From IMG/VR virus record IMGVR_UViG_3300008261_000008: a stretch of DNA of 64,000 nt; one strand, written 5' to 3'. Shown piece by piece: positions 1 through 64,000 of the stretch; positions within the stretch are counted from its first letter, which is position 1; every line of letters begins with the position of its first letter. This DNA comes from an uncultured virus (IMG/VR IMGVR_UViG_3300008261_000008) (taxonomy: Duplodnaviria > Heunggongvirae > Uroviricota > Caudoviricetes). The translations under genes were made by a program, and so were the position numbers. Under the pieces are notes generated by a model, which was given only the letters and a program-made list of their open reading frames with translations, had not been told where the DNA came from and did not search any database.

Positions 1-1147
1 CATCAATGACTATCTGACTTCCACCACCACCAACAACAAATCCACTTAAAAGAACTCTTCCACCAGTGAAAGAAGTTGCAGTTGTATCATATTGAGTAAT
101 TGCATCTGGGTTTGCGTGATCAGTAAATGCTGCACCGACTAGAGTTGGGTTCTCAACTAGTCTCCAGAAGATGTTAGTATTATCATTAGTAGATACTTGA
201 AGTGACCTTGGAATTACAACACCACTCAACATATTTGATTTAAGACGAATACTAAGAACTGGATAATAAGTATTCGCAACAGACATCGTAGTTCCAGTAA
301 GAGCATTGCCCTGACTGACAAGAGTTCCAAGTTTTTCTGGTTCTCCTTCCTGAATAAGAGAATTAGAACCCTGATAAAGGTAATGAGTTCCTGCAACACC
401 AGTTACATTTTCAATTTCACAACGAATTGGTAGGAATGGAGTAGAACACCAAACATATGGATTGGTATTTGAGTTATCAAATGTATGACTATGAATTGTT
501 TCATTCTTCATTAACCAATTAAACTGAACAATTCCTGCACCATACCATTCATAGTTAATTGAAATCATTTGTTGTTTTGTTGGATCTGCAACAACACCTG
601 TATATCCATCACCACCAAACTTTTCACCATTCCAATTATCTCTGGTTACTCTAGTTTCTGTAGTAATTCCAGATGTACTACTGCGAATTACATATGAATA
701 TGTTCCACCATCGTCCTCAAAGTATGCACCGTTATAGTCATCAAACAGTCCAAATCTTCTGCGAATTCCTACCTTTGGTTCTTCAAGACGAATAGCAAAT
801 GCAAGAGTTGCACCCCTACCAGGAATGTATCTCATTACAGTCCTAGTTTGACGAATGACTTTACTCCCTGCAGTAGATCCAACTTGCATCACTACATTAC
901 TGGATGATGCGTTGTGATATGCAGTTCCAACTCCAACTATTCTTTCATCCCATACATCACTCTCTTTTCCGTACTGGAAAGTATTAAAGAAGACTGTTTG
1001 GTACGGAGCAACTTTAAGTCTGTTGTTATTAGAAAACTGAGGTCTCCAGTCTGTCTGGTTTCCCCAGTGATCTGCAATATTAAAAACTTCAAAGAGACTT
1101 CTCTCTTGATTTAGATAGTCCTGTTCATTCTTATTCCACTGAGCCAT
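1..1147 (-). CDS. conserved cyanophage hypothetical, probable virion structural protein (3'-truncated by window edge; not in ORF track)
   Basis: ATG at 1147 overlaps upstream TAA (TAATG). Manual translation MAQWNKNEQDYLNQERSLFEVFNIADHWGNQTDWRPQFS... stays open to base 1; beta-rich composition. Confidence 0.8.
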   Translation of the reverse strand, partial: MAQWNKNEQDYLNQERSLFEVFNIADHWGNQTDWRPQFSNNNRLKVAPYQTVFFNTFQYGKESDVWDERIVGVGTAYHNASSSNVVMQVGSTAGSKVIRQTRTVMRYIPGRGATLAFAIRLEEPKVGIRRRFGLFDDYNGAYFEDDGGTYSYVIRSSTSGITTETRVTRDNWNGEKFGGDGYTGVVADPTKQQMISINYEWYGAGIVQFNWLMKNETIHSHTFDNSNTNPYVWCSTPFLPIRCEIENVTGVAGTHYLYQGSNSLIQEGEPEKLGTLVSQGNALTGTTMSVANTYYPVLSIRLKSNMLSGVVIPRSLQVSTNDNTNIFWRLVENPTLVGAAFTDHANPDAITQYDTTATSFTGGRVLLSGFVVGGGGSQIVID

Positions 1148-1464
1148 TATTCACTCCAAGATAGTCTTTCTGGTTGATACCTCTGAGTATTCTTAATTTT
1201 TAAAGAACTTTGAGATTGTGATGGATAAATGTTATGAACGATTGCTCCAGGATACTCACTCTGAAGTTGTTCAGCGAGAGCGTTCTTATCCATCATAGAA
1301 CCCTCTACTTCCAAACGATACATCTTTCCTTCCCAAACTACATCAGCAAAGAAAGACTCTCCTACTGGTTCTGATTGTGGTTCGGAACCATTGATATAAA
1401 GGTTTCCGTTGAAGTCACCAGCAATGTTAATTGCTTCCGATAAAAATTGATTGAATGATTTCAT
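1147..1464 (-). CDS. hypothetical protein with T4 capsid-targeting-like N-terminus
   Basis: 105 aa, begins MKSFNQFLSE; translationally coupled to both neighbours. Confidence 0.75.
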   Translation of the reverse strand: MKSFNQFLSEAINIAGDFNGNLYINGSEPQSEPVGESFFADVVWEGKMYRLEVEGSMMDKNALAEQLQSEYPGAIVHNIYPSQSQSSLKIKNTQRYQPERLSWSE

Positions 1465-3800
1465 TAGTTACAGTTCCAACGACGAAGGGCTTTGTTGATT
1501 CTTGAATCTGGATCTCGTGCAGTTTCTGCACTAGTTAGTCTCTTTTTCATACCTTCCATTCTGCGGCAAAAGGACTTACGGCGTTCAGCCCTTTTGCCCG
1601 CAGGCTTTTTTTCAGTTACTGCAGTCTGAAGTTTTGAACCTGGATTTTCACGACGATAAGCATCTACAGCTTTCTGACTGAGACCATCGGTTTTATCTTT
1701 ACGATTAACTGACTGCCAATCTTCCTTAACTCCAATCATCACAATCGGATTTCTAACTCCAGCGGATCTCATCTTAGTTTTTGTTAGATTTACTTTAGTT
1801 GGTAAATCTCTCATATCCTTTTTTGGAGTTTCATTCTCTTTTTCGTCACATCCACAACCTTCACTCATGTTTGGATTGATTTGAATTTTATTTTTCTTTT
1901 TAGAAACATCAATTACTTTTTTTTTATCCGTTGCAGAGGAAAAATCTTCTACTTCAAATAAAAAATCTTTTCTCCAATCATGGAGTTCTTCTTTTGTGAC
2001 TTCTTTTTTATTTTGTTTGTTTAGTTCTCTTTTTGTCTTTGCAATTTTAAATGCAGCTGCGCCCAATTGAACTCCACCTTTAACCATCTTACCAATATTA
2101 CTTGCAACTTTAGTTGCAGCTGCACCTTCGGTATCTTTAGTAGATATTTTTTGATATTCTGGTCTATCTACAGATTTTTTGGATGATTCAATTTTTTGTT
2201 CTAGTTCTCTTTTTCTATTTTTTTCTGCTTCCTTTTTCTTTTTTTCTAGAGCCTCAGCTTTTTTCTGAGCTCTCATTTTATCTTCCCTTTTAGTTCTTTC
2301 TTTTCTAGCTTCAGCTTTAGAAGCGGCCTTTTCTCTTTCAGTTTGTTGAAGAATTTTTGCAGCTTTTACTCTCGTGGCACCCCTAACTCTCTCAGCTCTT
2401 TCTACCCCAGTAACTTTTCGTTTACCTTTTTCTGGTTCTTCCTCAGTTTCTTTAGGCTTTTTTGATTTTTTATTGTCATCGTCTCCACGAATATCCGCAA
2501 GAAGATCGTCAAGTTTACCTTCACTTAATGGAGAAAATTCTAGGATCATTCTATCAACTAAAGATAACTCTTCTTTAGTCTCCTCCTTTTTTTCAGGGAG
2601 TCCTGCATGTTTTGTCTTTGCAAAATCTCTTGCAGATTTCTTAGTCATTCCCTCTGCAGCCTTTGCAACCTCTGGAGAAGCAGGAGTTTCACCTTTCTTA
2701 GCAGCATAAACCATACCCATGAATCTCTGTTGAGCTCTACTTAGAGACTTCTCTGTAAGATATCCCTCACCCATTGCCTTCTGTTTACGAAGTTTCTTAG
2801 GATTCTTTGTCTTGTCTGCAGAGTAGTTATTATCATCCTCATTATCAGGATCTACAGCACTACGATGTCTTGTGCGTCTTTCCTCATCATCCATGTTTGC
2901 ACGACTTCTCTTTGCTTCATCTGGAGAATACTTTCTACCACTGTTGTACCATTCCTTACCTACATGACCTCTCTTCTCAGCATCAGCAGAAGCTTCTCTA
3001 CGCTTATTCTTCTGACGATTTGCTTTGAAATCTTTCATGGTCATACCTTCTTCGATTTCAGTCTCTTCTTTTTTCACTCCTCTTCTCTCTTCATGTTCAG
3101 CTCTACGAGCCCTTTGTTGACCTCCACCTAATGCAAGGGCACCACTTGGATTGTCATATCTTGCAAGTCTTGCTGCAGATCTCTTATGTTCTGGAAGTTT
3201 CTTATCTGCCTTACCTTCATCAACAAGGTCGCCTTCGGGTTCATAAGATTGACGAAGTTGTTTCATTGCATCGTTAAGTGCATTGTTACGTTTTTGCATT
3301 CCATATGCAGCACCAGCAATACCTGTTCCAGGATTTTTAATCTGTTTTCCTTTATTTGCAGCATCTACTCCAGATTTCGCAGCATCTTTAGCTCTCTTAA
3401 TTGCAGCACCAGCAGCAAGAGCTCCACCAAGAGCAAGTCCGCCAGCAATTAGTGGTGCAATCTCATCAATCTGTTCTACTTCTTCTTTCGCTTGAATAAT
3501 CTTACTTCTTACCTTTCTGCGATTTAAAAGATATTTGTCAGTCTTATCATGATCTCCATCATTATCAATATCCTTATCTTCTTGACCAACAGCATCCAGT
3601 TGTTTCGCTTCTTCTACTTTCTTCTTCTTGTCTGCAGCAATGGCAGCTCCAACAGTAGCTCTCCTCTTCTTAAGATAACTATCAGAACTATCGGAATCAC
3701 CATCATTATCCACATCGTCATCTTCATGACCAACTGGATCCAGTTTTTTAGCTGTTTTAGCTTCTGCAACAATACGTGAAAATTTTTCCCAACTAGACAT
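1464..3800 (-). CDS. large highly charged modular late protein (probable internal head polyprotein)
   Basis: 778 aa, K/E/R-rich. Two DxDNDGD repeats, KNPKKLRKQKAMGE module, KSLSRAQQRFMGMV module, C-terminal GLSQKAVDAYRRENPGSKL module. Late promoter at 3827-3833. Confidence 0.7.
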   Translation of the reverse strand: MSSWEKFSRIVAEAKTAKKLDPVGHEDDDVDNDGDSDSSDSYLKKRRATVGAAIAADKKKKVEEAKQLDAVGQEDKDIDNDGDHDKTDKYLLNRRKVRSKIIQAKEEVEQIDEIAPLIAGGLALGGALAAGAAIKRAKDAAKSGVDAANKGKQIKNPGTGIAGAAYGMQKRNNALNDAMKQLRQSYEPEGDLVDEGKADKKLPEHKRSAARLARYDNPSGALALGGGQQRARRAEHEERRGVKKEETEIEEGMTMKDFKANRQKNKRREASADAEKRGHVGKEWYNSGRKYSPDEAKRSRANMDDEERRTRHRSAVDPDNEDDNNYSADKTKNPKKLRKQKAMGEGYLTEKSLSRAQQRFMGMVYAAKKGETPASPEVAKAAEGMTKKSARDFAKTKHAGLPEKKEETKEELSLVDRMILEFSPLSEGKLDDLLADIRGDDDNKKSKKPKETEEEPEKGKRKVTGVERAERVRGATRVKAAKILQQTEREKAASKAEARKERTKREDKMRAQKKAEALEKKKKEAEKNRKRELEQKIESSKKSVDRPEYQKISTKDTEGAAATKVASNIGKMVKGGVQLGAAAFKIAKTKRELNKQNKKEVTKEELHDWRKDFLFEVEDFSSATDKKKVIDVSKKKNKIQINPNMSEGCGCDEKENETPKKDMRDLPTKVNLTKTKMRSAGVRNPIVMIGVKEDWQSVNRKDKTDGLSQKAVDAYRRENPGSKLQTAVTEKKPAGKRAERRKSFCRRMEGMKKRLTSAETARDPDSRINKALRRWNCN

Positions 3801-3825
3801 TTATCTGTAAAAAATACTGCTAGTT

Positions 3826-5088
3826 TTATTTATTCTTTTTGCCTCTACGAAACTTATCGTAAATAGATGCAATCTTAACACCGGTATAACTTTTAACTTC
3901 TTGTCCTGGAGTTAATGATTGGAGATACTCCCTATATTCATCTGTACCGATTTCATGGGGGTGTTCAGTGAGATCTTTTAACCAAGACTTGAACATAACT
4001 CCGTCTTCAGTTACACAAATGACATAGTTAGTTCCTCTACGAATTACTTCACCTCTAAGGCCTGTATTCATATTTTCAACGATAGATCCAACTTCATAGA
4101 TGTGATCAACTAGGTATGCATCTCTAAGACCCTCTTCATCAAATTTAGGTGCAACTTCCCAAATTTCCGTCTGTTCATTAATTCCCATAGATCTACGAAG
4201 AACATTAAAAAGTTCCATCTTTTCAGTGTTACCCAGAGTATCAGGAACACCTTTCGCAAACTTTTTAAAGTCACCTTCTGCTGCAGCAAGACGAAGTTTT
4301 GAAGCAGACATTCCTGTTACATCATCAGAGTCTGGATCTCTTTCTCCTGCAGAAACTACTTCAAGTTGATCATAATTATAAAGTTCCCCATTATACTTAT
4401 GACTCAAACCTTGAAACTCTCCGAGTCGGTCTTGGCCCACCATGATGATCATATTATTATGACCTTCTTGATTTGCACCCGTCAATACATTAAAGATTGT
4501 TTTTGCTCCCTTGTCGTCAATAATACTATCTGCATAATCTGGGAACATCTGACGCATATATGAAATCTTCATTTGTGGAGTCAAAGGATTTTTCTTAGCA
4601 TCATGAGAACGAGAAGGATAAACTCTCAATTCATATCCTCTCTTATCAGCTTCCTTTGCAGCACGATCTAAAAGTTTTTGATGACCAATTGTTGGTGGAT
4701 TAAATCTACCAAACACCACAACAACTCCTGGAGTTTCTGGAACTGGTACTTCTGCAGGTTGTTCTTCTGTCGCTGGTGCAGATTGTTGTTCTGGTGAAAC
4801 TTGTTGAGAATTTTGTGTCTGTTGTGGGGAGGGTTCTTGAACAACAGACTGAGTTGCAGTCTGTTTAGATGAGATTGATTTAGTACTTGGTTGAGATGGG
4901 GAATCTTTTTGTCCTGGAATATTATCACTACCAAAGAACTTTAATTTACCAGCCACAGTTTTTGCAACAAACTCACCATTTTTGTCATACCATCCGCCAT
5001 GACCATCTCCGGTCAAACCAAGTCTCTTGGCTTCTGTAGATGCAGAAGTTTCTCTAGCTTCAGTGAGGAACTGCGTGAAATTCTTCAT
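3826..5088 (-). CDS. cytidyltransferase-like nucleotidyltransferase (HxGH/TxGH Rossmann family)
   Basis: VVFGRFNPPTIGHQKLL and GMSASKLR motifs; core cyanomyophage gene; starts MKNFTQFLTE. Confidence 0.85.
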   Translation of the reverse strand: MKNFTQFLTEARETSASTEAKRLGLTGDGHGGWYDKNGEFVAKTVAGKLKFFGSDNIPGQKDSPSQPSTKSISSKQTATQSVVQEPSPQQTQNSQQVSPEQQSAPATEEQPAEVPVPETPGVVVVFGRFNPPTIGHQKLLDRAAKEADKRGYELRVYPSRSHDAKKNPLTPQMKISYMRQMFPDYADSIIDDKGAKTIFNVLTGANQEGHNNMIIMVGQDRLGEFQGLSHKYNGELYNYDQLEVVSAGERDPDSDDVTGMSASKLRLAAAEGDFKKFAKGVPDTLGNTEKMELFNVLRRSMGINEQTEIWEVAPKFDEEGLRDAYLVDHIYEVGSIVENMNTGLRGEVIRRGTNYVICVTEDGVMFKSWLKDLTEHPHEIGTDEYREYLQSLTPGQEVKSYTGVKIASIYDKFRRGKKNK

Positions 5089-5128
5089 TATTAATTGAGT
5101 TAGGATTCCTTAACCATAAAGGTATTTA

Positions 5129-6199
5129 TTATTTTTCCTTCGGTGCATAGGCCGCAGGACCGGCTTCAACATAGAATTTTAATTCTTTAATTTGAAAATC
5201 TTCCCCACTTCCTGCAACTCTTTTTTTAAATCTTAATTGAAACAATTCCTTGTTTAATGGCTTAATAATAAATTTTAAATTATCTCCACTTTTTTGTACA
5301 TCTATTGAGGATGTTTTTTGTTGAAGTTCATTTATATAATCAACAGTAATTTCTTTTATTTTTGTTTTGTCAATATCAACAACATTAGCTAAATCCGAAC
5401 CAAAAGTCATAGATTTAAATAGTTCAAAAGCCTGATCCTTAAAAGTAGAATTCCTAGAAGCATCTTCAAGAGATTCTAATGTCTCTTTATACAATTCTTT
5501 AATAGTGTCTACTTTTAATTTCTTTTCTAAAGGGGTTCTTGCTTGTGCAAGTTGTTCTCCTAATATTTTTCTATATTTTGTTTCATTTGGAAGTGAGACT
5601 CCGAATCTTTTTACAATGTCCATCATCCCATTAAAAGGACTAAGATTAGCCAAAGTTTTACTTCCAGACTTTAAAGAAAAACTCAATGTTCTATCAAGTT
5701 GTTTCTTACCATTCATAGTTACGGAAACTTCCAAATCTCCCTTTATATCTCCACCAGAAGATTCTCCAGCAATACCGTCAGCATTAATAACAATATCAAC
5801 AGTATCAGATTTATTATTTTTAAGATAACTATCCTTAGTTCTTTTTATCAGATCTTGATAATGTGTTTTGGTAAAAGTAATTAAATTATCTATTTTTCTA
5901 TCAATATTTCCTACATCTGAACTTTTTTCATAGAGTGGTGCATAGTTGGGTCCAAATGCCATATTCGTTGATTCATATTTTAATCTAATAATCAATGTAA
6001 CTTTAATTTGATCCTGAGGACGACCATCTTTAAATTCTCTTACTACTATTTCAGATCTACCATTCTTAAAAATACCAGGATCTATTTGTCTTCTCCACCT
6101 ATTAACATTCGATTTATTAATCGTACCATTTGCAAACAATTCGGCAAGACAGATGGCAAATACGCCCTCCATCACATCTCCTTCATTTAATTTTGCCAT
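5129..6199 (-). CDS. hypothetical protein, possible PD-(D/E)xK nuclease fold
   Basis: 356 aa, AT-rich; N-terminal EGDVMEG helix, KGDL...SFSLKSG motif. Confidence 0.5.
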   Translation of the reverse strand: MAKLNEGDVMEGVFAICLAELFANGTINKSNVNRWRRQIDPGIFKNGRSEIVVREFKDGRPQDQIKVTLIIRLKYESTNMAFGPNYAPLYEKSSDVGNIDRKIDNLITFTKTHYQDLIKRTKDSYLKNNKSDTVDIVINADGIAGESSGGDIKGDLEVSVTMNGKKQLDRTLSFSLKSGSKTLANLSPFNGMMDIVKRFGVSLPNETKYRKILGEQLAQARTPLEKKLKVDTIKELYKETLESLEDASRNSTFKDQAFELFKSMTFGSDLANVVDIDKTKIKEITVDYINELQQKTSSIDVQKSGDNLKFIIKPLNKELFQLRFKKRVAGSGEDFQIKELKFYVEAGPAAYAPKEK

Positions 6200-6206
6200 A
6201 GGTACT

Positions 6207-6237
6207 AAAAAACCCTTCCAAATATTTATGGAAGGGT
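6207..6237 (-). terminator. intrinsic terminator enclosing late promoter core CATAAATA
   Basis: Minus strand ACCCTTCCA-TAAATATT-TGGAAGGGT-TTTTT; 9-bp perfect stem. Confidence 0.8.
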
Positions 6238-6242
6238 AATAA

Positions 6243-6422
6243 TTATTTTTTACTCACTGCAGATTCCATCGCCGAATCTAAGTTAGTAATTACTTCACGA
6301 AGATTAAAGATCCTTTCTGGAATTGCATGACCATTAGTATAACCTTTTTGAGCATCAACAAGAGACATCAAAACTATTCCCGCTTCCTCAAGACTCATTT
6401 CAAGAACTACTTTAGTACTCAC
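6243..6422 (-). CDS. small hypothetical protein (59 aa; not in ORF track)
   Basis: GTG overlaps mazG TGA; translates VSTKVVLEMSLEEAGIVLMSLVDAQKGYTNGHAIPERIFNLREVITNLDSAMESAVSKK. Confidence 0.7.
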   Translation of the reverse strand: MSTKVVLEMSLEEAGIVLMSLVDAQKGYTNGHAIPERIFNLREVITNLDSAMESAVSKK

Positions 6423-6826
6423 AGATCATCCTCCGAACGATTTTCAGAATAATAAACATCAAAAGATCCCCCTGGATAACGTTTCTCAAGTTTAGTTACG
6501 TTACGAGCAACAACTTCATCAATAGTAACTTCAAGTGCCATGCAAGCTTGTGCAACATACCACATAATGTCACCAAGTTCAATAATCAAATGTTCTTTAT
6601 TATCTACATTCCAGGGTTTACCTTGGAAAATCATTTTCTTAATAATTTCCAAAAACTCACCACCTTCAGCATTGATACCAACACCAGCAGTAAGCAGTCG
6701 TTCAATATTGGCACCTTTTTCATCAAGTTCTACAAGACGATTGGAAAGGGCAAGGAAATCAGTAGATGCGTCGGAGGTTACTGCATCAACAAATTGTGTA
6801 TATTTGTTAAAATCAACTTTACTCAT
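6419..6826 (-). CDS. mazG: MazG nucleoside triphosphate pyrophosphohydrolase
   Basis: GINAEGGEFLEIIKK...ELGDIMWY...KLEKRYP motifs. Confidence 0.93.
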   Translation of the reverse strand: MSKVDFNKYTQFVDAVTSDASTDFLALSNRLVELDEKGANIERLLTAGVGINAEGGEFLEIIKKMIFQGKPWNVDNKEHLIIELGDIMWYVAQACMALEVTIDEVVARNVTKLEKRYPGGSFDVYYSENRSEDDL

Positions 6827-8208
6827 TAGAATTTAAATCCCTCGAATGATTTTTTAGGTCCAGTTTTCTTTTCCTCATAAGTATACTCCTCTTCTTGTCC
6901 AGAGTCAAGTATGTCAGCTTGAGCACTCTGTTCACAATCATAGAGTCGCATCTTTGCACGATCAATACCAACAACGAACCTTTTATTGATGGTAGGATCA
7001 TTATAACGATTCTTCAATTGTTTCACCATAATCTGACCCAACTCTTCAAGTTCTTCAGTACCAATAAGAGCAAACATAAGGTCTGCAGTAGCAGGAAGAC
7101 CGAAAGATTCGGAAGTATCAGTTAGTTCAACATCAGAAGATCCATAACCACTTCTGGTAGTTTGTGTTGCACTCACAATAGGTAGATTGAACTCCACTGC
7201 AAGACCACGAAGTTCTTCGGCAATAGCTTTAATATAAGAATAAGAATTGACTGAAAGATTTCCCTTATACCTAGAAGAGGCACAAATATTAAGATAGTCA
7301 ATAAAAATAATATCAGGTTTGAATGACTTCTTAAGAGCAAGTTCATTCAACAATGATTTAAAGTGACCACTGTGAGCAGATGCAGTAGGATACTCTTTAA
7401 TAATCAAAGTACCCTGAGTTTTCTTAGCAATATTACTAACTTTATTCTCGAACATCTGACGAGGAAGATTAGTAATCTCTTGGATATTCACATTCAAAAG
7501 ATTCGCATCAATCCTTTCCGCAATTCTCTCTTCAGCCATCTCCATAGTAATATAGAGAACATTGCGACCTTGTAGGAGAGTAGAAGCAGCAAAGTGACAC
7601 ATGAATAGAGACTTACCAACACCAGTGCCTGCAAGAGCAATGTTGAGAGTTTTGTTAGGAAGACCACCCTTTGTAATACGGTTGAAGAATTCCAAATCGA
7701 AAGGAATTTTGTCTTCTTTCTGGTGGTAGAATTCATATCGTTCTTCATAATCATGAAGATAATCGTGACCTACGTTTGTATCAAAACTAACTGCAAGTGC
7801 ATCGGAAAGAATAGATGGAATTGCATCTTTAGACTTCTTGGAATCCTTACCATCAACGATCGCAATAGATTCCATCAATGCCAAATAAATGGCTTTATCA
7901 CGACACCACTTTTCAGTAGTATCACACAACCAAGATGTATCTAGGAGAGATTCTTCGAGATTGAAAATATATTCAGTAACTTCTTTATACGAGTTTTCAT
8001 TTAGATCAGTACGATTCTCAATCTCAACATGAAGAATTTCTTTTGTAGGAAGTTTATTATAATTAAAAATAAACTTACAGATCTCCTCAAAAACTACTCT
8101 CTCAGCGTAATCTGTAAAGTATTCAGTTCTGATGAAAGGCAAAACCTTCCTAGAATATTCTTCATTAAATGCGAGACTCCTGAGAATAGTAGTTTCAACC
8201 CTTTCCAT
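6826..8208 (-). CDS. gp41: DnaB-like replicative DNA helicase
   Basis: Walker A AGTGVGKS, IFIDYLNI, SATQTTR, KQLKNRY. Start taken at MERVETT (coupled to upstream stop). Confidence 0.96.
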   Translation of the reverse strand: MERVETTILRSLAFNEEYSRKVLPFIRTEYFTDYAERVVFEEICKFIFNYNKLPTKEILHVEIENRTDLNENSYKEVTEYIFNLEESLLDTSWLCDTTEKWCRDKAIYLALMESIAIVDGKDSKKSKDAIPSILSDALAVSFDTNVGHDYLHDYEERYEFYHQKEDKIPFDLEFFNRITKGGLPNKTLNIALAGTGVGKSLFMCHFAASTLLQGRNVLYITMEMAEERIAERIDANLLNVNIQEITNLPRQMFENKVSNIAKKTQGTLIIKEYPTASAHSGHFKSLLNELALKKSFKPDIIFIDYLNICASSRYKGNLSVNSYSYIKAIAEELRGLAVEFNLPIVSATQTTRSGYGSSDVELTDTSESFGLPATADLMFALIGTEELEELGQIMVKQLKNRYNDPTINKRFVVGIDRAKMRLYDCEQSAQADILDSGQEEEYTYEEKKTGPKKSFEGFKF

Positions 8209-8747
8209 TAGTAATAGTGACAATAAGTGGACATAATATACTTGACTCCTTTATTGACTCGCAATCCCGCATGAGGGTACTGCCAAGTAGGAGGAAACAC
8301 CATAACTGATCCTTGTTTAGGAACAATCTTTTTATTGTGATGAGGAAACTCAGTTTCACCACCAGTGAAATCATCATTCAGATAATACAAGAAAGCTAGA
8401 TATCTTCTTGCAGATGCGTGATCTTCAACATCAACATGAATATCAAACCTATCATGACTTCTGGAATGATATTTCTTAATACGAAACTCTTCTAGAAAGA
8501 GTCGTGGTGGATACCATCTAGTGTAATCCGAGAACTCTTTTTTGTAAAGGTTAAGTACACCCATAGTAACTTGAGATAGTTGTTTAGCACTATCTGGATG
8601 TTTTTGATTAATATTCAATTGTGTAAAATTAGGGGTTCCTTTGTTATTAACGATTTCTTTATATCCACTAAGATCAAAGAGATCAATCAAGGTCTTACAT
8701 GTTTCTTGGGGTAGAACATTTTCATAGACCTTGATAAAATCATCCAT
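8208..8747 (-). CDS. 2OG-Fe(II) oxygenase (prolyl 4-hydroxylase-like)
   Basis: HxD (IHVD), YLNDDFTGGET, FPPTWQYPHAG, KYI motifs; probable start MDDFIK. Confidence 0.9.
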   Translation of the reverse strand: MDDFIKVYENVLPQETCKTLIDLFDLSGYKEIVNNKGTPNFTQLNINQKHPDSAKQLSQVTMGVLNLYKKEFSDYTRWYPPRLFLEEFRIKKYHSRSHDRFDIHVDVEDHASARRYLAFLYYLNDDFTGGETEFPHHNKKIVPKQGSVMVFPPTWQYPHAGLRVNKGVKYIMSTYCHYY

Positions 8748-9744
8748 AACAAAACTCTTTCTGAGCAATCTCATCTAAAGCCTGCATTACTTCTGGAGTA
8801 AAATATTCTTCTGGATTTGCAAGGATTTGTTTTGCGTAAATCTTTTTACCATCCATCTCGTAACGACCCGCAACATTTTTCCAGAGTCCGCCGAGTTCCC
8901 CGAGTTCCAGAAGACCATAATAACGATCAAGACCGCGCTCATCATAAAATAGACGGATTTCAACGTCTTTGTTCTCCTTACTCAAACGAGATTTAGCAGT
9001 CTTAGCTTTGATAATGTTTCCAACGACTTCTGTTCCATCCTTCTCTTTTTTCTTTGAGAGATAAATGATAGTAGAAGCGGCGTACTTAAGACCACTACCA
9101 CCACCCATCTCTTTAGTAGGAACGTAAGCACCGATGACATCATAAGTGTGATTAGTAACTAACATTGGAATATTAGCTTGTCCGAGTTTGAGAGTGATCA
9201 TACGGAAAGCACCTTTGACCAGTTGAGATTTGGTCATGTCACGAACTTGTTTATCGTTCAGTGCATCAGTAATTTCTTTCTCAGTGGAAAGCATCCCCAG
9301 AGAGTCTAACACAAACATACACGGTTTACGTTCTCCTTCAGGTTTTTTTAAGTATAGGTCTACTGCTTTGAGAGCCTTTCCACGAAATTCCTCTACGGTG
9401 ACAACATTAACCACGACAAGACGTGATGTGTCGATGCCGCGTGACTCCACGAGAGATTTAGTAATGGCAGCCTCAGTATCAAAGTAGAGACAATAACCAT
9501 CGGGGTTAGTATCAAGAAAATTCTTAACCACAGCGAGAGAGAAGAAAGTTTTTCCAGTAGAAGACTCTCCAGCAATAGCAGTAATCTTATTCCCAGATAC
9601 ACCACCAAATATGCTACCTGAAACCAGTGCATTAAAAACGTATGAACCCGTGTCAACATAAGTTTCTGTTTCATCAATGTCTGAAGCAAGTTTGGTGTAC
9701 TCGCCTCCAATTTCTTTTACGATATCTTTAAGAAAATCCATCAA
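8740..9744 (-). CDS. uvsX: RecA-like recombinase UvsX
   Basis: AGESSTGKT, YFDTE, VLDSLG, MGGGSGLKYAAS. Confidence 0.96.
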   Translation of the reverse strand: MMDFLKDIVKEIGGEYTKLASDIDETETYVDTGSYVFNALVSGSIFGGVSGNKITAIAGESSTGKTFFSLAVVKNFLDTNPDGYCLYFDTEAAITKSLVESRGIDTSRLVVVNVVTVEEFRGKALKAVDLYLKKPEGERKPCMFVLDSLGMLSTEKEITDALNDKQVRDMTKSQLVKGAFRMITLKLGQANIPMLVTNHTYDVIGAYVPTKEMGGGSGLKYAASTIIYLSKKKEKDGTEVVGNIIKAKTAKSRLSKENKDVEIRLFYDERGLDRYYGLLELGELGGLWKNVAGRYEMDGKKIYAKQILANPEEYFTPEVMQALDEIAQKEFCYG

Positions 9745-9905
9745 GCTACCATCCCATATTCTTCACGTAGAATTTTTTTATAAGGAAGACCCTGTTCTCT
9801 GAGTTCCTTTACTAGTTTAAGTTTTTGAAACAATGCAACATCTCCACCCAGAGACATGGCTTTAATAATAGTATTCAGTTCTTCGTCATTGATAGGTAGA
9901 TCCAT
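9741..9905 (-). CDS. small hypothetical protein (54 aa; not in ORF track)
   Basis: MDLPINDEELNTIIKAMSLGGDVALFQKLKLVKELREQGLPYKKILREEYGMVA; coupled to uvsX. Confidence 0.7.
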   Translation of the reverse strand: MDLPINDEELNTIIKAMSLGGDVALFQKLKLVKELREQGLPYKKILREEYGMVA

Positions 9906-10067
9906 TCATTCCTCCAAATTTTTTGACTCTGTGCAGATAACCCAATTATACTTCTTTTTTAGTTCGTTTGCAAACCAATATGCAGTGGAAGCCGTCTCAA
10001 ACAGTTTCCTATTTTTAACAGGAGACAATTCTCCAGGTTCAGCCCAAACCACTACATATTTACTCAT
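9906..10067 (-). CDS. small hypothetical protein (53 aa; not in ORF track)
   Basis: MSKYVVVWAEPGELSPVKNRKLFETASTAYWFANELKKKYNWVICTESKNLEE; ATGA overlap with gp43 stop. Confidence 0.65.
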   Translation of the reverse strand: MSKYVVVWAEPGELSPVKNRKLFETASTAYWFANELKKKYNWVICTESKNLEE

Positions 10068-12562
10068 GAGAAAAAACTATCCAAACTGATTGATTTTTCC
10101 ACAGACCATCCAATAGAATCAAGAATAATTTTCATTGGTTCCACGAAAGATTTATTGAACTGAGTATCATAATCGACATATTTTTCCAATCCAAGTTCTC
10201 TGGGAAAGTCTTGAATGAATCCAAGAACATTTTCTTGAATTGGATTAGGGATCTTCAAATAAAGAAATTTAATCTTTTCTCCACTTTGAATTGCTGGATA
10301 CTTTTTATCAAGTCCAGCCTTCTTAGTATAATGATTGTAAAGAATTGCACCTCTTACATGAAATGGTACACCTTTATTATACATGTGTGTCTTTGATACC
10401 CACTTATTAATTTCAGAAACACTGCGAGGGAAAGCAATCTCTTCTGGTTGAAGTGATTTAAATTTCTTGCGAGCTTCCTCAATAAACTCAATTACATCAT
10501 CTTCCCCCTTGGTCATAACGATATTGATTGCATCTTTAATCATCTTCCTACAAGGTGCAGGAGTAGATGTTTTGATGGCTTCAATACCCATCATCTTCAG
10601 TTTAGGTTCTTGATATCGAACACCTTCAGAGTCCCACACTCGAAGAATATAACGTTTTTTACCAGTCCAGATTCCACGTTCCGCGATGTTCTCGCGTTTC
10701 ATGTACATCTTCTGATCATAAGCATTCAGGTAGTCGGCCAGTTCTTGGTAAGAACTTTCAATATACTTTTCAAGTTCCAAGTTACAGACCTTATCAAGGA
10801 AATTGACAACTTCATCAGTAGTTTTCTCTCTCCCTTTGAATACAGCATCAACAAAAGGACCCATATTAATATAAATGGAGTCGGTATCCATAGCAATGAC
10901 ATAATCAACCTCCTCAGTTTTGAGAACCTTATTCATATAAGAATTCATCTTTTCTTCAATCCATTGGATGGCTACTTGACCAGATAGAGTAATCGCTTCC
11001 GCATTTGCAAGTTTATAGTAACGGAAGTATTCATTACCGATGGCACCATAAGCAGAGTTAAGTGCGATCTTTTTAGCCATCTGAATATTATCACAACGAG
11101 AAATCTCTTTTTCCAATTCTTTGGTTGGAGTTTTCTCGTAGGCTTTTTTAGCCTCAATCATCTTCTTTTTGAAGATGACTCGTTCATTATACATCTTCTC
11201 CATAAGTTCAGGAAGGAACCCACGAATATCTTTACGGTACATTGCACCGTTGGCACACACAGCATAATTCTTATACATCTCAAACGTCAGTTCTTTTTTA
11301 AGAACCTTATCCACAGTCACACTGGGATGACGATTATCCAAAAGAGTTTCTGGACTGATGTTGTATTGCATAATGAGGTGTGGATACAGTGAGTTCAAGT
11401 CAAAGTTCACCACCCAATCATATGCACCAGGAACTGGTTCCTTAACATATGCACCAGCATATTTCTCATCCTTAGTATTACGTTCCTTTTGAGGAATCAC
11501 AATATTCTTTTTGAGGAGATAGTTGTAGATAATTGCATCCCAAGTACGAACTTGATAAGCAATATCATTAAAGTTTACCTTTGCGTCAAATGCACGAGTG
11601 AAACAGAGATCAATCAACTTGAGTTTATCCTCAAGTCGGTCTACTAGTTCTACGTCAACAATGTTGTACTCTACAAATTTTTGCCAATTATTTGTATAGA
11701 AATCACGAAAAGTATCAAACTCCGAGTGGTCCAACTTATTCTGAGACAACTCCATAAAAGCAATGTGATCGAGTCGATAACTTTCCTGGTTAGGAGTTGC
11801 AGGAGACTTCTTATAAAGATCCAGATAGTCAATGATTGACACTCCAGCAATCTCGCAACTCAATTGTTTGCGACCCGAAATCTGTACTTCTTTGACCTTT
11901 ACAATGTTCCATGGAGAGAATTTTTTAGCAACTTTTTCTCCCATCAATCGTGTAATGCGACCAATCAGATATGGAATATCATAGAGCTCGCAGTTCCATC
12001 CAGTAATTACTTCAGGAGTATTGTTCTGCCACCAATCCATAAAGGTATTGATGAGAGAGTACTCATCTTTACAGTAAATGTACTTTACATTTTGTTGAGC
12101 AACTTGTGCAGGACGAGATCCAAATGTAGTAATTTGTTTAGTATTATAGTCTTGTACTGTAACCAAAAGAAGTTCCTCGGCACAATTAAAGACATCAGGA
12201 AATCCACTTTCAGCAGCAACCTCAATGTCAATTGTTACAAGTTTGATCTTGTTGATATCAAACTTGATTTCATCTTCTGGATACTTTTCTGCGATGTATT
12301 GGTAAATGAATCTATCATTTCCAAAAACTTTGAATCCATTCACACCTTCATACTTTTCCAAGAAGTCTTTACAATCTCGGATAGTTCCAGGACGAATAGG
12401 TTCAACATTTATACCATCAAGAGTTTTATACTTACTTTCTTTCTTTGATGGAACATAGAATGTGGGATAGAATTCTTCCCTATTTGTAAAATGTTTTCCG
12501 TTTTCATAACCTCGGACAAGGATATCATTACCTAGTTGAAAGACATTCGTGTAAAACTTCAT
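10064..12562 (-). CDS. gp43: family B DNA polymerase
   Basis: Exo DIEV, FDLNSLYPHLI, KIALNSAYG, AMDTDS, KKRY motifs; uninterrupted. Confidence 0.98.
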   Translation of the reverse strand: MKFYTNVFQLGNDILVRGYENGKHFTNREEFYPTFYVPSKKESKYKTLDGINVEPIRPGTIRDCKDFLEKYEGVNGFKVFGNDRFIYQYIAEKYPEDEIKFDINKIKLVTIDIEVAAESGFPDVFNCAEELLLVTVQDYNTKQITTFGSRPAQVAQQNVKYIYCKDEYSLINTFMDWWQNNTPEVITGWNCELYDIPYLIGRITRLMGEKVAKKFSPWNIVKVKEVQISGRKQLSCEIAGVSIIDYLDLYKKSPATPNQESYRLDHIAFMELSQNKLDHSEFDTFRDFYTNNWQKFVEYNIVDVELVDRLEDKLKLIDLCFTRAFDAKVNFNDIAYQVRTWDAIIYNYLLKKNIVIPQKERNTKDEKYAGAYVKEPVPGAYDWVVNFDLNSLYPHLIMQYNISPETLLDNRHPSVTVDKVLKKELTFEMYKNYAVCANGAMYRKDIRGFLPELMEKMYNERVIFKKKMIEAKKAYEKTPTKELEKEISRCDNIQMAKKIALNSAYGAIGNEYFRYYKLANAEAITLSGQVAIQWIEEKMNSYMNKVLKTEEVDYVIAMDTDSIYINMGPFVDAVFKGREKTTDEVVNFLDKVCNLELEKYIESSYQELADYLNAYDQKMYMKRENIAERGIWTGKKRYILRVWDSEGVRYQEPKLKMMGIEAIKTSTPAPCRKMIKDAINIVMTKGEDDVIEFIEEARKKFKSLQPEEIAFPRSVSEINKWVSKTHMYNKGVPFHVRGAILYNHYTKKAGLDKKYPAIQSGEKIKFLYLKIPNPIQENVLGFIQDFPRELGLEKYVDYDTQFNKSFVEPMKIILDSIGWSVEKSISLDSFFS

Positions 12563-12813
12563 TGAATAAGAGTCAAATAATCATTAAGTAGAGGGGTTTT
12601 TGGATCAACCAGAGTTAAAATTTTATCTGAAGAGATCATTATGGAATCAGTTGAATCAGTCAACTCATATAGCCATGGCGTAAGTTTTCCATCAAAAATT
12701 TGATAGGGATTAATTAGTTTACAATCAGGTTCTCCTAGTTCGGATACAACTGCACTTATTTTTGAAATTAAGATAGTTCCACTCACTAAAACAAGAACTT
12801 GTATATCATCCAT
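12559..12813 (-). CDS. small hypothetical protein (Sm-like beta fold likely)
   Basis: Probable start MDDIQ; EPDCKLINPY motif typical of the gp43-adjacent cyanophage ORF. Confidence 0.7.
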   Translation of the reverse strand: MDDIQVLVLVSGTILISKISAVVSELGEPDCKLINPYQIFDGKLTPWLYELTDSTDSIMISSDKILTLVDPKTPLLNDYLTLIQ

Positions 12814-13237
12814 TTTTTTCTTCCACAATTACTTCGAAATTTTCAATAAGAGTTTCTTGTTGATCTAGTTCATCAGAGTCATCGAAATCATCAAAATCAT
12901 CATACTCATCAAAATCATCCTCATCCTCTACATCTCCACTCATTCTCATTAAATAAGAATTTTTAACCATCTCATGAGCTTCTACTACACAAACTACCCA
13001 AGAAGGATCGATAGCAATAGTTTTGTCTGAGGACAGAACAATCCATGGATAAAAAGAAACTTTTTGTTCTTTTTCTACTTCACCATTACTCTCGAATAAT
13101 ACTTTAGGTGTAAGCAAATTGACCACATAGGGGTTTTCGAAAACTAAAGAGACTACTTTCTCATTAGAATCAACTAGTTCTTTAATATCAGCTATTACAT
13201 GTTCTCCAGATTTGAGAACAGCCAGTTTTACAGACAT
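12806..13237 (-). CDS. hypothetical protein (Sm-like N-terminus, acidic tail)
   Basis: Probable start MSVKLAVLKSGEHVIADIKE; DDFDEY-type acidic repeats near the C-terminus. Confidence 0.75.
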   Translation of the reverse strand: MSVKLAVLKSGEHVIADIKELVDSNEKVVSLVFENPYVVNLLTPKVLFESNGEVEKEQKVSFYPWIVLSSDKTIAIDPSWVVCVVEAHEMVKNSYLMRMSGDVEDEDDFDEYDDFDDFDDSDELDQQETLIENFEVIVEEKNG

Positions 13238-13258
13238 ACTCACTCCAAGTTTAAAGCC

Positions 13259-13311
13259 AAGATACCACAAAAAAATGGGGGTGTCAACTGGATTTTGCCA
13301 GTTAACCCCCA
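13259..13311 (-). promoter_or_regulatory. intrinsic terminator overlapping a sigma70-type promoter for the gp43 operon
   Basis: Hairpin GGGGGTTAACTGG-CAAAAT-CCAGTTGACACCCCC followed by AT7. TTGACA (13287-13282), 17-nt spacer, TATCTT with an extended TG. Confidence 0.7.
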
Positions 13312-13334
13312 GCGCCGACGATATTCAAAAATAT

Positions 13335-13523
13335 TTAGGCGCCATCACCATCTGCGGAATTACCACTCCCACACCCGCCTGGATTCTTAGGCATAGCTTT
13401 TCCTGCAGGGACTACTTTTGATTTTCCAGTCAACGGATTGTAGATTTTATGCCTAACGGCAGCGGGGTAGGAAATCTGTTTAATGTTTCCGACTTGTTCT
13501 AAGAACTGCTTAAAGGATTTCAT
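13335..13523 (-). CDS. small basic protein with capsid-targeting-like N-terminus
   Basis: 62 aa, MKSFKQFLEQ...; overlaps the 3' end of hsp20. Confidence 0.6.
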   Translation of the reverse strand: MKSFKQFLEQVGNIKQISYPAAVRHKIYNPLTGKSKVVPAGKAMPKNPGGCGSGNSADGDGA

Positions 13524-13947
13524 ACACCTTTCGTTTCTGATGTTCAGGAATAATCCTATTTAGTTTGACATGGAGTAGACCATCTTCAAACTTTACATCA
13601 GATACCTTAACATCGTCGGATAGTGTCCAGGTTCTCGTAAAGGCCCTCTTTGCCAGACCATTGTGAAGATATTCACCTACTTCTGAAGTTTCTGCCTTCT
13701 TCGCTTCAACGAAGAGTTTATTCCATTCGGTAAAAACTTCAATATCTTCTCGTTTGTATCCAGCAAGAGCGATCTCAATACGATACTCTGTCTCACTTTC
13801 CTTAATCACATTGTATGGTGGGTAGTTATTATAGGACTCATGTGTAGCCCCGAAGCGATTAAACCACTCATCCATTCCAATACTATACTTCTCAATATCA
13901 TTTAGAAATTTGTCAATGTTAGCCGTGTTGTACTTAGCGAGTAACAT
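13510..13947 (-). CDS. hsp20: small heat shock protein (Hsp20/IbpA family)
   Basis: NYPPYNVI, EIALAGY, YLHNGLAKRAFTR, DGLLHV; strong AAGGAGG RBS. Confidence 0.95.
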   Translation of the reverse strand: MLLAKYNTANIDKFLNDIEKYSIGMDEWFNRFGATHESYNNYPPYNVIKESETEYRIEIALAGYKREDIEVFTEWNKLFVEAKKAETSEVGEYLHNGLAKRAFTRTWTLSDDVKVSDVKFEDGLLHVKLNRIIPEHQKRKVYEIL

Positions 13948-14058
13948 GATAGACCTCCTTAAGCGTCTGTTAGGTTGTATTACGGATCCGAAGACTCCGC
14001 TTTAGAGTATGGGCAGTCATATGACCTTTACCCATCATCATTATATATCTAAAAACAT

Positions 14059-14091
14059 AAAAAATGGTACGGAGTAAAACCGTACCATTTT
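14059..14091 (-). terminator. intrinsic terminator between regA and hsp20
   Basis: AAAATGGTACGG-TTTTACT-CCGTACCATTTT followed by T-run. Confidence 0.8.
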
Positions 14092-14143
14092 GGGTATGTT
14101 CCGAACTTTGTAGAGACCGCACGAAAAGTCGCTACAGAGTTAT

Positions 14144-14575
14144 TTATGATTCTGGTTTTTTCTTCTTTCCAATATTATACTTACTTTCCAAAATCCAGTC
14201 ATTCTTGTCTTTATAGGACAAGACTTTGATCTGATTCAAAGGTGCTACATCAGTAACAAAATCGGGTTTAGTGATTGTAATTAAACCCCAATCAGAAAGA
14301 AGATTGATAATACGATTTCTACGTTGAACATCATTCACCGTAAGATTTGCATGTTTACCATCAAGAGCAAACAGTTCTTTAAAGTGAACAATGTAATAAC
14401 GGCCCTGTTTATGAAGAATGTGACAGGACTGATAAATTTTCTTTTCCTTGCGCGAGGCAACACCGATACGAGTGAGTGTCTCACGGACTTTCAAGAAATC
14501 GTCTGGTTCATTCAGAACCACTTCCACCATTTGATCTTGTGACCAATTGACTTCTGGTTCAACAAAGGTACTCAT
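14144..14575 (-). CDS. regA: translational repressor RegA
   Basis: DDFLKVRETLTRIGVAS, QSCHILHKQGRYYIVHFKELF. Confidence 0.97.
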   Translation of the reverse strand: MSTFVEPEVNWSQDQMVEVVLNEPDDFLKVRETLTRIGVASRKEKKIYQSCHILHKQGRYYIVHFKELFALDGKHANLTVNDVQRRNRIINLLSDWGLITITKPDFVTDVAPLNQIKVLSYKDKNDWILESKYNIGKKKKPES

Positions 14576-14961
14576 CTTTTGCCTCCGACATCAAGTTTAG
14601 ATTTAATATAGTTAATTTGGTCTTTTGTTAGAATTTTCAATGCTTGTTGGGCCTTCTCATTACTATAGCCATAGTATGATTTGACTGCATCAAGATCTTG
14701 AATTTTCTCTTTTTTAAGCCACGGAGAAAATCTTTTCCGTTTCCTGACACTATTTAGTAAAAAATCATATTGAAGTCTAGAAGTCAGTTGATGATTGAGA
14801 TTCATCTCATTTGCAAACATAACCGTATCAATGTGACCTGAAAGACATTTATTCACAACAAATGCTGGATACTTCTTTTCCCATTGAGGATCTCCACCAT
14901 CCATCAAATAATCTTTTGTGAAGTTAATGGAATTTAGATAGTCTTTTAGTTCGTAACTCAT
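14572..14961 (-). CDS. gp62: clamp loader small subunit
   Basis: LNSIN, QYDFLLNSVRKRKRFSPW, YYGYSNEKA; position before regA. Confidence 0.93.
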   Translation of the reverse strand: MSYELKDYLNSINFTKDYLMDGGDPQWEKKYPAFVVNKCLSGHIDTVMFANEMNLNHQLTSRLQYDFLLNSVRKRKRFSPWLKKEKIQDLDAVKSYYGYSNEKAQQALKILTKDQINYIKSKLDVGGKR

Positions 14962-16079
14962 CGGATAATATCAATAGATTCTGGGTTCTTATTCCAAGTC
15001 TCAAGTTCTGTGCGAAGACGACCTTCAGACTTCAGAGTTTCATATCGATTAGAGGCCTTTTTCCTCCACCAGTTCACAAGGTGATCAAAATGAAACTTAT
15101 CATAGTTTTGACCGGGACGTAGAACTTCATCTTGTCCAAGAATGACTTCACGAGCATTCTCAAACCCGTAATCAGAAATATAAAATCTCTTCTGTTCAGT
15201 CAGATTTTTTGCATTTGCAATCGCAGTCTGGAACTCCACAACCTTTTGAGAAGGTAAGCTTTTCTTGATGATTGAGATCATCTTTTGTTGGGTCTTGAGT
15301 TTCCGACTGGATGCGTCCTCCTTCACCAGAGATTGGTTGTCGTTCCTCTGAATAAACCATTTGTTTAACTCCTGAAAGATCTCATCATGGAGCAGAGGAG
15401 TAAAATCACTTTGAGTTAGACCCTTGTACCTCATGTAGGGTTTCAAACCATCATACTGTGATGAGGCTTTTGTAGACCCATAGAGAGAAGTTGTCTCAAA
15501 AGAACAAATGTCTGATCCATACTTCTTATTTAACGTCTCACGAGCAGTATGAGAACAACAAAGAAGTGCGAGGAGTTTACCTCCGAGATAATTAAATCCA
15601 AAAGGTTGTGTAGGTACAATGATAAATCCCATGATTGCATGACGATTAAACCTAGACAACTCGGGAGTTTGTCCAAGCCAATCATTACGGGGTTTTGAAT
15701 TAATAGTTGGAGATCCAAATCGACAGAAACCAACAATCTTCTGCGTGTTAGTTTCTTGAACAATCCACTTTAGTGATTTACCAGGAATACTATCTTCAAT
15801 CGCATGAGAAGTAGTAATCTGAAGTCTTTCGTTGAAATATTCATTTGTAAATCCACCTCTTTCTCCTGCAGGATAAACTTTGAAGTTCATATCCTGTGGG
15901 TGCATATCAAAAGCATCAAACATGTCATCCTCGGGACCAATCCCAAGAATGGATGACGGCATTTGTTCCATTCTATCCAATTTCACATTACGCAGATATT
16001 CATCGATTCTACCCATGTTGGAGAAGTAATCGATGAATTTATCCGCTGCGTAAATCGCATCATCAAGTTCTAGTTGCAT
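14958..16079 (-). CDS. DUF4338/Druantia DruA-like protein
   Basis: PFGFNYLGGKLLAL and FETTSLYG motifs recalled from the DruA/DUF4338 family. Confidence 0.6.
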   Translation of the reverse strand: MQLELDDAIYAADKFIDYFSNMGRIDEYLRNVKLDRMEQMPSSILGIGPEDDMFDAFDMHPQDMNFKVYPAGERGGFTNEYFNERLQITTSHAIEDSIPGKSLKWIVQETNTQKIVGFCRFGSPTINSKPRNDWLGQTPELSRFNRHAIMGFIIVPTQPFGFNYLGGKLLALLCCSHTARETLNKKYGSDICSFETTSLYGSTKASSQYDGLKPYMRYKGLTQSDFTPLLHDEIFQELNKWFIQRNDNQSLVKEDASSRKLKTQQKMISIIKKSLPSQKVVEFQTAIANAKNLTEQKRFYISDYGFENAREVILGQDEVLRPGQNYDKFHFDHLVNWWRKKASNRYETLKSEGRLRTELETWNKNPESIDIIR

Positions 16080-16080
16080 A

Positions 16081-16377
16081 TCAAATGATCAGTTTTTTTT
16101 CTTCTGGAGTTACGAGTTTACTCCCATAAACTTCATTATACTTCTTTTTAATTTGTGGATCAACTTCTGCAACATAGACAATGTGATTCTTAGCGATAAT
16201 CAATTCAGGAATCGTCTTATCAATCACAGAAGCCCATGGAGCAAATCCCACACGACCATCTGGACTAGGAAGAACAACTAAACCATTTTTCACAGTCACA
16301 AAGTTATCATCCTGAGAGACAAGTTCAGCTACAACCTCTTCTCCAGTAGCAATACGAAATAGTTTTACATCAATCAT
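16081..16377 (-). CDS. hypothetical protein (Sm-like)
   Basis: 98 aa, VKLFRIATGEEVVAE...GFAPWA. Confidence 0.75.
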   Translation of the reverse strand: MIDVKLFRIATGEEVVAELVSQDDNFVTVKNGLVVLPSPDGRVGFAPWASVIDKTIPELIIAKNHIVYVAEVDPQIKKKYNEVYGSKLVTPEEKKLII

Positions 16378-17324
16378 TTAAAATTACACTCCACCATAAT
16401 TTCAGTTAACGCCGCCAGAAGATTAATTTCTTGATCCGCAACGAAGGCAATCTGATACTGATACTTAGCAATAATGAGCACAGCAGCAGGAATAGAAGAA
16501 CTTTCAAGGGCATTATAAAGAGCATCGTAAACACGACGCAAAAGTACACCAGAATCATTGTCCAAATTATTAACGACCCATTTACGTACTTCAGGGAAGT
16601 TCTTTTCTTTAAGGTTTCTAACCAGGTCATTGATATTTACATCCGAGAACTCAGCAAGGATCGCAGAATCGATTTTACCACCAGCAGAATACCTCTGACA
16701 TTCGTTTAGAACCCTTCTCCAATCCGGAAAATATTTATTGATAAGTTCCGCAAGGACTTTTTGATCGTATTGAATACTTTCCAAGTCAAGGATATTCTGA
16801 ATACGTTTAAAGAATGATCCTGCAAGTTGAGCTTTTTCTTTTCCTTTGATACTAAACTCAACAACTGCACATCGAGAGTGGAGAGGTTCAATGATTTTGT
16901 TTTTATAGTTACATGTGAAGATGAACCTGCAATTGTTATAAAACGTCTCAATATTAGCCCGTAGAAGGAGTTGTACATCGTGGGTTGTGTTGTCAGCCTC
17001 ATCAATGATGATGACTTTGTGTTTTGCATCACCCGCAGAAAGTGAGACGGTCGAAGCAAAGTTCTTTGCTTGGTTCCGTACCGTGTCCAAAAATCGTCCT
17101 TCGTCAGATCCATTAATGACATAATAATCTACACCCAATTCTTCGCAAAGAGCTTTTGCAACTGTAGTTTTTCCACAACCTGCAGGACCAGCAAGCATGA
17201 GGTTTGGAATTTCTTTTTTATTTAGAAACTCCAAAAATGTCTTCTTATTTGCATCAGGAAGAATACAATCTTCAATTTTACGTGGGCGATATTTTTCAAC
17301 CCACAGAAACTCATCACGACTCAT
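16374..17324 (-). CDS. gp44: clamp loader large subunit (AAA+)
   Basis: LWVEKYRP, GPAGCGKT, IIDEAD, LHSRC; probable start MSRDEF. Confidence 0.96.
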   Translation of the reverse strand: MSRDEFLWVEKYRPRKIEDCILPDANKKTFLEFLNKKEIPNLMLAGPAGCGKTTVAKALCEELGVDYYVINGSDEGRFLDTVRNQAKNFASTVSLSAGDAKHKVIIIDEADNTTHDVQLLLRANIETFYNNCRFIFTCNYKNKIIEPLHSRCAVVEFSIKGKEKAQLAGSFFKRIQNILDLESIQYDQKVLAELINKYFPDWRRVLNECQRYSAGGKIDSAILAEFSDVNINDLVRNLKEKNFPEVRKWVVNNLDNDSGVLLRRVYDALYNALESSSIPAAVLIIAKYQYQIAFVADQEINLLAALTEIMVECNFK

Positions 17325-17326
17325 AA

Positions 17327-17839
17327 TCAAATCCAATTAGGTTTACGTTCAGGCATCCGCAGATAATTATCTGCAACCCAAGGTTTAGAAGCAATATACC
17401 TTTTATAAGCAGTAAAGGTATCAATAGTATCATCAAATTTCCACTCTATAGGCATAGCACGAGCAAATGGAGTCACCTCTGTGATCTTACCCTTTGGAAA
17501 CAAATAATATGCATCTACAAGGGTCTTATAACAAGAGTGAGTTTTATTATACCTCAGGCAGTATTCATCAGACAAGTTCAATCCCCACTTGATTAACCAG
17601 TAGGCGTTATGGATACTCTCCATTGCCCACTTAGTGCAGGGATGATTGCGGAATGCTCCTTTCTCGGTCTTATAGGGGGTTCCATCCGTCTTAGGGAGAG
17701 TGCCATACCCGTGTCCCCACTTCTCTGATGCCACGATAGAGAGCATCTGACAACACTCTAAGGGCATCTTGACGATATGTTTGTCTGGGAGACAAATAGC
17801 ACTCTCAGCAGGCCAAGGGGAAGTGACAAAGATGTTCAT
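17327..17839 (-). CDS. denV: pyrimidine dimer DNA glycosylase / endonuclease V-like
   Basis: MNIF...DKHIVKMPLECCQML, NHPCTKW, AYKRY pattern. Confidence 0.7.
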   Translation of the reverse strand: MNIFVTSPWPAESAICLPDKHIVKMPLECCQMLSIVASEKWGHGYGTLPKTDGTPYKTEKGAFRNHPCTKWAMESIHNAYWLIKWGLNLSDEYCLRYNKTHSCYKTLVDAYYLFPKGKITEVTPFARAMPIEWKFDDTIDTFTAYKRYIASKPWVADNYLRMPERKPNWI

Positions 17840-17856
17840 AATATAGGTGAGTTACC

Positions 17857-18546
17857 TCACTCATCATAGGTGGAGTCGGGTTCCAATGCAATGTAGTATG
17901 TAAGATTCTTATCTTCTGACTGGAAACGAGACAGGAGTTTCTTGGAGATCACAACCTCATAAGAACCAGGAAGAATCTTAATGTTTTCAACTTTAAAGTT
18001 CAGTACAAAAGTTCCAGTAGTTTCACCAACAACCAGTGAATATTCATTAGATGTGTCATTCTTTTTGTCACGAACAACCAATTTCACAACACCAGCTTCT
18101 CCAACAACAGAAAGGTCAGGAACACCATAAACTGCTGCAGCCTTGAGAAGTTTATCTAGTTGTTGAGTATTTACTTCAAAACAGACATCTTCAGAAGGGA
18201 GTGCAATAGACTTTTCGGGTGGAGTCACAATCACTGCAGGATCAGCAAAGAAATACTTAGAACGTGCATTACCTTCACTGATAGTCACATAACTATCATT
18301 AGCAAACTTCAGTTGAGGATTCTGATAGAGGGACATTGCATTTAGGAACTGGTTAAGGTCGTAAATACCAAAGTCTTTTTCAAATTCTTCCTCTACTTCA
18401 ACTTCCGCAAGAATATTTTTCATTACAGAAATAGTGCGGAGTTTATTTCCCTTCTTAAAGAGAATAGACTGATTAATTCCAGAGAAGTTCTTGAGAAGAG
18501 AGAGGGTTTTTTCAGAGAGTTTCATAGATGTATTTTTGAGTTTCAT
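17857..18546 (-). CDS. gp45: sliding clamp DNA polymerase accessory protein
   Basis: MKLSEKTLSLLKNFSGINQSI, FGIYDLNQFL, YYIALE. Confidence 0.96.
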   Translation of the reverse strand: MKLKNTSMKLSEKTLSLLKNFSGINQSILFKKGNKLRTISVMKNILAEVEVEEEFEKDFGIYDLNQFLNAMSLYQNPQLKFANDSYVTISEGNARSKYFFADPAVIVTPPEKSIALPSEDVCFEVNTQQLDKLLKAAAVYGVPDLSVVGEAGVVKLVVRDKKNDTSNEYSLVVGETTGTFVLNFKVENIKILPGSYEVVISKKLLSRFQSEDKNLTYYIALEPDSTYDE

Positions 18547-18548
18547 GA

Positions 18549-19091
18549 TCAACGGAATTCGGAAAGGCCATTATCTTTACGAGAATAATGGCCATCAAAG
18601 TGAAGCAGGAGCATAGCATAATGAATCACTTTGAGAAGGTCACGTTTGTTGCGACCATCTTTATCACCATAACGACTTCCATACTTTAGAATATTCGCCT
18701 GACAAAATCCAGGAGCAAGACCCTTTGCTGCCATCAGATCAATCGTTTGAATATCTTGGTATTCTTCGTTGTGACTACAATAGTGACTACCATAAGTACT
18801 AGTCACATAATCCTTAATGTCTTTCAGGATTTTATCTTCATTATACTTCCACAAATGATTTTTGTTTTCGCTCATAGTAACAGGGGTTTTATCAAGGTTG
18901 AGTGTACCATTGTCACCAATATGCATGGTGAATTGATTGATATTAGTGTTTTCTTTTCCTGAGCCAATAAAGATTGTATCGGGAGAAGGATTTGGATTAC
19001 CAGTCAAACTGATTCCATCTTCTACCCAAAAATCTTGGTTTGGGATGGAACTTTCGTAAGTGCTTTCAAAGTTTTCAGACATTCTAATCAT
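18549..19091 (-). CDS. DUF3310-like protein (T7 gp1.7 nucleotide-kinase-related family)
   Basis: TYGSHY, IQTID, FCQANILKYGSRYGDKDG, DLLKVIHY. Start uncertain (19091 or 19082). Confidence 0.65.
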   Translation of the reverse strand: MIRMSENFESTYESSIPNQDFWVEDGISLTGNPNPSPDTIFIGSGKENTNINQFTMHIGDNGTLNLDKTPVTMSENKNHLWKYNEDKILKDIKDYVTSTYGSHYCSHNEEYQDIQTIDLMAAKGLAPGFCQANILKYGSRYGDKDGRNKRDLLKVIHYAMLLLHFDGHYSRKDNGLSEFR

Positions 19092-19101
19092 AGTAAAAGA
19101 A

Positions 19102-19161
19102 CAAAAAGGGGAGGCACTTCTTACCTTCCCCAATTATATCAGGATTGTGTTTCCTGGTCAA
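19102..19161 (-). promoter_or_regulatory. sigma70 promoter whose start site falls in the 5' arm of an intrinsic terminator
   Basis: TTGACC (19161-19156), 17-nt spacer, TATAAT (19138-19133), followed by GGGGAAGGT...GCCTCCCC-TTTTT. Confidence 0.75.
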
Positions 19162-20242
19162 TGGGCATCTGGAAATCAGCATCCACTTTATCATACAGTT
19201 CCAGGAAGGACTGTTTGGTTTCATCATCAAAACGGTTGACGCACACTTGGATTGCCTTTGCTTTGTCTTGGAAGATGCCGTATGCACGGATGATGTGAAC
19301 CAGACGACGGGTGCTGATGATTTCCTCAATACCACCATCGTAGAAGGTCTTGCGGATGATGTCTGCCCAGTCCACCAGACGCTTGCAGAAGTCACGGTCT
19401 TTCACACCAAGATCCAGAGCAACGCCTTCCAGGATCTTTTGTTCAGTTGCAGGAGCAGGATAAGACTGCTCAAAGGTCACGGGGAAACGTTCAAGGAAAG
19501 CTTCATTAAGAACGTTAGTGCCAATAAATCGACCGTCATCAGAACCCTTACCTTTGGTATTGGCGGTGGCAATCACATTGAAACCAGAAGCAGGTTTCAC
19601 AAAGCGACCAATCTTTTTAAGGAACACACCCTTACCTTCCAGAATAGATTGAAGGCACAGGATCTTGTTGGAAGCAAGATCAATCTCATCCAATAGGAGA
19701 ATAGCACCACGTTCAAGTGCTTCCACCACAGGACCATTGTGCCAAACAGTAGCACCATCAACAAGACGGAACCCACCAATCAGGTCATCCTCATCCGTTT
19801 CAATCGTGATGTTGACACGAATCAGTTCACGTTTGAGTTGAGCACACGCTTGTTCAACCGAGAACGTTTTACCGTTACCCGAAAGACCCGTAATGAACGC
19901 AGGGTAAAAGATACGGGACTGAATAATCTTTTTAATATCGTTAAAGTTACCAAACTTGACGAAGGTATCATCTTTATCAGGAATAAGGTTTTGTTCAGCG
20001 GCAGGAAGAACGGCAGGTGCTTGATAAGAACGCTCAATCTCTTCAACACGTTCTTGAGTCACTTCCAGATTCCAACGACCACGAGTAGTCTTGAAAGATT
20101 CCAGACGACGAGTTACGGTCTGGTAATTCATATTACGAGAGGCACAGAAACCTCGAATATCCCCAGCACTAATTTCAGTACCATAGAGATTTTTGAGATC
20201 AGAAATGAGTTGTTCGTCAGTCACAGGAGATTTGCGAGGCAT
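19139..20242 (-). CDS. cobS: CobS-like / MoxR-type AAA+ ATPase
   Basis: GLSGNGKT, LLLDEID, ATANTKGKGS, NEAFLERF, ISTRRLV. Confidence 0.9.
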   Translation of the reverse strand: MPRKSPVTDEQLISDLKNLYGTEISAGDIRGFCASRNMNYQTVTRRLESFKTTRGRWNLEVTQERVEEIERSYQAPAVLPAAEQNLIPDKDDTFVKFGNFNDIKKIIQSRIFYPAFITGLSGNGKTFSVEQACAQLKRELIRVNITIETDEDDLIGGFRLVDGATVWHNGPVVEALERGAILLLDEIDLASNKILCLQSILEGKGVFLKKIGRFVKPASGFNVIATANTKGKGSDDGRFIGTNVLNEAFLERFPVTFEQSYPAPATEQKILEGVALDLGVKDRDFCKRLVDWADIIRKTFYDGGIEEIISTRRLVHIIRAYGIFQDKAKAIQVCVNRFDDETKQSFLELYDKVDADFQMPIDQETQS

Positions 20243-20311
20243 AATGTGGTTGGGTGGTGTGTTTCAACTGAAGCTATAATACGCGAAAACCACCCCAGAA
20301 GAAAGGGGTAT

Positions 20312-20334
20312 TGTGCCAGTTTAAAAAGTGTCCA
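20312..20334. promoter_or_regulatory. imperfect palindromic early-promoter-associated motif upstream of cobS
   Basis: TGTGCCAGTTTAAAAAGTGTCCA; near-identical to 26929-26952. TATTAT -10 lies downstream on the minus strand. Confidence 0.65.
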
Positions 20335-22347
20335 CTACAAGATATTTTTTACTTTACCAAAAATGTTTCTATTCCAAAAGTCACAAATAGAAACTTCTAT
20401 TTCAGGATCAACAACATACAAAGAAGCTAAACATCTTTGTTGACAACTCTGAACTTCTGTATGTCCATATAACAAAGTGGTAGCATCGGTAGAAAAAATA
20501 TTAGAAAGATTTACAAATTTTTTCCCAGGTCCAACAAAAATATTTGCAAACTTTTGAGATTCTTTATACAAATCAGCAACAACAAACTTTGTAGGAGTTT
20601 TTTTAAAGACTGACCAATACTTAATAAATGATTCGGTTCCACCAAAATGGTCCATAAGTTCTTTGATTGATAAATCAAAACTATGATCCATTACAAATCT
20701 TGAGTGATCTGTTTTCCCCAACCAAGTAAAATAATCCTTTTCGGAAAAAGATTTGATACATTCTACAATATCATTTGTCTTCCATGTATGTAAGTGTTTA
20801 TACCATTGTATACTTTTAATATTAAAATCATATACAATAATTTTACCATTTAAGTCCAATTTTTTATTTTTAAAAATATCAAACAACTTAAATCCACTTG
20901 CAGTATTTACAACTAAATTAAACTTACCTTCATTATTAATTGACATTGATTCACTATTAAATAACCATATTTGATCTTTTACTGATTTTGCATCATTTAT
21001 CAACTTTACTTGATTCCAATTCTGACCTTCATATGGAGTTAAAGTTTTAATACTTGATTCAAACTTTTCAGTATTAAATTCTGGATAATAATAAAACTTA
21101 TTAAAACGTAATTTTTCGCTCAAAGTTATTACTGGCCAATCATTTAAAAACATAGAACTCAAAAGTTTCCAACCCTGTCCAGCGTTAGATTGGTATTCTT
21201 GTTTGTTTGAATACTTAACCCACAATGGAGTATAGTCATCATGAAAGTTTTCAATACTTCTTTCAACTACAGGTAATAATTGTTCTTCAGAACACCAATC
21301 ACCAAATTCCGGACATCCAACTTCTTTCCATGCAGAAACGTTGACTATAAAAAATTGGTGGTGTAATTCCAACCACCTCCCAGGCCAAGATAATATATGT
21401 CCAGCTATACCAAAATTATTTTCATTTATAAAATCTCTAATTTCTTTATCATAATCAAAACTCTTCAAAGTACATCCAGAAGATTGAATCACACAATACT
21501 CATATTTTTTAATTAAAGCTTCATTCAATATCTCATGTATTTCATCTCCACAAATTATATCTACATTACTTCTAGATCTGTTGAGATAAAATAAGGTTGC
21601 ACCTTTGGATCTTAGGTACATCGAAAAATTATTAATCCTATTTCGTTGATTATAAACCCCGTAACATACCCGTTTCTTTCGAGTTTTAAGTTGATCAAAT
21701 GCTGTTTGTATTAAATTATTATTAATAGATCCATGAACAATAAAATGATATCTAGGTTCATCACTATTATTAAAAACAGCGTGAACATTTCCTATATCTA
21801 AAAAAAATCCTGTCCCTTGACTAAAAGGAACTTTTCCCCATTTTTCAAAGTAAAAATTACATCCATCAGGATTATTAATTGCTATGTTCAAAGGACCAAA
21901 AATTCTACCATCACCATCAGAATGTGGCATAATGTATCCACCAGGAGATAGTTTCATGATCCTTACTCGATCGTAACTACCATATCCCAATTTTTTTAAA
22001 AATTTAACGCAAGTAGGAAAATATACACAAGCTTCTGTCCAATCATAATCTGGTTCAGTCAGTCCATATTGATCATAATTTTCAGTAGCATCTGGACGTA
22101 TTCCATGTAAAGTTAAAGCAGACCAACCTTCATGAGAATAACTTAGATGTTTATCTTTCTGCCTATGACCCACAAAAAGATGATCATTATCAATGCATTC
22201 TTGATGCATTTCTTCAAAGTCATCAGAAAAATCTATTTGAAGAAAAGGCCAATCTGAGTCAAATACATTGAATTGTTTTGAAGAATTTGGGGGATACCAC
22301 TGATTCTCCAATGAGTTTTCTATAAATGTTTCAATTATTTTGTTCAT
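20335..22347 (-). CDS. multidomain protein: Asp/Asn beta-hydroxylase-like 2OG-Fe(II) domain plus uncharacterised C-terminal domains
   Basis: RVRIMKLSPGGYIMPHSD, LNIAINNP, HAVFNNSDEPRYHFIVHG in the first ~210 aa. Confidence 0.75.
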   Translation of the reverse strand: MNKIIETFIENSLENQWYPPNSSKQFNVFDSDWPFLQIDFSDDFEEMHQECIDNDHLFVGHRQKDKHLSYSHEGWSALTLHGIRPDATENYDQYGLTEPDYDWTEACVYFPTCVKFLKKLGYGSYDRVRIMKLSPGGYIMPHSDGDGRIFGPLNIAINNPDGCNFYFEKWGKVPFSQGTGFFLDIGNVHAVFNNSDEPRYHFIVHGSINNNLIQTAFDQLKTRKKRVCYGVYNQRNRINNFSMYLRSKGATLFYLNRSRSNVDIICGDEIHEILNEALIKKYEYCVIQSSGCTLKSFDYDKEIRDFINENNFGIAGHILSWPGRWLELHHQFFIVNVSAWKEVGCPEFGDWCSEEQLLPVVERSIENFHDDYTPLWVKYSNKQEYQSNAGQGWKLLSSMFLNDWPVITLSEKLRFNKFYYYPEFNTEKFESSIKTLTPYEGQNWNQVKLINDAKSVKDQIWLFNSESMSINNEGKFNLVVNTASGFKLFDIFKNKKLDLNGKIIVYDFNIKSIQWYKHLHTWKTNDIVECIKSFSEKDYFTWLGKTDHSRFVMDHSFDLSIKELMDHFGGTESFIKYWSVFKKTPTKFVVADLYKESQKFANIFVGPGKKFVNLSNIFSTDATTLLYGHTEVQSCQQRCLASLYVVDPEIEVSICDFWNRNIFGKVKNIL

Positions 22348-23302
22348 CTATTTCAATTTCTACTACCCTTTTAATTTGAGAAAAGACTTCATTGTTCCAC
22401 CTTTTTTGAACTTCAGTATTAAAATACCAATCGTCCTCAATTGGATGAAATCTTAACAGATCATCATCAATTACAATATGTCCAAGAAAATATCTACCTA
22501 AAGCTAGAGCATTTAAATTCTCAATAGGAATTATTTCCTGAGCTTCTTGTTCTATAGTTTCATACCACTTATAGAATTGTAACTCAGTTGTTTTTTGGCA
22601 ATACGTTTTATTCTGAAAACAAAGCCATACCTCAGAACTATACCTTTGTTGAACTTTTACTTGTTTATTTGTAACAACTCTAACATCATCATCATGACAA
22701 GCGTGCATGTAGTCTTTACCTAAGGTGTTATATCCGAGATAAAGATGCCCCCACGAGAAATCAGTAGTTAAAAATAATTTATCTTTTTCTTCCAATCTCC
22801 TACCATCATATGGCGGATAAACAGACACTAAGGCACTGTATTCTGGAAAATCTTTCACAGTTGTACCCATTGCAACTTCTGTTACATGAATCCATTCATT
22901 TAAATCCAACCAAAGTCTATGAACATCTTCACCAAGATATAATTTTTTATCCGCACCATATTCTTCAAATTTTTCATGTAAACTATTCAGTTTTTCCCTA
23001 TTTGCATCACTCGTTCCACTCAAAAAACTCAACATATTAGAATTATATGCAGTATTGATATCCTTCACTATTGAGTTTATTTTTTCAGTTAATTCATTTA
23101 AATGTAAATAATTTTTATTTGATATTTTGAGATTGAGTGATGCATTACTTCGGTTGAGATATGTTTTAACTTCATTCAACCACTTTTCCCTCAAACTATT
23201 TGGTTGCAAATAGTAAGTTAGTTGAAGTGGTTGTCCATTTTGTAACTCAAAAATAAATTTTACATGTTTATCTTTTTCAAAAAACTCCACAATAAACCTC
23301 AA
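22331..23302 (-). CDS. hypothetical protein
   Basis: 323 aa, AT-rich; LNSLHEKFE, LNEWIH, LYLGYNTLGK motifs; TAAATA upstream at 23317-23322. Confidence 0.7.
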   Translation of the reverse strand: MRFIVEFFEKDKHVKFIFELQNGQPLQLTYYLQPNSLREKWLNEVKTYLNRSNASLNLKISNKNYLHLNELTEKINSIVKDINTAYNSNMLSFLSGTSDANREKLNSLHEKFEEYGADKKLYLGEDVHRLWLDLNEWIHVTEVAMGTTVKDFPEYSALVSVYPPYDGRRLEEKDKLFLTTDFSWGHLYLGYNTLGKDYMHACHDDDVRVVTNKQVKVQQRYSSEVWLCFQNKTYCQKTTELQFYKWYETIEQEAQEIIPIENLNALALGRYFLGHIVIDDDLLRFHPIEDDWYFNTEVQKRWNNEVFSQIKRVVEIEIDEQNN

Positions 23303-23323
23303 ATACTATAATAATTTATTTAA

Positions 23324-24610
23324 TCAATCTCTAGATGAATCATATTTTTCTCTCGCTTTTGATTCTTTCTTTTCCTTTTCGGTAAATCCATGTTTCATAA
23401 CTCTTTCGTTATGACGAGTAGCCTTTCTTCTCTGTTCTTCCTCTGGGGATTCTTTTTCACCCTTTACTTTTGGTTCTTGTCTTGAACCAGGAAAGTTCTT
23501 AGAGTGTTCTTTCTCAGCCTTATGTTGAAGGTTAGTAATACCTGCTTTTAGTCTAGTCTCTTTACCTTTTTTCGCGGCCATAAAGGAAGATTTTGCTTTT
23601 TCTGCACGTTCCGCACGAGCCGAATCTCCACGATCAGAACCTTCTGTATCCATCCTACGTGCTTCAATAATTTCTGCAAACCAAGATTCACTCATATTAA
23701 GAATGATTTTATCTGCAGACTCTTCATTTGAAGCATATCCTTCCTCAAGTAAATGCGAAAGAACTACTTGATAAGTGTTGTAACTTTCATCAATTTCACC
23801 CATTGCTTTTTGCTTACGGAGTTTCTTAGGATTCTTGGTTACTGTACCAGGACCTGGCTTGTGTCCACCAGCAGTGTACTCAACAGCACTATCTCTCGCA
23901 TAATCTCTGCTATCTTGGTCAAGTTTACCCCTACCAGATTTACCCAACATACCAGACCATCTTGGTTTAGTAGATTTCTTACCACGATTTCCTGCATCAG
24001 GACCATTATCAATTCTCTGAGTATGCTTCTCAATTGCCTTTACTTTCTTAGTCTTCTCACCTTTCTGAGAATACTCACTTGCGGGTTTCTCACGTCTTGC
24101 GATAGCAAGTTTACCCATTGCTTGTCTTGCTTTAGGTGTCTTACCGTAAGAACCTTCTGCTTCATAGATATCAAGCATGTCATCCCAAGTGTACTCGGAT
24201 AGATCATAACCTTCTTCTACAAGAGACTCCACCCAAAGTTCAAAATCTTCTTTAGCAAACTCACCCATTGCTTTTTGCTTACGGAGTTTCTTAGGATTCT
24301 TAGTAATTCCACCAGGACCCTCTGAAGGATAATCATGACCGCGAGGAGAACCATGTGCTGCACCTGCTCTTGCTTCCTCTCTATCAGAAGCAGTCATTCC
24401 TTTTCTTGGAGAAGTCTCAGGCCTTCTTTCTGCAGGATTAGTTCTTCTGAGCATTTTCTTGAGGAAAGGCTTTCTCTTTGCAGTCATCTTGGTTTTTGAT
24501 GCTGCAGCATATGCCTTTGGAGTTTCACCATAAGAACCTTCTGCTTCATCAAGTTGTTGATTAACTTGGTTATAAGCTTCTGTCAGATTTTGCAGGTCGT
24601 TAAAGTCCAT
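23324..24610 (-). CDS. charged modular late protein with internal duplication (probable internal head polyprotein)
   Basis: Probable start MDFNDLQ after late promoter 24633-24638. EAEGSYG...KNPKKLRKQKAMGE unit present twice. Confidence 0.7.
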   Translation of the reverse strand: MDFNDLQNLTEAYNQVNQQLDEAEGSYGETPKAYAAASKTKMTAKRKPFLKKMLRRTNPAERRPETSPRKGMTASDREEARAGAAHGSPRGHDYPSEGPGGITKNPKKLRKQKAMGEFAKEDFELWVESLVEEGYDLSEYTWDDMLDIYEAEGSYGKTPKARQAMGKLAIARREKPASEYSQKGEKTKKVKAIEKHTQRIDNGPDAGNRGKKSTKPRWSGMLGKSGRGKLDQDSRDYARDSAVEYTAGGHKPGPGTVTKNPKKLRKQKAMGEIDESYNTYQVVLSHLLEEGYASNEESADKIILNMSESWFAEIIEARRMDTEGSDRGDSARAERAEKAKSSFMAAKKGKETRLKAGITNLQHKAEKEHSKNFPGSRQEPKVKGEKESPEEEQRRKATRHNERVMKHGFTEKEKKESKAREKYDSSRD

Positions 24611-24632
24611 TTTTTTACAAATACTTTGTAAG

Positions 24633-24662
24633 TATTTAGTAAAAAAGAGGGGTTTCCCCCTC
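24633..24662 (-). terminator. intrinsic terminator after the vWA gene, directly followed by late promoter CTAAATA
   Basis: GAGGGG-GAAA-CCCCTC-TTTTTT then ACTAAATA. Confidence 0.8.
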
Positions 24663-26871
24663 AAGCAACAAGATCAATAAACTCACCAAGAATTTTTTTA
24701 TTCATCTTCTTACTCTTTAGAGACTTTGCGAATGCAGATTTAATTTGGGATTTTGTTGCACATTCATGAACATCAAACTCAGAATCTTGAGAAAGTGCCG
24801 AACCAGAAAGGCCAAAGTAAGAATGATAACCAGAATTTTTAATTGAAAAAGATTTATTCTTTTTCCAATCATTCATGATTTTTACATATTCTTTATTGTC
24901 TTGAGCATAACCAGAACTATATTCATAATTATCGTAATACTTACGAATGAAAGAATTAGCTTCACGATTTTCAAGAACCCGCATACCAATAAAATTCACA
25001 GAAGGAAAACGATCACGAAGGTTCTGAAGAAGAGTGTCCGTAAATTGATGAAATTCAAATGGTACTTTATAAGTACAGCCAGTTTTACGATCACGAATGA
25101 AAGTAGGGTGACTATTAAGAGAGTTCAATCCAATATAAGGTTCTCCACCATCAACAGAACGATTTTTAAACTCTTTGTGAAACTTCATATAACAAGCTTC
25201 ACCATCGGTTAAAACTACACATTGAACTTTCTGGAGTTTATTTTCCTTTTGAAACTTAGGCAAAATTTGATGCATTGCAATCAAAGCTTCATTCAAAGGA
25301 GTTCCAGAAAGAAGTAGTCTAGTCGGAGTATTATACATTGGAGCATCATTATAAGAATACTTAAATTCTTTAGCAATGCGATAAATGTTAATCATTTGTT
25401 CTTCCAGAACACGATTATTTACTTTACTAGTAAAAAGATTCATCATGGAAAATGTTTCATCTACACAGATGAGTCCAGATTTCTTTTGATAGTGTGGTTC
25501 CATCCTCATAAAGTTTCCCTTTTCGTCATATGTACTACGACGCCACTCATTAGTAAATGCATAAACTTCGAAGGGAATAGAAACCTTCTTACAGAACCAA
25601 ATCAAATTATAAAGTTGTTTGATTGTATCCTGCATCACATTTGACATTGAGCCAGACCAGTCCAGGACAAACACTAGGCCATGATTTTTTCCGTTTGCAA
25701 GAGTGGTTACCTTACGGAACAAATCTTCATTATACTTATAAGTATGAAGTTTAGAACAATCTAGAACACCAGTACGAGCAGTAGTGGAACGAGCGTATGA
25801 ATCTGCAGCTTTCCGACATTCAAACTCTTTCACCAAGTAGTTAACTTCTTTCTGAGCAGAACGTTTGAACTCTCGAAAATCTTTATCAATTTTTCCAAAC
25901 AAAAATTCCTTAGCATTAGATTGACTCTTACTAAGAGATTCTACTGATTTGTTCCACCAATCATTAATTTCATCATGAACTTCAGAATTAGATGCAATGA
26001 CAGTTTCTAGATTAAGTTTGGGAAGTTCCACATAAACATTTTCATACGAAGAGCTGTTGACAAGATCTCGAATAGATTCTTCCAAATTATCTGCAGTATG
26101 GACTTTAGGATCAGAAGTCTCTCCACCCTGATTTGAAGTTCCCTTAGAAGGTTGATCAATATCATCCCCCGATTCACCATCAGAAGGAGTCTGGCCACCT
26201 TCACCAGAGGTTTCAAGTGTATTCTGATCCGAATATTCTTCTTGGGGTTCTGAGGAAGGTTCTGAACTGTTTCCAGAATTTTGTTCCACTGTATCAATAG
26301 AATCAATCTTCATTTGTTGATCCTGTTCTTTCTTGCAGTACTCATAAAGTTTTACCGCAGCTTGAATCGCTTCATCAAAAGTTTCTGCATCACCAATCAT
26401 AGTGATGATTTCTTGTTCTTCCTGATTAAACTGTATATCAATGTAGTTACCAATCTTAAAGTAAAGATTGGCACGATCTGCAAGATTAAACTTAGAAATA
26501 TCTTCTTCCTTTACTTGGAAAAAATCATCCTCGTGAAGTTCACGATAACCCGCATAAAAACACTTATTGAGACCCGCATACCTACGTTTCATCAACTTTT
26601 CAATACGAGCATCTTCCGTAACATTCACAAATTGTTGTGGGATGGAAAACTTTTCACTCCAGTCCTCGTTAGGAGTATAAAGTGCATGACCCACTTCATG
26701 ACCAACAAGCATATCGTAGACAACGTTAGAAGCCTTCTCCCACATCGGGAGAATCAGGACACGAGTATCCACATTGAAAGACGCAGTGGGAACGTGTTTG
26801 TGTTCCACCACCAGATCTTCAGTAGCGAGGAGACGGGCAAGATGACCTTTGACTTCGTGATTAACAGACAT
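24661..26871 (-). CDS. CobT-like vWA-domain protein with N-terminal HExxH metallopeptidase-like motif
   Basis: LVGHEVGHALYT, NVTEDARIE, MIDAS motif LDWSGSM, GTPLNEA, VLTDGE; probable start MSVNHEV. Confidence 0.85.
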   Translation of the reverse strand: MSVNHEVKGHLARLLATEDLVVEHKHVPTASFNVDTRVLILPMWEKASNVVYDMLVGHEVGHALYTPNEDWSEKFSIPQQFVNVTEDARIEKLMKRRYAGLNKCFYAGYRELHEDDFFQVKEEDISKFNLADRANLYFKIGNYIDIQFNQEEQEIITMIGDAETFDEAIQAAVKLYEYCKKEQDQQMKIDSIDTVEQNSGNSSEPSSEPQEEYSDQNTLETSGEGGQTPSDGESGDDIDQPSKGTSNQGGETSDPKVHTADNLEESIRDLVNSSSYENVYVELPKLNLETVIASNSEVHDEINDWWNKSVESLSKSQSNAKEFLFGKIDKDFREFKRSAQKEVNYLVKEFECRKAADSYARSTTARTGVLDCSKLHTYKYNEDLFRKVTTLANGKNHGLVFVLDWSGSMSNVMQDTIKQLYNLIWFCKKVSIPFEVYAFTNEWRRSTYDEKGNFMRMEPHYQKKSGLICVDETFSMMNLFTSKVNNRVLEEQMINIYRIAKEFKYSYNDAPMYNTPTRLLLSGTPLNEALIAMHQILPKFQKENKLQKVQCVVLTDGEACYMKFHKEFKNRSVDGGEPYIGLNSLNSHPTFIRDRKTGCTYKVPFEFHQFTDTLLQNLRDRFPSVNFIGMRVLENREANSFIRKYYDNYEYSSGYAQDNKEYVKIMNDWKKNKSFSIKNSGYHSYFGLSGSALSQDSEFDVHECATKSQIKSAFAKSLKSKKMNKKILGEFIDLVA

Positions 26872-26903
26872 GAACTTTGTTTCGTATGTGGCTATATTAC
26901 ATG

Positions 26904-26952
26904 AAAAAAGGGGTCTGATTAGACCCCTTGTGACACTTTTTAAACTGTCACA
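26904..26952 (-). promoter_or_regulatory. palindromic early motif plus intrinsic terminator at the gp46/vWA junction
   Basis: TGTGACAGTTTAAAAAGTGTCACA (26952-26929), then AGGGGTCT-AATC-AGACCCCT-TTTTT. Confidence 0.75.
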
Positions 26953-28663
26953 CCATTTTACTAAATCCTTTAATTTTATCAAATTTTATCACTTTTTCAA
27001 ACTTATCCATAAGATCATCCGTCTTATGTGAAATCACAAATACATGAGCATCTTGAATAACATAACGAATAATATTTGTGAAGAAATCTGTTCCTGCTCC
27101 GTCTAAAGAACTATCAAAAATTTCATCTAGGATGAGAAGATTTGTACTGGCCGAATTTCTAAGTTTGGCAATGTCTCTCCAAGTAAATAAGAGAGAAAGG
27201 TCAATACGCATCTTCTCACCTTCACTAAATGACTCATAACTAAAATCTTCATGAACTGGTGACTTAATAACCTCCTTAAACTCTTCATCCAGTGTAAAGT
27301 TGATGTAGAAGTCCATCATCTGTAGATACTTGTTTATCTGCTGATTCATAAGAGGCAGATACTTTTTGATGATTTTAGACTTCACTCCACCATCTTTCAT
27401 CAATGAATGAGCAAAATCGTAGTAACTAATCTGTTCCTTTTCGTTAGATCTATCTTTTTCTATTTTGTCTAGATCTTTTATTAAGTTTTCAAGGGTTTTA
27501 CGCTCAGTATTTCTGTTTTGAATTTGTTCGGTAATTTCTTGAATTTCATGTCCAAGATTTCTGATCTGTTTGTTAAGCCCAGTAATCTTAACATTGTTTG
27601 TGGTAATGTCATTGTTGAGTTTACTAATCTCCGTAGAATAAGATAAAAATTGTTGGTCTTTCTCTTGTTCTACATTGATGGCATCCTCCAACTCTCGGTA
27701 TCCATCATTGAGTTCTTTGGATTTCTCCTCGATATCGACAATCTTATTTAAGCGAAATTCATTCTCTATACTTTGGGTACAAGTAGGACAAACCGTATTT
27801 TCCTGAAAAAACTTATGTTCAGAGACAAGAGTTTGAATCTTTTGTTCTAGTTTTGCCTTGATAGAATTAAGTTTCTTTAGAGTTGAATTTGTACTAGTAA
27901 GTTCTTCCAACTTTGGTTGAAGTTCTTTTTCAATCATCATTGAAATTCCTTCATTATCAGTATTCAATTCATCAATTTCATTCTCAATAAATTTAATACT
28001 ATCTTTTTTCTTTTGGATTCTTTCTTTACCACTTTCATCAAGATTCTTAATAAAGTTCTCTTGCATTTCAATCTTATCTTCAATCATGTCTTTCTTGATT
28101 GAATATTCACGAATGAGTTCATTTGTTTTACGCATTCGTTCTTTTAAGATATTGTTCATTGTAGAAAAAATCTTAATGTCTAAAAGATCTTCTACAATTT
28201 CCCTACGATGGGAAGAAGTTAATTGCATAAAAGGGACGAATGTAGCCGAACCTAAGATGACTGTTTGGGTGAAAGATTTATAATTAAGTTTTAAAATATT
28301 TTCTTCTAACTTTTTCTGCTGATCTTGAGCTGCAGAGTCTTGATTTTGTATTGTCCCGTCAATCCAAATTTCAAAAATATTTGGTTTGATACCTCTCACA
28401 ACTTTATAATTTTTATTACCAATATCAAATTCAATTTCTACAAGACAGTCCTTCTCATTCACAGAATTAATAAGTTGTGGTTTATTAATTTTTCTGAATG
28501 GTTTATTATACAAAACAAAAGTAAGAGCATCAAGAATTGTACTCTTACCGGAACCATTAGTTCCTACAATTAAGTTTGTCTTAGCGTCTTGAAAATTTAC
28601 TTCGGTAAATTGATTTCCAGTAGAAAGAAAGTTACGCCAACGAATCGTTTTGAAAAGTATCAT
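26948..28663 (-). CDS. gp46: recombination endonuclease subunit (Rad50/SbcC-like ATPase)
   Basis: GTNGSGKST, CPTC zinc hook, FSEGEK, LILDEIFD, VISHK. Confidence 0.96.
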   Translation of the reverse strand: MILFKTIRWRNFLSTGNQFTEVNFQDAKTNLIVGTNGSGKSTILDALTFVLYNKPFRKINKPQLINSVNEKDCLVEIEFDIGNKNYKVVRGIKPNIFEIWIDGTIQNQDSAAQDQQKKLEENILKLNYKSFTQTVILGSATFVPFMQLTSSHRREIVEDLLDIKIFSTMNNILKERMRKTNELIREYSIKKDMIEDKIEMQENFIKNLDESGKERIQKKKDSIKFIENEIDELNTDNEGISMMIEKELQPKLEELTSTNSTLKKLNSIKAKLEQKIQTLVSEHKFFQENTVCPTCTQSIENEFRLNKIVDIEEKSKELNDGYRELEDAINVEQEKDQQFLSYSTEISKLNNDITTNNVKITGLNKQIRNLGHEIQEITEQIQNRNTERKTLENLIKDLDKIEKDRSNEKEQISYYDFAHSLMKDGGVKSKIIKKYLPLMNQQINKYLQMMDFYINFTLDEEFKEVIKSPVHEDFSYESFSEGEKMRIDLSLLFTWRDIAKLRNSASTNLLILDEIFDSSLDGAGTDFFTNIIRYVIQDAHVFVISHKTDDLMDKFEKVIKFDKIKGFSKMV

Positions 28664-28916
28664 ATTTTCGGGGAGGAATCACAAAATCATCAGGAGTTAT
28701 AATTGCATACTTATAATTATACTGGTGGCAAGTCTTTATTGCAAGTTCTGGATCAACTTCAACAACTTCCATCTCAGGATAATCTTCAGCTTCTAAAAGA
28801 CCGGCAAATCTTTCAGCGTCATCTTCATCTTGGAAAAAATATAATGTCTTATCGCCATGAGTATCCGAAACAGCATATGCACCGTCTTCTTCTCCATATG
28901 GCGTGATCATGTACAT
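28632..28916 (-). CDS. hypothetical protein between gp47 and gp46
   Basis: GAYAV...LYFFQDEDDAERFAGLL...ITPDDFVIPP. Confidence 0.75.
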   Translation of the reverse strand: MYMITPYGEEDGAYAVSDTHGDKTLYFFQDEDDAERFAGLLEAEDYPEMEVVEVDPELAIKTCHQYNYKYAIITPDDFVIPPRKYDTFQNDSLA

Positions 28917-28918
28917 AC

Positions 28919-29965
28919 TTATTCTATTTCGCAAGCTTCTTGATAGACCTCTCGCAAAAGAGTTTTGACTTTTTCCTTATCCAAGTCAAAATCAGAGTCT
29001 TCTACATATTTATTTAAAATGGTAATAGTATCTTCTATTTTTTCTTGATCGAAGTCAACATTATCATCATTGACTTCAAAGTTTTCAACAATCTTAATAT
29101 CAACTACACCAGTCTTATAGATCTTATCCACAAACTTTTCAAATAAAAGTTGATCGGATTTTTTGCGAACAATAATTTTAACAATCTTATCTTTATAAGG
29201 AGTTGTATTGAAAAGTTTGGGATTATGATCCTCATAATAAATTCTTTCAAACATATTATAAGGATTTTGAACAAACTCTAATTGAAAAGTTTCAGTATCA
29301 AAGAAATTGAATCCTCGTTTATCATCAACATCATTCCAATAAAGTTGATAGGCATTACCCAAATAAAAAATCTTACCGTTATTAGAACGAGTGTGGTAAT
29401 GTCCAGAACAAACGATTCTAAACTTATCAAATACACTAATATCCATTCCATGTTGTTGAATATTTCCAGGATAAACACTGAATCCATTCAACTCAAGATG
29501 ACCAAAAGCAGCTTTTGCAGTTGTATCTGAAAGTTTATCTAAAGTTTCTTGTTGATTCTCTGGAGAAATCCAGGGAATCATAAAGGTTTTAAACCCATCA
29601 ATTTCATACTCACCGGGACTAGAAATTGGAACAATATTGTCATACTCTCTTAACAGGGACTCAATAGAGTTGACTTCATTTGTATTTTTGTAGTACGCAT
29701 CATGATTACCTACAATCTGATATACGGTTATACCTAGATCTCGGAATCTATCATATACATTTTCTTTTGCCCAGTTCAAACACCAAAAATCAATTGATTT
29801 ACGGCTATCAAATGCATCACCAAGATGAATGCAATGTTTGATTTTTCTCTTTTCTAATTCTGGAAAAAAGATGTCTTCATAAAACTTTTTAAAATAATCA
29901 TGAAAGGTTTTACTACCTTTTCTAGCCCCATAATGGGTATCTGTCACACAAGCAATTAATGTCAT
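28919..29965 (-). CDS. gp47: recombination endonuclease subunit (Mre11/SbcD-like)
   Basis: TDTHYG, HLGDAFD, GNHD, GHLE, SGHYH. Confidence 0.96.
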   Translation of the reverse strand: MTLIACVTDTHYGARKGSKTFHDYFKKFYEDIFFPELEKRKIKHCIHLGDAFDSRKSIDFWCLNWAKENVYDRFRDLGITVYQIVGNHDAYYKNTNEVNSIESLLREYDNIVPISSPGEYEIDGFKTFMIPWISPENQQETLDKLSDTTAKAAFGHLELNGFSVYPGNIQQHGMDISVFDKFRIVCSGHYHTRSNNGKIFYLGNAYQLYWNDVDDKRGFNFFDTETFQLEFVQNPYNMFERIYYEDHNPKLFNTTPYKDKIVKIIVRKKSDQLLFEKFVDKIYKTGVVDIKIVENFEVNDDNVDFDQEKIEDTITILNKYVEDSDFDLDKEKVKTLLREVYQEACEIE

Positions 29966-30441
29966 TGATACATCTTTGTTTGAATTGCATCTTTAATACT
30001 ATTATACTCTGCAGAATTGAATCCGTCATCATCTACTGTAAATACTTCATCATATCCAGATCTTTCGATGATTTTGGAACGAATCTCCATTTGTTTCTTT
30101 TCTTTTTGAATTCTCCTTAGAAAAGCATAATGAATAATTTGAGTAAAATATGCAAATGGGTTTGAAGATTTCTCTGGGTTGAAATTATGGATGTACTGAA
30201 CACAGTTCTCAATACCATCACAAATCATATCCTCACGGAACATATAGTTCACAAAATTTGGTTTATACGATAAGTGAGTTGCAATCTTTAGAAAACATTC
30301 CCCGAGATAATTTGTAATACGTGGTTTTGGTTCACCATTTTCTGCGGCTACTTTAACCTTTCTTTTGTATTCACATATTGCTTCAAGAAATTCTTTGTTA
30401 TTTACGTAATGTTCTGATCTTTTTCTTTTTGGTGCCTGCAT
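29962..30441 (-). CDS. gp55: late transcription sigma factor
   Basis: HYVNNKEF, FVNYMFREDMICDGIENC, NPFAYFTQI. Confidence 0.96.
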   Translation of the reverse strand: MQAPKRKRSEHYVNNKEFLEAICEYKRKVKVAAENGEPKPRITNYLGECFLKIATHLSYKPNFVNYMFREDMICDGIENCVQYIHNFNPEKSSNPFAYFTQIIHYAFLRRIQKEKKQMEIRSKIIERSGYDEVFTVDDDGFNSAEYNSIKDAIQTKMYQ

Positions 30442-30473
30442 TTCATGAGTCCCTGTTTATATTAAGTGTTCTT

Positions 30474-30525
30474 ATTATAACAGAATGTTCGGCTATTGAC
30501 AATACCCTAGAATATCCGGTACAAT
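30474..30525. promoter_or_regulatory. overlapping divergent sigma70 promoters (gp55 sense; antisense into the late block)
   Basis: Minus strand: TTGTCA (30502-30497), 17 nt, TATAAT (30479-30474). Plus strand: TTGACA (30496-30501), 18 nt, TACAAT (30520-30525). Confidence 0.75.
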
Positions 30526-30546
30526 AACTCTGTGGGGTTTCAAAGA

Positions 30547-30954
30547 TCAGCTATCTTTAATATCTTGGCTCCTATAGAGTTTTTCAAGTCTCTTTCTCGT
30601 TTCTGAAACCGAAGCTAGATATCCCATTTCTGGAGTAAGAGGATTTTTTGAGTTTTTACTGTCCTTTTGTCTCAAGAATTTGTGATACATTTCAATTGTT
30701 TCTTCATCACGAACTTCACTAAGAGTAAGAACTCTATCCATATCGAGTAAGAAAGTATCATCATCAGCAAACTTAAGCCATGGATCTATTTTGTATCCTT
30801 GCATACCAAGCTGTTTCATAACAACAACTTCTATTACAACAGGATTGTTCAATATTAACATTGTTCTACCTTCTTCTTCAGATGGGCAAACAATAGAGAA
30901 TATCTCCTCCCCTGATACTAATTTAATAACTGCATAGAAATCTTCTTCCATCAT
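30547..30954 (-). CDS. conserved hypothetical (Sm-like) downstream of uvsW
   Basis: FYAVIKLVSGEEIF, PWLK, MGYLASV. Confidence 0.8.
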   Translation of the reverse strand: MMEEDFYAVIKLVSGEEIFSIVCPSEEEGRTMLILNNPVVIEVVVMKQLGMQGYKIDPWLKFADDDTFLLDMDRVLTLSEVRDEETIEMYHKFLRQKDSKNSKNPLTPEMGYLASVSETRKRLEKLYRSQDIKDS

Positions 30955-32414
30955 TCTTTTAAGTTTACCTGTACAAACTCGTAGTTAAAATGTTCTTCAT
31001 TATAAATTTTGACTCTTTCTATCAGATGATTTAGTGTGTAATTTTTTCTTGAGTTTTTAGTGCAGTCATCAGCAATATCATAAAGTACAGCCTGAGTTTT
31101 ATTATCACCTTTCCTTAAAACTCTTCCGATTGATTGGAGATTACGGATTCTAGACTTCGAAGGTGAAGCAAAAATAACGTTATGTAGATTCTTAATGTTA
31201 ATTCCTGTACTAAACGTACCATACGAAGCCACAATGATTGCATTCTGTTCTCTTTCCGTAATCTCTCTGACTAACTCTCTTTCTTCTGCATCTACTCCAC
31301 CATGAACATAAAAAACCTTACGTCCATCCTTGACCGAATTATTTATTGATTCATATAAAGGTTGACCATGAGATTCAACTCTAGAAAAAAGTACAAGAGT
31401 ATTGCCTTTTAAATCTAAAGCTAGATTTTTAATAAAGTTATTTCTTTTTGGATGACCGATGATGAATTGAACTTCATCCTCAAAAGTTTGGAATTCTTGT
31501 GGATTATGTTTAAGAATAATAATTTTGATTTGAAGTTTGGAAAGATGTCCCTTGTCAATTAACTCTTTAGTTTGAGTTACTTTATATGATGGACCAAATA
31601 GGCCTTCCAATACCCATTTATGCGTTTGAGTTCCATCAAGTGTACCCGTAAAACCGAACCTGTACTTGGTATTATCCATTTTAGTCATAATTCCCACCAG
31701 AGATTTTGATTTAAACTGGTGAGCCTCATCTCCAATAACAACATCAAATGAGTCGTAGAAGGTCCTAGGAAGTTTATAAATTGATTGCCAGGTGGTTATG
31801 ACCACAGGGTATTCATTCGTCTTCTCACGACCACTGTAGATGCGGTGGCAGTAGTCTTCTGCGTTCCATCCATAATCCTGGAAGTCTTTGAACATCTGTT
31901 CAACCAGAGACGTTGTGGGGACAACTAGAAGAATCTTTTGATCTCTTTCTGCAAAGTATCTAACGATCGAATAGATCATCAATGACTTACCCGAAGCAGT
32001 TGGAGAAATTAAAAGTTTACGATTATATCTAAGTGCATCATAAACTGCATCTACTTGATAGTCTCTGGGTTTATGCTTAGATATTCTAGTCATATAATCT
32101 CTTACACCTTCATAAGAAATCATTTCATTTTCTTCTAAAGGAGTTCCGTAAAATTTATTGTTTTTAAATTCTACTTTGTAGTCCCACTTCTTAGCCCAAG
32201 AAACAACTTTATCAAGAAGACCGACATATATTTCCCCAGTATGGGTTGAAAAAAGACGAATCTTTCCATCCCAATACTTACTTCTATACTGGGGCATAAA
32301 CTTAGCCCCTGGTACATCAAAAGTAAAATGTTCCGAAAGTTCCTGATAGATATGTGGTTCCGCTTCTATTTTCAGGAATACTTCGTTCTTTTTCGCAATT
32401 ACAATATCAGTCAT
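30951..32414 (-). CDS. uvsW: UvsW DNA/RNA helicase (SF2)
   Basis: PRDYQ, SPTASGKS, DEAH, GFTGT, QSIGRVLR; probable start MTDIVI. Confidence 0.96.
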   Translation of the reverse strand: MTDIVIAKKNEVFLKIEAEPHIYQELSEHFTFDVPGAKFMPQYRSKYWDGKIRLFSTHTGEIYVGLLDKVVSWAKKWDYKVEFKNNKFYGTPLEENEMISYEGVRDYMTRISKHKPRDYQVDAVYDALRYNRKLLISPTASGKSLMIYSIVRYFAERDQKILLVVPTTSLVEQMFKDFQDYGWNAEDYCHRIYSGREKTNEYPVVITTWQSIYKLPRTFYDSFDVVIGDEAHQFKSKSLVGIMTKMDNTKYRFGFTGTLDGTQTHKWVLEGLFGPSYKVTQTKELIDKGHLSKLQIKIIILKHNPQEFQTFEDEVQFIIGHPKRNNFIKNLALDLKGNTLVLFSRVESHGQPLYESINNSVKDGRKVFYVHGGVDAEERELVREITEREQNAIIVASYGTFSTGINIKNLHNVIFASPSKSRIRNLQSIGRVLRKGDNKTQAVLYDIADDCTKNSRKNYTLNHLIERVKIYNEEHFNYEFVQVNLKE

Positions 32415-32835
32415 ATCCTCTAATAAATTTCTGCCACTCAATTGCATTTTTGAGCTGATATGTTCTATTTAATATAGTTTTAAGAATGCTTTCCAGATAG
32501 TTGAGCATCATTTGATAATACTCAATCTTTGTCTGACACTTGAGTAAGTCTTCGTCAGCATCCATGTACTTATCCAAATCTGGTTTAAGTACCTTATGAT
32601 CAAAGGGTTTTTCTACATAAACTTCTGGTTCAGCTTTACCAGTGTAGTATTGCCACTTTTCTTTTTTTAAGATCTTGTATTTGTTCTCTTGAGCTTTTTT
32701 AAGAGTCAAGATATTATTAAAAATTTTATAATATTTTGCATGAAGACTTGGAATCTTTACCGATTCTGTGTGGAGGTTGTCTTCATCAATTTTAGAATCT
32801 TCTTCCCAAAGTGTTTGTATTTCATCCAGGTTCAT
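32407..32835 (-). CDS. uvsY: recombination mediator UvsY
   Basis: WEEDSKID, LHAKY, YYTGKA, KNAIEW. Confidence 0.93.
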   Translation of the reverse strand: MNLDEIQTLWEEDSKIDEDNLHTESVKIPSLHAKYYKIFNNILTLKKAQENKYKILKKEKWQYYTGKAEPEVYVEKPFDHKVLKPDLDKYMDADEDLLKCQTKIEYYQMMLNYLESILKTILNRTYQLKNAIEWQKFIRGYD

Positions 32836-33361
32836 AAGGCAAAATCTTATAAAGAACATACTTAAAGGTTACTGTCGCCACTGCATATTGCACATCGGCT
32901 TGAGTTGCATCAAAGTCAATTTCTGATAAGGAAGTCGGAAACATTCCTTGAAATTTTACTAGAGTTGATGGTTGGAAATTACTATTGTAGACAATCAAAG
33001 TTCCATCTGATGTATTTGGATCTTGGCCTGGATTAGTGGGATCACTATTTTTCCATTCCGTGTATTCATAAACACTTTCTGGATACCCAAGTCCTCTCAT
33101 CCAATTTTGAACTGTATTATAATTTTCTAGATTTTCATCAATATTAAATGTTAATCTAAAATCATCAAAAATAAGTTTATCTCCAGGAATGGGGATATCT
33201 TTTAGATAAGTTGGTTGGATGGCAACTCCAAGATTTAATCCTGGAATATTTGCTGATTTTGAAAAGAAATCAACTTTAGGAGTCCTTACAAGGTTAAATT
33301 TAAACCCTAATGGACTAAGAAAATTTCTATTTGCAATTTGTCTATCAAAAGCACCAGACAT
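32822..33361 (-). CDS. gp3: tail completion / sheath stabiliser
   Basis: NFLSPLGFKF, ANIPG, PIPGD, IDENLENY, FPTSLS, ATVTFKY. Confidence 0.9.
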   Translation of the reverse strand: MSGAFDRQIANRNFLSPLGFKFNLVRTPKVDFFSKSANIPGLNLGVAIQPTYLKDIPIPGDKLIFDDFRLTFNIDENLENYNTVQNWMRGLGYPESVYEYTEWKNSDPTNPGQDPNTSDGTLIVYNSNFQPSTLVKFQGMFPTSLSEIDFDATQADVQYAVATVTFKYVLYKILPYEPG

Positions 33362-33387
33362 TGTTTTTATTTTTATTTATTTCCAAT

Positions 33388-33410
33388 AAAAAAGGGTCCT
33401 TTCGGACCCC
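33388..33410 (-). terminator. intrinsic terminator after the major capsid gene
   Basis: GGGTCC-GAAA-GGACCC-TTTTTT; late promoter for gp3 at 33374-33379. Confidence 0.85.
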
Positions 33411-33435
33411 TGAATCTGAAGAGTTGTGAAATGAA

Positions 33436-34830
33436 TCACATGAGGTTGGAAACCTTGACTCTTCTGTAGTAACGGTTTGCATTGAGGCGGAGTCTTCCGA
33501 GTCCCTGATCGGTTCCTTCTGCAAATGGGTTGGCAACAATACCATAACGGGTCTTGAAGCCAATTTTTGGTTGGAAGGTGTCCTGACCGACGGCACGAAC
33601 CATCTGGAGAGGAACATATGGGCAGTAGAAGATACCAGCATCATATGCGCTAGAACCCTTATAACCTACAACGTAGTACTGATCAGCAGCAACGTTAGCA
33701 GCATATGGGTCAATGTATACACGATACTTACCTTGGAGAACACCAGCGAAGGTGTTACCAGTGTCATCAACGTTAAGGTTAGCGTTGAGTGCAGGGGTGT
33801 AATCAAGTACACCGGCCATGGTTAGTGCGGAAGCAACGTCTGCAGAACAGATGATGGTGTTGCCCTTTCCTCTACGAGTTCTTTGTGCGATTGCGTTAGC
33901 ATCACGCTCGATTTGGAAGAGTAGACCCTTGAACTTCTCAACGGACCAACGACCATTAGAGTCAACGTCAAGGTCGAATACACCAGCAGTAGCGGTGTTA
34001 ACAGCAGCACCTTGCTCAGCAACCTTATAGATGGTTCTGATAACTTCTCTGTTGATTTCTGCGAGGATCTCAGTGGAGAGAATGTTAGCAAGTTCTGCTT
34101 CTGCATTTAGACCATGAATTGCCTTGAGGTCTTGAGCGAGTTCTAGTGAATACTCAGCCTTGAGGGCGCGTGACTTAGCAGTTACGGTTACCTTCTCGAT
34201 GCTGAATGCCATCTGGTTGAAGGCATTAGCAGCAGCATCTCCAAGAGCTTCTGATTCACCAGTCGCCATACCCTGACCAACGTTGTATGGAGATGGGTTG
34301 GTTGTTGCGGTTCCAACTGGATTGAGAACGTTAGGATTGGTTCCATCCTGGTTGGTTGTACCGAAACCAACTAGACCATCGGAGAATCCGCTGGAAAGGT
34401 TGCGGCTGTTGTTCTGACCAGAGAAGGTGGTATCTACTTCATCGAAGAAGGTCTCAGTACCAGACTGGTTATCGTAGCGGGAACGCATTGCGAAGATGAG
34501 TCCAGTAGGACCACTCATTGGTTGAACGCCACAGATGTCATAAGCGATGAGGTTAGGCATCGAACGACGAATGAGGCTGATTAGAACTGGATCGAAACCA
34601 GCAACTGGACCACCAGCAGTAGCACCACCACTAAATCCACCGGTACCGGCAGAGTTAACTGGGGAAGCTTCGCCGAGGAACTCAGCAGACTCACGGAGTT
34701 CTCTCTCTTGGTTCTCGAGCATTTGTGCAGTTACTGCACGTCTGTGGGAATCTTTGATTTCTCCTAGACCGTCGAAGTCTAGAACTGGAGCCCACTTCTC
34801 CATTAACATTTGTGAATTAATTCCGTCCAT
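33436..34830 (-). CDS. gp23: major capsid protein
   Basis: EKWAPVL, CGVQPMSGPTGLIFAMR, SRALKAEYSLELAQDLKAIHG, PKIGFKTRYG. Confidence 0.98.
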   Translation of the reverse strand: MDGINSQMLMEKWAPVLDFDGLGEIKDSHRRAVTAQMLENQERELRESAEFLGEASPVNSAGTGGFSGGATAGGPVAGFDPVLISLIRRSMPNLIAYDICGVQPMSGPTGLIFAMRSRYDNQSGTETFFDEVDTTFSGQNNSRNLSSGFSDGLVGFGTTNQDGTNPNVLNPVGTATTNPSPYNVGQGMATGESEALGDAAANAFNQMAFSIEKVTVTAKSRALKAEYSLELAQDLKAIHGLNAEAELANILSTEILAEINREVIRTIYKVAEQGAAVNTATAGVFDLDVDSNGRWSVEKFKGLLFQIERDANAIAQRTRRGKGNTIICSADVASALTMAGVLDYTPALNANLNVDDTGNTFAGVLQGKYRVYIDPYAANVAADQYYVVGYKGSSAYDAGIFYCPYVPLQMVRAVGQDTFQPKIGFKTRYGIVANPFAEGTDQGLGRLRLNANRYYRRVKVSNLM

Positions 34831-34890
34831 TTGTTTTTAATACCTCTGTTAAAAGTGTTGTTGAACTGCGGTTTGAGTATTATCTAAAAA

Positions 34891-36066
34891 TCACTTTTTA
34901 GCAACGTTGGAAAGCGCACGCAAATAAGCGTCCATAGAAGGTGAATGAGTCACCTCTTGGAAATTCGCTTCTTCTGATAGATTTTCCGTCTCGTTTGCTG
35001 GAATACCAGCATTTCTTGGGAAATAAGACTCCCTAAGAGTTACCAGTTTCTGGTAATAGTCATCTTCACTCTCAAACTCAACACTTTCTACGAGGCTTGC
35101 AAGCTTATCCTTTTGGGAAAGAGCGAGACCCTCGGAAACCTGATTGAAAATGCTGTCAGCAGCAGATTCTGCAAGTTTCTTGTTAAGAGCAATATTTCTT
35201 TGAATTTGCTCGTTGAGTTTTGTCTCCATTTCATCAAGTTTTTCTACCATGCTCTCTAGAACATCATATTTCTCTTCAGGCATTGATACATAATGTGCTT
35301 CAAAAAGTCCCTTCATACCATTGATGAAGGACTCGGTGATCTCAGTTTTGAGACCACTTTCAACTGCGAGAGCATTTTCTTCTAACCATTCGGATGCAAC
35401 ATACTCTAGGTATGAATCAACACGCTCGGTTAGTTCTAGTTTAATTTCTTCAACCTCTTCTGCAAGAGCAGTAGCATAGTGCTCTTCCATTACTGATTGA
35501 ATTTCTTTTGTTTTGGCGTGAAGGGCAGCTTCAAATACAAGCTTTGCCTTTTCTTTAAACTCTTCGGAGAGTTCTTCTTCGCCAGATAGGAGAGCATTTA
35601 CATCCTCTTCAATGATAGAATCTACATCTTCTTCTACCACTTCTTCAGCACCCTCTTCAGATTCTTCTGTTGCTTCTGTTTCTTCTTCAGTCGCTTCAGT
35701 TTCTTCTTCTTCAACTAGATCCTCATCTTCTTCTACTTCTTCCTTCATTCCACCACCTTGACCTGGTGTTGAAACAGGAGTTGCAGAAGTTTGAGGAGCT
35801 TCAGCTGCAGCAGCTTTAGCATTGACAACATCTTTAACTTGCTTCAGGGTTGCACCTGGAGTTTTTAAAGTATTTGAGTTGTCATCTGGACGACTGTTTT
35901 CTGGGGTTGGACCGCCAAGATCTTCCCAAGCACCAGTTTGTCCAGGAGTTGCAACAGGGGTTGCACTCTTGTGTGGTGCTTCTGCTGCAGCTGCATTAGC
36001 GTTTACAGCAGTTTTGGATTGTGAAGTGCCGGTTTCCATTTCTTGTAAATTCTTACCACGGGACAT
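34891..36066 (-). CDS. gp22: prohead core scaffold protein
   Basis: Acidic coiled coil, ELSEEFKEKAKLVFEAA, EWLEENALAVE; N-terminal AAAAEAP..SATPV.TPGQ duplicated. Confidence 0.93.
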   Translation of the reverse strand: MSRGKNLQEMETGTSQSKTAVNANAAAAEAPHKSATPVATPGQTGAWEDLGGPTPENSRPDDNSNTLKTPGATLKQVKDVVNAKAAAAEAPQTSATPVSTPGQGGGMKEEVEEDEDLVEEEETEATEEETEATEESEEGAEEVVEEDVDSIIEEDVNALLSGEEELSEEFKEKAKLVFEAALHAKTKEIQSVMEEHYATALAEEVEEIKLELTERVDSYLEYVASEWLEENALAVESGLKTEITESFINGMKGLFEAHYVSMPEEKYDVLESMVEKLDEMETKLNEQIQRNIALNKKLAESAADSIFNQVSEGLALSQKDKLASLVESVEFESEDDYYQKLVTLRESYFPRNAGIPANETENLSEEANFQEVTHSPSMDAYLRALSNVAKK

Positions 36067-36101
36067 TTGTACTCTCCGATTACCTTTGTATAATCTGTAT
36101 T

Positions 36102-36109
36102 TATTTATA
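36102..36109 (-). promoter_or_regulatory. canonical T4 late promoter TATAAATA for gp22-gp23
   Basis: Exact TATAAATA on the minus strand. Related (C/A)TAAATA cores precede other late genes at 3827, 5123, 6223, 24633, 33374, 37063, 37291, 39026, 42191, 46682, 48185 and 50478. Confidence 0.85.
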
Positions 36110-36111
36110 AT

Positions 36112-36762
36112 TTATAGATTTGATAAAAACTCATTAAACAGATTTAACTTCTGTTCATCAAGTCTTCTTTGATCAACAAGAGTATTAATTCTCTTTTGAG
36201 TTTTTGAAACGAGTTGTTCACGAAGGATTCCACCTTCCCAAACCCACTCTTTTCCTTCCATGATTCCAGAAACAAAAGCATCTGGAGCAGAAGGATCAGC
36301 GACGATATCAGCTGCAGTAGCAAGCATAAAATCTTCACCAACTACTTTGTGACCTTCACTAGTTGTTTGGAGTGAACCAACACCACGAGAAGAAACGCCA
36401 AGCATTACACCTTCATCAAGAAGTGAGGATGCAATTTTTCCCATTGGAGTATTCAAAATTTGTGCTTTACCGATAAAATTATTTCCCTCTTGAGTGAGAG
36501 AAGTGATTTTATGTGAAACACGATCAAGGTTTACAGTAGGACCATCGGGGTGTCCGAGTTCTCCTAAAGCGCGACCTTTAGATACAAACTGTTCATTATA
36601 ACGATCAACCTCACGAGAGAGAACAGTGATGGGATACATTCTCCCATTACGGTTTTTAATTTCTCCTTGGAGAAATACTCCTTCAATATAAAGTTTTTTA
36701 TTATCACCTTTTCCTTCAGTGATAATTTTTACATTCGTTACTTCTTCGGTAATTAGTTTCAT
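36112..36762 (-). CDS. gp21: prohead protease
   Basis: IEGVFLQ, NRNGRMY, ALGELGHP, GVSSRGVGS, DIVADPSAPDA. Confidence 0.97.
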   Translation of the reverse strand: MKLITEEVTNVKIITEGKGDNKKLYIEGVFLQGEIKNRNGRMYPITVLSREVDRYNEQFVSKGRALGELGHPDGPTVNLDRVSHKITSLTQEGNNFIGKAQILNTPMGKIASSLLDEGVMLGVSSRGVGSLQTTSEGHKVVGEDFMLATAADIVADPSAPDAFVSGIMEGKEWVWEGGILREQLVSKTQKRINTLVDQRRLDEQKLNLFNEFLSNL

Positions 36763-36767
36763 GGTTC

Positions 36768-37037
36768 TTAGTTGGTAAGTCCTACTTTGGCAGCTTTCAC
36801 AGACGCAGAAGATGCAAAAATTACATCCGTTGCAGCTTTTTGAAGAAATTCAACATCACCTGTAGCCATTGTGAATGAATTGGTTGTTGCAGCTCCAACA
36901 GCAGTTGAAATACTTACCGTAGCTGCAGCACCAGAACCATTGTATAATCTTACGCAAGTTGCTTCACTAATACTGGAAGCAGCGCCTGCAGTTGTTGGCA
37001 TTGCAACTTCTGTTGCAATTATTTTTGTTCTTTGCAT
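36768..37037 (-). CDS. small hypothetical (possible head-associated protein)
   Basis: 89 aa, Ala/Thr-rich, SISEATCVRLYN. Confidence 0.7.
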   Translation of the reverse strand: MQRTKIIATEVAMPTTAGAASSISEATCVRLYNGSGAAATVSISTAVGAATTNSFTMATGDVEFLQKAATDVIFASSASVKAAKVGLTN

Positions 37038-37068
37038 CGTTATAATAAAGTCCTATAATAGTTATTTA

Positions 37069-37263
37069 TTATTCTGCATCTTCCTCTGCAACTTCATCAT
37101 CACTTTCTTCCACATTTTCTTCATTTCCGAAAACTGATGCAGCAACCGCAGGTCTAATAATATCAATATTTTCTGCTGATTTTTGCATTAAAATCTCTTT
37201 AATTCTGTCGCTGATATCTGATGGGGATTGGTCAGCAACAATCATGTCAATTAAATCATCCAT
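37069..37263 (-). CDS. small acidic prohead core protein (gp67-like position)
   Basis: 64 aa acidic protein between gp20 and gp21. Confidence 0.65.
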   Translation of the reverse strand: MDDLIDMIVADQSPSDISDRIKEILMQKSAENIDIIRPAVAASVFGNEENVEESDDEVAEEDAE

Positions 37264-37296
37264 TTGTTTTAATTCAATGTTTATTTAAGGTATTTA

Positions 37297-39000
37297 TTAG
37301 ATCCTACCACCCTTAGGCATAGTGGCTTTAGGAGCTTCTTCTGTTGGTTGCATCTCAACAGAAGCAGTTGAAGCTTCTGGTGAAACTGGAACTTCGCCCA
37401 TAGATCCTTGATCAATAGGTGGTTGTTCCCCAACAGGAAGTCCAGTTGTAGGATCTACATCGGGTGGAATAATTCCTTTTTCTTTCTCTTTTACTATTTG
37501 TTCATCAATTTCTACAATTTCAGAATCAGTTTGTTTGAGAATAACTCTTCTGACATAATCTACAGAAAAATATTTCCCAACGTATGGTTCAGCAACTGCA
37601 AGAACATTGAGTCTGTTTTGAATCAATTCTGCTTCTTTTAGTTCTGCAAAGTGATTGTCATAAACATAATCGAATTGAATGTGATCGGAAAGAATTTTCC
37701 AGTCTTCTGGAGTTACAATATTTTTGAGGATAAGTTGAGTCTTTAACATATCCATGAATAGTTGAGAAAATCTCTTTCTCATTCTTCCGACGAACTTAGT
37801 AAATTTAATTTCGTCTCTTAAAATCTCTGAAGATCTGCCTAGGTTGAATCCACCTGTTCCACCCAAACGAGACTCTGGAACACCAAGAGCTCTATAAAGT
37901 TTCTTCTGGAAATATTCAATATCAGCAAGTTCTCCAAGGTTTTGCCCACCTGGAAGAGTAGAGATTTCAGTTCCTCTACCACCTTCACGGCGAGGGAGCC
38001 AGAAATCTTCTAGCATTGCCATCATTCTTTTATCATCACGAATTTCTCCAGTATTGGCGTCATAAACTAACTTATTACGATAGCGAGTCATGACATCACG
38101 GAGATATTGTTCCGCTTTAATTTTTGGTAGGTTGCCTACGTCAATATAAAAAATACGACGTTCTGGAGCACGAGACAACCTGTAGATAACAAGAGAGTCC
38201 TCAATCATTCTTAACTGATTGAGAGCTTTGATTGCTTTGTGTAGGTATGAAAGAACAACTTGTTTATTCCTATCTACAAGACCGGAATGTACATATGTGA
38301 TTGAATCTTTAGAAATTCTTGCAGCGCCACCTACACCACTCTTAAAAGTACTTGTTCTTTGACCACCCCTAGTATTTGGATCATATTCATAAAATTCTTC
38401 CACTTCGGGAGTGCTCATACTAACGTTCCCTGATTTACCATCAGTAACCATAAAAGATGGATTCAAAACATGTTTTCCATCTCTTTTAATTTTTCTTACA
38501 AGTTTAATTTTTGTAGGATCAATATATCTTACTTCTTTAATTCCTTCTTGTGGTTTTTCTAAATCTATAACTTTATGATAATAAATTCTACCGTCTACGT
38601 ACCAATTTCTTAGAATCTCATGACATCTTTTATCAAAATCTAAAATTTCTTTAATATAGATAAACTCATCTCTAATAATTTTTTTGAGTTTATCTGAAGC
38701 GGGTACATTCGATAAGTCTATTTGTACTGGAGAATCATTTTGATCAGATACTATTGCTTCATTTATAACGTCTTCTATAGCTCCATCCACCTCTGGATGT
38801 AAAGCCATTTCACGATATCTTTTAATTAAATCATATTCTGATTTATAAACTCCTTCAATGTCAACATATTGTCCATAAAATCCACTAGACACATAAAAGT
38901 CCGAAGAATCTTCTTGATTCTCCGGAACAGGAGAGACGATAGACTTTTTAGATCTATCGTCCTCCGAATCTTGGATTTTAAAACCAAATAATTTAGGCAT
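37297..39000 (-). CDS. gp20: portal vertex protein
   Basis: LFGF, YREMALHPE, IYRLSRAPERRIFYIDVGN, EDFWLPRREGGRGTEI. Confidence 0.98.
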   Translation of the reverse strand: MPKLFGFKIQDSEDDRSKKSIVSPVPENQEDSSDFYVSSGFYGQYVDIEGVYKSEYDLIKRYREMALHPEVDGAIEDVINEAIVSDQNDSPVQIDLSNVPASDKLKKIIRDEFIYIKEILDFDKRCHEILRNWYVDGRIYYHKVIDLEKPQEGIKEVRYIDPTKIKLVRKIKRDGKHVLNPSFMVTDGKSGNVSMSTPEVEEFYEYDPNTRGGQRTSTFKSGVGGAARISKDSITYVHSGLVDRNKQVVLSYLHKAIKALNQLRMIEDSLVIYRLSRAPERRIFYIDVGNLPKIKAEQYLRDVMTRYRNKLVYDANTGEIRDDKRMMAMLEDFWLPRREGGRGTEISTLPGGQNLGELADIEYFQKKLYRALGVPESRLGGTGGFNLGRSSEILRDEIKFTKFVGRMRKRFSQLFMDMLKTQLILKNIVTPEDWKILSDHIQFDYVYDNHFAELKEAELIQNRLNVLAVAEPYVGKYFSVDYVRRVILKQTDSEIVEIDEQIVKEKEKGIIPPDVDPTTGLPVGEQPPIDQGSMGEVPVSPEASTASVEMQPTEEAPKATMPKGGRI

Positions 39001-39031
39001 TATTCAAGGGTGAACTAGTTTCTACTATTTA

Positions 39032-39703
39032 TTAGAGTTCCGCAGTTGGGGTCTCAGTAGTAGATAATTGTGAAGCTCCACCATTATCGAGAGCATCCCA
39101 CCACTGAACTTGTAAATCTACAGTAAATTCTTCGATTGTATCAGCAGAATCATAGGAAAGGTCAATCGCACTTACTGAAGTTGGGAATATTCCGTAGAAC
39201 TTATAAGCCTTTAGAACAGGTAATGTCGTTCCAATTGTAATTGCAGGATCAGCAACGTTTCCAGTAGCATTTTGGATAGAAGCTCTTCCAAACTGCTTTA
39301 CTATAGCATCTCTTTGATACTGTGCTGGATTAATTAAACCAGAGTTATCATCATGTTTGTTGATTGCATTCATCCACTTTTCAAATGTTGTTCTTAATTT
39401 AAAATCAACATCGTTAATTATTGTAATAGTCCACACATCAAAGGTTCTATCTCCAGCTATCTTTAAATTTCTTCCTCTAAAAGGAACTTCAATTACTCCA
39501 ACATTTGAAGCTGGCAAGTTAGCTGCCTTGATCATAAATCTAGATAACTCTGAGATAGTAGTGTCATTACCAGTAGCGAATGTGGGAAAACCAAGTTCTA
39601 CTTCAAATAGATTTGGTCTAGCACCACCACCAATTAGTTTTGATTTAAAATCTTCTAGAGTTCTTTGTTGAAAGGTTGATGTATTTGAAAATTGTGCAGC
39701 CAT
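39032..39703 (-). CDS. gp19: tail tube protein
   Basis: GGARPNLFEV, PFRGRNLKIAGDRTF, IEEFTVDLQVQWW. Confidence 0.96.
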   Translation of the reverse strand: MAAQFSNTSTFQQRTLEDFKSKLIGGGARPNLFEVELGFPTFATGNDTTISELSRFMIKAANLPASNVGVIEVPFRGRNLKIAGDRTFDVWTITIINDVDFKLRTTFEKWMNAINKHDDNSGLINPAQYQRDAIVKQFGRASIQNATGNVADPAITIGTTLPVLKAYKFYGIFPTSVSAIDLSYDSADTIEEFTVDLQVQWWDALDNGGASQLSTTETPTAEL

Positions 39704-39744
39704 TGTTTTTACCTCGGTAGGGATTGATGTTTTATCTTAAAGAA

Positions 39745-42153
39745 TTAAACGGTTCCGACAATCTCTTCGAAGCTAACTCCAGTTCTGTTAGCAACAAAAG
39801 TTAGACCAACAAAGTTAATTGATCGTGCTGGTTTTACAAAAATATCAGCCCTAAATTGATTTGAATCAATAATATCTGGAGTATTATTGGATTCATCACA
39901 AATAACTAAGAAGTCTGTTATACCTCTCTTTGCCCTTACATCACGGAGATATGGTTCAACAATATTCAAGAAGTTTGATCTTGTTACAGCATCATTGAAT
40001 TCGAATAGTTGGGCTCTTGCAGCTCTTTCAATGGTCTCTTCGATGGTTAGGAATAGACGACGAACATTTATTCTATCAAAAGCTGATGAATAAGAAAGTC
40101 CTGTTTTATCACCAAAAAGAATAATTCCGGATCCAGGAGAGAAAATAACTGGATTAATTCTCTTAGGATAAAGAAGATCCCTTTGACCTTGACTTGGATT
40201 GTATGCAAGTTTAACCGCATTGTTGATAGTTCCTCTTGCAGCTCCTGCTGGGGAGAACCATGGATAATTATTAATAGATGTTCTTGCCATGAGTCCAGCA
40301 ATATCTCCATTCAATGGGATATATCTAAACTGATTATTAAATCTATCGAACATGTATTTGAATCCAGAATCAAATACTGCATAAGAACTTGAAGATACTG
40401 AATCGTAGAAATTAATTATGTTCGATGTTTGGGTATCACTATTGGTTACATTTACAACACCACTTCTGTGTGGGGATATGGTTACTACACAATCTTTTCT
40501 TGATTCTGCAATGGAAATAAGTTTATTTGCTTTTGCTTGAGAATCAAAGATTGTTTCTCCACCACTTGGACCACCGAGAATAAAGTTTATATTATATTCT
40601 GCTGGGTTTGATAGTATATCATAAGAACTTAGGATATTTGCCAGACTCACAGAATATCCATTACCAGCTCCATAGTTGTGGCCATTTTGTAATGAATAAG
40701 TTTTTGCACCAGAAAGTCCAAAAGTAGTTGAATTTGCTTCCTGACCCCAAGCGATTGACCCTCCACTGGATAATACATAACCATCCAGGGATGTGAATGA
40801 AGGAGAAAGTAAAGCATCTACTTCGCCAGCGTAAATATATTCTGAATTATTTTGAATATATGTCTTATAGTAAATATTTTCACTTGGAGTAATTTTGGCG
40901 TCTGTAGCTTTTGACAGATTGGTAAATTTCTCTAGAATGTTACCAGATATTCCAGAAACGGATCCACTATCATCGACTACAACTACGTGTACCTCATCAT
41001 TTTTTCCATTTCTTGAGTCGGTATACTGAGATGTTCCTGGTCTAGGAGCAATGTTTTTCCAAAATACAGTAGAATTAGTTAATCCTAAAGTCTGTTGATC
41101 ATACCAATCGACTACTGAATTAAGATCACTATTAGGAAGTAACCCCTCACCTCTACTTAAAGTTCCATCTATAGAATTTCTGACATAGGTTACAACTAAA
41201 GTTGTAGCTGCAAGCGCAACAGGAGAAACTGTATCTACGATGATTTGACCAGTTGCTAGTCCAACCACTCTTGCTTTAAATGTACTATTCAGTGATTGAA
41301 TTAAATCACCAACTTCAACATTATTTGATATTGAAGCGGTAGTTGCTACTACAGTAGATCCGATTCCGATTGTAGCTGCATTAGAAATTCTAAACTTCTC
41401 TAGGGAAGTAGCAGTTCCTACATTATTAAAGACTTGATAGTAAATACTTCCCTCACCTTCTGGTTGTTGAAATATTTTATTGAGTCCATTTGTTTGATAT
41501 GAAACGGAAGTACTTAATCCGGTAGTTGAATCATGTCTACTTACAATTTTTACATCCACACTACCAACATTAACTTTTGTAATAATTCCCTTGATGTATC
41601 CATTGAAAGTTTCTACAGTTCCTGAAGAAGTTACATATGAAGTGCTGACTCCGCAAGTCATAGCATAACCTACAGCTAAACCAAAAGTACCAATAGAAAC
41701 TCTTTGGTCTGCAGCACTATCAATTACACAAACTTTCAATCCATTAGCCCAAGATCCTGCTTCTTTAGAAGCAAAAAACCATCCGGTTGAACTTGTATAA
41801 TTATTTTGATAATCTTCTTGTGATTTTATTTTTAGAGTTACGGCACTTCCACCAACACCTGCATGTGCGTTGATTAATTCATCATCATCTGATCTAATAA
41901 CTCTTAATGTTCCTCCATAAGAGAGATATGAGGATGCAGTTAACCAATATTCATACTGACCATCAGTATTAGATGGTTTGCCGAATGTGTTTAAAAGATC
42001 CTGTTCGGTCTCTACTAGAACTGGTTGTCCAATAGGTCCTCTAAGAAATGGGCCGGCGATTGCTGCAACTTGATCATTTACTGCATCGATTCTGCCTACA
42101 GTAAGATCAACTTCTCTGACCTTTACGCCTGGTGATACTAAGTTTAGCGACAT
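39745..42153 (-). CDS. gp18: tail sheath protein
   Basis: SPGVKVREVDLT, WFSPAG, FDRINVRRLF, KPARSINF. Confidence 0.97.
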   Translation of the reverse strand: MSLNLVSPGVKVREVDLTVGRIDAVNDQVAAIAGPFLRGPIGQPVLVETEQDLLNTFGKPSNTDGQYEYWLTASSYLSYGGTLRVIRSDDDELINAHAGVGGSAVTLKIKSQEDYQNNYTSSTGWFFASKEAGSWANGLKVCVIDSAADQRVSIGTFGLAVGYAMTCGVSTSYVTSSGTVETFNGYIKGIITKVNVGSVDVKIVSRHDSTTGLSTSVSYQTNGLNKIFQQPEGEGSIYYQVFNNVGTATSLEKFRISNAATIGIGSTVVATTASISNNVEVGDLIQSLNSTFKARVVGLATGQIIVDTVSPVALAATTLVVTYVRNSIDGTLSRGEGLLPNSDLNSVVDWYDQQTLGLTNSTVFWKNIAPRPGTSQYTDSRNGKNDEVHVVVVDDSGSVSGISGNILEKFTNLSKATDAKITPSENIYYKTYIQNNSEYIYAGEVDALLSPSFTSLDGYVLSSGGSIAWGQEANSTTFGLSGAKTYSLQNGHNYGAGNGYSVSLANILSSYDILSNPAEYNINFILGGPSGGETIFDSQAKANKLISIAESRKDCVVTISPHRSGVVNVTNSDTQTSNIINFYDSVSSSSYAVFDSGFKYMFDRFNNQFRYIPLNGDIAGLMARTSINNYPWFSPAGAARGTINNAVKLAYNPSQGQRDLLYPKRINPVIFSPGSGIILFGDKTGLSYSSAFDRINVRRLFLTIEETIERAARAQLFEFNDAVTRSNFLNIVEPYLRDVRAKRGITDFLVICDESNNTPDIIDSNQFRADIFVKPARSINFVGLTFVANRTGVSFEEIVGTV

Positions 42154-42240
42154 GTCTTTCCCTCTAAAGAAGTTTCAACTTGACTACAAATATTTATTAT
42201 TTGCTAACTTTATATTGGGGAAACAGTACATGAACAAAAA

Positions 42241-42471
42241 TTACCAGTCAGGATATTCCCATTTATCAAAAACTCTATTAGTCATTCTACTGGAGACTAT
42301 TCTTTGAATAGTGCAATTTTTACACTCATATGAATATGCTGATGCTATGCCACCTCTACCTTTTCTCGTAAGATAAAAACCATCAATAAGATCTTTTACT
42401 TTTCCACACTTTCTACATTTTCTCTCAGTAAGAAATAAATGTTCTAATTCAAATTGATCATCAAAATCCAT
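42241..42471 (-). CDS. small Cys4 zinc-finger-like protein
   Basis: CRKC...CKNC; coupled to the gp17 stop. Confidence 0.7.
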   Translation of the reverse strand: MDFDDQFELEHLFLTERKCRKCGKVKDLIDGFYLTRKGRGGIASAYSYECKNCTIQRIVSSRMTNRVFDKWEYPDW

Positions 42472-44120
42472 TATCTATAATCCCACATATATTGCATGTC
42501 TCCATATTCATCAACATGCCAACGATCGCCATCTTCATCAACAAAGCTTTCTCCACTATCTAACCCATCAGAAATGAATCCGAAAGGGGCCATATCTTGT
42601 TCAATTTGATTTTTTTGTTCTTCATAAATCCTTTTACGAACATCATTGTCCGTCATTTCTTTGAAGTATGGTTGCATGATTAACCATGCAAAAATAACTA
42701 GACACATTGCAAGATCATCATTACAACCATCTTCAGCCTCAAAAGAATTAGCTTTCTGAATGAAAGTTGTGAGTTCACTGATCACTTCATAGTCTTTAAT
42801 GACTAATTTATCTTCTTCTATTAAAGTCTTAAGATTCATGCATCCAATCTTTTTGACATTTTTGGACATCTTCACGCCCATTTGAGATTTCTTACCAGAA
42901 AACCCTTGACCCACTAATTGACCAGCACGACCCCTCATCGTACACATAAGGACGTTATCATATTCCAAATCCATATGAAGAATCTGTCCAACTTGTTCAC
43001 CAACGTCATTAACTTCAACTAAAACATATGCTTTATTGTAAGCGACTGCAAGATCTTTGATAATACTCGGAAATAACATTGGTTTAATCTGGTTATTTCT
43101 GTATTTTGCTACAAGTCTATATGGAAAACTTGTTGTATCACAAATTGTAAATGCTGAATAATCTTTCTCTACGCCCCTAGCAACATCAACCGTTAAAACA
43201 TAATTATGATCCTTTTGAGGTTCTTCATAAATGTCAAGGCCTGCATTTCTTTTTATGGGATCATCGTAAACTAAAGATCTGAGTTTTGCTGCAGATATGA
43301 GAGTATCGACAGATCCTAAAAATTCGCACTCAAACTCAACTTTAAATTGTTGTTCTGACGTGTTTGCAATAGTTTGTGCTTTCCACTTATCGTCTCTTCC
43401 TGGAACTTCGGACCAATGAACATCTGTGGGAACGTATTCATTTTTACCGCGTTCGGCATCATGCCACATACGGTAAAAATGATTCATACCTTTTGGGGTA
43501 GAAACAATTAGGACTTTTGTGCTTTGTCCAGACGATATAGTAGGATAAACAGAGGCAAAGAATTCATCAGCAATGTGATTCGGGATGAAAGCGAATTCGT
43601 CCAAAAAGATGATATTATACGATCCGCCTCGGACAGCAGATGCAGAAGTAGATGCGGCGATAATTTTTGAGCCATTCTCCAGTTCTAGAGATCGTTTGTT
43701 CCATGATACGATACCTTGTTGCATCCATTTTGGCAGTTTTTCATATGCAAATTGTAATCTACTAAGTAGATCTTGTGCTGTGGATGCCTTGTTGGCTAGA
43801 ATAGCTATGTTAACATTATCATTAAACACTGCATAATGTAACAAATATGAAACACAAGTTGTAGATTTACCTGTCTGACGAGGCATTCTACAAATGTTAA
43901 ATCTATTTTCGTGAAAGTTTGTAATTAACTTCTCTTGGAATGGATACATCCTAAAAGGTATTTCACCATAGTCTAGTGAAACAATCTTGATATAATTTTT
44001 AGCAAAATACACAGGATCGTTCTTGCACTTTACAAACTCAAGAACTTGTTCCTGTGTAAATTCTACGGCTACATTAGCCTTTTTAAGGTTGGGATTACCA
44101 AGATATACCTGATCACTCAT
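42471..44120 (-). CDS. gp17: terminase large subunit
   Basis: YLGNPNLK, PRQTGKST, FLDEFAF, VSTPKG, DVARG, DDLAM. Confidence 0.98.
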   Translation of the reverse strand: MSDQVYLGNPNLKKANVAVEFTQEQVLEFVKCKNDPVYFAKNYIKIVSLDYGEIPFRMYPFQEKLITNFHENRFNICRMPRQTGKSTTCVSYLLHYAVFNDNVNIAILANKASTAQDLLSRLQFAYEKLPKWMQQGIVSWNKRSLELENGSKIIAASTSASAVRGGSYNIIFLDEFAFIPNHIADEFFASVYPTISSGQSTKVLIVSTPKGMNHFYRMWHDAERGKNEYVPTDVHWSEVPGRDDKWKAQTIANTSEQQFKVEFECEFLGSVDTLISAAKLRSLVYDDPIKRNAGLDIYEEPQKDHNYVLTVDVARGVEKDYSAFTICDTTSFPYRLVAKYRNNQIKPMLFPSIIKDLAVAYNKAYVLVEVNDVGEQVGQILHMDLEYDNVLMCTMRGRAGQLVGQGFSGKKSQMGVKMSKNVKKIGCMNLKTLIEEDKLVIKDYEVISELTTFIQKANSFEAEDGCNDDLAMCLVIFAWLIMQPYFKEMTDNDVRKRIYEEQKNQIEQDMAPFGFISDGLDSGESFVDEDGDRWHVDEYGDMQYMWDYR

Positions 44121-44129
44121 AAGACAAAA

Positions 44130-44306
44130 TTACAATTTCGCTAAACTTGCTACGACTTCTTGTTGTTTGAGATATAGTTTAAAATAAGCTTTGGCAAATT
44201 CTATTGCTTCATCTCTATCTAACTTATCTATAACCCTCGATTGTTGTTCATAAATTAACATCTTATTAATATCTTCAAGTACTATTTCAGAGGGATTTAC
44301 GTTCAT
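44130..44306 (-). CDS. 58-aa helical protein, NblA-like (not in ORF track)
   Basis: MNVNPSEIVLEDINKMLIYEQQSRVIDKLDRDEAIEFAKAYFKLYLKQQEVVASLAKL; fills the gap between the 44308 ORF and gp17. Confidence 0.6.
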   Translation of the reverse strand: MNVNPSEIVLEDINKMLIYEQQSRVIDKLDRDEAIEFAKAYFKLYLKQQEVVASLAKL

Positions 44307-44307
44307 T

Positions 44308-46233
44308 TCAATTACCTTGAATAACTACAATTGGTTTTGTTGGGTCGGTAGGACTTGGATACCACTGCATTATAACTGCGCCTGGATAAAACTTTTCAAT
44401 TTCCTTTTTCACTTCATCTTTTGATGGCCTCTTCATACTTGAGAAGAAAAGTTGAAGATTTGTCATTGGTCTACCTCTCCATGAAAAAAGTATAGTATAA
44501 ACATTACCACTAGATTGTATCCGTTGATAATCTTCGTTTGTCAATTGTCCTGGTTGAATAACAGAGTCTGCAAGAGGAAGAGAGGGGCCACTTAGTTTTC
44601 TAAGTGCGGCTTCTTTCTCTCCTTTGTTAGTAGTTCCAGTTGCAAGATTGCGAATTTTTGCTTGTCTTTGTGCATGTCTGTGTCCAGAACCGATTTCAAA
44701 ACTCACATTTTCATTTGATGGGTGAACTTTTGCAATACTATATGGTTTTTCTGGAGCTAATGAAGAAGGTAGTGAGAACATTTTCCAATAACCTTCGCCG
44801 TATTTGCATTCGGAAGATGTTTCATTTTTTTGGCACTTTGGGCAATATCTTACTCCATTCATTTCTTCTGGAATAAATTCTTCTTTTTTGGTTTTATTGC
44901 CCCAGTTTGCAGCACCAACTTTACGACACTTAACTAACGCACCAGATGCATATGCAGAAGGCCAAACCTTATAACGAGATTTTACCTTTGAATAACATGC
45001 GTCCTTTTCTTCACCTAATTTTGCAGCCCTTCTTTTTGCTTTACTTCCTTTTCCTCTATCTCTGTTTTTACCTAAAGTGTCTGCCCAATAATCTTTATTC
45101 TTTCTATTCATTTCACCACCAACAGATCTTTCTTCTGGAGGGGCACTTCTTCCACCACGACTTCTCATAGAATCAAATCTTTTATCCAATTCCTCAGTGG
45201 CAACCATCTTAGCCTTACCCTTTCTATCTGGGTTTGGATCTTCCTGGTTCTTACGACGGAATGCTCTCTCCTCTTCTTTATCGGAGAGTTCTGCTTTCAT
45301 TTTGCTGGAACCACACTTTGGTTTTGTGGTTTGTCCTGGTTGTTTTGCACAGGGTTTCCCTGCGTATTTACCACCCAGTTGAACCCAACCAGGGGTGCCA
45401 TCAGAAGCGCGACTCTTAGTAAACCAGTCACGCAAAGAACTATCACCACTCTTGTTGGCTTCATCAATGGAATTCTCCTTCACACAATTAGGAACTATCT
45501 TCTTTCCTTTCTTTTTCATTCCGAGTTGTTTGTAACCATCCCAACATTTTTCGTTCACAGGCTCAGTAAAACTTTTGAATTTATAATCAGACCCTTTAAC
45601 AATATCAATAATAGTTGCAAAAAGATTTCCGTCTGCATCTAGAATCTCTAGATGTTCATTCATTCTTTTTTTACGACCTTGGCAGTGAGCTTTCTGGGAA
45701 AATCCTTTTGGATTATCACAATCAATTGACTTTTTATATTTTTCCGACCAATCTTCCTTTACCTTCTCCATTTTTCTAAGTTTGGAGTAGTAATTTGGAA
45801 TTTCGTCTAAATGTTGCAATGCAATATCCATTGCTTGATCATTATCTGTAGTATGTTCCTTTTCAACTTTCATCCCCATCTCAAGTTGTTTTTCGATAAC
45901 TGATGGAGATACTTTATGCTTTTTTGCGATTTCTTCTATGGATTTGTGTCCTTTGAACCCTTCTTTAACATCAGATTTTCTTTCTGTATCATCTTCTCCA
46001 TGAGTAAGATGATCAGCTACTGTATCAAGATACTCTGCAGCTTTAGTGATTTTGGATTGTACCCACGCTTCTAGATCTCCTTCACCTTTGAGTTTGGTCA
46101 TCAATCTTGTAATTGCTGCCTGTGCAGTCTTAAGTTCTCCACGAGCCATTGAGAACTCAAAGTCTTCTCCAAGAGGTGCAATTGTTTGGAGGTCCGAGAG
46201 AATAGACCACTCTTTAAAGGTAAGTTTTTCCAT
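44308..46233 (-). CDS. modular late protein between gp16 and gp17 (probable internal head polyprotein)
   Basis: Probable start MEKLTFKEW. String of small Cys/Lys-rich modules (e.g. KCWDGYK..VPNCVKE, KDACYSKVKSRYKVWPSAYASG, KSIDCDNPKGFSQKAHC) separated by Glu sites. Confidence 0.7.
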   Translation of the reverse strand: MEKLTFKEWSILSDLQTIAPLGEDFEFSMARGELKTAQAAITRLMTKLKGEGDLEAWVQSKITKAAEYLDTVADHLTHGEDDTERKSDVKEGFKGHKSIEEIAKKHKVSPSVIEKQLEMGMKVEKEHTTDNDQAMDIALQHLDEIPNYYSKLRKMEKVKEDWSEKYKKSIDCDNPKGFSQKAHCQGRKKRMNEHLEILDADGNLFATIIDIVKGSDYKFKSFTEPVNEKCWDGYKQLGMKKKGKKIVPNCVKENSIDEANKSGDSSLRDWFTKSRASDGTPGWVQLGGKYAGKPCAKQPGQTTKPKCGSSKMKAELSDKEEERAFRRKNQEDPNPDRKGKAKMVATEELDKRFDSMRSRGGRSAPPEERSVGGEMNRKNKDYWADTLGKNRDRGKGSKAKRRAAKLGEEKDACYSKVKSRYKVWPSAYASGALVKCRKVGAANWGNKTKKEEFIPEEMNGVRYCPKCQKNETSSECKYGEGYWKMFSLPSSLAPEKPYSIAKVHPSNENVSFEIGSGHRHAQRQAKIRNLATGTTNKGEKEAALRKLSGPSLPLADSVIQPGQLTNEDYQRIQSSGNVYTILFSWRGRPMTNLQLFFSSMKRPSKDEVKKEIEKFYPGAVIMQWYPSPTDPTKPIVVIQGN

Positions 46234-46234
46234 A

Positions 46235-46657
46235 TTACTTTTGATTAGATAAGTTTTTCTTTCCAAGTGAAATCACTTGATCTTTTGTCATACCAGTTGC
46301 TTTCATCTTTGCTGCACCACCACCAGCAGCAAAATCATCCATTGGTTTTTTGACTGGTGTAGACTGCTGTTGAGAAGGTCTGTTTATTTTGTTAGAAAAA
46401 TCTTGTTGTGCCTTTGCTGCTTTTGCCTTTTGTCCCGCATAAAGAACATCACTCACACTACTTCCTTTTTTTAGTGCTGCTTGTCCACCACCTGCTTTAA
46501 GGGCTGCATATCCACCTCTGTCAGAAAATTGCTTTGATCCAATCTGATTTGAAGCATAGGCATTTCTTTGAGCACTTGTAGTGAAACGACTATTTGGATT
46601 CATTGCCATTTCACTAATAGAATAAGCCTCGGCACAAAAATTTCGGAATGTCTTCAT
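46235..46657 (-). CDS. basic hypothetical protein with capsid-targeting-like N-terminus
   Basis: MKTFRNFCAE...; two AGGGxA repeats; CTAAATA at 46682-46688. Confidence 0.7.
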   Translation of the reverse strand: MKTFRNFCAEAYSISEMAMNPNSRFTTSAQRNAYASNQIGSKQFSDRGGYAALKAGGGQAALKKGSSVSDVLYAGQKAKAAKAQQDFSNKINRPSQQQSTPVKKPMDDFAAGGGAAKMKATGMTKDQVISLGKKNLSNQK

Positions 46658-46680
46658 TTCTTTACTTAGTGGTCTATCTA

Positions 46681-47112
46681 TTATTTAGATGTATCTTGAT
46701 TCATGGAACTCTTCAAGAACTTTTGAAGTTCTGCAGTAGAACCAAAGAATACTGCATTGTTAGTAACACTTGTCGGTGTTGATCCTTTTTCTTCCTTATT
46801 AATATCTTTCATTTTCTTTTGAAGATCTAAAAGTTTATCCGTGACATCTCCAACATTTTTGATTAATTGTCCAGCAACTTCATATGCTCTAGGTGAATCT
46901 GATTCTTGGGCTAATTCTAGAATTCCATTAATCGCTTCTTGACCCTTCTCGATAATTGAGTAAAGTTGACCCCTAGAATATTCATAATCCTTTTGTAATT
47001 GATCAAGATTTTCTGTAGGTTTTTGAATATCAGTTACTTCTGTTTTAACTATTTCGGATTTAATCGTTGTTGGTTCTATATCTAAAGCTTTGTCAATATC
47101 ATCAAAGTTCAT
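46681..47112 (-). CDS. gp16: terminase small subunit
   Basis: DYEYSRGQLY, SDSPRAYEVAGQLIK, FFGSTAELQK. Confidence 0.93.
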   Translation of the reverse strand: MNFDDIDKALDIEPTTIKSEIVKTEVTDIQKPTENLDQLQKDYEYSRGQLYSIIEKGQEAINGILELAQESDSPRAYEVAGQLIKNVGDVTDKLLDLQKKMKDINKEEKGSTPTSVTNNAVFFGSTAELQKFLKSSMNQDTSK

Positions 47113-48161
47113 ACATCAGTTCCTTTGGTAGTACTATAAACTTTACCATCACCATAATCATAACGATATTCACTAAATCCAAAATCATCGTCAAGATCAA
47201 TTAAATCATCATCTACACTATTAATAACATTGACTGCAGTTCCAGAAGCATGTGAAGAAGCTATCGTACCATCTTGACTTCTATTAACCGTTAATGTATT
47301 TCCACTTATCTTACGAATGTACATAGATTCGTCATCAATTTGAATATATGATTTTTCAACTAAAGACGTAGCATCAGAAACTGTAAATTCTGTAATATCT
47401 GTAGAAACATCCTCTGAAATTACCGTTATTTCATCATTGTTATAATCTCTAAGAGCCCTAGGTTCTACTACATATCTTAATTGTCTTGATGAATTGTTTC
47501 TATTGGTATTGGAATAGTAATCTACTTGAACTTGTTTAATTAGAGCATCATTACCATTTCCAGTAGGGCCAAATAGATATGTTTTAGCTGTGAAGTCAAG
47601 AGTATAAATTAAAATTCTTCTTGTTGTAAAATCTCCTTCATATTGATCATCTATTCCAATTCTTTCCAAAATCATTGGAATATCTCTTTTTTCACCAATA
47701 CTTGAGGCTAAATCTACTGTTAGATTTAAGTGTGGTTGGAAATAGGGCAATATTTGTTCTACTATTTGTAAAGCATCTTCATTCAATTTAGCCATTATTG
47801 AAAGTCTAATGTTTACATTATATGGAACTGGCAAAAAAGATTTTGTTATTTCATTATTATTATCAGAATCCAATGCTTTAAATGTCTGCATTGTAGATGA
47901 CTTTCTGGATGGATCATAAGAGATACCAGTCATCTCAAATGACATTCTCGGTAGAGTTATAGCAACTCTTCTTTTTAAATCTGGTACTTGTTCAATTCTA
48001 GCTAAAAATTTCTGTATGGGTCCATAAGCTATAGGGACCGTAATGATACTAAAATCATCTCCAGCACTATCTTTATGTTTAATTTTTATATCATTAAATA
48101 ACGTACCAAAAGCTACTATGGTCTTTCTCAATATTTCGTGATAAAAATAATTTGATATCAT
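47109..48161 (-). CDS. gp15: tail sheath stabiliser / terminator
   Basis: YFYHEILRK, VAFGTLFN, PIAYGP, TLPRMSFE, EQILPYFQP. Confidence 0.95.
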   Translation of the reverse strand: MISNYFYHEILRKTIVAFGTLFNDIKIKHKDSAGDDFSIITVPIAYGPIQKFLARIEQVPDLKRRVAITLPRMSFEMTGISYDPSRKSSTMQTFKALDSDNNNEITKSFLPVPYNVNIRLSIMAKLNEDALQIVEQILPYFQPHLNLTVDLASSIGEKRDIPMILERIGIDDQYEGDFTTRRILIYTLDFTAKTYLFGPTGNGNDALIKQVQVDYYSNTNRNNSSRQLRYVVEPRALRDYNNDEITVISEDVSTDITEFTVSDATSLVEKSYIQIDDESMYIRKISGNTLTVNRSQDGTIASSHASGTAVNVINSVDDDLIDLDDDFGFSEYRYDYGDGKVYSTTKGTDV

Positions 48162-48187
48162 TATAATTTATTGGGAGTAATAATTAT

Positions 48188-49618
48188 TTAGTATTCACCA
48201 AAAGGATTTCTTTGACTGAAATCTACAATTGCATCAGCGGCATTTTCAATCTGAATGTTTTCTGCATAAGCATCCAAAAACTCATTAGTTTGTACAGTGG
48301 ATATTTTGTAACTCGCGGCAACTCCAACAATAGCTTCTCCTCTTGCAAAAGTACCGTCAACGATCGCTACTTTGAGTATTCTATTTGTAGAATCCCAACT
48401 CTTAACATATCCGGTCGTTCCTGTTCTCGTTCCAGTTACAACCTCATTATAATCATAATCACCAAATGTAGTTGCAGTTGGATCTGTAAAAGATATTGTT
48501 GGAGTAAATGTATAACCAGCACCAGCATTCGAATATCTTACTGATACAACGACTCCATTAGAGTTAACAACTGCTTCAGCCTGTGCATTATTAATGTTTG
48601 ATGATATTCCCGAACCAGATGGAATAAAGATTTTCTGTATCGTAACTTGTGGAGTAGTTGTATAACCAACACCACCAGAAGAAATACCAATAATTCCTAG
48701 AACTCCACTATTGATGACAGCTGTTGCGATTCCACCAGAACCTCCACCACCAGAAATACTTACTGTTGGTGGTTCAGTATATCCAAATCCGGGATTTGTG
48801 ATTAAAATTCTGTCAATGGCTAATCTCTGATTAGAAGATCTACTTGTCATTATAGCAACAGCAGTAGCAGTCAATCCTCCAGTAGGTGCTGTAGATATTG
48901 AAACAATTGGAGCAGAATTATATCCATATCCATCATTGATTAAATCAATATACTGTACAGACTTGGAATTTGGATTTGTAGTTGCAAATCCTACAGTAGC
49001 TGTTGCAACAGTTGCTCCAGTACCAACCATTTGAATAGTATAAATGTTTCCAAGATCTTTGATAGATTCATTGACTTCGATTCCAGTTGGATCGACCTCT
49101 GGTACATCAATAATTTCATCCTCATATTCAAATCTCTCACATCTTAATTCATATACATAAAGGTTGTTTAATTGATAGAAAGGTTTTTTATGTTCTACAT
49201 ATTTGATTTCAAATAGAGACTCATCTAAAGGAAACCAGATTAAATCACCTTCTTGTGGTCTATATGCTATCTTTCTTTCAGTTTCTGGCCATAATTTAAG
49301 TAAAGGGGATATAAAATCGTCATATCTTTCTTTTGAAATTATTAAATTTATTTCATCGCTACTTCTAACACCAAATTTACTGAGAATATCTCCATTCCCA
49401 CTAAATCCCTCATAATTCATTAAATAAGCTTCTATACGAAAACTATCATCAAACTTGGATGCAGTAACTTCTTTGATGACAGTATTTTCACCAACTATTT
49501 TTCTGGGCATGTATAGAACATCTTGTCCATACATTTTAAGTTGTTCATTAATTAAATCTTGAATGAGTCTTTGCTCACTCGGAGATCCTTGGAGGAAATA
49601 AGAATTTAATGGTGACAT
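48188..49618 (-). CDS. gp14: neck protein with inserted beta-rich GxGY repeats
   Basis: YGQDVLYMPR, RPQEGDLIWFP, PFYQLNNLYVYEL, DFSQRNPFG. Confidence 0.93.
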   Translation of the reverse strand: MSPLNSYFLQGSPSEQRLIQDLINEQLKMYGQDVLYMPRKIVGENTVIKEVTASKFDDSFRIEAYLMNYEGFSGNGDILSKFGVRSSDEINLIISKERYDDFISPLLKLWPETERKIAYRPQEGDLIWFPLDESLFEIKYVEHKKPFYQLNNLYVYELRCERFEYEDEIIDVPEVDPTGIEVNESIKDLGNIYTIQMVGTGATVATATVGFATTNPNSKSVQYIDLINDGYGYNSAPIVSISTAPTGGLTATAVAIMTSRSSNQRLAIDRILITNPGFGYTEPPTVSISGGGGSGGIATAVINSGVLGIIGISSGGVGYTTTPQVTIQKIFIPSGSGISSNINNAQAEAVVNSNGVVVSVRYSNAGAGYTFTPTISFTDPTATTFGDYDYNEVVTGTRTGTTGYVKSWDSTNRILKVAIVDGTFARGEAIVGVAASYKISTVQTNEFLDAYAENIQIENAADAIVDFSQRNPFGEY

Positions 49619-49619
49619 A

Positions 49620-50450
49620 TTATCCTATGAGATCGAGTGGTGGTAGTTCGTACTCGTCTTTTAATTGTTGTTCTAGTTTTTCAACCTCGGCTACACCATC
49701 ATCATAAATTTGTCTTCCATTTAGTTGAACTCCACCGGGAAGTAAAACTCCATTAAATTTGATCATGTTTTGTCCCCACTGTTTTTTAATTAAAGCAGTA
49801 AGGTATTTCTTTAACCACCAATCATTGTAAAGTTTTGGAGCATCTGAAGGATCAACGATTCTATAACAATCAATAATTACATACTCATTCTCACCAACTT
49901 GTTGCCAATCTATGTCTAAGTATAACTTATGATTCTTTTTGTTAAAACGAATTTGAGCATGAGGATTTAATAAGTAATCTAGATCTTCAAGATATCTTTT
50001 AACCATAGCATAGTTAAGTAGAACTAATGCACCATAATAATAAACATCATTTAAAAATAACTGATATTTAATATTAAAAAGACCGTCCGAAACTGTACTA
50101 GAGTTTATCTTAAGAATACTATTAACACCAATAATTGAATCTGGAAGGGGTAGATAGTTTACTCCTTCAACATAAGAAAGAGATGTCAAACCAGCTCCAA
50201 CAACAGTTGGAGATGTAGTAGCAGAACCTATAGGTCCAGGTTGAGCCAATGTTGATTTGGTTGCAGGAGTGAGTTTGTGTTTTAAAAACACACGATCAAT
50301 ACCATCATAATGACGTTCATGATAATATTGAATTGCATCATCAATTAGATTATCAATTTGATCATCATCTACATTTATCTCTAAAACTGGCTTTCCTAGT
50401 TGTTTGAGGCAATAATCTTTCAACTCCGCTCTACTAGATGGTTGCGCCAT
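49620..50450 (-). CDS. gp13: neck protein
   Basis: LKDYCLKQLGKPVLEINVDDDQ, KKQWGQNMIKF, LPGGVQLNG. Confidence 0.96.
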   Translation of the reverse strand: MAQPSSRAELKDYCLKQLGKPVLEINVDDDQIDNLIDDAIQYYHERHYDGIDRVFLKHKLTPATKSTLAQPGPIGSATTSPTVVGAGLTSLSYVEGVNYLPLPDSIIGVNSILKINSSTVSDGLFNIKYQLFLNDVYYYGALVLLNYAMVKRYLEDLDYLLNPHAQIRFNKKNHKLYLDIDWQQVGENEYVIIDCYRIVDPSDAPKLYNDWWLKKYLTALIKKQWGQNMIKFNGVLLPGGVQLNGRQIYDDGVAEVEKLEQQLKDEYELPPLDLIG

Positions 50451-50485
50451 AAAAAAATACCCCTAGTTTCCTAGAGGTATTTATG
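50451..50485 (-). terminator. intrinsic terminator after the fibre gene, overlapped by late promoter CATAAATA for gp13
   Basis: CATAAATACCTCTAG-GAAA-CTAGGGGTA-TTTTTTT immediately before the gp13 ATG. Confidence 0.8.
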
Positions 50486-50494
50486 TTTTTTTAT

Positions 50495-53400
50495 TTATTT
50501 TTTAAGTTCATTAATTTGATTTTTCAGGTCTTCTATTTGTGATTGTTGTTCTTTAATTGCCTCGATTAGAACTGCTACCATGTTTCCATAAGCAACAGAC
50601 TTAGTTCCATCTTCAGTTTCAAATACTAATTCAGGGATTACTTCTTCAACTTCTTGAGCGACAACACCAATTTGATGTTCGCCATTCATATCAATACGAT
50701 CATATTCAACTCCACGCAACTTCAATACTTTTTCTAGAGCCTTTTCAATTGTATTGATGTTTGTCTTTAATTTAATATCAGATTGTGCAGTTACTGTGCC
50801 TGGGAAAGTAGTATTACCGGAACCATCAAGGAGAGTTGCAGTTCTGGTTAGAGTTGAAAATACGCCAGTATATTGTCTAACGTAAATTGGTTCGGTTCCA
50901 TCATCTGCAGTTGCAATTTCAACATAACCAGCGTTAGAAGCAGTGCCTCCGATTAAAATGCGGAACTGGTCGTTGTCCGCCATGTTACCACGAACAAGTT
51001 CAGTGGTATTTGTTCCAGTTACAGTATTGGTTAAATTACCAGTTACATTACCAGTAACGTTTCCAGTCACATTACCACTTACATTACCAGTCAATGCACC
51101 AACAAATCCTCCAGTTGAAGTTGTTACTCCAGTAACTCTAATGCCAGTGGAATTAACAATTACATTAGTACCAATAGTAGCAGAAGTAGCAGTTAATGCG
51201 TTAACCGTAACACTTGGGGTTCCAGTTAATCCAGTAGCATTACCATTGATACTACCGTTAAATGTTCCAGAGAATGTTGCGGTAATTATTCCTGCGTTAA
51301 AGTTACCAAAAGCATCACGAGCTACAATGGTGCTTGCTGTATTTGCTGCAGTTGCGTTTGATGTAACAGTAAATGTAGCTGCTCCAGAGTTATTATAAGT
51401 GGTGGAACCAGAAATACCAGTTCCAGATGTATTCATAGTTAATGTATTCGCAAGAGGTCTCTGCCATGTACCAGAGTCATTCCACAATTCTAGATTACTT
51501 GCAACGTTCCAAGAACCAGTTGCATTATTAGATGCATACCATCTTGCGCCACTTCCAGGTTGGAGTAAGAACAATTGGTTATTATTGTTACCAGCTGGAG
51601 CACTATGTACCCAAGATCCATCAGTATAGTAAATATTAGAACTTAAGAAGACTATTCCATCCCAAGTAAGAACACCAAATGATGACTGGGAAGGTTTCTT
51701 GATGATCAATTGAGAGTCATTATCACCAGTTGTTCCGTTAACAACTAGTCCACCACCACCAATCGCTGTTCCAGTACCACCAACAATTGTTGTACCCGTA
51801 ATAGTATTTCCATTAATATTACCAGAAGCATCACGTCTTACAATAGTATTTCCTGTATTTGTGGTTGCAGAACTAAATCCATTGAGTAAAGCAGCATTTA
51901 AGTTAGTTACCTCTGTAGTTGAAGAAACTGTAAATGGAGCAGTTCCTGTTGCAACTGTTGAAATTAATCTTGTAGCAGAAATTGTTGAAGCGGCAGTTAA
52001 AGCTCCTGCAGCAGTTAGAGTTAATATTTCTGAGAATGATGTTTGGCTATTTACTTTATACCATCTATGAGTTCCTCCAGAATAATAAGAAACCGTATCA
52101 CTATGAATTCCAAATCCACCAGCCCAAGTACTGCCATCATTATAAAGGGTAATTTTATTTGGACCACGAGCAGCATCATTAAAGGAATTATCAAATACTA
52201 ATCTCTTATAAGTTCCAAATGCAGTGGTATTAGAAGAAGCACCACCATCATTGATGGTAACATTGTTACTGAATGTTCCAGCGCCGCCACTAAATGTTGT
52301 TGCACTAATTGTACCAGCGCTAAAGTTACCAGAAGCATCACGAGAAACTATCGCACCTGCAGTATTTGCAGAAGTTGCATTAGATGTAACTGTGAATGTA
52401 ACAGCACCAGAACCATTATAAGTTGTAGAACCGGAAAGACCAGTTCCAGATGTATTCAAGGTTAATGTATTTAAATTTGATCCAAGTGAAACACCAGAAA
52501 TGGTTGAGTTTGCTAGATTTGCATTTGTAATTCCAGCAGAACCACTTAAGTTTGCATTAGTCAGACCAGAAATAGTATTAGATCCTGCAGCGATTGTTTT
52601 GTTAGTTAATGTATCAGTTGAAGATACAGTTACAACATTAACGCCTTCAACGGCAATTCTACCTGCAGAAGCTCTAGTAATTGTAGTGTCAGTTAGATTT
52701 CCAAGTTCAATCGAAGTAATAATTCCCGATGTAGCTGTTATTGTATTAACAGTGATACTTGGTGTTCCACTTAAGCCTGTTGCATTTCCAGTGACGTTGC
52801 CAGTTAGTGGTCCTACGAATGAAGTTGCAGTTACTACGCCAGTTACGTTAATACCTGTAGAATTGAGAACTACATTTGTACCCACTACACCTGAAGTTGC
52901 AGTTAAAGCATTGATAGTGATACTTGGTGTTCCACTTAAGCCTGTTGCATTTCCAGTAACATTTCCTGTCAATGGACCTACAAAAGAAGTTGCAGTTATT
53001 ATACCAGTTACATTGATACCAGTGGAATTAAGAACTACGTTTGTGCCTACTACAGCTGAAGTAGCAGTTAGAGCATTGATGGTGATACTCGGAGTTCCTG
53101 AGAGACCTCCTGCTGTACCACTCACATTACCTGTTACATTGCCAGTAACATTACCAGTTAATGGACCTACAAATGAAGTTGCAGTTACAATTCCTGCAGC
53201 AAATCCACCAAGAACGTTACGAAGTACAATTCTACTTGCAGTATTTGCACTATCAGTAGAGTAACCTTCCAATAGTGATGCATTAAGATTAGTTACCTGT
53301 GTGGTAGAAGTGACAGTAAATGGAGCTGTACCTGTTGATACATTGGAAATAAATCTTGTAGCGGTAACAATACCTGGGAACGTAGTATTACCGGAACCAT

Positions 53401-56400
53401 CAAGAAGAGTTGCAGTTCTCTGTAAGGATGTAAAAGTACCACTGTACTGTCTTACATAAATTGGTTCTGTTCCATCGTCTGCAGTTGCAATTTCAACATA
53501 ACCAGCGTTAGAAGTTGTTCCACCAATAAGGATGCGGAAGAAATCATTATCAGCCATGTTACCACGAACTAGTTCTGTGGTAGCAGTTCCTGTAACAGTA
53601 TTACTGATATTACCTGTTAGGTTGCCTGTAACATTACCAGTTAAATTGCCAGTTACATTACCGGTTAGAGGTCCAACGAAAGAAGTAGCCGTAACAATAC
53701 CTGCACTAAATCCACCCCAAGCATCTCTAGAAACAATAGTACTTACCGTATTAGTTGTTGAAGAGTTGAGTCCATCAAGTAAATCTGCATCTAGTCCAGA
53801 TCCAGAACCATCATTACCTTGATGCCATAACTTGTTCCAAGCTGTTGTTCCACTACCATTTGTTGAACGATAGTAAATATCATTACTATTATAAAAACTT
53901 CCAGCAAACTGCATTGCATAGTAATTCGCTGTATTACTATGTGTAGAACTGAGAAGGTGATACCAAGTATTTGTTGTTTGTGGCCAACCTTCTGCAGTTG
54001 TAGCAGTGTCAGTCTGCCAGAAACCACTCTTAGTTCTTGTAGTAATATCGTCCTTGGTTTTAGCTTCAGCTTCAAATGAACTTGAGAATAATTGTGTTCC
54101 TGACCAAGTATTTGATCCGTCTAAAAGTGGAATTGTATTTCCAGATGTTCCAGTGTTCTTCCCATCAAGTAAATCTGCATTCAAATTAGTTACTAATGTA
54201 GTAGAAGAAACTGTGAATGGTGCAGTTCCTGTAGCCTGAGTTGATGTGAATCTTGTTGCTTGTATTGCTCCAGTAAATGTACCTGTTCCAGCAACACTAA
54301 CTGTTACAACATCTGTTCCTCCAGAATTTCTAAGAATCCAATTCGTTGTATACTGATTATAAAGAGAACCGTTGAAGTATTGAATCTTCGCAGCTTTATT
54401 GCCCGTCCAATTTGAACTATTTGCAAAAGAAATATCTTTATCAATTAGAACAGTGAATCCAGCACCCACTACTCCTGCAAATTCTGGACTTCCAGTTAAA
54501 GTATAAGAACTTCCATTTCCAAGTAAAGTAAATCCAAGTGAAGGAGCTGCAGTAAGATTAGTTCCACCTCTTGTTACTGGTAGAGTTCCAGTACTATTGA
54601 GAATATCAAGATAATATGCACTGTTCTGACCACCTAGAGTGGCAGCATCCACATCTCCAGTCACAGAATTCTTAATACTTATAGCACCATCTGTACCAAC
54701 TGTAAATGTAGAAGACTTGAATCTAGATACACCAAGAGTTGAATATTCATCTGAAGAAGTTTGAGCTCTATTCAGAGTTATGTTGATATTTCCATAGTAA
54801 GTATTAACTCCAACTCCACCTGGGGCTAGTTCGGAACTAGTAGCAGTTACACCAATTGGTTGAGTTGTTCCAATTCCAACTGAAGTAATTACTTTCTGAT
54901 ATGAAGAATCACCTCTCAAGAATGTCTGGTCATTAGCAGTTCCACTTCCAAGTCTAGATGGTGATAATGTACCAGTAATAATGTTGGACGCATCTAAACT
55001 TCCTACAGAAAGTAGTGACCAATTATTGGTATCTGAAGATGAAGTGTTAACAGTTCTAGAATACTCAACATTTTGCTCTGTAAGAGTCATAATTCCTACA
55101 GCACTATTAATGGTGCCTCCTGCCAAACTTACAGTGTTTAGAAGTAGACCATTAATAGAAGCTAAAGCTGCAGCTCTAGTTTCATGGAATGTAAATGAGT
55201 TTGTAGTTACTGATCCAGCAAAGTAGAAACTACCAGTAGTAATTCCGGTTGGAGTATTACCAGTGACTTTTACTGCTTCACCCTGACTCAATCCATGGTT
55301 TTTAAATGTTATCTGATCAGTTAAAGTATTGACCCCAACACGACTCAATGAATGAGTTAAAGTACCACTACTTGTCAGATCTTTAATAGTTACAAGTGCA
55401 TAGGTTGAATAAAGTTGAACAGATGTTAAACCTACAGTCTTAATATAATATGTTGTAGTGTCCAGTAGTGGACCTATTGGAGTTCCACCACCACTACGGT
55501 AAATTACTGGATCTCCATCAACAAAACTATGACCAGATCCAACAACAATTCTATCATTTGCAAAGTCAACACTACCGCCAACGCTAATATCCGTAGGGGT
55601 GAAGGTTACAGTATATCCTATTCCAATATTAGTTGAAATAGCAACTGCATTTCTATCAGAAACGAAGTCTGAAAGTGCAGAACTTCCTGGGAATTTCTGT
55701 CCATTAGAAAGGGCAAGATAGAGCCTTGTTTCTACAGTAGCTATGTTAACAGTAAAGTTAGATCCACCAGTTCTTCCACCAATTGGAGTGGGATTATTAA
55801 GAGTTAATACGTCACCTACAGCAAATTTGTATCCACCAGTATTAATTGCAACATTAGTAACTGTTCCACTAACACCAACTGTAATCGTAGCAGTAATTCC
55901 GGTTCCAATACCAGTAGAAGTATCAAGACGAACACCCGTATAGATTCCTGGATTATTGTATCCAGAACCACCAACTAAAGAATTCAATGTTAAAGGTACG
56001 CCTCTGACAAGACCAGTAGTTCCATAACCTACATTTGGGAAAGATAATGTAGTTGTACCTAAACCAACTCCAATTCTTGGTGGAGCAGTTACAACACCAA
56101 TTGCACCACCACCAGAAGTTACACTAACTACTTCATCCCCATTCAGGAAATTGTAGACAGTTGAATTGTTTAGAACCAAATATTGACCTACAGTATCAGT
56201 AATTAGAACGAATGAATCTGTTGGCTCAACTACAGTATCTCCGGATACTAAGCTAGTAGCAGGAATATAGTTAACTAACTGAGTTCTTCCACCATCTACT
56301 GAAGACTTATAGTAATTGACAGTTTTTGGTGGAATTAGATCAGCATTAATTTGACCGATTGAATTGAGTTGAACAACAGCGTTAGGAATAGCGTTTGTAG

Positions 56401-59400
56401 AAACTGATTTATCAATAAAATCTCCAAGTCTATTATTCAAGAATGATCTAGTTGAAAGTTGTGTAGGAACTCTAGAGTGCTTAGGTCCACCAATTTCATT
56501 ATCACCAAGATCCGTATCCGTAGAGAACTCTTCAATTACGTTACCACCAGACAGCGATAATCTAATAGAATCAAGAGTACCAATAGTAACAGTATTATTG
56601 AAGATAATGTTACCAGTTCTGTTATAGGCAACAATCGAATCACCAATCTTAAAGTCTCCAAGTTCATTGGTACCGGATGAATAAACTCTACCACCAAGTT
56701 CAGAAACTTGTTCAGATCTTGGATCGGTTTGACCTCCATTTTGTGGGAGAGCATTATAATCTATACCAGAACCAGAGAATTCCCAAGTGTGTGATGAAGA
56801 GTTTACAATAGATGGTCTGTGGAAGTGTAGTTTATACACTTCAGGTAAAGTTCCAATATTCTGAACGAGTGTTCCAGCTATTGTAGAATCTGTCTTAAAT
56901 TCAACAGTCCAATAAGTAGTTAATCCGACAACAGCACTTACCCCGATAGAAATCGGAGATGGACTGTGATCATTAATGTTTAATACTGTTGTTCCATTAG
57001 TAACTGAGAAATTCCTTCTAACTCCAGAAGAAAGTTCTAATGCGACAATAAGTTCTCTAGTAGTGTTGTTATACGTTACCGCAAATCCAGTTGCAGTTCC
57101 TCCAACTACAGTTTGACTGATTAATCTACCAGAAACAAACGATGCTGTAGAACCCACTCCAGCAAGGGTTAGTTTTTGATATGAATTATGTGAATCAATA
57201 ATTTCTTTTACGAAGAAGTCTTGAGTTGACTTTGTAATAGTATGAATACCAGTACTTAGTGAAGTCAAGTCAACGATGGTATTCAATGACTCATCTTCAG
57301 CTAACTTGAAATTATCAGCATCAATATAAACAACATAGTATTGGTTGTCGTTAACCAGTCCACCAACAATTCTATTTGGAATTACTTGTTCGTCTCCATT
57401 GTAAATAACTGGATCAGCATTATTAAATCCGTGAGTTGTAATTGTAATAGTATTCTCAGTTAGACCAACTCCAGTAGCTCCATTAAATTCTTTTACTGTT
57501 ACTGCTGGTTTGAACTGTGAAGTTCTATCAACTCCATTTCCATCGAAGAATCTGAGAATATAGTTTTCAACATCAGATCTACCATATCCAACTGCCTTGA
57601 GTGTTTGTAATCCACCAGAAGTGCCAGTCGCGGCAACTCTACCACGATCAAAAATGAACGAATTTCTACTATATCCAGTAGATCTTAAAGCATATAAACC
57701 GAAGTTAGTTGCAGAGTTTGTAATGGATAGGTATCCACCAGACTGCGCTAGGGATCCATATCTACAGAAAATTTGGAAACAAGAAACAACCTGTGAATAT
57801 CCATCGTTAATAACACGCCAACCGATACCACCGAAGGAAACCATCGTAAATGCTGCGGCAACCATGGACTTACCTTGTTCTGGTTGAATCGCATCTGGAC
57901 CAACTTCCACTTCTTCAGAAATAAGAGGTACGTTTGGTGTTAGTACTTTATTTCCATCAACCAACATTCCATTACCACCTAAGAATGATAGAATGGAACA
58001 GTTCTGAATATATGGAGATCTAGTAATAGTTGGTTTGTCTAATTTAGTAGCATAACCGGCTCTGGAAGTTAGATTATCCGAAGGATCATCAAAAGCTACA
58101 GCGTAATCAAATGTATTTTGGGGAACACCTGCGAGATCAATCGCATCCTTCATAGCAAAACCAGTGAGATAGATTCCATTTCTTACACGGAATAAATCTT
58201 TACCAGCATTTGCAGGTCTAATTATAGTATTTCTTAGGTTATCGCCAACGATTGCAACATCATCATAAAGAATGATTGGGTTATCTTCTACATAGTTTCC
58301 AGCCTCAACGATAATACAAACAGGTTGTGACTGTGTTCCTGGTGCAACCAATGCTGGGGCTGCAGTTGTGCCAAGACCAACAATAGTTGTAATGATGCCA
58401 ACATAGTTAACTAATGCAGATCTGACATCCGCACAATCGGTTAAACCTAAGTTTGTAGTTGCAATTCCAACAATACTTCCACTAATGACTGCAGTTGTAA
58501 GAATTCCAACAAGGTTATCAATATTAGATCTTATGTTCGCACAAACATTTACATCTTTGTTTGTGGATCCAACACTAACATCATTTTGGATACTTAAATC
58601 CTGGTAATTTAACCAATTTGTTACAGCTCTCTTTGCATAAGTACCTAAACTCTGGAATGCGTAAGCTGAGATTACTTCTTCACCCAACAATCCATCTGTT
58701 CTTGCTGCACCAGCACCATCGAAGTACTTTTTAGTTGCATAAAGAATATGTTGGTTAGTTCCGTAAGAGATATCTTGAGCAACAGCATCGACAATGTATC
58801 CAAGATCTCTTGCACATTTACGTCCACCAACAACATTAGTGGTTCCAATTCCTACAAAATCACTTACATTATAGGTAGAGTTGACCAAGAAATATCCATA
58901 ATTTGTTGTTGCACCAATTCCAGCAGTACTACCAGAACCAACAGCTGTTGTAACAATTCCAGTCAACGTATCAATAGTTGATCTTACATTAGAACAAGAA
59001 TTAGGATCAGTGTTAAATCCAGTTACTGGATCTGCAGTAATAGTAAGATCTCTAGAATTAAGCTGATTGGTAACAGCTTTCTTCATGTAATCTCTAGCAC
59101 TCTCAAACACATAATTAGATTCTGCGGTTTCTCCGGCTAAACCATCCGCAAGAAGATTACCTACATTACTGAAATAGAATCCAGTAAATGCACGAGCATA
59201 ATTATTACCACCTGTAAACACATCAGTAGAAACGGCATCAATAAAGAATCCGGTATCTCTAGCACACTTCCAGATACCCTCTGTCATTCCATATCCAATG
59301 ACGTTGAGATCAAAATCACCGTAATTTACTGCAGGGAGTCCACTAGTATTTCCAACTCCTATTGCTGCAGTTACGATTCCAACGAGAGAAACAATGGTAT

Positions 59401-62400
59401 TTTGTACATCTGTACATGCAGTTGTACTGGAAACACCTACGTTACCTCCACCTCCGTTATATGTTTCTGGTCCACTAGAAACATTCAAATTCTTATTTGT
59501 GAGAAGATTTGTAATAGCTCTTCTCATCTGAGTTCCAGCTTGTTGGAATCCGTAAATTGTTTGTTGTTCTTCTCCAGCTAAACTGGTAGTTCCTACACCA
59601 ACAAAATAGAATCCTGTGAAAGCTCTTGCATAATTATTACCACCAGTAAAGACATCAGTAGAGACTGCATCAACAAAGTATCCCAAGTCTCTCTGACACT
59701 TAGCTGAAGAAACTCCAGAAGACCAAAGTGTTGGGTATTGAACGGATATTGCAGTTAAAGCGGTAGCAACAATCTCACTCTTATTAATTTGGATTAATCT
59801 ATAAGCATCATAATATCTGGAATCTTCTGTAGTTGATGTGACTCCAGGGCCTGGAACATAGAATCCTGTTGGGAATCCAATAGCAATAGATGCGATTGAT
59901 TTATCTACGATTTCTTGTTTGTTAATCTGGATTAACTTATAAGAATCATAATATCTGGATCTTTCATTAGTTTCTTGTTCACCTGGGAAGTAGAATCCAG
60001 TTGTAGCAGCAAGAGCTACAGATGCAAGAGACTTATCAATAATTTCTTGACGGTTGCCAATGATCAGATTTCTAGCATCTTTAGATCTATGGAAGTAGTT
60101 TGTATTTGTATTCTCTGGATCATCAATAATTGTAAAATCAAAAGTTTGAGATACTGCAGTCTGATAAAGGGTTGGTGGCGACTGGTTATTAATAATATAT
60201 TGACCAAGGAATTTAATATACTCATATGCAAAAATAGCCTCTTCTTCTTCACCTGCAACATATGAAGTAGCACCAGACCAATACGCTAATCCAGCTTCTC
60301 TAGACTTGGAATTTCCACCAAATCTAATATCATAAGCTAATGCATCTACAAGATATCCAATATCTCTTTTACAAATTACTGGATCATAATCCATCAAACG
60401 AGTTGAAATATCCTCATAGTTGAATTCAAGATAAGCTACTACTTCTTCTTTAATGAATTCTTTGTTGGATTCAATTAAATTACCAGCATCAAGGTATCTT
60501 TGACCAGGAATGATAAAGCTATCAAAAGATGCTAATTGTGATGCCCTCTTAATGGTTTTAACTGGAAGAGTTTTACCATCATTTGCGTCATCACCATTAA
60601 CTGAAGAAACATAATATCTGTTTTCATACAATCCAGTACCAGTTGCAAATCCCAGAGTTCCATCTGCATTTAAACCAAGTAATTGTCCATTCTGACCTAA
60701 TGTTGGTGGTAAAACCAAATCATAATTGGTTGCAATTCCAAGTTGTGATGTCTTAAATGTAACGTTATTTCTAAGAGAAGTAAATGTATTAATTCCAGAA
60801 ACTTGAACATTCGTAAATACACCGACGTTACCGGTAATACTGTTAACACCGCTTACATTATTATTGTTTCCATTTATTGTTACTGAAGACGATCCAATTG
60901 TTAAAATTCCAGTAATTCTTGCATTACCAGTTACAACTAAACTTGTATTACCAGTACCAATTCTAACATTACCAAGTGTAGAAATACCACTTACATTGAT
61001 GTTTGTTGCACTTAAGTGAGTAACGAATCCAAGAGTTGCATTTAAATTATCTACGTTACCATTAACAATATTAACATTTTGTCCTATTAGTGAACTTGCG
61101 TTTGCACTGGTTATAATACCAGAATTAATATATGCAGTATTAATATTAAATGCAGTCGCTACCGCTGTTGTAATTCCAAGATAAGTCGCAATTCCACTAT
61201 TTACATTTAAAGTATTGACAGTAGCAGTTGTTATATTTGCATTTGTTATAATACCTGCATTGATTTTTGCTTCATTAGTTACACTACTAGTAATTCCAAG
61301 ATAAGTTGCAATACCGGCGTTAAGATAAAGCAGGTTAGCAGAACCAGAAGTAATTCCTACATTTGTAATAATACCTGTATTAACATAAGAGGTTCCTGAA
61401 TAAGAAACTCTTACATCCAAATAAGTTGCAACTCCAGTGTTTACATTTAATCTATCAATAGTTGCGGTAGTTATTCCAGCAGAGGTAATTACACCAACAT
61501 TGATGTTTGCTCTATCAGTTAAACTAGTTGTAACACCGAGATAAGTTGCAAACCCAATGTTTATATTTGCTGATCCAATATATGCAGTGTTTATATGAGC
61601 AGTTGTTACAATACCAGTATTAATATTAGCTTGATTTGTATATGAAGTGGTAACATTCGCATTTGTTATTGTTGCCGCAGTAATTACACCAACATTAATA
61701 TTAGCACGATTTGTATAAGATGTAGAAATACTAGAATTTGTTACTACTTCTGAATCTATTATAGCCGAAGTAATAATTCCAGTATTAATATTAGCCACAT
61801 TACTATATGATGTGGTGATGTTGGCATTAGTTATTATTGCCGCAGTAATCACACCAACATTAATATTGGCTTGATTTGTATAAGATGTTGAAATTCCTGC
61901 ATTTTGAATTGTTGCATATTCGATAGATGCATTAGTAATGATGCCACTATTAATATTAGCAGTATTAGTATAAGAATTCGTGGCATTTATATTAGTAACC
62001 GTAGCCGCAGTTATGAATCCTACGTTAATATTAGCTACATTAGTGTATGAACTTGTGATGCCTGCATTAGTTATTACTGCAGATGTTAAAATACCACTAT
62101 TGATATTAGCTTGATTTGTATATGAAGTAGTGATATTTGCATTAGTGATTATAGCACCAGTAATAATTCCCGTGTTAATATTGCCAGAGTTTACATATAG
62201 TGTTGAAACAGATCCATTAGTTATCGTCGCGGCGGTAATTAAACCTACGTTAATATTAGCTTGATTTGTGTATGAAGTGCTAATATTCGCATTAGTTACT
62301 ATTGCATTTGTTATAGTTGCATTAGTAATAATACCACTATTAATGTTAGCTACATTAGTATATGATGTAGTGATTCCTGCATTAGTTATTATGGCTTCAG

Positions 62401-64000
62401 TGATGATACCACTATTGATATTAGCTTGATTTGTATATGAAGTAGTGATATTTGCATTAGTTACTGTAGCCGCAGTTATAAATCCTACATTAATATTAGC
62501 TACATTAGTATAGGACGTAGTAATATTGGCATTAGTCGTTACTTCATTTGTTATAGTTGCATTAGTGATAATTCCACTATTAATGTTAGCTACATTAGTG
62601 TATGATGTGGTGATTCCTGCATTAAGAATAGTTGCATATTCAATAGTTGCAGCAGTAATAATACCACTATTAATGTTAGCTACATTAGTATAGGACGTAG
62701 TAATATTGGCATTAGTGATTATAGCACCAGTAATAATTCCTGTATTAATGTTGCCAGAATTGACATATAGATTTGAAACTGATCCATTAGTTATTGTTGC
62801 TGCAGTGATAATACCAGTATTGATATTAGCTGTATTTGTGTAAGAGGTTATAATATCTGCATTAGTTACTACTGCCTCAGTAATTACACCTACATTGATA
62901 TTAGCTCTATTTGTATAAGAAGTAGAGATTCCTGCATTAGTAATAGTAGCGGAATCAATAGTGGCTGAAGTAATAATTCCACTATTAATGTTAGCTACAT
63001 TAGTATATGATGTAGTGATTCCTGCATTAGTTATTATGGCTTCAGTGATGATACCAGTATTAATATTGGCCTGGTTTGTATAAGAGGTGGTAGTAAAGGA
63101 GTTGTCAATAATACTAGTCTGGCCAGTTAACGAAGTTACAACGCCAAGATTAATATTAGCTACATTAGTGTATGATGTGGTAATATTGGCATTAGTAATA
63201 GTTGCGCCAGCAATAGTAGCCGAAGTAATAATTCCACTATTAATATTGGCTACATCAGTATAAGACGTGGAGATTCCAGCATTAACAATAGTTGCAAACT
63301 GAGTATTAGAACTTGTAATTCCCGCTTGACTAATCGTAGCTGATGTTATAATTCCAGTATTAATATTGGCTTCATTAGAGTAAGATGTTGCAACAAATGA
63401 AAATGAGGTTATTCCAACATTAATATCTGCCGAACTAATAGTTGCACTAGTAATAATGCCAGTATTAATATTAGCAATGTTTGTATAAGAGGTGGAAATT
63501 CCAGCATTAGAAATAGTCGCACTAGAAATAGTAGCTGTAGTAATAATTCCACTATTAATATTGGCTTGATTTGTGTAGGAAGTGGTAATATTGGCGTTGG
63601 TAATAGTGGCACCAGTAATCGTAGCTGTAGTAACAATACCGATGTTAATATTAGCTTGATTTGTATATGATGTTGTTATACCAACATTACCTATGGTAGC
63701 ATTAGTAATAATACCTGTGTTAATATTAGCTTGATTAGTGTAAGACGTGCTAATATTAGCATTAGTTACGGTAGCACCAGTAATTGTAGCAGTAGTAATG
63801 ATACCACTATTAATATTAGCCGTATTTGTATAAGAATTCGTAGCGTTTATATTAGTAACAGTAGCTCCACCAATTGTAGCAGTTGTGAGGATACCAATAT
63901 TGATGTTTGCCTGATTAGTTGTAGATGTCTGTACATTAAGGTTAGTAATTCCAGCACCAGTTATGGTTGCAGAAGTAATGATACCAATATTAATCCTAGC
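50495..64000 (-). CDS. giant tail fibre / structural protein (>4500 aa, 5'-truncated): pentapeptide beta-repeat stalk, beta-helix head with phycobiliprotein-like inserts, fibre repeats, C-terminal peptidase S74 chaperone
   Basis: The frame of the 3785-aa track ORF continues upstream to base 64000 (ARINIGIITSATIT...), with no stop seen by manual reading. S74 motif SDIKLKTNI...IGVVAQEVE...LIEAIKE at 50495-50783. Confidence 0.85.
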   Translation of the reverse strand, partial: ARINIGIITSATITGAGITNLNVQTSTTNQANINIGILTTATIGGATVTNINATNSYTNTANINSGIITTATITGATVTNANISTSYTNQANINTGIITNATIGNVGITTSYTNQANINIGIVTTATITGATITNANITTSYTNQANINSGIITTATISSATISNAGISTSYTNIANINTGIITSATISSADINVGITSFSFVATSYSNEANINTGIITSATISQAGITSSNTQFATIVNAGISTSYTDVANINSGIITSATIAGATITNANITTSYTNVANINLGVVTSLTGQTSIIDNSFTTTSYTNQANINTGIITEAIITNAGITTSYTNVANINSGIITSATIDSATITNAGISTSYTNRANINVGVITEAVVTNADIITSYTNTANINTGIITAATITNGSVSNLYVNSGNINTGIITGAIITNANITTSYTNVANINSGIITAATIEYATILNAGITTSYTNVANINSGIITNATITNEVTTNANITTSYTNVANINVGFITAATVTNANITTSYTNQANINSGIITEAIITNAGITTSYTNVANINSGIITNATITNAIVTNANISTSYTNQANINVGLITAATITNGSVSTLYVNSGNINTGIITGAIITNANITTSYTNQANINSGILTSAVITNAGITSSYTNVANINVGFITAATVTNINATNSYTNTANINSGIITNASIEYATIQNAGISTSYTNQANINVGVITAAIITNANITTSYSNVANINTGIITSAIIDSEVVTNSSISTSYTNRANINVGVITAATITNANVTTSYTNQANINTGIVTTAHINTAYIGSANINIGFATYLGVTTSLTDRANINVGVITSAGITTATIDRLNVNTGVATYLDVRVSYSGTSYVNTGIITNVGITSGSANLLYLNAGIATYLGITSSVTNEAKINAGIITNANITTATVNTLNVNSGIATYLGITTAVATAFNINTAYINSGIITSANASSLIGQNVNIVNGNVDNLNATLGFVTHLSATNINVSGISTLGNVRIGTGNTSLVVTGNARITGILTIGSSSVTINGNNNNVSGVNSITGNVGVFTNVQVSGINTFTSLRNNVTFKTSQLGIATNYDLVLPPTLGQNGQLLGLNADGTLGFATGTGLYENRYYVSSVNGDDANDGKTLPVKTIKRASQLASFDSFIIPGQRYLDAGNLIESNKEFIKEEVVAYLEFNYEDISTRLMDYDPVICKRDIGYLVDALAYDIRFGGNSKSREAGLAYWSGATSYVAGEEEEAIFAYEYIKFLGQYIINNQSPPTLYQTAVSQTFDFTIIDDPENTNTNYFHRSKDARNLIIGNRQEIIDKSLASVALAATTGFYFPGEQETNERSRYYDSYKLIQINKQEIVDKSIASIAIGFPTGFYVPGPGVTSTTEDSRYYDAYRLIQINKSEIVATALTAISVQYPTLWSSGVSSAKCQRDLGYFVDAVSTDVFTGGNNYARAFTGFYFVGVGTTSLAGEEQQTIYGFQQAGTQMRRAITNLLTNKNLNVSSGPETYNGGGGNVGVSSTTACTDVQNTIVSLVGIVTAAIGVGNTSGLPAVNYGDFDLNVIGYGMTEGIWKCARDTGFFIDAVSTDVFTGGNNYARAFTGFYFSNVGNLLADGLAGETAESNYVFESARDYMKKAVTNQLNSRDLTITADPVTGFNTDPNSCSNVRSTIDTLTGIVTTAVGSGSTAGIGATTNYGYFLVNSTYNVSDFVGIGTTNVVGGRKCARDLGYIVDAVAQDISYGTNQHILYATKKYFDGAGAARTDGLLGEEVISAYAFQSLGTYAKRAVTNWLNYQDLSIQNDVSVGSTNKDVNVCANIRSNIDNLVGILTTAVISGSIVGIATTNLGLTDCADVRSALVNYVGIITTIVGLGTTAAPALVAPGTQSQPVCIIVEAGNYVEDNPIILYDDVAIVGDNLRNTIIRPANAGKDLFRVRNGIYLTGFAMKDAIDLAGVPQNTFDYAVAFDDPSDNLTSRAGYATKLDKPTITRSPYIQNCSILSFLGGNGMLVDGNKVLTPNVPLISEEVEVGPDAIQPEQGKSMVAAAFTMVSFGGIGWRVINDGYSQVVSCFQIFCRYGSLAQSGGYLSITNSATNFGLYALRSTGYSRNSFIFDRGRVAATGTSGGLQTLKAVGYGRSDVENYILRFFDGNGVDRTSQFKPAVTVKEFNGATGVGLTENTITITTHGFNNADPVIYNGDEQVIPNRIVGGLVNDNQYYVVYIDADNFKLAEDESLNTIVDLTSLSTGIHTITKSTQDFFVKEIIDSHNSYQKLTLAGVGSTASFVSGRLISQTVVGGTATGFAVTYNNTTRELIVALELSSGVRRNFSVTNGTTVLNINDHSPSPISIGVSAVVGLTTYWTVEFKTDSTIAGTLVQNIGTLPEVYKLHFHRPSIVNSSSHTWEFSGSGIDYNALPQNGGQTDPRSEQVSELGGRVYSSGTNELGDFKIGDSIVAYNRTGNIIFNNTVTIGTLDSIRLSLSGGNVIEEFSTDTDLGDNEIGGPKHSRVPTQLSTRSFLNNRLGDFIDKSVSTNAIPNAVVQLNSIGQINADLIPPKTVNYYKSSVDGGRTQLVNYIPATSLVSGDTVVEPTDSFVLITDTVGQYLVLNNSTVYNFLNGDEVVSVTSGGGAIGVVTAPPRIGVGLGTTTLSFPNVGYGTTGLVRGVPLTLNSLVGGSGYNNPGIYTGVRLDTSTGIGTGITATITVGVSGTVTNVAINTGGYKFAVGDVLTLNNPTPIGGRTGGSNFTVNIATVETRLYLALSNGQKFPGSSALSDFVSDRNAVAISTNIGIGYTVTFTPTDISVGGSVDFANDRIVVGSGHSFVDGDPVIYRSGGGTPIGPLLDTTTYYIKTVGLTSVQLYSTYALVTIKDLTSSGTLTHSLSRVGVNTLTDQITFKNHGLSQGEAVKVTGNTPTGITTGSFYFAGSVTTNSFTFHETRAAALASINGLLLNTVSLAGGTINSAVGIMTLTEQNVEYSRTVNTSSSDTNNWSLLSVGSLDASNIITGTLSPSRLGSGTANDQTFLRGDSSYQKVITSVGIGTTQPIGVTATSSELAPGGVGVNTYYGNINITLNRAQTSSDEYSTLGVSRFKSSTFTVGTDGAISIKNSVTGDVDAATLGGQNSAYYLDILNSTGTLPVTRGGTNLTAAPSLGFTLLGNGSSYTLTGSPEFAGVVGAGFTVLIDKDISFANSSNWTGNKAAKIQYFNGSLYNQYTTNWILRNSGGTDVVTVSVAGTGTFTGAIQATRFTSTQATGTAPFTVSSTTLVTNLNADLLDGKNTGTSGNTIPLLDGSNTWSGTQLFSSSFEAEAKTKDDITTRTKSGFWQTDTATTAEGWPQTTNTWYHLLSSTHSNTANYYAMQFAGSFYNSNDIYYRSTNGSGTTAWNKLWHQGNDGSGSGLDADLLDGLNSSTTNTVSTIVSRDAWGGFSAGIVTATSFVGPLTGNVTGNLTGNVTGNLTGNISNTVTGTATTELVRGNMADNDFFRILIGGTTSNAGYVEIATADDGTEPIYVRQYSGTFTSLQRTATLLDGSGNTTFPGIVTATRFISNVSTGTAPFTVTSTTQVTNLNASLLEGYSTDSANTASRIVLRNVLGGFAAGIVTATSFVGPLTGNVTGNVTGNVSGTAGGLSGTPSITINALTATSAVVGTNVVLNSTGINVTGIITATSFVGPLTGNVTGNATGLSGTPSITINALTATSGVVGTNVVLNSTGINVTGVVTATSFVGPLTGNVTGNATGLSGTPSITVNTITATSGIITSIELGNLTDTTITRASAGRIAVEGVNVVTVSSTDTLTNKTIAAGSNTISGLTNANLSGSAGITNANLANSTISGVSLGSNLNTLTLNTSGTGLSGSTTYNGSGAVTFTVTSNATSANTAGAIVSRDASGNFSAGTISATTFSGGAGTFSNNVTINDGGASSNTTAFGTYKRLVFDNSFNDAARGPNKITLYNDGSTWAGGFGIHSDTVSYYSGGTHRWYKVNSQTSFSEILTLTAAGALTAASTISATRLISTVATGTAPFTVSSTTEVTNLNAALLNGFSSATTNTGNTIVRRDASGNINGNTITGTTIVGGTGTAIGGGGLVVNGTTGDNDSQLIIKKPSQSSFGVLTWDGIVFLSSNIYYTDGSWVHSAPAGNNNNQLFLLQPGSGARWYASNNATGSWNVASNLELWNDSGTWQRPLANTLTMNTSGTGISGSTTYNNSGAATFTVTSNATAANTASTIVARDAFGNFNAGIITATFSGTFNGSINGNATGLTGTPSVTVNALTATSATIGTNVIVNSTGIRVTGVTTSTGGFVGALTGNVSGNVTGNVTGNVTGNLTNTVTGTNTTELVRGNMADNDQFRILIGGTASNAGYVEIATADDGTEPIYVRQYTGVFSTLTRTATLLDGSGNTTFPGTVTAQSDIKLKTNINTIEKALEKVLKLRGVEYDRIDMNGEHQIGVVAQEVEEVIPELVFETEDGTKSVAYGNMVAVLIEAIKEQQSQIEDLKNQINELKK
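50798..53602 (-). repeat. 77-codon module duplicated within the fibre gene (53372-53602 and 50798-51028)
   Basis: NTVTGT.TTELVRGNMADND.FRILIGGT.SNAGYVEIATADDGTEPIYVRQY...TATLLDGSGNTTFPG present in both copies. Confidence 0.9.
60900..64000 (-). repeat. degenerate tandem coding repeat (5-aa periodicity; SYTNQ-ANINT-GIITS-ATITN)
   Basis: Dozens of ANINxGII motifs; includes an exact 78-nt duplicate at 62334-62411 and 62979-63056. Confidence 0.9.

Follow-up and report, generated by a model that had tools for sequence, protein, structure and literature searches.

We identified four domains with a predicted phycobiliprotein fold, nested in one another, in a giant tail-fibre protein of an uncultured T4-like cyanophage. 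Each domain carries two cysteines in register with the bilin-attachment sites of phycobiliproteins. We infer that these domains are displayed on the particle and bear bilins, and on balance we favor the reading that the virion is a biliprotein.

A nested block of domains in a giant fibre protein

The window, a stretch of 64,000 nucleotides, contains the following features of the fibre gene.

50495..64000, minus strand: giant tail-fibre/virion protein ORF, open at its 5′ end, at least 4501 aa
60185..60499, minus strand: domain 1 (outermost), N-terminal part, with helices A/B, the CxRD helix (Cys 60371-73), GGN, and the xGE helix (from motifs)
60005..60088, minus strand: domain 2, N-terminal helices A/B; the presumed partner is 58481-58819
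59873..59956, minus strand: domain 3, N-terminal helices A/B; the presumed partner is 58931-59269
59351..59818, minus strand: domain 4 (innermost, contiguous), phycobiliprotein-fold unit with Cys 59696-98 (CxRD, beta-82/alpha-84 type) and Cys 59414-16 (beta-153 type)
58931..59269, minus strand: domain 3, C-terminal part, from CxRD (59264-66) to the terminal Cys helix (58994-96)
58481..58819, minus strand: domain 2, C-terminal part, from CxRD (58814-16) to the terminal Cys helix (58541-43)
58370..58435, minus strand: domain 1, terminal helix, Cys 58433-35, ~650 residues past the CxRD of domain 1
57536..58045, minus strand: conserved tail-fibre core, after the nested block (phrog_5342)
50624..50782, minus strand: C-terminal intramolecular chaperone Peptidase_S74 (PF13884, E 3.9e-15)

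The ORF lies upstream of neck, terminase, sheath, portal, and capsid genes, and this structural gene block, the fibre homology, and the S74 chaperone all mark its product as a fibre or virion protein. Peptidase_S74 chaperones are typical of trimeric fibres and spikes. Homologues are annotated as "virion structural protein", and the nested-domain region is matched by PHROGs 4527, 5342, 701, 18802, and 3442. This region is homologous to parts of giant virion proteins of cyanomyoviruses (Syn9 gp101, P-HM2 gp7, and the S-RSM4 short tail fibre), whose annotation goes no further than tail fibre, baseplate wedge, or structural protein.

All motifs listed in the initial annotation were found in place on the minus strand of this ORF. 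The R-x-x-D-x-x-x-L-I-x-x-N helices start at 60499, 60088, 59956, and 59818, each of the four CxRD motifs is followed by GGN or GTN and then by (L/V)xGE, and four terminal helices each contain a cysteine. The CxRD count of four compares with a mean of 0.017 and a maximum of 2 when the 726-aa region was shuffled 2000 times; the longer patterns, themselves derived from the same sequence, had no occurrence in the shuffles. Eight of the 12 cysteines of the ORF fall within this block, the other four being found in the remaining 3775 residues.

The initial annotation had described four domains. Four sets of motifs are indeed present, but only 59351-59818 is contiguous: the domains are nested, with domains 1–3 split around the inner one, and not arranged in tandem. 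In the AF2 model (model range 6..721), the segments 60185-60499 and 58370-58435 form a single phycobiliprotein domain. This whole-region model, which predicts the nesting of the outer and inner domains, is weak (pLDDT 57, pTM 0.55, 8 rows) and probes those two domains only. The two parts of domains 2 and 3 probably pair as listed above; helices A/B of domain 3 are nearest to those of the inner unit (54%), and its presumed C-terminal partner is nearest to the inner core (62%).

The inner unit is confidently predicted to fold (pLDDT 83), and its best structural matches are the beta subunits of phycoerythrin and phycocyanin (Z 17-18, rmsd 1.7-1.9 Å). Phycoerythrin beta aligned over 140 residues (Z 17.3, rmsd 1.7 Å), and ranks 1-8 were occupied by phycobiliproteins only. 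Photocobilin and RsbR-type globins ranked next (Z 12.1), no globin other than a phycobiliprotein scoring above this value and no heme globin above 11.2. Phycobiliproteins also made up 33 of 34 and 29 of 29 matches in PDB profile searches (best E 0.002 and 0.0006, respectively). Profiles were needed, as phmmer found no match to the region among PDB sequences; an ESM Atlas search gave no usable match. Against PF00502, the unit scored 20.6 bits, below the gathering cut-off of 22.2, with only profile positions 32-97 covered. The proposed globin-type fold is borne out by profile matches and by the predicted models, which show a phycobiliprotein fold in the inner and outer domains.

Like phycobiliprotein subunits (PF00502; CpcA, CpcB, CpeB, and the ApcE bilin domain), the phage units combine a globin-type fold (Z 17-18, rmsd ~1.8 Å) with a CxRD that opens the core helix, a following GG, and a second cysteine in the beta-153 register. 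Unlike them, they form nested or tandem parts of virion proteins that are 2000-6000 aa long. Alignments of the inner unit begin at subunit residues 30-34, the helices ahead of it belonging to the next domain outward, and the X/Y dimerisation helices are absent from the fold of all four domains, which argues against alpha/beta dimers. The idea that the fibre mimics a phycobilisome consequently found no support. The N-terminal half of the unit resembles CpcA in sequence (hhalign probability 90.6), and the whole fold resembles beta subunits. In a tree without outgroup, a long, fully supported branch parted the phage units from the 10 subunits that a single Synechococcus genome encodes, and the family could be placed inside neither the alpha nor the beta subunits.

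Conservation of at least 90% was seen only for N16, C45, R47, D48, D59, and Y75 (111 units, 25% mean column identity). These columns bear on the notion that the pocket binds another ligand, such as non-covalent biliverdin or heme, some other prosthetic group, or a molecule on the host surface, the arm serving as adhesin or sensor without any need for phycobilin. N16, D59, and Y75 are the phage family's own, photocobilin and RsbR-type globins follow the phycobiliproteins in structural similarity, and BBAG-2 proteins bind only biliverdin according to Rockwell et al. 2023 (PMC10151467). However, the same text gives CxRD as the signature of the covalent phycobilin-binding clade, absent from BBAG-2, and no His occurs among the near-invariant columns, making globin-type heme ligation unlikely. 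We regard this possibility as improbable.

Two cysteines in the register of bilin sites

Sequence alignment places the CxRD of the phage units at the Cys82/84 bilin site, and the cysteine is present at 1011 of 1017 matching RD sites among 150 representatives. The second cysteine, found in the cyanophage subfamily only, corresponds to beta-Cys153 when the structural alignments are read from their ends and the last helix is taken to be ungapped: it lies 19 residues short of the aligned end, as do Cys153 of CpcB, Cys165 of CpeB, and Cys159 of MpeB in the host. Both cysteines thus stand where the initial annotation had put them. The second was found in 17/17 cyanophage-type units versus at most 6/86 tandem-type units.

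The cysteines could instead form structural disulfides in an extracellular virion. Their ratio would agree with this in the 36 cyanophage-type proteins, which have 155 CxRD and 139 terminal cysteines (~1:1). In the other 114 proteins, grouped by the terminal cysteine itself, 1025 CxRD sites stand against 39 terminal cysteines. Moreover, four of eight close relatives have lost the CxRD of domain 1 yet keep its terminal cysteine, and the two bilin sites of CpcB are ~30 Å apart. Since most relatives retain just one cysteine, the disulfide alternative is largely excluded, and we give it very little weight; pairing between chains of a putative trimer is possible.

Carriers of the domain and their bilin genes

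Among cultured phages, the domain was found in cyanophages only (374 records; for comparison, ~440 Synechococcus/Cyanophage records have a T4-type capsid), including S-PM2, P-HM1, and P-HM2. At first look, S-CRM01 and S-B68, from a cluster reported to carry a cpcV lyase, had no domain. Cyanophage specificity holds for these cultured phages but was rejected overall, as the domain is abundant in uncultured GAP32-like jumbo phages, in arrays of up to ~18. One of the refuting conditions set by the initial annotation, occurrence in phages of non-cyanobacterial hosts, thus applies in part. The jumbo carriers are probably not cyanophages: their capsid is nearest to that of proteobacterial GAP32-like phages, and psbA was found in 0/5. 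Several encode their own heme oxygenase and reductase, so that their occurrence does not refute bilin binding. A search for stand-alone forms of 74-294 aa yielded no cellular globin and 19 proteins, all on contigs of less than 3 kb and therefore probably fragments. In the literature, judged mostly by titles and abstract openings in open journals and main texts, the domain was not described.

Of 18 phages, 14 have cpeT no more than 5 kb from the unit; these 14 are related to one another, and the gp5-gp12 site accepts many accessory genes; cpeT was found in 0/20 records with the mainly one-Cys unit type. As genome proxy for the window's phage, we used a 77% complete contig, G002 (99.9-100% identity over ~9 kb). 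It codes for CpeT, 84 kb distant from the unit, and for photosystem II genes; no reductase or heme oxygenase was found in it. Prediction of a complex between the inner unit and phage CpeT scored 0.02, a value that we weigh neither for nor against binding. In Sf-CH3, pcyA ends 38 bp ahead of the domain gene, and heme oxygenase and reductase genes adjoin in the jumbo phages G051, G053, G055, G105 (only the reductase was tested), and G071; ALA synthase was not found in five jumbo contigs.

The expected co-occurrence with reductases did not appear in nine cultured genomes: three had domain and reductase, three (P-SSM2, S-SSM7, and Mosig) only the reductase, and three only the domain, absences having been rechecked with filters off. 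P-SSM2 adsorbs better in light although it has no domain, which counts against light gating by the domain. Seven of 30 records with PcyX-like genes hold the domain, both complete ones being without it. In the complete genome G003, which has two-Cys units, cpeT, reductase, and heme oxygenase were not found; no cassette was found in G057 (93% complete, 17 units), where the adjoining genes are missing as well. The domain as an explanation of every hemO-pcyX cassette was rejected, Mosig and G087 being without it. Overall, phage cpeT, pebS, pcyA, and hemO-pcyX/A cassettes occur in many domain-bearing phages, sometimes adjoining the fibre gene, and also without the domain.

The lack of linkage in the nine genomes and the loss of CxRD from domain 1 in half of the close relatives argue against a virion biliprotein. 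They would suit a pigment-free building block, in which phages took over an ancient globin from the phycobiliprotein family as a stiff spacer, CxRD was kept for folding, and phage bilin genes serve other ends. Both nesting and tandem repeats are possible for such a spacer because the two ends of the domain lie together, and copy number ranges from 1 to ~30 with unit gains and losses in balance. The distance of the phage lineage from host subunits is also compatible with it. Against it stand the near-complete retention of the CxRD cysteine in a protein otherwise avoiding cysteine, the second, separate cysteine exactly at the other bilin site, and the bilin-synthesis cassettes of non-cyanobacterial carriers. 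We hold the spacer to be a real but minority possibility.

A putative biliprotein arm and its significance

In the favored virion biliprotein, the block would be a rod built of four globin domains of the phycobiliprotein type, each monomeric: domains 2-4 would sit in the loop that precedes the final helix of domain 1, and domains 3 and 4 in the loop that links helix B with the CxRD helix. With each inner domain inserted in a loop of the outer one, the chain would extend away from the fibre and return, forming a side arm. As in phycocyanin and BBAG-1/3, each domain would bind a bilin covalently at the CxRD cysteine, with the Arg and Asp holding it in place. Bilins would be loaded late in infection, inside the cytoplasm of the host: cyanobacteria would supply them from their own pool, and phage heme oxygenase and reductase would make them in hosts without bilins. 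In the cyanophage subfamily, a second bilin may be attached to the beta-153-type cysteine by a T-type lyase, plausibly phage CpeT; CpcT is such a lyase acting at beta-Cys153 (PMC2327270).

A close parallel by description is BBAG-1/BBAG-3. According to PMC10151467, these are CXRD globins outside phycobilisomes, which in non-photosynthetic organisms are linked to genes for heme oxygenase and bilin reductase, and those with CXRD bind bilins without lyases. They differ in being bacterial globins whose genes cluster with those for pre-PcyA, V4R, and Fe-S proteins, whereas virion genes surround the ORF in the window; in the passages considered, phages are mentioned only for PcyX and PcyA. The BBAG holoproteins are described there as photoinactive or photoinert, which argues against a photoswitch. 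Light-dependent control of adsorption ranks first among roles for the pigment, as a tentative proposal, closely followed by photoprotection or antioxidant cover and by bilin-stabilised folding, each a little less likely.

The domain is a phage-encoded candidate substrate for cyanophage CpeT. Phage bilin genes were reportedly treated by Gasper et al. in 2017. The available part of PMC11480375, which names no phage-encoded bilin acceptor, reads them as an aid to host light harvesting, or as "still enigmatic" in alphaproteobacterial phages; the domain is a candidate reason why phages of non-photosynthetic bacteria make phycobilins. It is also a candidate reason why S-PM2, P-HM1, and P-HM2 need light for adsorption, for which light-sensitive receptors and/or tail fibres have been proposed (PMC6628666). 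All three questions are testable on cultured phages and a 160-residue unit, and a monomeric two-site bilin domain might serve as a fluorescent tag. More speculatively, many aquatic T4-like phages, both cyanobacterial and proteobacterial, may build pigmented virions, with fibre or baseplate arms carrying bilins from the host or from phage heme oxygenase, reductase, and CpeT lyase; the cyanophage arm would make adsorption light-dependent, the free particle itself sensing light. Given the number of cultured-phage records with the domain, this effect, if true, would be common. Should the arm prove to be free of pigment, a new family of phycobiliprotein relatives in virions and a rod nested within itself would still be of interest for structure and evolution.

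The fibre gene and the fold of its repeated unit

The repeated units lie within a single large open reading frame:

50495-64000, minus strand: fibre ORF, open at its 5' end, at least 4501 aa, containing the domain region

This ORF ends in an S74 chaperone at its C-terminus and is followed by T4-type neck, terminase, sheath, portal, and capsid genes. A contig that is 99.9-100% identical to the window across ~9 kb (G002) carries CpeT and two photosystem II reaction-centre genes; therefore, the phage is a cyanomyovirus. All the motifs listed in the initial annotation were found at their positions, with four CxRD motifs in the region (0.017 in shuffles), and the 726-aa block holds 8 of the 12 cysteines of the ORF. 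In the N-terminal part of the ORF (61700-64000), a long N-A-N-I-N-x-G-I-I-T repeat run shows indels between near-identical contigs, with identity down to 87% in one of them. One further unit (G002:C1:113035-113427) lies outside the window, in another giant ORF of this phage (4379 aa). Elsewhere in the window, an ORF among the replication genes (14958-16079) matches Druantia DruA (PF14236, E 1.4e-9), and the ORF at 20335-22347 (670 aa), adjoining a cobS-like gene, carries an Asp/Asn beta-hydroxylase domain (PF05118).

A phycobiliprotein fold had been proposed for these units, and structure prediction, Foldseek, and PDB profile searches on the inner unit and its relatives all point to it. This contiguous unit (59351-59830) matched PF00502 at E 4.6e-4, under the Pfam cut-off, as did 40 of 50 aligned relatives at E ≤1. 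Profiles of 50 and 111 units retrieved phycobiliproteins as 33/34 (best E 0.002) and 29/29 (best E 0.0006) of their PDB matches, respectively, both with phycocyanin alpha on top. The AlphaFold2 model of the inner unit (pLDDT 83, pTM 0.83) matched phycoerythrin beta in Foldseek (TM 0.74), which was also the best of 48,161 chains compared (Z 17.3, rmsd 1.7 Å, 140 residues); ranks 1-8 were all phycobiliproteins, with other globins at Z ≤12.1. The first ~30 residues of the subunits fall outside the structural match, and the X/Y pairing helices are therefore missing from the unit. The unit is biliprotein-like in its predicted fold and binding residues, yet it is not a phycobilisome subunit.

In a 59-row tree of 49 phage units and 10 subunits of one Synechococcus genome, built without bilin biosynthesis-associated globins (BBAGs) or an outgroup, a long branch (100/100) separates all the phage units from the subunits, which suggests an old sister family and no recent capture. 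Our literature search found no published description of the domain; supplements of phage-genome papers could hold annotations of it.

The two cysteines and the nested architecture

The CxRD cysteine aligned to alpha Cys84 and beta Cys82. It is present at 1011 of 1017 matched RD sites (best 150 of 550 representatives), and the C, R, and D of the motif are three of the six positions that are near-invariant across 111 diverse units. The second cysteine lies 19 residues ahead of the model's aligned end, which corresponds to CpcB residue 172 and CpeB residue 184, and the last cysteines of these subunits (153 and 165, respectively) are likewise 19 from that end; this register presumes an ungapped last helix, and the structural alignments gave range ends only. 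Both cysteines thus fall at bilin sites, as had been claimed. The beta-153-type site is the one served by T-type lyases, according to the available text of PMC2327270.

The initial annotation had also raised the alternative that the two cysteines pair as a disulfide. Disulfide partners would not come and go independently, but these do: the second cysteine occurs in 17/17 cyanophage-type units, obtained from a search whose seeds contained the second-Cys helix, versus at most 6/86 tandem-type units, and domain 1 has lost CxRD but kept the terminal cysteine in 4/8 close relatives. A disulfide is therefore highly improbable.

The block is ordered A1-E1, A2, A3, [A4-E2-H], E3-H, E4-H, H. The number of pieces differs among relatives, and N-pieces and C-pieces stay matched (correlation 0.91, 36 proteins). 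In a weak model of the whole region (pLDDT 57, 8 rows), one phycobiliprotein chain spans residues 6..721 (129 aligned, Z 14.8), thereby joining the opening half-domain with the final helix, and the remaining 49 alignment rows fall on the inner unit. A3 is most similar to A4 and E3 to E2, as last-in-first-out nesting predicts, and from these sequence similarities we infer this pairing of the middle domains. The third unit of loci L013 and L018 is interrupted ahead of its last helix by an additional ~95-residue insertion, at the position that domains 2-4 occupy inside domain 1.

Distribution among phages

A search of 50,697 cultured-phage records returned 285 matches to the unit and 374 to the whole block; apart from one marine virus, these records all bear the names of Synechococcus, Cyanophage, or Prochlorococcus phages. 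The window's capsid matches 2306 records, of which 379 + 61 are Synechococcus/Cyanophage. No domain was found in P-SSM2 and S-SSM7, searched with filters off, or at first look in S-CRM01 and S-B68. A second subfamily is made up of one-Cys units in tandem, with as many as ~18 per protein in the loci and ~30 in the representatives; the contigs carrying it reach 331 kb. psbA was present in 0/5 of the large tandem-type contigs, and the capsid of this type is 70-75% identical to GAP32-like proteobacterial phages (20 of 89 matches listed). The cyanophage setting initially assigned to the domain thus holds among cultured phages, apart from the marine virus, and probably does not extend to the tandem type.

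One scan of cellular genomes gave three loci, all in metagenome bins; the two that were inspected appear phage-like. Nested units with both cysteines also occur in a fibre of 2096 aa (L086:3939-10229) on a 155-kb contig from a Saprospiraceae bin; the neighbouring genes resemble, by eye, those for portal and scaffold in a non-T4 phage.

Links to bilin metabolism and light

Of the 24 contigs carrying tandem- or marine-type units, 4 encode a bilin reductase, each directly behind a heme oxygenase gene. Three contigs exceed 325 kb, and two of them are among these four; in the third (G057), both the cassette and its flanking genes are missing, so this stretch may be unassembled. A fifth case of domain plus reductase is G105, and G042 combines many nested units with heme oxygenase and bilin reductase. 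Among 16 capsid-selected fragments, the reductase was found in 1 (G105) and the domain in 10. The gene order flanking the cassette of G051 (L151:2-3527) is the same in G053 and G055; the flanking genes are presumably Hsp20-, ClpS-, and CsgF/CsgG-like. In a Synechococcus bin, a phage-like contig of 194 kb (L104, G007:C1:30923-32151) encodes two adjacent bilin reductases and a nested fibre. The heme oxygenase-reductase cassettes of alphaproteobacterial phages are termed "still enigmatic" in the available text of PMC11480375.

cpeT lies ≤5 kb from the unit in 14/18 cyanophages common to the unit and cpeT listings, and the gene order in Sf-CH3 is cpeT, tRNAs, oxygenase, pcyA, and fibre gene. These phages are related to one another, and the site is rich in accessory genes. 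In G002, cpeT is 84 kb distant; none was found in the complete G003, which has two-Cys units, or in 20 records with mainly the one-Cys type. CXRD globins from non-phototrophs are described as taking up bilins without lyases (PMC10151467).

The first searches found a reductase in 2/49 contigs and bins, most of them fragments. Among 30 records picked for a PcyX-like gene (29 from the longer of 80 loci, plus Pelagibacter phage Mosig), 7 had the domain, and both complete records were without it. Nine cultured genomes comprised three with domain and reductase, three with reductase alone, and three with domain alone. Domain-only genomes are expected because cyanobacterial hosts produce bilins themselves, and the reductase-only genomes indicate that reductases have other uses. 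The co-occurrence with bilin reductases proposed initially was not seen in these cultured genomes. We consider a covalent bilin on the domain rather probable; that the domain is a pigment-free spacer seems doubtful, and that its pocket takes another ligand is improbable.

In Mosig (L159:5448-7526), a heme oxygenase-reductase pair lies among the virion genes, directly ahead of the neck gene, and a gene annotated as ferrochelatase precedes the pair by five genes. No phycobiliprotein-like domain was found in this phage, and its cassette possibly serves a different virion acceptor.

P-HM1 and P-HM2 fail to adsorb in darkness, and S-PM2 also needs light to adsorb, independently of host photosynthesis; receptors and/or tail fibres that sense light have been proposed for light-dependent adsorption (available text of PMC6628666). 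The domain is carried by all three phages. The domain-free P-SSM2 adsorbs in the dark, and better in light (PMC6628666); this comparison of four phages proves nothing. BBAG holoproteins are described as not photoactive in the available text of PMC10151467. These units represent a real and widespread phycobiliprotein-related domain family in phage virion proteins, for which the gating of adsorption by light is a tentative possibility.
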